A stretch of DNA of 15,140 bases, taken from NCBI GenBank assembly GCA_040754495.1, contig JBFMCO010000023.1:1-15140 (forward strand). The letters are read 5' to 3'. Below the pieces are notes generated by a model. It was not told the origin of the DNA. It made no database searches and saw only the letters and a program-made list of their open reading frames with translations. Position 1 is the first letter of the stretch; every line of letters starts with the position of its first letter. Shown here piece by piece: positions 1 to 15,140 of the stretch. The DNA is from Candidatus Micrarchaeota archaeon. Lineage in GTDB: Archaea > Micrarchaeota > Micrarchaeia > Anstonellales > Bilamarchaeaceae. The position numbers were made by a program, and so were the translations under genes.

Positions 1-281
1 TGAACAACTCCCACTACATCACATCGCCGTTCAACATATCGACGGTCACCGTGTACAAGAGCGCGACACAGAGGTTCGGCCTCCAGAGCAACATCAAGGG
101 CACCTCGCTCATAAGGGACAGCCAGAGCCCTTCCAACTCCAGGAGGATACTCGTGAACAACTCGAAGATAATCATGTTCGGGGTTTCGATGCCAAGCGCG
201 TTCAACGCCAATGGCACCCTCCTTGCGACAAGGACCATAGACTACGCAATCAACCAGTCCATCAGCGCCATCACGGACTAG
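1..281 (+). CDS. 3' end of a probable secreted/surface glycoprotein (partial, runs off the left edge)
   Basis: Frame 3 is open from position 3 to TAG at 279-281 (NNSHYITSPFNISTVTVYK...YAINQSISAITD*). It has host-like GC3 codons and five N-x-S/T sequons in 92 aa. Family not recognised. Confidence 0.7.
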   Translation, partial: NNSHYITSPFNISTVTVYKSATQRFGLQSNIKGTSLIRDSQSPSNSRRILVNNSKIIMFGVSMPSAFNANGTLLATRTIDYAINQSISAITD

Positions 282-293
282 AAAGTTTATAAG
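282..293 (+). promoter_or_regulatory. Archaeal BRE/TATA box for the KaiC-like gene
   Basis: AAAG-TTTATAAG, ending ~22 nt upstream of ATG 315, in an otherwise GC-rich context. Confidence 0.6.
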
Positions 294-314
294 CATTAGA
301 CGTGATTTCCAATC

Positions 315-1010
315 ATGGCTCCTAAGTCGGACAGGGTCCCAACGGGCATAAAGGGCCTTGATGGAATAATGGGCGGCGGATTCGAGAAGAACAGCGTCAA
401 CCTCCTCCGGGGCGGCACCGGGAGCGGAAAGACCATATTCTGCCTCCAGTTCCTCTACAACGGCATGGAAGAGTACGACGAGCCCGGCGTCTATCTCAGC
501 TTCTCGGAGCAGAGGAATTCGCTCATGATGACGGCCGAGGGCGTGGGGTGCCGCCTGGACGACAACGGGGATTTCGCTTTCATCAGGCACTCGCCCCACG
601 AGGTCGAGAGGATACTCAAGGAGGGCGGCGGCACCATCAGGGACGTCATAGACAGCCTGGGGGCCAAGAGGCTGGTCATAGACTCGCTGACGGCCTACTC
701 GCTCTTCTTCGACAGCGATTACCGGAAGAACGAGGGCGTACTTGCCCTCATGGACATCATCAAGAGCTGGAACATCACGACCGTTGTCACCGACGAGAGG
801 GAGGTCGACCTGTGCAGCCTCGAGAACGGCAGGCTGGGGTTCCTCAGCGACAGCATCATCCACATGTACTACCTCCGCACCGATTCCGTCAGGGTGAGGG
901 GCATCGAGGTCGTGAAGATGCGCCATTCCCCGCATGCAGACCGCATCGTGCCTTTCAGGATAGAGAAGAAAGGGATAACCGTTTATCCGGGCACGCAGCT
1001 GCTGGTCTGA
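315..1010 (+). CDS. Single-domain KaiC/RAD55-like RecA-superfamily ATPase
   Basis: Starts with RVPTGIKGLD, then Walker A GGTGSGKT, Walker B RLVIDS and C-terminal RGIEVVKMRHS. These are the KaiC/RAD55 family signatures. Confidence 0.92.
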   Translation: MAPKSDRVPTGIKGLDGIMGGGFEKNSVNLLRGGTGSGKTIFCLQFLYNGMEEYDEPGVYLSFSEQRNSLMMTAEGVGCRLDDNGDFAFIRHSPHEVERILKEGGGTIRDVIDSLGAKRLVIDSLTAYSLFFDSDYRKNEGVLALMDIIKSWNITTVVTDEREVDLCSLENGRLGFLSDSIIHMYYLRTDSVRVRGIEVVKMRHSPHADRIVPFRIEKKGITVYPGTQLLV

Positions 1011-1034
1011 CCGGCGACACAGGAACACCGCGGC

Positions 1035-1144
1035 GGTTTCCGGTTCGGGGCCTCCGGCAACCCGTTCCGCGTTCCCGGTTGAGGGTTCCTGTTTCGTGTC
1101 CAGGGCCTCGCCCCAAAACTCAAAACCCTAAACTCACAACCCCG
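1035..1144. repeat. Heptamer-periodic inverted repeat, copy A (between convergent genes)
   Basis: ggtttcc ggttcgg ... ggttgag ggttcct gtttcgt ..., followed by the opposite-sense arm cccaaaa ctcaaaa ccctaaa ctcacaa. Confidence 0.7.
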
Positions 1145-1438
1145 CTAGAGGTAGCGCTTTGCCCGTATCAGCGCTATCAGGAGCGCGAGCATGGAGAGCA
1201 TCGAAGATACCTGTATGGCCACCGTCATCTCATCCAGCGTCAGCTCGGAAAAATGCAGCGCATGTGAGAAGGCCGACAGGACGGCGAAGGCTACGAGCGC
1301 GGTGAAGACCGGCCTCATTATGTTCCCGGCGCCCATCCTGAAGACCATCGCGTAGAAGAAGACGGCCAGGGAGAGCACCATGGGCGCCCAGTAGATGATA
1401 GGGTTCACCACAAGCGCTTCCGCGTCGAACGCTGCCAT
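1145..1438 (-). CDS. Small integral membrane protein (about 3 TM helices), hypothetical
   Basis: 97 aa with three hydrophobic stretches and a basic C-terminus (IRAKRYL). Starts 3 nt after the stop of the upstream gene. Confidence 0.75.
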   Translation of the reverse strand: MAAFDAEALVVNPIIYWAPMVLSLAVFFYAMVFRMGAGNIMRPVFTALVAFAVLSAFSHALHFSELTLDEMTVAIQVSSMLSMLALLIALIRAKRYL

Positions 1439-1441
1439 GCC

Positions 1442-1852
1442 TCACCTCAGTATCCTGTCCGCGAAGAAGGAGAGCTCGCGGAGCATCTCCTCATTGACAT
1501 GGAGGTATAGCCTGCAGCCCGCCGCCTTCCGCCTTGATATGGCATGCACCATCCTTATAAACTCCTCCCTGCGCTCGATGAAGAGGCCCTCCATGTTGGC
1601 CATCACTATCATCGGGCACCGGCCGCTCTGGCTTATCACGAGGAGCTCGAAGCGCCTTATCTTGTCCCCTTCCATGCTCCCTTCGCAGAAGCGCATGTGC
1701 TCCGCCTTGTCGCGGAAATCGTGGAACGAGGCGCCTTTGGGAAGAGAGTATCCGCCGAAGAATGCGCAGTCGCCTATTATGCACGGGGCCCTGGATGATT
1801 CCACCAGCTCGCGCAGGAGCTTCTCACTGGTCAGGATGAAGACGCTTTCCAT
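1442..1852 (-). CDS. Hypothetical protein, probable inactivated KaiC-like/DUF835-type RecA-fold domain
   Basis: Start moved to MESVFILT (1852) because the ORF-track extension lies in a T-rich intergenic tract. The C-terminal half (IVMANMEGLF...EFIRMVHAI...LYLHV...ELSFFADRIL) follows the pattern of KaiC C-terminal strands. No Walker A. Confidence 0.6.
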   Translation of the reverse strand: MESVFILTSEKLLRELVESSRAPCIIGDCAFFGGYSLPKGASFHDFRDKAEHMRFCEGSMEGDKIRRFELLVISQSGRCPMIVMANMEGLFIERREEFIRMVHAISRRKAAGCRLYLHVNEEMLRELSFFADRILR

Positions 1853-1858
1853 GGGGAT

Positions 1859-1886
1859 ATAAAGGAAAAGAAAAAATAAAAGAAGC
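1859..1886 (-). terminator. Oligo-T tract downstream of the major pilin (archaeal intrinsic terminator-like)
   Basis: The minus strand reads CTTCTTTTATTTTTTCTTTTCCTTTAT right after the pilin stop codon. Confidence 0.5.
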
Positions 1887-2348
1887 TCAGGTGCACTTGC
1901 CGACGAGCGGCTTGTCACCGAATTGCTTCTTTCCCGAGATGCCGCCCTGGTTGAAGGTCAGCACGACATCGTACTCGAACCCGTCGCCTGACGCGCCGCA
2001 GGTCGAGCCCAGGGTCCCGCTCACGCTCCTCTCCTCACCGCCCTTGAACGTCGTGTTCGTGACGTTGGTGAGCGCGTCGCCGTCGAATGCGACTTCGGTC
2101 AGCGTGAGCTTCTCGCTGAGGCGGTTCGACATGACGAGCGTGACAGACGTGTTGTCTAGCTTGAAGCTCGTTATGGAGAACGGCTGCGCGCCGCTCCAGT
2201 AAGAAGCGCTCTGAGATTCCCTTGCCGCCCCTCCCACGCCGGGGAAGAAGCCGAGCAGGGCGATTACCACCAATGCCACGATGAGCACGACCGCCAATAT
2301 GACGAGGTACTCCGTGGCTCCTTGTCCCTTCCTTGTTGAGGATACCAT
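1887..2348 (-). CDS. Archaeal type IV pilin (class III signal peptide), probable major pilin
   Basis: MVSSTRKG|QGATEYLVILAVVLIVALVVIALL has K-G at the cleavage site, Q+1, E+5 and a hydrophobic helix. It also has two C-terminal Cys, three sequons, its own SD (AGGTG) and a TATA-like element. Confidence 0.9.
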   Translation of the reverse strand: MVSSTRKGQGATEYLVILAVVLIVALVVIALLGFFPGVGGAARESQSASYWSGAQPFSITSFKLDNTSVTLVMSNRLSEKLTLTEVAFDGDALTNVTNTTFKGGEERSVSGTLGSTCGASGDGFEYDVVLTFNQGGISGKKQFGDKPLVGKCT

Positions 2349-2383
2349 GGTTACACCTAATTTGTTGGAGATACTGACGCTAG

Positions 2384-2400
2384 CTTTTTAAGCTTTTTGG
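2384..2400 (-). promoter_or_regulatory. BRE/TATA-like promoter of the major pilin
   Basis: The minus strand reads CCAAAAAGC-TTAAAAAG about 35 nt upstream of ATG 2348. An SD-like AGGTG lies just upstream of the ATG. Confidence 0.5.
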
Positions 2401-2429
2401 GGCTCTCCGACGTGTTAGGGCGGCCAAAA

Positions 2430-3455
2430 TCATATGAACTGGGAGAGCAGCCCCGAAAGGAAGGCCTGGGCTACGTAGAACATTATCAGGGACGATATCG
2501 CTATTATGGGGACGTACTTGATGCCGTAGAATGGCTGGCCCCGTGTTATTATGCCGAGCATCAGGGAAACGAGCGAGCTGGTCATCAGTATGAGGGCCGA
2601 GGACACCATCACTATGAAGTCCGGGGTTATGCTCACCCTTCCGGTGAAGAAGGGGAGGTTGGTCGAATCCTCGCTGAAGACCGGTATGCCCTTGACGAGC
2701 TTGACGAACTCCACAGACACGGAAAGCAGGAACGGCATGATGAAGATTACCATGAAGGCGAGGAAGATGACGTGCGAGCGGGTGATGAGGACGACCTCCT
2801 CCCTCATCTCCTCGACTCGCCGGACGTAATCGGCAGAGCTTTCGAGGATGTTCGCCAGGCGGCCGCCGCTCCGCATGGCCCGGTCGAAGAAGCCGACCAT
2901 GTTCCTGAATATGGGAGAATCTATGCGCTCCGCGAGGTCCAGGAACATCACGGATATGGACTCCCCGCCGGTCAGCTTCTTCGCGGATTTCTTGACCTCC
3001 TCGGAAAGGGGCCCGAACTCCGGCCGGGATGCCACCACGAACGCGTTCAGCGGGGTCATGCCGGCCCTGAGGTTGGCCACCACCAGCAGCAGGAAATCCG
3101 GGAGCGCCTTCTCGGTCCTTTTCGTGCGGTCGTCAATCAGGTAGTAGAGGTGGGTGTAGAACGCGAAGAGGGCTAGGAGGAACGCGAGGAACGCGTACAG
3201 GAGCGACTGGGTTACCAGGCCGAGCATCCTCTCGAATGTCTCGAACGGGTCCGCGTATGTGTAGATGGCCGACACGAAGGGGAGGATGGAGGCCAGTATG
3301 CACACGAGCGTCAGCAGGGCAAAGCGCCTGCCGGCCCACTCCAGGACGTCCTCGTCCAGGCCCGCGAAGACGAGCCTGCGCTCTATCCAGCGAATCCAGT
3401 CCTCTGGCAGGACCTTTCCGAAAAAGAGGTATTCCCTCTGGAGGAAGCCCGCCAT
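2430..3455 (-). CDS. Type II secretion system F family (TadC/PilC-like) pilus platform membrane protein
   Basis: ALPDFLLLVVANLRAGMT, FGPLSEE and SGGRLANILE T2SSF motifs with several TM segments. TGATG-coupled to the upstream gene. Confidence 0.9.
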   Translation of the reverse strand: MAGFLQREYLFFGKVLPEDWIRWIERRLVFAGLDEDVLEWAGRRFALLTLVCILASILPFVSAIYTYADPFETFERMLGLVTQSLLYAFLAFLLALFAFYTHLYYLIDDRTKRTEKALPDFLLLVVANLRAGMTPLNAFVVASRPEFGPLSEEVKKSAKKLTGGESISVMFLDLAERIDSPIFRNMVGFFDRAMRSGGRLANILESSADYVRRVEEMREEVVLITRSHVIFLAFMVIFIMPFLLSVSVEFVKLVKGIPVFSEDSTNLPFFTGRVSITPDFIVMVSSALILMTSSLVSLMLGIITRGQPFYGIKYVPIIAISSLIMFYVAQAFLSGLLSQFI

Positions 3456-4327
3456 CAGTATATCACCGGCCTCACGCTCTTGACATAGCCTATCAGCACC
3501 AGCTGGAGCATGGCTGAGAACAGGAGTATCACGAAGATTGTCTGCTCGCTTATCCCTATGCCGCTGAACGTGGAGAGTATGATGAGGAACGTAACGCCTA
3601 TGGAGGGGATGGCGGCCGCAATCAGCATGTAGAGGAGGGTGAGGAAATTGAGTTTGGTCGCGTACTCGCGGGCCAGGTTTATCTGGTGGTTCTCGAGGGC
3701 CGATAGGGTGGTGCGGACCGCGTCCTTGAGGCTGGCCCCGCCCGAGACGGCGTTGAGAATCTGCAGTATTGCCTTCTTCAGGTACTCGCTTTTGGTGCGC
3801 AGCGCCATGCGTTCCAGGGCCACCTCCTCGATTACGCCGGCGTTTATCTCCCTCACAGTGTCCGCGAACTCCTTCGACACGTTCCCGTAGTTGGCCGTCG
3901 CAATGTTTACCATGGAGTCGTAGAGCGAGATGCCCGACTGTATCTGGACGAGGAGGTCGCGCAGCGCGTAGAGGAGCTCGAGGTTTATCTTGAGGGCGAC
4001 CGTCTTTGCCCGGATGCTTGGGTAGAACACGTAGAAGAGGAGGAAGAAGATGAGCATGAAGAACGAGCCTGCGGCCGCTGGCAGGAGGTTCGGCGCCGCC
4101 TCCCTGGCCGCCAGAACGAAGTAGGATATGCCGAACATGACGAGAGATATGACGAATGCGGAGATGAGCGAGGCCGCGAGATAATCCTCGTGGGGCACCC
4201 GGACGTCGGCCTCAAGAAGGTCGTACTTGACGAACGGGAAGACGCCCGAGAGCTTGCGGCCGAACCACCGGAAGCGCCTCCCGACCTCCCTCATGGACTT
4301 CTCGGAAAAGAGATGGAACGGGATCAT
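3455..4327 (-). CDS. Second T2SS F family (TadB/TadC-like) membrane protein
   Basis: True start is MIPFHLF at 4327 (TGATG overlap with the ATPase stop). Motifs include ELLYALRDLLVQIQSGISLYDSM, YGNVSKEF and SGGASL. Confidence 0.9.
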   Translation of the reverse strand: MIPFHLFSEKSMREVGRRFRWFGRKLSGVFPFVKYDLLEADVRVPHEDYLAASLISAFVISLVMFGISYFVLAAREAAPNLLPAAAGSFFMLIFFLLFYVFYPSIRAKTVALKINLELLYALRDLLVQIQSGISLYDSMVNIATANYGNVSKEFADTVREINAGVIEEVALERMALRTKSEYLKKAILQILNAVSGGASLKDAVRTTLSALENHQINLAREYATKLNFLTLLYMLIAAAIPSIGVTFLIILSTFSGIGISEQTIFVILLFSAMLQLVLIGYVKSVRPVIY

Positions 4328-6048
4328 CAGATGACCTTCGCGGGCGGCTGCCCCTTCTCTATCGCAGCGAGCAGGGCCGAGGGCTCCTTGTAATATGTCT
4401 TTATCACGCGGCCGATGCTGTCCACGTCTTCCACGCCGAACTTCGCCATCCACTCGAGGACTTTGGTCTTCTCGGATGCGTCCGACGCGATTTCCCGGGC
4501 GGTCATGCCGGTATGGAGGTTCAGCGACTCGATGTACCTCTTCGGCTCGTTCACGCGCTCGAAGCTGTCGTTCCTGGCCCTCCACTGGTAGATGTGGTTG
4601 ACCGAAGGCTTCTCGACGAACTCTGCTATCTCGGACACCTCGAACGTCTTCCTAATGTTCTTCTTCCTGTCGCGGAACTGGGACACGATGAGGTCTATGG
4701 ACTCGAGCTCTATGACCGGCACCTCTATCGGCGCCTCGGTAAGCCTGCGCAGCGCCTCGCTGGCGGTGTCGGCGTGCATCGTGGAATACACGCTGTGCCC
4801 CGTGTGCATGGCCTCGAAGAGGACCTGGGCCTGGGTCTTCTCCCTGATTTCGCCGACCAGGATGCGGTCCGGCCTCATCCTGAGCGAGTTTATCATCAGG
4901 TCCAGCATGGTCACCTCGCCAAGACCCTCTGGGTTGGGGAGGCGGGAGACCATGGGGACCCAGTTCCAGTGCGAAGCGGAGAGGACGAGCTCCCTCGTGT
5001 CCTCTATGGTGATTATCCTCTGGGAGGTGGGGATGAAGTTCGAGATGGTGTTGAGCAGGCTGGTCTTCCCGGATGCCGTTCCCCCCACGACGAGGATGTT
5101 CAGCTCGTAGTGTATTGCCTGCCACAGCATCGAGGCGAGCTCCGGGGCGATGGTCCGGTTCTTGATGAACTTGACCACCGTCCAGGGGTCCCTGGAGAAG
5201 CGGCGTATTGTTATCGTGTTCCCGCGCCTGGATATCGGGTAGAGCGTGGCGTTCACGCGGTCGCCGCTTATGAGGTGCGCGTCAAGGAGCGGCGCGAGGG
5301 ATGTTATCTGCCGCCCTACCCTGCGCCCTATCTGGCTCGCGTAGTTGGCGGTCTCGTCCTCCCCGCGCAGGAAGACGTTGGATTTCATCCAGCCGAACTT
5401 CTTGTGATACAGGCTTATCGGAGTCTGGGACGTGTTGATGATGACTTCCTCAACGTTGTCGTCCGAGAGCAGGTCTTCCATGTCGCCCAGGCCGAACATC
5501 TTGTAGGAGATGAAGCCGCAGACGACCTTCATGTTGGCCTCGCCGAGCGAGCCGAGGATGCTCTCCGTCACGCTGCAGCGCTTGAGCAGCACTTCGGACT
5601 TCCTCTCCACGTCGCTCATCTGCGTGCTCTCGGGCGGGAGGATGCGGGCGACCTCGTCCTTCACGTATTCGAGGTATATCTCCCCATAATGGCTGAAGAG
5701 CGGGGGGTAGAGGTAGTACCTGGGGGCGAGCTCCTTCTCGTCGAAGACGATGTTCACGGTAGCGACGAGGTGCCCGCCGAAGGCCTCGATGTCGTACTTG
5801 TCCAGCACCCTGCCCCTGGGCTTCTCCTCGCTCTTTGGCGGCATCGCCTTCTCAAGGCTGGCATAGGGCTTCTGGAACGGCAGGGGAGGGTAGTGGATGC
5901 TGACTATGCCGCGCTTCTCCATCGCGAGCAGGATTTTCTCGACCACGTCCTCCTTGGCCTTCAGCTGGGCGGCCAGCTCATGGAGGTATATATTCCGCCT
6001 GGTCTCGAGGATTTCCACTATCTTGTCGATGGTGGTCCGGACGAACAT
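4327..6048 (-). CDS. Type IV pilus/type II secretion assembly ATPase (CpaF/VirB11-like, PilB/ArlI superfamily)
   Basis: Walker A GGTASGKT, Asp box TIEDTRE, Walker B LRMRPDRILVGEIR and His box HTGH...TMHA. Confidence 0.95.
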   Translation of the reverse strand: MFVRTTIDKIVEILETRRNIYLHELAAQLKAKEDVVEKILLAMEKRGIVSIHYPPLPFQKPYASLEKAMPPKSEEKPRGRVLDKYDIEAFGGHLVATVNIVFDEKELAPRYYLYPPLFSHYGEIYLEYVKDEVARILPPESTQMSDVERKSEVLLKRCSVTESILGSLGEANMKVVCGFISYKMFGLGDMEDLLSDDNVEEVIINTSQTPISLYHKKFGWMKSNVFLRGEDETANYASQIGRRVGRQITSLAPLLDAHLISGDRVNATLYPISRRGNTITIRRFSRDPWTVVKFIKNRTIAPELASMLWQAIHYELNILVVGGTASGKTSLLNTISNFIPTSQRIITIEDTRELVLSASHWNWVPMVSRLPNPEGLGEVTMLDLMINSLRMRPDRILVGEIREKTQAQVLFEAMHTGHSVYSTMHADTASEALRRLTEAPIEVPVIELESIDLIVSQFRDRKKNIRKTFEVSEIAEFVEKPSVNHIYQWRARNDSFERVNEPKRYIESLNLHTGMTAREIASDASEKTKVLEWMAKFGVEDVDSIGRVIKTYYKEPSALLAAIEKGQPPAKVI

Positions 6049-6070
6049 CGCTGATACTGATTAGGCATGG

Positions 6071-6080
6071 AATAAATATG
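6071..6080 (-). promoter_or_regulatory. TATA-like box upstream of the pilus ATPase
   Basis: The minus strand reads CATATTTATT, ending ~23 nt upstream of ATG 6048. Confidence 0.5.
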
Positions 6081-6110
6081 TTTCTCCGCTCCCCTCAGGG
6101 GATACCGGCG

Positions 6111-6258
6111 GGTTTCCGGTCTGGGGTTTCCGGTTTCCCGATGTAAGCGTTCTTCCATGGGCCCTTTGTCCGGATTGCCGGGCAGGCGGGCGGGTTTCCG
6201 GTTTCCGGCCCTGCATTCGGCCAGAACCCAAAACACACAACTGGAAACCGGGGACCGG
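6111..6258. repeat. Heptamer-periodic inverted repeat, copy B
   Basis: ggtttcc ggtctgg ggtttcc ggtttcc ... ggtttcc ggtttcc ... ccagaac ccaaaac acacaac tggaaac cggggac. Confidence 0.75.
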
Positions 6259-6275
6259 ATGCCGGCCCCGCCATG

Positions 6276-7112
6276 CTACGTGCTCCCTATCGTTATCCGC
6301 GAATCCCTGCGGACCTTGCCCTGCGAGTATCCGATTGAGGCGTTGTATGAGTACCCAAGAGGCTCGTTGAGCTGCTTCGAGAGCGCCATGACTACGGTCA
6401 CCGTAGTGTTGGAAGCGCGGAGCAGGAGGGAGCCTTCGGGGGGAAGGTTGCCGTATGTGAGGTTCACGCTGCCGCCCTGGAGGCTGAACAGGTAGCTCTT
6501 GAGCGTGGTGGAGGATATGTTGCCGGAATCCGTGAAGCTCCCGGTATCGTCCTCGTAGTTGATTACGATGAAGGTGTCGCCGCCCGGGCTCCAGGCCCAG
6601 GGCGTTGTGTTCAGCCTCTGGCCGGACGCGGTGATGTTAATCGTGACGTTCTTCAGGCCGGTCTGGTTCGTGGAGTTGTAGGTGGAGAAGAGGGCGGTCT
6701 GGTTCTGCGCGCTGTAGTTCCTGGAATAGTAGTTGCCGTCCGAGAAGAGGAGCTCGTACGAGCCGTCCCGCATCGGGGAGAGGTTGAGGGATATGTTCGC
6801 GCCGATTCTCGGGCTGTAGTTGCCTTCGATGAAATCGCGGTAGTCCGAGAGGAGCGCGCTCGTGTCCCTCTCATCGAGCGAGTCGCCTATCACGATGGAG
6901 ACGTTCGGGCCGGAGCGTGATGCGCTCACGTTCGCGGCCATCTTCTCCAGGTCGTACGCGACGTCGCTCGTATAATACGATGGGTACGCGGCCGGGGTGA
7001 GCTCGGATATGCGGTTGGCCTCGCGTATCACGAAGCCCTGGTAGGAGAGATAGAGGAAGAGGAGGAGCGACGAGAGCAGGAGCACCACCATCGTGTTCAG
7101 GTATCCTTTCAT
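6276..7112 (-). CDS. Large minor pilin-like glycoprotein (class III-like signal)
   Basis: MKG|YLNTMVVLLLSSLLLFLYL followed by an Asn/Ser/Thr-rich beta-type domain with 16 N-x-S/T sequons. Last gene of the minor pilin operon. Confidence 0.75.
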   Translation of the reverse strand: MKGYLNTMVVLLLSSLLLFLYLSYQGFVIREANRISELTPAAYPSYYTSDVAYDLEKMAANVSASRSGPNVSIVIGDSLDERDTSALLSDYRDFIEGNYSPRIGANISLNLSPMRDGSYELLFSDGNYYSRNYSAQNQTALFSTYNSTNQTGLKNVTINITASGQRLNTTPWAWSPGGDTFIVINYEDDTGSFTDSGNISSTTLKSYLFSLQGGSVNLTYGNLPPEGSLLLRASNTTVTVVMALSKQLNEPLGYSYNASIGYSQGKVRRDSRITIGST

Positions 7113-7502
7113 CTAGTCCGCCTCCCTGAGCCATGCGCGCGCGAGCGCCGTGCGCGTGACGTTCCCGTCGGAATACGTGCGGTAGGCGACGATGAGGTCG
7201 TTGCCCATCCTGCCGCACCCCGGCTTCTTGACCACCGCGGTCCGGTTGTTCGCCTTCTCGAATTCCACCTCGATGCAAACGGAGGCAGGAAGCTCCTTCA
7301 GCACTTCCTTCATGCCGTTCTTGTCGCCATCGCTCAGCCTGCCGCTTTTTTCGAACGAGGTCAGGACGTCCATGCCAAGGGCGCGCAGGTATGCCTCGTT
7401 CTTGGCCTTCGGGAACGGGTGGACGGCCGCTACGAGCATGACTATGGCAAGGAAAAGCGTCAGCGCGAAGACCGCCTCGCTGGTCGCTATGAATCCCCTC
7501 AT
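7113..7502 (-). CDS. Minor pilin-like protein (class III signal)
   Basis: MRG|FIATSEAVFALTLFLAIVMLV. Start 7502 gives an ATGA overlap with the upstream stop and good spacing from the SD GGTGAGG; 7508 is an alternative start. Confidence 0.8.
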   Translation of the reverse strand: MRGFIATSEAVFALTLFLAIVMLVAAVHPFPKAKNEAYLRALGMDVLTSFEKSGRLSDGDKNGMKEVLKELPASVCIEVEFEKANNRTAVVKKPGCGRMGNDLIVAYRTYSDGNVTRTALARAWLREAD

Positions 7503-8095
7503 TCCCATACCCTCACCACCACGATTACCTCAGTCCCGTTCAGAAGTGCCGCGCGCTCGAGGACGGACGTTTCGCTCTCGTTCGAGGAATTGCCAAACGA
7601 ATAGAGCAGGTTGTCGTCGAGGTCGACGACCTCCATCTGGAATTCCCGCGTCGGGATGCCGAGGGCCTCCTTGAAGAACTCGTAGTGCGTGGAATTCAGC
7701 GCGGCCATGCGCTCCAGCTTCCGGGCGCTGAGGACGTTGCGCTCGTCTGCGAGTCCGATGGACTCCACCGTGCTTTCGTTTATTTCGCCGAGCTCGCTCC
7801 AGTTTGCCGGGTCCCCGGGCGAAATCACGAGCGCATCGGAAACGCGGAGGTTTGCCGCGAGGAGGGAGCTTCCCTCCATGGAGCCTTTCGAAACGGCCTC
7901 CATATTCTGCCATATCAGCAGGTAGAGGATGAGTATCATGAAGAGCAGGGCTGCCGAGAAGAGGAAATCGAAGCTCCACACCTGGCCGCGGAAAGTGCGG
8001 TTTCCGGTTTCGTGTTTTTGGTTTTGGGTTCTGGCCGAAACACAAAGCTCTGAACCCGAAACCGGCTGCTGGATGCTGAAGGCCGGCTGCCGCAT
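7499..8095 (-). CDS. Minor pilin-like protein with an extended leader
   Basis: RG|QVWSFDFLFSAALLFMILILYLLIW class III motif. ATG 8095 lies 4 nt after the upstream stop and 10 nt after GAGGAG, and is the nearest start codon upstream of the cleavage motif. Confidence 0.75.
   Translation of the reverse strand: MRQPAFSIQQPVSGSELCVSARTQNQKHETGNRTFRGQVWSFDFLFSAALLFMILILYLLIWQNMEAVSKGSMEGSSLLAANLRVSDALVISPGDPANWSELGEINESTVESIGLADERNVLSARKLERMAALNSTHYEFFKEALGIPTREFQMEVVDLDDNLLYSFGNSSNESETSVLERAALLNGTEVIVVVRVWE
7999..8092. repeat. Heptamer-periodic inverted repeat, copy C (inside the predicted prepilin leader)
   Basis: ggtttcc ggtttcg tgttttt ggttttg ggttctg ... cccgaaa ccggctg ctggatg ctgaagg ccggctg. 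Positions 8021-8039 are the exact reverse complement of 6216-6234 in copy B. Confidence 0.75.
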
Positions 8096-8099
8096 GTGC

Positions 8100-8483
8100 C
8101 TAGTGCTCCTCAATCCCGACCACCCCGCCCATGTTCCGGATGACAATCTCTGAAGAATTTATCTGCGTCGTGTTTATCTGGTCCGTGAGAAGGGCGAAAT
8201 CCTGCACCGAGTTCCCGACCTCCACCAAAAGATACCTTCCTGAGACCGTGACGTTCGCGCTTCCCTTGGCGTATGAGAGGTTGTAGCTGGCGTTCTCCCC
8301 GCCAAGGTGCACGTTGTCTATCGCGAGCCCCAGCGTGTCAGCCACCTCCCTCGCGGCGAGGGTATCCCGCGTCTGCGCGAAATTCGAGAGCTGCGACATA
8401 GCGAGCGATACCGCTATGACGAAGACCAGCAGGTAGGCGGAGAGGGAAAGGAAGAACTCCTGCGAGAGCTGGCCCTTCATCAT
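8100..8483 (-). CDS. Minor pilin-like protein (class III signal), first gene of the operon
   Basis: MMKG|QLSQEFFLSLSAYLLVFVIAVSL has Q+1 and E+5. A TATA box lies ~24 nt upstream. Start is 8483 or 8480. Confidence 0.82.
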   Translation of the reverse strand: MMKGQLSQEFFLSLSAYLLVFVIAVSLAMSQLSNFAQTRDTLAAREVADTLGLAIDNVHLGGENASYNLSYAKGSANVTVSGRYLLVEVGNSVQDFALLTDQINTTQINSSEIVIRNMGGVVGIEEH

Positions 8484-8504
8484 ACTGCATAGACGGGCCA
8501 AATT

Positions 8505-8515
8505 GTATAAATGTT
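8505..8515 (-). promoter_or_regulatory. TATA box of the minor pilin operon
   Basis: The minus strand reads ACATTTATACA, ~22-30 nt upstream of ATG 8483. Confidence 0.55.
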
Positions 8516-8861
8516 ACCAGCGCCGTACGGCCTCTGACACCATGGCAGAGAACGCCCTGCTCTTTGCAATCATCACGGCCTTTATCTCCTTCTTGCCCTT
8601 GGCGCGGTACAGGTACTCGTAGCCTCCGCGGGAGCGGTTGCGCTGGTCGCGCTCGGCGAGGTTCTTTGCCATGAGCGAAGAGAGGCCCCGCTGCACGACC
8701 GAGCGGTCCTTGCGGGAGCGCGAGGCCAGCGCAGAGACCGGCATCCAGTCGCCGGCCTCCAGCAGCCGGAGGAACACGCGGACCTCGCGCTTCGAGAGGC
8801 CGAAGGAGCACGATAGGAGGTCTTCGGCCGAGAGGTCTATGCAGGTCATGTCTATTCCCAT
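8514..8861 (-). CDS. Winged-helix transcriptional regulator (TrmB-like/COG3355-type)
   Basis: DLLSCSFGLSKREVRVF...VSALASRSRKDRSVVQRGLSSL...RGGYEYLY gives an HTH plus wing pattern. Start is 8861 or 8849. Confidence 0.85.
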   Translation of the reverse strand: MGIDMTCIDLSAEDLLSCSFGLSKREVRVFLRLLEAGDWMPVSALASRSRKDRSVVQRGLSSLMAKNLAERDQRNRSRGGYEYLYRAKGKKEIKAVMIAKSRAFSAMVSEAVRRW

Positions 8862-8909
8862 ATCAGCACCTGTGCAATTTCGCCCTTGATTGGGCATTAC
8901 TCAGTCCGG

Positions 8910-8942
8910 TTTAAAAAAACGATTGTGCAGTAATTTTGCACA
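8910..8942 (+). promoter_or_regulatory. TATA box plus palindromic operator candidate in the divergent regulator/glutaredoxin spacer
   Basis: TTTAAAAA at 8910-8917, TGTGCA-N7-TGCACA at 8924-8942, and an extra TGTGCA half-site at 8871-8876. Confidence 0.55.
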
Positions 8943-8952
8943 GATGATTATC

Positions 8953-9318
8953 ATGGAAAGCGACAAGGAGCTTGATGCCATCAGGAAGAAAAAGCTCGAA
9001 TCGGGCAGGCAGCCCAGGCCCGCGGAGCCGGACGTCACCGTCTATTCCACCCCGACATGCCCGTATTGCACGATGGCGAAGGCCTATCTTGCGGGGAAGG
9101 GGGTGGAGTTCAGGGACATCGACGTGTCCAAGGACAGGGAGAAGGCCCGCGAGATGGTCATCCGGAGCGGTCAGGGCGGGGTCCCGGTGCTCGAGATAAA
9201 CGGCAGGATGATAGTCGGCTTCGACAGGCAGCTCATAGACGACGCGCTCGCGAGGAAGCCGCCGCCGAAAAGGGATGAATTCCTCCAGAACATCTTCTTC
9301 GACCCGTTCAGTAAATGA
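8953..9318 (+). CDS. Glutaredoxin/NrdH-redoxin family protein
   Basis: VTVYSTPTCPYC active site, GGVPV cis-Pro motif and IVGFD. Start moved to MESDKE (8953), downstream of the TATA box. Confidence 0.92.
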   Translation: MESDKELDAIRKKKLESGRQPRPAEPDVTVYSTPTCPYCTMAKAYLAGKGVEFRDIDVSKDREKAREMVIRSGQGGVPVLEINGRMIVGFDRQLIDDALARKPPPKRDEFLQNIFFDPFSK

Positions 9319-10105
9319 CGATTACGGGCTCGTAGTACTTGCGCACGTTCCCGCCGTAAAGCCGGCTCTCGAGCATGCGCTGGAGCTCGGATGTCGCCTC
9401 GCTTTTCGAGCGATGCAGCCAGCCGAGCTTCATGTTCAGCCTGATGATGCGGTCAGGGATGAGGTGGCGCGTTGATTTCGGCGGGAAGGGCGTGTGGGCC
9501 TGCGCCGCCTTGATTATCTCGTCCTTGGTGTATGCGCGCCGGTAGAAGACGGATTTGCCCGCGGCCTGCTTCTTCTCGATCTCCTGCTCCGGGATATATT
9601 CCACGCTCCCTTTTTCGAGAAGGGAGAAGACGTAGTTCTGCTCCTCGACCATCTCCATGAGCTTGTAGCTTCCGGGGTTTATGAGATGGCACTCCTTGTC
9701 CTTCGACATCAGCATGAACGGGGCCTTCAGGCCATCGACCGCTTCCTTCCCGGCCTCGTAATCGACCTTCTCGTGCTTGAGCGAATCCAGGTGGAATATC
9801 TCGTCCGGGCTGAGGGCCACGACAGGATACCAGGTGCCGACGGATATGAGGTCGCTCTGGTAGTCCACGACCTGGCAGGTGGCGTGCGGGCATTCTATTA
9901 TCTCAAGGACCTTCAGGCGGTGGTTCCCGTCAAGGACTACGCCGGAGTTCTTGTCGACAATCAGGGGGTCGACGAGCTGGCCGATGTTGAGCATGGCCTC
10001 CTTGAGCCTCTTCAGGTTGTAGGAGATGACTTGCTCGTGGGAGAGAAGCTGCTTGACTTCCCAGATTTCCAGGTTCCGTAGCATCTCGTCTGCCAGTTCG
10101 GACAT
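9308..10105 (-). CDS. serK: SerK-like ADP-dependent free L-serine kinase (ParB/Srx fold)
   Basis: HEQ, DGNHR, DY...V.TWYP and R...TKDEI...PKSTRH..P appear in the same order as the motifs I recall for Thermococcus kodakarensis SerK (HEQ, DGHHR, DY...VYTWYP, PKTTRH). Confidence 0.82.
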   Translation of the reverse strand: MSELADEMLRNLEIWEVKQLLSHEQVISYNLKRLKEAMLNIGQLVDPLIVDKNSGVVLDGNHRLKVLEIIECPHATCQVVDYQSDLISVGTWYPVVALSPDEIFHLDSLKHEKVDYEAGKEAVDGLKAPFMLMSKDKECHLINPGSYKLMEMVEEQNYVFSLLEKGSVEYIPEQEIEKKQAAGKSVFYRRAYTKDEIIKAAQAHTPFPPKSTRHLIPDRIIRLNMKLGWLHRSKSEATSELQRMLESRLYGGNVRKYYEPVIVIY

Positions 10106-10125
10106 AACCCGACTGTGGGCACATA

Positions 10126-10136
10126 TGTTTAAAAGC
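10126..10136 (-). promoter_or_regulatory. TATA box of serK
   Basis: The minus strand reads GCTTTTAAAC, ~21-30 nt upstream of ATG 10105. Confidence 0.55.
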
Positions 10137-10199
10137 TATCGGAATGCCATGCGACGGATGACGAAATCGGGGGCGATAAATTTCACGCCAGGGGGGCAG

Positions 10200-10263
10200 C
10201 GTTTCCGGCACCCTGTTTCCGGCATCCCGTACTGGAAACCGGAAACCCGAGACCGGAAACCGC
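10200..10263. repeat. Heptamer-periodic inverted repeat, copy D
   Basis: gtttccg gcaccct gtttccg gcatccc gtactg gaaaccg gaaaccc gagaccg gaaaccg. Confidence 0.75.
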
Positions 10264-10338
10264 ATAAGATTAGCAGTTATGGCGAAGAAAAAAGAAGCTA
10301 CTGCGAGCACGAGGTGCGAGCTAACAGGAAGTTTTGGG

Positions 10339-10359
10339 CCGCCTTTTACTAAAAGGCGG
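10339..10359. terminator. Perfect hairpin downstream of the tRNA
   Basis: ccgcctttt-act-aaaaggcgg: 9-bp stem, 3-nt loop. Confidence 0.5.
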
Positions 10360-10360
10360 A

Positions 10361-10380
10361 TGCGACCGCCGGGAATTGAA
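10361..10380 (-). repeat. 20-bp direct repeat of the tRNA-Gly 3' end
   Basis: tgcgaccgccgggaattgaa at 10361-10380 is identical to 10419-10438. Confidence 0.9.
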
Positions 10381-10418
10381 TCCCAATTCCCGGGGGACCC
10401 AAAATTTTAGAAAAATTT

Positions 10419-10489
10419 TGCGACCGCCGGGAATTGAACCCGGTCCGCGAGATTGGCAACCTCGAATCATACCGATAGACTACGGTCGC
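10419..10489 (-). tRNA. tRNA-Gly(GCC), no encoded CCA
   Basis: The minus strand folds as GCGACCG/CGGTCGC acceptor stem, anticodon arm CGAGG-TTGCCAA-TCTCG, T arm CCGGG-TTCAATT-CCCGG and discriminator A; 71 nt. Confidence 0.95.
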
Positions 10490-10618
10490 ATAAACAGTTC
10501 ATGGACAGGGGACGCGCTCTCCTCTGCCGCACAAAAAGCGAGAAAAGGTTGTTTGATAAGTAATTAAATAATATCGAATCCCGTGCCCCACATACAAAAA
10601 AAACCACAAATAAAAACA

Positions 10619-10626
10619 TTTATAAA
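10619..10626 (+). promoter_or_regulatory. TATA box for the large orphan gene
   Basis: TTTATAAA, 25 nt upstream of ATG 10652. Confidence 0.6.
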
Positions 10627-10651
10627 CTGTTTCCGGGATATTCATAGGCGT

Positions 10652-12967
10652 ATGACCGGTCAGAAGAAGGGAGGGGGCTCGCTCACTGAGAGGTATGGCA
10701 TTCCTCCGGTAACGGATGCCAGGCTCTTATCGTGCAGGATGCTGACCCGTCCGCCTTCCACCGACGCAGCGCCGGCCCCGCGCATCTGCTCCCAACCCGA
10801 GGCCGAAGAGCCGATTCTGCTTAAAAGGAAGACCAGCCGCCCGCCGCCTCCGCCGCCAGCGAATGGCCGCAGGAGCGAGCGGACGATGGAGCTCGACGAT
10901 GAGGCGCTGTTTGGCATAGTCGAAGGCTCCGGCAGCCAGCCTACAGATGAAGTCTCGGGCGGCGACATACTGTCTGAGGAGCCTATCCGGCCATCCCCAG
11001 AAGGGCAGGCCCAGCCAGCCGGCGCAGCGAGGAGCGAGCGGACGATGGAGCTGCGCGCCGATGAGATTATTGACGTTACAGAAGGCTCCGGCAGCCAGCC
11101 CATAAAAGTCACAACCGCGGACATAGTCGTGGAGCCTGCGCCGGCAAAGAGCAGGCCTCCGCCGGTACCGCCCCCGCGGGAAAGGCCGAAGACGGTCAGG
11201 CCGCCACCGGCCAGGGAGCCGAGCGAATCGCTCATCACGTCTCTTGCGGACCTCCAGAGGCTGGGCGCGGAGCCGAGAATACGTGAGGCGCCGGCAGCCC
11301 CGCCGGCCGTTTCGACGAATTCGGTCGAGGTTTCGCTTAAGGACCTGCTCAGGCTTGAAGAAGAGAGGGTAGCGGCCGAGAAAGCTGGCAGGGAGGCGAA
11401 GGAGAGGGCCGCGCAGGAGCTGTCGGACAAAAGGTCCGGATTCCTCGGCGTGCTAAAGGCCAGGAAGGACGCCGAGCAAAGAAAGATTGACGATGAGTGC
11501 GAGGCGCTGGAGCGCGAGGAGGCATCGAGAGCCGTGGACGAGCTGCTGGAGGGCCTTGAGCCTGACACTGCCGATGCTCCTGTGGAGGAGGCGAAGCCGC
11601 CTTCGATGGAGATAAGCATCTCGGTTGAAATGGTGCTCGGGATTCCATGGGACGAGGCGCATGCCACTTACAGGCTGGACGAGGGGGAGATTTCCGCGAG
11701 CGAAAGCGTTCTTCCAGAAAGGGCGCTGCGCTGGCTGCTTCCGGTCCCGCCGATAGACACGGAGGACGCGGCCGGGAGGTCTGTGCTCGACCGCTTCGCG
11801 AAAGAGCCCACCGTAACGCTCAATGGCAAAAGATACTATGTCATAAGCGGCGAGGAAGGATTCGCGGACGCGCGCAGGGTGGCGCGGACCGGGAATACTC
11901 TGCACATCTGGCAGAGCGCCATGGTGGATTACGAATTCCTTGGCGAGCGCGACCCTTCCGGAGCGACGCTCATGACCGGCGAATGGTCGCTCGACTTGCG
12001 TTTCCACAAGCTCAGCGAAGAGGAGATTGCAGCCTTCGGCCACGCGCTCCCGGAGGGAAAGCCGCTCTGGCTCCACCCGCTCCCCGATTCTGCGGTGCAG
12101 GGGGACATGGAGAAGGCGGTGCTGGAGGCATGCGCGCGGATGCAGGCGAAGCGCGTGCGGCTAAACGGCAGGGAATACTTCGTCTTCGAGGTAAAGGACA
12201 TCGAGGAGTGGCGCTCGGTGACGTTCATGTTCGAGAAGACGCGCCTCGCTTCCAGGAAGGACCAGTACCTGAACATCTGGCCCGAGGCCGAGAACGGGCA
12301 GAAGCTCCTCTCGGCAGATCACGGCTTCGGCATGACCTATTACGGCCCTGCAGGGCCTCCGCTCATGCCGCAGGGCGGGTTCGTGAGGCCGCATGGCATG
12401 GAGCTCGAGCACCTGGTCTTCCTCTATGAAGGGGGGAAGAAGAGATACCTCTACGCCATGCCTGACAAATTAGGCGATTTGGATGCGGACACGCTGAACT
12501 TCCTCGTATCGGTCGGCAACCGGGAAATCGAGCTTACCGGCCACACCCCGCTCGTCTCCCTCCAGGGCAGGTGGTACATGGCGCTCCAGTACCCGATTCC
12601 GGAATCAAGGGCGACGTCCATGGAAGGCAACCGGATAAGGGTGTTCCCGAAGGCCATCAGCCCGAGGGACGCGCTCGAGGAAGTGAAGAAGAAGCTGCAG
12701 GAGAAGAGGAAGGACAGGGAGCCGCCCCAGATACTCCTGCCGAGCGTGGCCGAATACCGGGTGCCGCTGCTGCGGATGTTCCCCGAGGGGGAGCCCCGCT
12801 ACCTGGTTTATGTGGAGCCCTCATCGCGCCACCTTGTGCGCGACAAGCCCATCGTCTCGCTCTTCCGCGAGGGGGAGAGGGACACCTACCTGGTCCTTAC
12901 CGAGCCGCACGAAGGGGCGGTCGCGGTCGTCAGGCGCAGGGATATCATCGTGCCGCTCGAATCCTGA
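10652..12967 (+). CDS. Large hypothetical protein (~771 aa): Pro-rich disordered N-terminus with a tandem repeat, charged coiled coil and repeated C-terminal domains
   Basis: Long ORF with host-like codon usage. Start moved to MTGQKK on the basis of the TATA box position. No recognisable family. Confidence 0.8.
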   Translation: MTGQKKGGGSLTERYGIPPVTDARLLSCRMLTRPPSTDAAPAPRICSQPEAEEPILLKRKTSRPPPPPPANGRRSERTMELDDEALFGIVEGSGSQPTDEVSGGDILSEEPIRPSPEGQAQPAGAARSERTMELRADEIIDVTEGSGSQPIKVTTADIVVEPAPAKSRPPPVPPPRERPKTVRPPPAREPSESLITSLADLQRLGAEPRIREAPAAPPAVSTNSVEVSLKDLLRLEEERVAAEKAGREAKERAAQELSDKRSGFLGVLKARKDAEQRKIDDECEALEREEASRAVDELLEGLEPDTADAPVEEAKPPSMEISISVEMVLGIPWDEAHATYRLDEGEISASESVLPERALRWLLPVPPIDTEDAAGRSVLDRFAKEPTVTLNGKRYYVISGEEGFADARRVARTGNTLHIWQSAMVDYEFLGERDPSGATLMTGEWSLDLRFHKLSEEEIAAFGHALPEGKPLWLHPLPDSAVQGDMEKAVLEACARMQAKRVRLNGREYFVFEVKDIEEWRSVTFMFEKTRLASRKDQYLNIWPEAENGQKLLSADHGFGMTYYGPAGPPLMPQGGFVRPHGMELEHLVFLYEGGKKRYLYAMPDKLGDLDADTLNFLVSVGNREIELTGHTPLVSLQGRWYMALQYPIPESRATSMEGNRIRVFPKAISPRDALEEVKKKLQEKRKDREPPQILLPSVAEYRVPLLRMFPEGEPRYLVYVEPSSRHLVRDKPIVSLFREGERDTYLVLTEPHEGAVAVVRRRDIIVPLES

Positions 12968-13020
12968 GCGCGGAAACGGGCTGCCGTCTTGTTTTTATAC
13001 AAAGAATGAGAGGTGTCTAG

Positions 13021-13046
13021 ACTGGAGACCGGAAACTGAAAACGGG
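13021..13046. repeat. Heptamer repeat half-copy E in the nre/endonuclease leader
   Basis: actggagacc ggaaact gaaaacg has the same GAAAC-type arm as copies B and D. Confidence 0.55.
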
Positions 13047-13054
13047 TAACCCCA

Positions 13055-14365
13055 ATGTCTATCGGCAAGGGAGCGTATCTCAAAAAAATCACGGACGGCA
13101 TCCAGCGCTGGCGCACAGTGGAGGTGGGCGACAGTATGGACGGGTCAGAGTTATCCATTTCAAAATCCGTGATAGGTTTGGGGGATTTGCCCGGAGAGAA
13201 GGTTTATGTCCAACTAAACGACCAAACTAAAAAATGGCTTTTTGATACCGCCTTAAAATTATCGGGCGGTTATTCCAGGTTAGCCAAAGCCGTGGGATTG
13301 CCACTTAACAGAAGAGGCAAATGCAAAATTCTCGAATCTTCCCGCAAAAAAAAGATTCAACTCAATGTATTGAATCTGCTTGTACGATATCTTGAAACAA
13401 AGGGAATTGACAGCAGGAAGGAGATAGAAAGTTCGATAACTTTACTGGCCGTGAAAAGAGGTAGCTCTAGAAAAGGCGCAAATTGCCTTTACAGGCCTAA
13501 AATTCCGTTTGATTTCTCCACAGAATCAGGCGCAACTGTAATTTCTGCGTTATTGCACGATGGCGGGATAGATTCCAGGCTGCACCCCCACTATTGCAAT
13601 CCATTAGACAAAAATTTACGAATAAAAGTCTCAGAAGCATTTCGGAAGGTTTTCGGTGAGTTTGACTTTTTAAGAGCGGAGCCTGAAAAAAACGGCCAGT
13701 TATACTTTCCAAAAATTGTCGGTGTGGTGCTTGTTTATGGACTTGGTATGATGTGCGGAAGAAAGGTAACGAATAATCCCGGAGTCCCTGATTTTATCTT
13801 CATTGCATCGGAAAAGGTACGGTCAGCATTTTTGCGGCAGGCATTTGATGATGAGGCATATGTACACCGCAAATACAGATATATCTCATTAAAATTGGCT
13901 TCAGCGAGCAACGGACCATCCAGATTGCTACTGGATTTACAGAAGATATTGGCGGGCCTTGGTATCAAATCCTACGGCCCGAGGTTTTGTGAAACATACG
14001 CGGACACAAATGGGATCGTTGCCACAAAATGGGCCGTTGAAATCCATCACCATGAGAATCTTCTCAAATTCCTGAACTTGGTGGGATTTGAGTCGGTAGA
14101 TAAACAAGCTAGGCTAAAGGAGATTGTAGCCGCTCTTAAACAGCCGCATTTTGCCCTGAAGGAAAAGCCGGGAATACTCTTGGAAGCATGCAGGAAAGTC
14201 CAGGGGACCAATAATTTCATAACCAGCCGTGAGCTGGCTTTGAAGTTAAACAGAAGTCAGGCACTTGCAAAAAAGGAGATAAGAAGGTTACGAAGAGATG
14301 GAAAGTTGGCATTAGTTGGAAGGAAAAGAGGAAATGGCGCAGCTAGATACGTCATGGTGGGGTAA
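13055..14365 (+). CDS. LAGLIDADG homing endonuclease fused in frame to the first 31 codons of host nre, with flanking HTH-like domains
   Basis: Motif 1 ISALLHDGG (13541-13567) and motif 2 [10 protein letters not shown] (13829-13858). HTH-like segments [13 protein letters not shown] and [24 protein letters not shown]. The N-terminus [13 protein letters not shown]...MDGS matches the downstream nre start. Confidence 0.88.
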
Positions 14366-14475
14366 TGATCGGGAAAGGGGCTTACCTGAAAAAAATAACA
14401 AAAAACATCAATTTTCGCTCGGTGGAGGTTAACGAAAAAATGGAAGGGTCCTCTCCCCCTAGTGTTTTTGTTGGC
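13147..14475 (+). mobile_element. AT-rich free-standing homing-endonuclease element inserted in the 5' end of nre, carrying a replacement nre N-terminus
   Basis: Composition shifts sharply (hand count: 13201-13260 is 20/60 GC, 12601-12660 is 35/60 GC). Both junctions fall after a shared GGGTC (ending 13146 and 14450). A/T-ending codons persist through SPPSVFVG (~14475), then host GC3 usage resumes. Confidence 0.8.
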
Positions 14476-15140
14476 GCATGGAACTACCCGAAGGTCTACG
14501 TGGGGCCGATGCTCGCTCCGTATTGGGGCGACACATCCGAACTCGACACCCCGGAGAGCTGGATACCGAAGGGACGGAACCAGGATGATATAATCCGCTT
14601 CAGGCTGGACCTCGTGCGGGGAAAGCACAGGGTGGGCATCAAGGACCTCGACAACCGCCTCGTGGGGAAGCTCCAGGAGATTTCGCTCGCTGAAGGCAGC
14701 GTGGAGAGCGAGGCCCGGTTCAGGCACAAGCCGAGGGGTTTTTCTTTCAACGAGGAGCACCAGCCGTTCGGCCCGAGCGCGGGCATCGAGCGTTTTGACA
14801 TCGGCAACGTGAGGTGGGAGAGGAATCTCGAGAAAGCGTATTATGATACGGACCTGAAGGCGGCCGAAGCCCTCTACAAGGCGTATTCCGAGGGCGTGCT
14901 GTTCTCCCAGATGCAGAAGGCGTTCTCTACCGGGACGATGGGCATCAAGCAGAACCGCAGGCTCGTGCCCACAAGGTGGTCCATAACAGCAGTCGATTCC
15001 GCCCTCGCAGACCACCTCTACGACAGCGTGAAATACCATGACGTGCTGGACTCGTACCACGTCTACGAGTTCTCGAGCCTGAACAACTATTATGCGGTCA
15101 TACTGCTTCCGACGCCATGGCAGTACGAGTGGATAGAGGC
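14365..15140 (+). CDS. nre: Archaeal DNA repair protein Nre (partial, runs off the right edge; absent from the ORF track)
   Basis: Frame 1 from ATG 14365 (TAATG overlap) reads [12 protein letters not shown]...[21 protein letters not shown]...[14 protein letters not shown]...WQYEWIE, which are hallmark Nre motifs. No stop before the window end. Confidence 0.93.

Follow-up and report, generated by a model that had tools for sequence, protein, structure and literature searches.

A putative splicing-independent homing endonuclease cassette carrying a replacement nre start in a Micrarchaeota archaeon

Results and discussion

An endonuclease gene lies between two copies of the nre start

The window, i.e., the whole stretch of DNA analyzed here (15,140 nt; Candidatus Micrarchaeota archaeon, GCA_040754495.1), represents a complete contig (C23) of a 1.63-Mb metagenome-assembled genome (MAG) that consists of 72 contigs and is 80% complete. 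Near the end of this contig, an ORF at 13055-14365 (P0001, 436 aa) opens with 31 codons that encode the native N-terminus of Nre, the product of a DNA-repair gene, and then continues into a LAGLIDADG endonuclease. The composition of the ORF changes at position 13148, with a GC3 of 0.74 before this position and a GC of 0.43 and GC3 of 0.44 after it. By comparison, neighbouring host genes have GC3 values of 0.77-0.81 and the GC content of the flanks is about 0.60; for the entire insert, from 13148 to approximately 14480, GC and GC3 are 0.43 and 0.44, versus 0.59 and 0.81 outside. Base-composition arithmetic gives a chance expectation of about 3 in 10^11 for a 405-codon open frame in 43%-GC DNA.

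The TAA stop codon of the endonuclease (14363-14365) shares one A with an ATG (14365-14367), forming TAATG (14363-14367), and the second ORF that begins at this ATG matches Pfam Nre_N (3e-81) and remains open to 15138 at the contig end. The Nre that is visible on the contig comprises 258 aa, and a search for Nre_C elsewhere in the window's own 80%-complete MAG did not find it. The two nre starts, hereafter copy 1 (upstream, fused to the endonuclease) and copy 2 (downstream, continuing into nre), can be aligned over 29 aa with a score of 86, compared to a maximum of 46 among shuffled sequences. The original prediction, which had been made from the sequence alone, described a LAGLIDADG ORF that carries an nre start, followed by TAATG and a recoded second start; the coordinates, the base composition and the Nre_N match all agree with this layout (Table 1). 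The contrast that had been drawn between host-like codons in copy 1 and AT-rich codons in copy 2 is also reflected in their composition (GC3 of 0.74 versus GC of 0.40).

Table 1. Features of the nre locus, in window coordinates
Feature	Position	Strand	Basis or comment
TATA-like box TTTTTATA, putative native nre promoter	12992..12999	+	56 nt upstream of ATG 13055
Copy 1, displaced native nre 5' end, 31 codons	13055..13147	+	In-frame fusion to endonuclease; GC3 0.74
SD-like GGAGGTG before M28	13120-13126	+	9 nt upstream of M28
M28 ATG, alternative endonuclease start (409 aa), possibly element-borne	13136..13138	+	Public gene call P0003
Free-standing LAGLIDADG homing endonuclease gene (predicted)	13148..14365	+	Pfam, AlphaFold, PDB matches, low GC
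LAGLIDADG motif 1; predicted catalytic Asp169 codon 13559-13561	13541..13570	+	Asp invariant in 21 family members
LAGLIDADG motif 2; Asp265/Asp266/Glu267 at 13847-13855	13829..13858	+	Conservation in alignment A2
C-terminal winged-helix/HTH module of endonuclease	14210..14326	+	Weak Pfam HTH_11 match; helix-helix-helix-strand-strand in model
SD-like GGTGGGG, then TAATG stop/start overlap	14356..14367	+	Sequence reading; putative coupling
Copy 2, recoded foreign nre 5' end, 29 codons	14365..14451	+	GC 0.40; DNA far from native start and empty allele
Co-converted tract, foreign codons over probable target motif	14452..14487	+	13/30 nt match empty allele
Native nre body, to contig end	14488..15140	+	91% DNA identity to L143; GC3 0.81; Nre_N

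The inserted ORF probably encodes an active LAGLIDADG enzyme

The protein encoded by the insert matches Pfam LAGLIDADG_3 (PF14528) with 23.3 bits, just above the cut-off of 22.5, and is made up of a helical N-terminal domain, a double LAGLIDADG core and a C-terminal winged HTH. These modules are also seen in the AlphaFold model (pLDDT 92), where the core has a double αββαββα arrangement and is followed by a winged helix. In a Foldseek search of the PDB, the top matches were to archaeal intein endonuclease domains, 7qsu (5e-9), 1dq3 and 2cw7, and to PI-SceI; further matches, found after the intein domains, include WhiA, I-Tsp061I and I-DmoI. In an alignment of 21 homologues (A2), the motif 1 aspartate, Asp169 (D138 in A2), is invariant in the 21 family members; in motif 2, the same holds for D234 and D235, and conservation of E236 is at least 90%. 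Because the ORF is intact, the acidic residues in both motifs are invariant and the LAGLIDADG fold is predicted with confidence, the enzyme appears to be active. The insert therefore probably encodes a free-standing, two-motif, active LAGLIDADG endonuclease, as judged from its sequence and model. Several homologues have MD at their N-terminus and a length of 405-417 aa, and the public gene call for the window (P0003) begins at M28 and has 409 aa. M28 may thus represent the endonuclease's own start.

Comparison with empty alleles defines the insertion site and its boundaries

Public sources assign homologues of the window's Nre to Candidatus Micrarchaeota. Of the proteins in the public collection, the nearest to this Nre is P0170 (90% identical), encoded on a 5.4-kb contig, L143 (GCA_964540525.1), which shows conserved synteny with the window; the 794-aa upstream gene is also present and the intergenic region is conserved, including the TTTTTATA box. 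Identity between the window and L143 is 96% upstream and 91% in the nre body. In L143, nre is uninterrupted, with ...GEKLDGS joined straight to SPPSVFIG. It had been predicted that an empty allele would join MDGS to SPPSVFVG, and L143 bears this out, with LDGS found directly before SPPSVFIG. Among 24 same-genus species genomes, 23 yielded an nre match and all 23 of these loci are empty; moreover, the endonuclease was found in none of the 36 genus genomes in which it was sought. The occupied window and the empty alleles of L143 and the 23 genus loci represent a presence/absence polymorphism at one precise site in nre.

The opening 68 nt of copy 1 are identical to L143 at 66 positions, which identifies copy 1 as the native nre start, and its protein signature and length of 31 codons are common to genus relatives. 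Unlike copy 1, copy 2 aligns poorly to L143; in having 29 codons and an FRS motif, it resembles the nre starts of other Micrarchaeota lineages, as well as those of the occupied alleles L053 and L055. The copy carried by the insert differs from the empty site at approximately 16 of 42 positions and includes two serine codons that are switched between AGY and TCN.

Foreign DNA seems to extend beyond the endonuclease gene and copy 2. On the left side, only 17 of the final 25 nt of copy 1 match L143, with mismatches to the empty allele clustering from 13123 on; no 25-nt window in the nre body (653 nt) is as divergent from L143 as this stretch, and several of the differences at the end of copy 1 (ATG, GGG) match copy 2. 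These observations are suggestive of a left-side co-conversion tract of approximately 25 nt, in a stretch that is a naturally variable linker among relatives. If co-conversion did occur here, nre-like codons would likewise have preceded the endonuclease gene in the donor. On the right side, identity to L143 returns at approximately 14484-14490 (11-15 matches per 15 nt from 14482) and AT-rich third positions in the rebuilt nre extend to about codon 37, which clearly points to a co-converted tract of approximately 36 nt that ends at about 14487. Foreign DNA would hence occupy roughly 13130-14487. The proposal that both junctions lie after GGGTC holds for the left junction (13147|13148) but not for the right, where comparison with L143 places the crossover approximately 35 nt beyond (~14487); the second GGGTC is the point in copy 2 that is homologous to the true left junction.

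Related endonucleases are sparse, AT-rich and linked to nre

Searches with the endonuclease identified a family of 484 cluster representatives (E<=1e-3). Members with at least 38% identity are located directly 5' of nre in every readable locus (L052/57, L053, L054/56, L055, L058, L059 and L068-L075), including L052/57 and L059 from Aenigmatarchaeota and L054/56 from the uncultured archaeon LFW-242_1. The original prediction had called for a search for homologous endonucleases followed by TAATG-nre, and endonuclease genes directly upstream of nre, most of them overlapping it, were found at 13 other archaeal loci. The overlap in most of these loci places the endonuclease stop 4-41 nt past the beginning of nre; in L059, L068 and L075, by contrast, a gap of a few nt to approximately 90 nt separates the endonuclease stop from the annotated Nre match. 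A sister clade (33-40% identity; L060, L076-79 and L083) lies on the other side of nre, either 160-215 nt beyond it or convergent with its 3' end; its members are intergenic in L060, L077-79 and L083, and no duplication of the C-terminal part of nre was found at these intergenic loci (z<=3.0).

The nre-type enzyme clade was detected in just 2 of the 401 genomes sampled from the host phylum, whereas nre itself was found in 40 of 41 relatives. In the four loci that were profiled (L055, L056, L057 and L068), the endonuclease gene is AT-rich compared to its own flanks. Taken together, the sparse distribution of the clade, its linkage to nre and its AT-richness suggest a selfish element with a fixed target rather than a conserved partner of Nre. 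A donor allele was not found; the nearest endonucleases are 61-63% identical.

Distant members of the family adjoin other genes at the 5' end, in many cases overlapping the neighbouring gene by 4 nt. These genes encode uL22 (6 loci), a PIN_9 protein (3 loci), prefoldin (2 loci), and S4e, L24, S17 and RtcA (1 locus each). Duplicated gene starts were sought upstream of the distant members L062 and L064-L066, with nothing above shuffled sequences.

Displaced nre starts recur upstream of related endonucleases

Remnants of a native nre start (stubs) were also found upstream of the endonuclease in other loci. In L068, a native nre start of 31 codons (MEQDNSLWKLPGDPRCVLCKGSKMICGKERC) precedes the endonuclease and is followed by a stop; it aligns with the AT-rich replacement start of the same locus over 27 aa (z = 17.5). 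L055 carries a 13-codon stub (MLGKAAYLKKPTN), which scored above every shuffle; the endonuclease ATG follows the stub ATG at a distance of exactly 87 nt (29 codons). Weaker traces were seen in L053 (MGIGKGAYLMKLW followed by a stop) and L057 (..SLCAKCKG..), and searches upstream of the endonuclease in the nre-linked loci L056, L058, L059 and L070-L075 returned nothing above shuffles. The stubs of these relatives end at varied codons (~13, ~17 and ~31), and in L053, L055, L057 and L068 an AT-rich, TATA-like leader with its own ATG lies between the stub and the endonuclease.

By comparison, the stub in the window is complete, undecayed and in frame, which fits a recent arrival of the element, and it has no such leader. 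Transcription of the endonuclease in the window would therefore have to come from the putative native nre promoter. The original prediction that the element captures the host promoter and start codon does not describe a trait of the family, as the relatives have their own ATG and TATA-like box, and such capture of the start codon may be confined to the window copy. Given also that the stubs of the relatives end elsewhere, the in-frame fusion at GS|SPP may be unique to this insertion.

The element is best explained as a mobile cassette that replaces the nre start

Relative to the empty allele the insertion is precise, the native 5' end is displaced yet intact and, as judged by composition, the insert is foreign. 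The preferred interpretation, to which we assign a probability of about 0.7, is that a mobile, splicing-independent homing endonuclease cassette with a replacement nre start has inserted between the codons for ...DGS and SPPSVFVG. Such a cassette would consist of a double-motif endonuclease gene of approximately 405 codons, the first 29 codons of nre and the codons of the SPPSVFVG motif. Since foreign DNA is found on both sides of this motif and the motif represents the most conserved stretch of the alignment, we infer that the enzyme cuts empty nre alleles within the DNA encoding the SPPSVFVG region. Repair of the break would copy the cassette from an occupied allele, with a right crossover in the nre body as the right homology arm and a left crossover in the donor's nre start 5' of the endonuclease as the left homology arm.

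Recoded copy 2 and the motif would then rebuild a working nre that is no longer cut by the enzyme. As the rebuilt nre encodes the same motif, this self-immunity would rest on synonymous differences, and the diverged codons may also hinder recombination between copy 1 and copy 2, which would delete the element. Lacking a promoter of its own, the window endonuclease would depend on the nre promoter for transcription, and its translation would begin either at the nre ATG, yielding the 436-aa fusion, or at M28 (13136). Nre would be translated from the same mRNA by re-initiation at TAATG, possibly assisted by the GGTG located 5 nt upstream.

Alternative explanations

An alternative that accepts the same mobile endonuclease but regards the fusion as accidental is considered unlikely. 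Under this explanation, ordinary intronless homing or illegitimate repair would have placed an element that starts at M28, and is possibly a dead end, behind 27 native codons that are in frame by chance, and capture of the start codon would not be part of the element. Several observations are consistent with this, including the use by homologues of their own ATG, often as MD in proteins of 405-417 aa, and the gene call of 409 aa; the leaders that separate stubs with variable ends from the endonuclease ATG in L055, L053, L068 and L057; the SD-like GGAGGTG located 9 nt upstream of M28; and the mismatches to the empty allele from 13123 on, which suggest that ATGGACGGGTC may be element DNA. However, ribosomes that start at the native ATG (13055) face no stop codon and the fusion would arise anyway. 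Moreover, the native origin of the opening 68 nt of copy 1 leaves no space for an element-borne promoter, and the 87-nt spacing between the two ATGs in L055 fits an arrangement that was ancestrally in frame.

The inserted gene could also represent a domesticated LAGLIDADG/HTH protein that acts, like WhiA, as a partner or regulator of Nre and is encoded in an operon with nre. Although linkage to the 5' or the 3' end of nre persists across phyla, and the protein has a C-terminal wHTH and includes WhiA among its structural matches, this seems very improbable, given that the gene is found in 2 of 401 genomes of the phylum and in 0 of 36 genus relatives, while nearly all carry nre. It is also AT-rich compared to the host and has left behind duplicated, decaying nre starts. 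Finally, its catalytic acidic residues are invariant, whereas WhiA has lost these residues.

A splicing element, either a degenerate intein or a bulge-helix-bulge (BHB) or group I/II intron, that joins copy 1 to the nre body is extremely improbable. An insertion into a conserved motif, an excision of 13148-14451 that would preserve the frame and an endonuclease core that is nearest to intein endonuclease domains could all be reconciled with splicing. However, a Hint domain was found neither by Pfam nor in the AlphaFold model, where the N-terminal 110 residues are helical, and the endonuclease ends with ...YVMVG and a real TAA stop codon, without a terminal His-Asn. The prediction that there is no intein block, no His-Asn and a real stop is thus supported by Pfam, model and sequence alike, and the missing Hint domain and the stop codon argue strongly against an intein. 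Pairing of the junctions is at the level of shuffled sequences (cofold of -24.9 kcal/mol versus a shuffle mean of -25.7; z 0.24), and no Rfam intron family was found at E<=1, with an S10-leader match below threshold as the sole result; these data argue against an archaeal BHB or group I/II intron and, along with the lack of a Hint domain, agree with the splicing independence that had been proposed. In any case, splicing would be unneeded where a complete replacement start supplies an ATG. An assembly chimera might be suspected, as the MAG consists of 72 contigs and the window, itself an entire contig, stops within nre. This is hardly credible, however, given that native sequence collinear with L143 is found on either side, that the insert lies in frame and is confined to one gene, and that independent assemblies of other taxa show the same architecture.

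Implications of a replaceable gene start

An element that carries a replacement for the gene part it displaces represents an alternative to the use of an intron or intein for residing in a coding sequence. What appears to be new here is a prokaryotic, splicing-free cassette that replaces the start of a gene, a design known mainly from 3' ends in fungal mitochondria; the mORF idea would thereby be extended to archaeal chromosomes and to 5' ends. Cassettes of this kind would account for mosaic, horizontally acquired gene starts in DPANN genomes and could serve as a natural marker for tracing gene flow that links Micrarchaeota to other DPANN lineages. In addition, an uncharacterised LAGLIDADG family has been defined, with a likely target of approximately 20 bp in the DNA encoding the conserved nre motif, for which both empty and occupied sequences are known.

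More tentatively, and with somewhat less than an even chance of being correct, replacement of gene starts may represent a general third route, besides introns and inteins, into archaeal coding sequences, with separate clades for each target gene. If this were true, the approximately 400-aa HTH-LAGLIDADG-wHTH proteins would form a superfamily (484 clusters at 50% identity) in which every clade is tied to a single conserved gene at its 5' end, and the targets would include nre and the genes for uL22, the PIN_9 protein, S4e, L24, S17, prefoldin and RtcA. Expression would initially depend on fusion to the displaced start, and a start of the element's own would be gained later as the stub decays. 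Such elements would shuttle gene starts between DPANN lineages.

Comparison with known systems

Mitochondrial mORFs that carry a foreign gene end have been reported in fungi, specifically in atp6 of Allomyces macrogynus and in atp6, atp9, cox2 and nad3 of Glomus sp. (PMC3630166). In these cases, a foreign C-terminal end is carried by the element and the native end is left behind, and the inserted end has been attributed to horizontal transfer (PMC3630166). The nre element resembles mORFs in that a free-standing LAGLIDADG ORF (mORFs also include GIY-YIG ORFs) is located in a coding region without an intron or intein, and in that a diverged duplicate gene end completes the host gene, with copy 2 continuing into nre. 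It also resembles them in retaining the displaced native end alongside, which is closer to that of near relatives (as seen for copy 1 and L143), and in that the reading frame of the ORF can match that of the host gene. On the other hand, mORFs replace a 3' end in organelles, whereas the nre element replaces a 5' end and start codon on an archaeal chromosome. Furthermore, the displaced nre start is fused to the endonuclease and nre restarts at TAATG, whereas the native end in mORFs is located downstream.

A second point of comparison is the intronless homing of the seg and mob genes of T4-like phages, which have no self-splicing host and cut a nearby conserved gene in genomes that lack them (PMC2988022, PMC2790892). 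In the phages, flanking markers are co-converted and immunity comes from differences in the target sequence (PMC2988022, PMC2790892). At the nre locus, co-conversion is clear on the right side and suggestive on the left, and immunity would rest on the recoded target. Free-standing homing endonuclease genes have been described as generally limited to intergenic sites, except where they reside in an intron or intein (NAR 2026, PMC13619312). The phage seg and mob genes are intergenic, whereas the nre element lies within a coding region and duplicates part of the gene; the sister clade downstream of nre (L060, L077-79 and L083) is more similar to these phage-type intergenic genes. A literature search that combined nre/NreA or Micrarchaeota with homing endonucleases found nothing relevant except archaeal group I introns (PMC6125680).

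With regard to the enzyme itself, the closest core matches, in both structure and sequence, are archaeal intein endonucleases (PI-PfuI, PI-TkoII and those of the Tli and Pho VMA inteins), and archaeal inteins also insert into conserved motifs of housekeeping genes. The nre element differs from inteins in having no Hint domain, a real stop codon and additional N-terminal helical and C-terminal wHTH modules, and in restoring the host gene at the DNA level rather than through protein splicing. A free-standing endonuclease gene within a coding region is also found in Aeromonas phage Aeh1, where mobE splits nrdA without splicing; both halves of nrdA work and reassemble as protein ("genes in pieces"). 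Unlike in Aeh1, a duplicate has taken the place of the severed piece of nre, leaving the native piece redundant.

Gene start replacement and its annotation

The best second case of the design found in the window is at L068, the locus of an endonuclease homologue (1836-1990 and 3187-3370). Here, the native nre start, 31 codons with a CxxC zinc-finger motif, is terminated by a stop and located upstream of the endonuclease, and an AT-rich replacement start of approximately 58 codons overlaps the 3' end of the endonuclease gene.

In the window, the public gene calls begin at M28 of the endonuclease ORF and M26 of the second ORF; neither the fusion nor the N-terminal duplication is therefore visible in the automatic annotation. 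The VEV codons just upstream of both called starts, GTGGAGGT(G/T), are Shine-Dalgarno-like.

The nre 5' leader of the window (13021-13046; GGAAACTGAAAACGGGTAACC) has 7 additional bases as compared to the leader of the empty allele in the near relative L143 (2430-2465; GGAAGCGGGCAACC), and these fall within a heptamer-like repeat. The window nre reaches codon 258 before the contig ends (15140), and an Nre_C domain was not found in a search across the whole MAG. The assembly break inside nre may be unrelated.

Public gene calls and loci of endonuclease relatives and LAGLIDADG matches
Feature	Position or locus	Detail
Endonuclease call P0003	window 13136	M28; 409 aa
nre call P0169	window 14440	M26 of second ORF; MEGSSPPS..., 234 aa
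Sister-clade endonucleases	L060, L077, L078, L079, L083	160-215 nt after nre
Sister-clade endonuclease	L076:1989-3260	convergent with nre (3257-4531)
Distant relatives	L064, L066, L092, L098, L106, L134	precede uL22
	L080, L086, L093	precede PIN_9
	L085	precedes S4e
	L110	precedes L24
	L114	precedes S17
	L065, L113	precede prefoldin
	L107	precedes RtcA
	L101	precedes metallophosphoesterase
Weak LAGLIDADG matches	G042:C43:39487-40113	857-aa frame
	G068:C12:22452-22961	983-aa frame

Relatives of the endonuclease

Distant relatives in the endonuclease family (approximately 400 aa) directly precede other conserved genes, often with a stop/start overlap of 4 nt, and the same target gene comes back within a clade of these relatives. 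In two related genomes, weak LAGLIDADG matches were located within very long open frames, which are probably intein-containing genes.

Members of a sister clade (33-40% identity), whose hosts include a Methanosarcinales-labelled MAG, occupy the intergenic spacer at the 3' end of nre; no duplicated nre C-terminus was found at the sister-clade loci downstream of nre. The endonuclease lineage seems to have switched ends of one gene, nre.

Follow-up and report, generated by a model that had tools for sequence, protein, structure and literature searches.

The nre gene of this Candidatus Micrarchaeota archaeon begins twice, and between its two beginnings lies the reading frame of a predicted LAGLIDADG endonuclease. 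In the 15,140-nt stretch of DNA analysed here (the window, whose positions are used throughout), the gene carries an insertion relative to an empty-site allele, its second 5' end is foreign, and the same arrangement recurs in other lineages. The reading that we favour, with a probability of roughly 0.8, is that a LAGLIDADG homing cassette entered nre by double-strand-break repair from a donor allele and carried with it a spare nre 5' end, with which the interrupted gene was made whole again.

The interrupted nre locus and its endonuclease

According to the list of open reading frames and their translations, an ORF of 436 aa (13055-14365, + strand, as are all features described here) fuses an nre N-terminal stub and an endonuclease in one frame, and a second ORF, which starts at 14365 and runs past the contig end, encodes Nre itself (Pfam Nre_N, E 3e-81). 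The fusion opens with native nre codons 1-25 (13055-13131), recognised by their match to the uninvaded allele P0015 and to a contig from groundwater run X1, and continues with the last six nre-like codons, DSMDGS (13132-13147), where the match to the X1 contig has ended at 13131. Together these form the first nre N-terminus (copy 1, 13055-13147). The free-standing, double-motif endonuclease body follows (13148-14362; GC 0.43, GC3 0.44), as identified with Pfam, AF2 and Foldseek. Gene calling placed the start of this ORF at an internal methionine, M28 (13136), yielding the protein P0003, and M28 may be the endonuclease's own start codon. Upstream of the fusion, a TATA-box-like element read from the sequence, TTTTTATA (12992-12999), stands 56 nt before the ATG at 13055; TATA-like elements of this kind belong to archaeal promoters, and TTTTTATA is probably an element of the native nre promoter that drives an endonuclease-nre transcript. 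Further upstream, an ORF of 794 aa had no Pfam match.

Downstream, the endonuclease's TAA and the ATG of nre overlap by one base in TAATG (14363-14367), which suggests translational coupling of the two genes; a Shine-Dalgarno-like GGTGGGG (14356-14362), whose GGTG core stops 5 nt short of the ATG of nre, may contribute. Beyond the overlap stand replacement nre codons 1-40 (14365-14484), whose donor derivation is indicated by a GC3 of 0.47-0.49 as against 0.81-0.82 in the remainder, by the joint in the X1 contig and by a match to the protein P0168, and which include the second N-terminus (copy 2, 14365-14451). Comparison of codons and residues with 36 same-genus alleles marks the SPPSVFVG motif within them (14452-14475) as donor-type in its coding, and these codons are the likely neighbourhood of the homing site; at other loci, too, stubs or GC3 switches come to an end close to the motif. 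The host-type remainder of nre, codons 41-258 (14485-15138), has a GC3 of 0.82 and is 94% identical to P0015. The source genome is a metagenome-assembled genome (MAG) of 1.6 Mb, 80% complete, whose contig ends within nre; the relatives of its nre are annotated as Micrarchaeota (P0016).

By its motifs, its pseudo-dimeric alpha-beta-beta-alpha-beta-beta-alpha fold as modelled and its profile matches, the inserted protein is predicted to be a monomeric two-motif LAGLIDADG homing endonuclease. Motif 1, VISALLHDG (13538-13564), has an invariant Asp and motif 2, LRQAFDDEA (13832-13858), an invariant Glu, each at motif position 8 with a small residue after it, in an alignment (A1) of 12 close homologues of 45-63% identity, where D142, G143 and G144 and the run Q235-E240 are invariant; both catalytic acidic residues, D142 and E240 in P0003 numbering, are thus retained throughout and, as far as sequence can tell, the catalytic core is intact. 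Pfam LAGLIDADG_3 passes its cutoff narrowly (E 8e-5, 23.3 bits vs 22.5), and NCBIfam matches only the endonuclease parts of intein-containing proteins. The AF2 model (pLDDT 89.2, pTM 0.78) has an N-terminal helical domain that has no Pfam match, a two-fold LAGLIDADG core and a C-terminal winged-helix-like domain (14165-14356; P0003 residues 344-407) of three helices and a hairpin with weak matches to Pfam HTH_11 and HTH_24. With a Foldseek probability of 1.00 it matches the endonuclease domains of TliVMA, PI-PfuI and PI-SceI as well as I-Tsp061I and I-DmoI; WhiA is also among the matches. The wider family comprises 478 clusters at E<=1e-3, in which all matches begin at query residue ~35-40, so that the first 31 residues of the fusion are not part of the enzyme.

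The usual shelters of such enzymes were looked for in and around this gene. No Hint family was found by Pfam, the ORF ends in YVMVG followed by TAA, and nre restarts at an ATG of its own; a scan of 12800-14700 with Rfam found no intron family, its only match being a ribosomal-protein leader at chance level (E 0.33). A search for intein-bearing or fused long forms of Nre yielded one C-terminally extended Nre and no intein, which is weak evidence. Since nre is re-started at TAATG, with GGTG upstream, neither an intron nor an intein is needed.

Recurrence of the layout at other nre loci

Among loci from genomes and metagenomes, every homologue of the homing endonuclease gene (HEG) with at least 35% identity adjoins nre. 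At seven loci (L036, L037, L038 and L044-L047) it lies directly upstream, abutting or overlapping the nre start; at L039, L049 and L050 it lies downstream, and at L048 it is convergent with nre. Where host and element differ in GC, a mosaic of third-position composition becomes visible. In L036 the GC3 of HEG, nre N-terminus and rest of nre is 0.43, 0.50 and 0.76, with the switch after codon 115 and the motif at codons 32-38; in L037 it is 0.23, 0.22 and 0.57 (switch after codon 55, motif at 44-51) and in L044 0.29, 0.38 and 0.57 (switch after codon 54, motif at 59-66). In L037 and L044 the switch and the motif are thus no more than ~5 codons apart, and the tract extends to ~115 codons in L036. 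The preliminary description of this DNA had proposed that the AT-richer segment was carried in with the element, and the equal mosaic at three further loci bears this out. Displaced N-terminal stubs of nre also recur upstream of the HEG: in L038 (E 3e-16), where the stub contains a stop; in L047 (E 4e-9), where it is frameshifted and runs through GSSPPSV; and in L044 (E 1e-3). The stubs end at different places, after CGKERC in L044 and after SSPPSV in L047, so a single fixed insertion site cannot be taken as proven. An extra ORF in L047 had no Pfam match.

Constant company of this kind could also be that of a partner rather than a parasite, and the LAGLIDADG protein might have been domesticated and be passed on vertically, as a WhiA-like partner or regulator of nre that binds DNA. 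All close homologues lie next to nre, some of them downstream or convergent, which would suit such a role, as would the overlap of the genes, the extra HTH domains and the presence of WhiA among the fold matches. Furthermore, the HEG ORF is intact in 12/12 close homologues and its divergence tracks that of nre, a pattern which, judged from the sequences, fits long co-residence as well. We nevertheless consider a domesticated partner improbable. Its distribution is sporadic: a close homologue was found in none of the 39 other species of the genus (that is, in 1/40 species) and in only 2/21 genomes of the Aenigmatarchaeota family to which L037 belongs. WhiA has lost both catalytic acidic residues, which are invariant here, and the compositional mosaics and displaced stubs bespeak repeated insertion events.

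The arrangement might instead be an artefact, in which the HEG-nre of an AT-rich organism was joined to the nre of a GC-rich one at conserved sequence during assembly. The contig comes from a MAG and ends inside nre, GC-poor congeners exist, and the HEG segment was absent from the three groundwater runs searched (small word shares), so that both junctions are those of the assembly. Such a chimera is very unlikely all the same. It would require two switches, both of them keeping frame and together yielding TAATG, and it would have to arise between copies that share no exact run above 8 nt with which to mislead a k-mer assembler. Independent assemblies, moreover, hold the same mosaic (L036, L037, L044) or the displaced stubs (L038, L044, L047).

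A native and a foreign 5' end

The state of the gene before the insertion can be read from a HEG-less strain. A contig of 353 nt from groundwater run X1 joins position 13131 to position 14485 through 49 nt, which are exactly 17 codons of an intact nre of the P0015 type; the 77 nt of 13055-13131 and these 49 nt add up to 42 codons, the distance to Tyr43 in P0015. Because this spacing is precisely that of the uninvaded gene, the contig represents the empty-site allele. The X1 strain is 90-98% identical to the window in the flanks, and copy 1 shares ~95% DNA identity with it. All 36 of the same-genus nre alleles recovered with their N-terminus are likewise uninterrupted.

The two N-termini of the invaded gene are old relatives. 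Copies 1 and 2 agree at 20/29 residues and 60/87 nt (69%), with different codons at 10 of the 20 conserved residues, and the score of their local DNA alignment is 59, where 200 shuffles gave at most 30, so they are truly homologous. When reread from the sequence and its translations, a stretch of 11 residues singled out in the preliminary description proved, as stated there, identical in protein (11/11) and different at 8/11 third positions: the codons are atc ggc aag gga gcg tat ctc aaa aaa atc acg in copy 1 and atc ggg aaa ggg gct tac ctg aaa aaa ata aca in copy 2. The longest exact run common to both copies was computed as 8 nt. That description had further argued that the pair is no recent local duplication, which agrees with synonymous sites near saturation, and that excision by recombination between the copies would be limited, for which the shortness of the shared run gives direct backing; without any longer exact run, precise loss by repeat recombination should be rare.

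Of the two copies, only the first is at home. With the uninvaded allele P0015, copy 1 agrees at 24/25 residues and copy 2 at only 27/39, while nre codons 41-258 are 94% identical to it. With Nre residues 1-40 alone as query against 5.8 billion proteins, the top match of copy 2 was P0168 (31/39), followed by P0167 (30/39), both of which have the one-residue-shorter form and an exact 26-residue run in common with copy 2. Over the remainder of nre P0168 is only 71% identical, and its composition is rich in the residues of AT-rich genomes. The best-hit lists for the N-terminus (P0168) and for the rest of the gene (P0015, 94%), whose comparison the preliminary description had proposed as a check, therefore disagree, and the second N-terminus does not cluster with the host clade's own alleles, as it should if the proposed capture from a previous, AT-richer host were mistaken; copy 2 is foreign and copy 1 the native orthologue. 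At the DNA level no donor was found: a search with 14365-14484 against the 39 other species of the genus returned only matches of ~30 nt, and codon-level comparison with congeners gave at most 70% nt identity to copy 2.

These origins weigh against a purely local history, in which the nre 5' end was duplicated in tandem about an inserted gene and then diverged in situ, with no import. The collinear homology of the two copies on either side of the insert is what such a duplication would leave behind, but copy 1 has kept ~95% DNA identity with the HEG-less strain, whereas in copy 2 31% of positions are different and synonymous change is near saturation; the GC3 of copy 2 is that of the HEG and not of the host; copy 2 is closer to P0168 than to the host-clade allele, down to the 26-residue exact run and the one-residue-shorter form; and the mosaic is repeated in three other lineages. 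Home-grown duplication is very unlikely.

Composition tells of the same import. GC3 is 18/37 (0.49) over nre codons 1-37 and 180/221 (0.81) over codons 38-258 (Fisher p=7e-5), and the maximum-likelihood change point lies after codon 38, at nt 14478. Copy 1 has a GC3 of 23/31 (0.74) over its first 31 codons, vs 178/405 (0.44) in the endonuclease body. A/T-rich 5' codons might have been normal for uninvaded nre genes, which would have undone the claim of foreignness; in GC-rich relatives, however, N-terminal GC3 is 0.73-0.89, the same as in the remainder of their nre genes, and values of 0.36-0.50 are found in the low-GC congeners (GC 0.36-0.45). A GC3 of 0.44-0.49 in a host of GC3 0.8 points to an AT-richer earlier host. 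It is also very unlikely that copy 2 owes its AT-rich codons to selection against stable mRNA structure where translation starts, for although nre must re-initiate after the HEG stop, and many genes have AT-enriched first codons, the uninvaded GC-rich congeners (0.73-0.89) and copy 1 (0.74) show no such depression, one half of the synonymous changes do not bring the codon closer to A/T (ggc->ggg, gga->ggg, tat->tac, ctc->ctg), and the donor-type non-synonymous features FVG, AWN, MEGS and the one-residue deletion would be left unexplained.

The limits of the foreign DNA can be set more closely than before. The tract 14365-14475 was rightly called foreign, and its right end was probably drawn a little too short: the GC3 switch (codon 38) and the X1 joint (codon 41) concur on ~14478-14484, which takes in the AWN codons, probably imported too, given FVGAWN in P0168 as against FIGKAG in P0015. 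On the left, 13131 is the last position matched by the X1 contig. Copy 1 ends in 11 nt, ATGGACGGGTC, that are identical to their counterpart in copy 2, ATGGAAGGGTC, at 10/11 positions in register and that use GGG TCx, where GGC AGC stands in most relatives; 13132-13147 is probably a donor-type stub brought in with the element. On this evidence the foreign tract probably reaches past 14475 to ~14484 and also includes the ~16 nt of copy 1 at 13132-13147.

A proposed route into nre and its known counterparts

In the history that we propose, a free-standing LAGLIDADG HEG would have entered nre next to the GSSPPSVF codons, near which the enzyme is predicted to cut the naive gene. Repair of the break would then copy the HEG along with the donor's nre 5' end, using homology on both sides and leaving short conversion tracts, from a donor allele that presumably already had the layout of stub, HEG and N-terminus. 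The mobile unit would thus consist of the donor stub (~13132-13147), the endonuclease ORF and donor nre codons 1-~40 (14365-14484). In the recipient, the native first 25 nre codons would have been pushed upstream, where they would supply promoter and start codon to the endonuclease ORF, and nre would be re-started at TAATG, with GGTG 5 nt upstream, possibly by coupled translation. The insert may since have been stabilised by the lack of any exact run above 8 nt between the copies. For such homing, with cleavage of the HEG-less allele and gene conversion, the evidence is indirect and consists of the empty-site allele, the sporadic distribution and the GC mosaics.

Being co-resident with the enzyme, the donor-type 5' end would have to resist cutting. 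Self-immunity by recoding of the putative recognition site, as first suggested, is plausible. The coding of the motif as TCT CCC CCT AGT GTT TTT GTT was confirmed at 14452-14472, where 1/7 codons end in G or C; the Ser of PPS is AGT in the copy 2 allele vs TCN in 35/36 same-genus relatives, and FVG stands in place of the FIG found in 33/36. In the 36 same-genus alleles examined, however, no codon or residue substitution turned out to be peculiar to copy 2, and changes at wobble positions are often tolerated by LAGLIDADG enzymes, so that synonymous recoding is not established as a source of immunity. The synonymous differences between copies 1 and 2 have the look of ordinary divergence among lineages and not of directed recoding.

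A wider history can be sketched, if only tentatively, in which nre-specific LAGLIDADG cassettes circulate in DPANN archaea of at least two phyla, with the spare 5' end as their immunity determinant. A series of former hosts would then be legible in nested conversion tracts: here a GC-rich shell with a divergence of ~10%, which gives way to ~98% identity over 0.5 kb, would enclose an AT-rich core (13132-14484). The M-D-G-S at the start of the endonuclease would be a fossil of the nre codons just upstream of the homing site.

The closest described system is found not in archaea but in the mitochondria of fungi, where mORFs make 'gene hybrids' (atp6 in Allomyces macrogynus; atp6, atp9, cox2 and nad3 in Glomus sp.; Beaudet et al. 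2013, PMC3630166). There the endonuclease ORF brings a foreign C-terminus, and the native copy has 91-98% and the inserted copy 64-81% DNA identity to relatives (PMC3630166). In both systems a free-standing LAGLIDADG ORF sits within a conserved gene without intron or intein, a gene end is duplicated, and the inserted end, diverged in DNA (64-81% in mORFs, 69% in nre) yet conserved in protein, is read as horizontally acquired along with the endonuclease. The ORF can be in phase with the host gene, and the native copy is nearly identical to close relatives; the pairing that defines a gene hybrid, a native copy near its relatives and an inserted copy that is divergent and foreign, was found at nre as well. 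The differences are those of a mirror image. A mitochondrial gene has its C-terminus replaced by an mORF, whereas the nre cassette replaces the N-terminus of a gene on an archaeal chromosome, and it is the endonuclease that takes the host promoter and start while nre is re-started at TAATG. Unlike the mORFs, the cassette targets a repair gene, and its family recurs in Micrarchaeota and Aenigmatarchaeota.

Two further systems share parts of this design. The free-standing seg and mob HEGs of T4-like phages spread by 'intronless homing', in which flanking markers are co-converted (Edgell et al. 2010, PMC2988022); they too lie outside introns and inteins, their break repair drags donor flanks along, and the donor allele must resist cleavage. 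Co-conversion is likewise apparent at nre, where donor-type DNA extends to ~14484 on the right and ~13132 on the left. The phage enzymes, however, are of the GIY-YIG or HNH type, are usually intergenic and cut hundreds to thousands of bp away, whereas the nre cassette is a LAGLIDADG element inside a coding region, duplicates the 5' end and has a co-conversion tract on the nre side of ~10 codons past the motif. In structure and profile, the nuclease core is matched best by archaeal intein endonucleases (PI-PfuI, TliVMA, PhoVMA), and inteins similarly insert at highly conserved motifs of housekeeping genes; the nre cassette differs in that it lacks Hint, ends in a stop codon and restores Nre at the DNA level by means of a spare gene end. 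Among the papers searched on LAGLIDADG proteins in DPANN, on homing endonucleases with NreA and on free-standing archaeal LAGLIDADG proteins, we did not find the layout described. Terminus-replacing cassettes are known in those papers from fungal mitochondria; here their mirror-image form is seen in the chromosomes of DPANN archaea.

Homing endonucleases can, by this means, colonise essential or conserved genes of archaeal chromosomes with a spare gene end, in need of neither intron nor intein. The cassettes are natural records of DNA exchange among DPANN lineages of very different GC, and their enzyme family offers new LAGLIDADG specificities whose target can be predicted, namely the part of nre that encodes GSSPPSVF. 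Single-gene phylogenies and strain typing can also be distorted by short foreign tracts at the termini of conserved genes, and gene callers mis-annotate such loci, as with the HEG start that was placed here at an internal Met.

Sequence identity around the insert

Against contigs from two sequencing runs, the groundwater run X1, whose HEG-less contig links position 13131 to 14485 through 49 nt, and a further run X2, the window was compared across 12500-15140. Stretches distant from the insert (12500-12634, 12612-12912 and 15012-15140) are ~98% identical to the HEG-less strain, whereas identity is lower in the part of nre at 14485-14840 (89-93%) and falls to about 70% in the 5' UTR (13012-13060), which also contains three small indels. 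Between the Nre of a close uninvaded allele (P0015) and the window's own Nre (P0002), 13 positions differ within residues 41-196 and none within residues 197-258. This dip in identity near the insert may mark an outer tract of GC-rich DNA converted from an intermediate host; alternatively, evolutionary rates may simply be uneven here. Upstream of nre lies a 794-amino acid ORF (10583-12967), for which a Pfam search at E<=0.01 returned no match. The contig itself ends within nre (15140), and its assembly could have been broken here by strain heterogeneity, with HEG-bearing and HEG-less alleles both present.

A candidate footprint of past invasion

The AGT serine codon of the replacement N-terminus (14365-14484) is shared, among 36 uninterrupted same-genus nre alleles examined around the GSSPPSVF motif, only with that of genome G010 (L003), an allele that is both HEG-less and GC-rich. 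In L003, several codons end in A or T in just the motif stretch, and GCA TGG AAC (AWN) is present near the motif. This stretch may be the footprint of a past invasion from which the HEG has since been lost.

Placement and range of the endonuclease family

At one related locus (L047), the displaced nre stub (1472-1579) is separated from the endonuclease gene by an ORF of 238 amino acids (1666-2382) with no match in Pfam, so that the insert there carries an additional gene. At four others (35-40% identity), the endonuclease gene does not precede nre: L039, L049 and L050 have it downstream, and L048 has it in convergent orientation. More distant members of the family, at 25-28% identity, occur at L040 and L042 (about 2700-4300), immediately 3' of a C-terminus that, from reading the translation, we take to resemble ribosomal protein uS19; the gene following the endonuclease in L042 presumably resembles uL22, again as read from its translation. 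The family apparently targets further conserved loci besides nre. Elsewhere in both the L036 genome and the L037 genome lies a second endonuclease paralogue with 28-30% identity (G056 contig 58; G057 contig 14).
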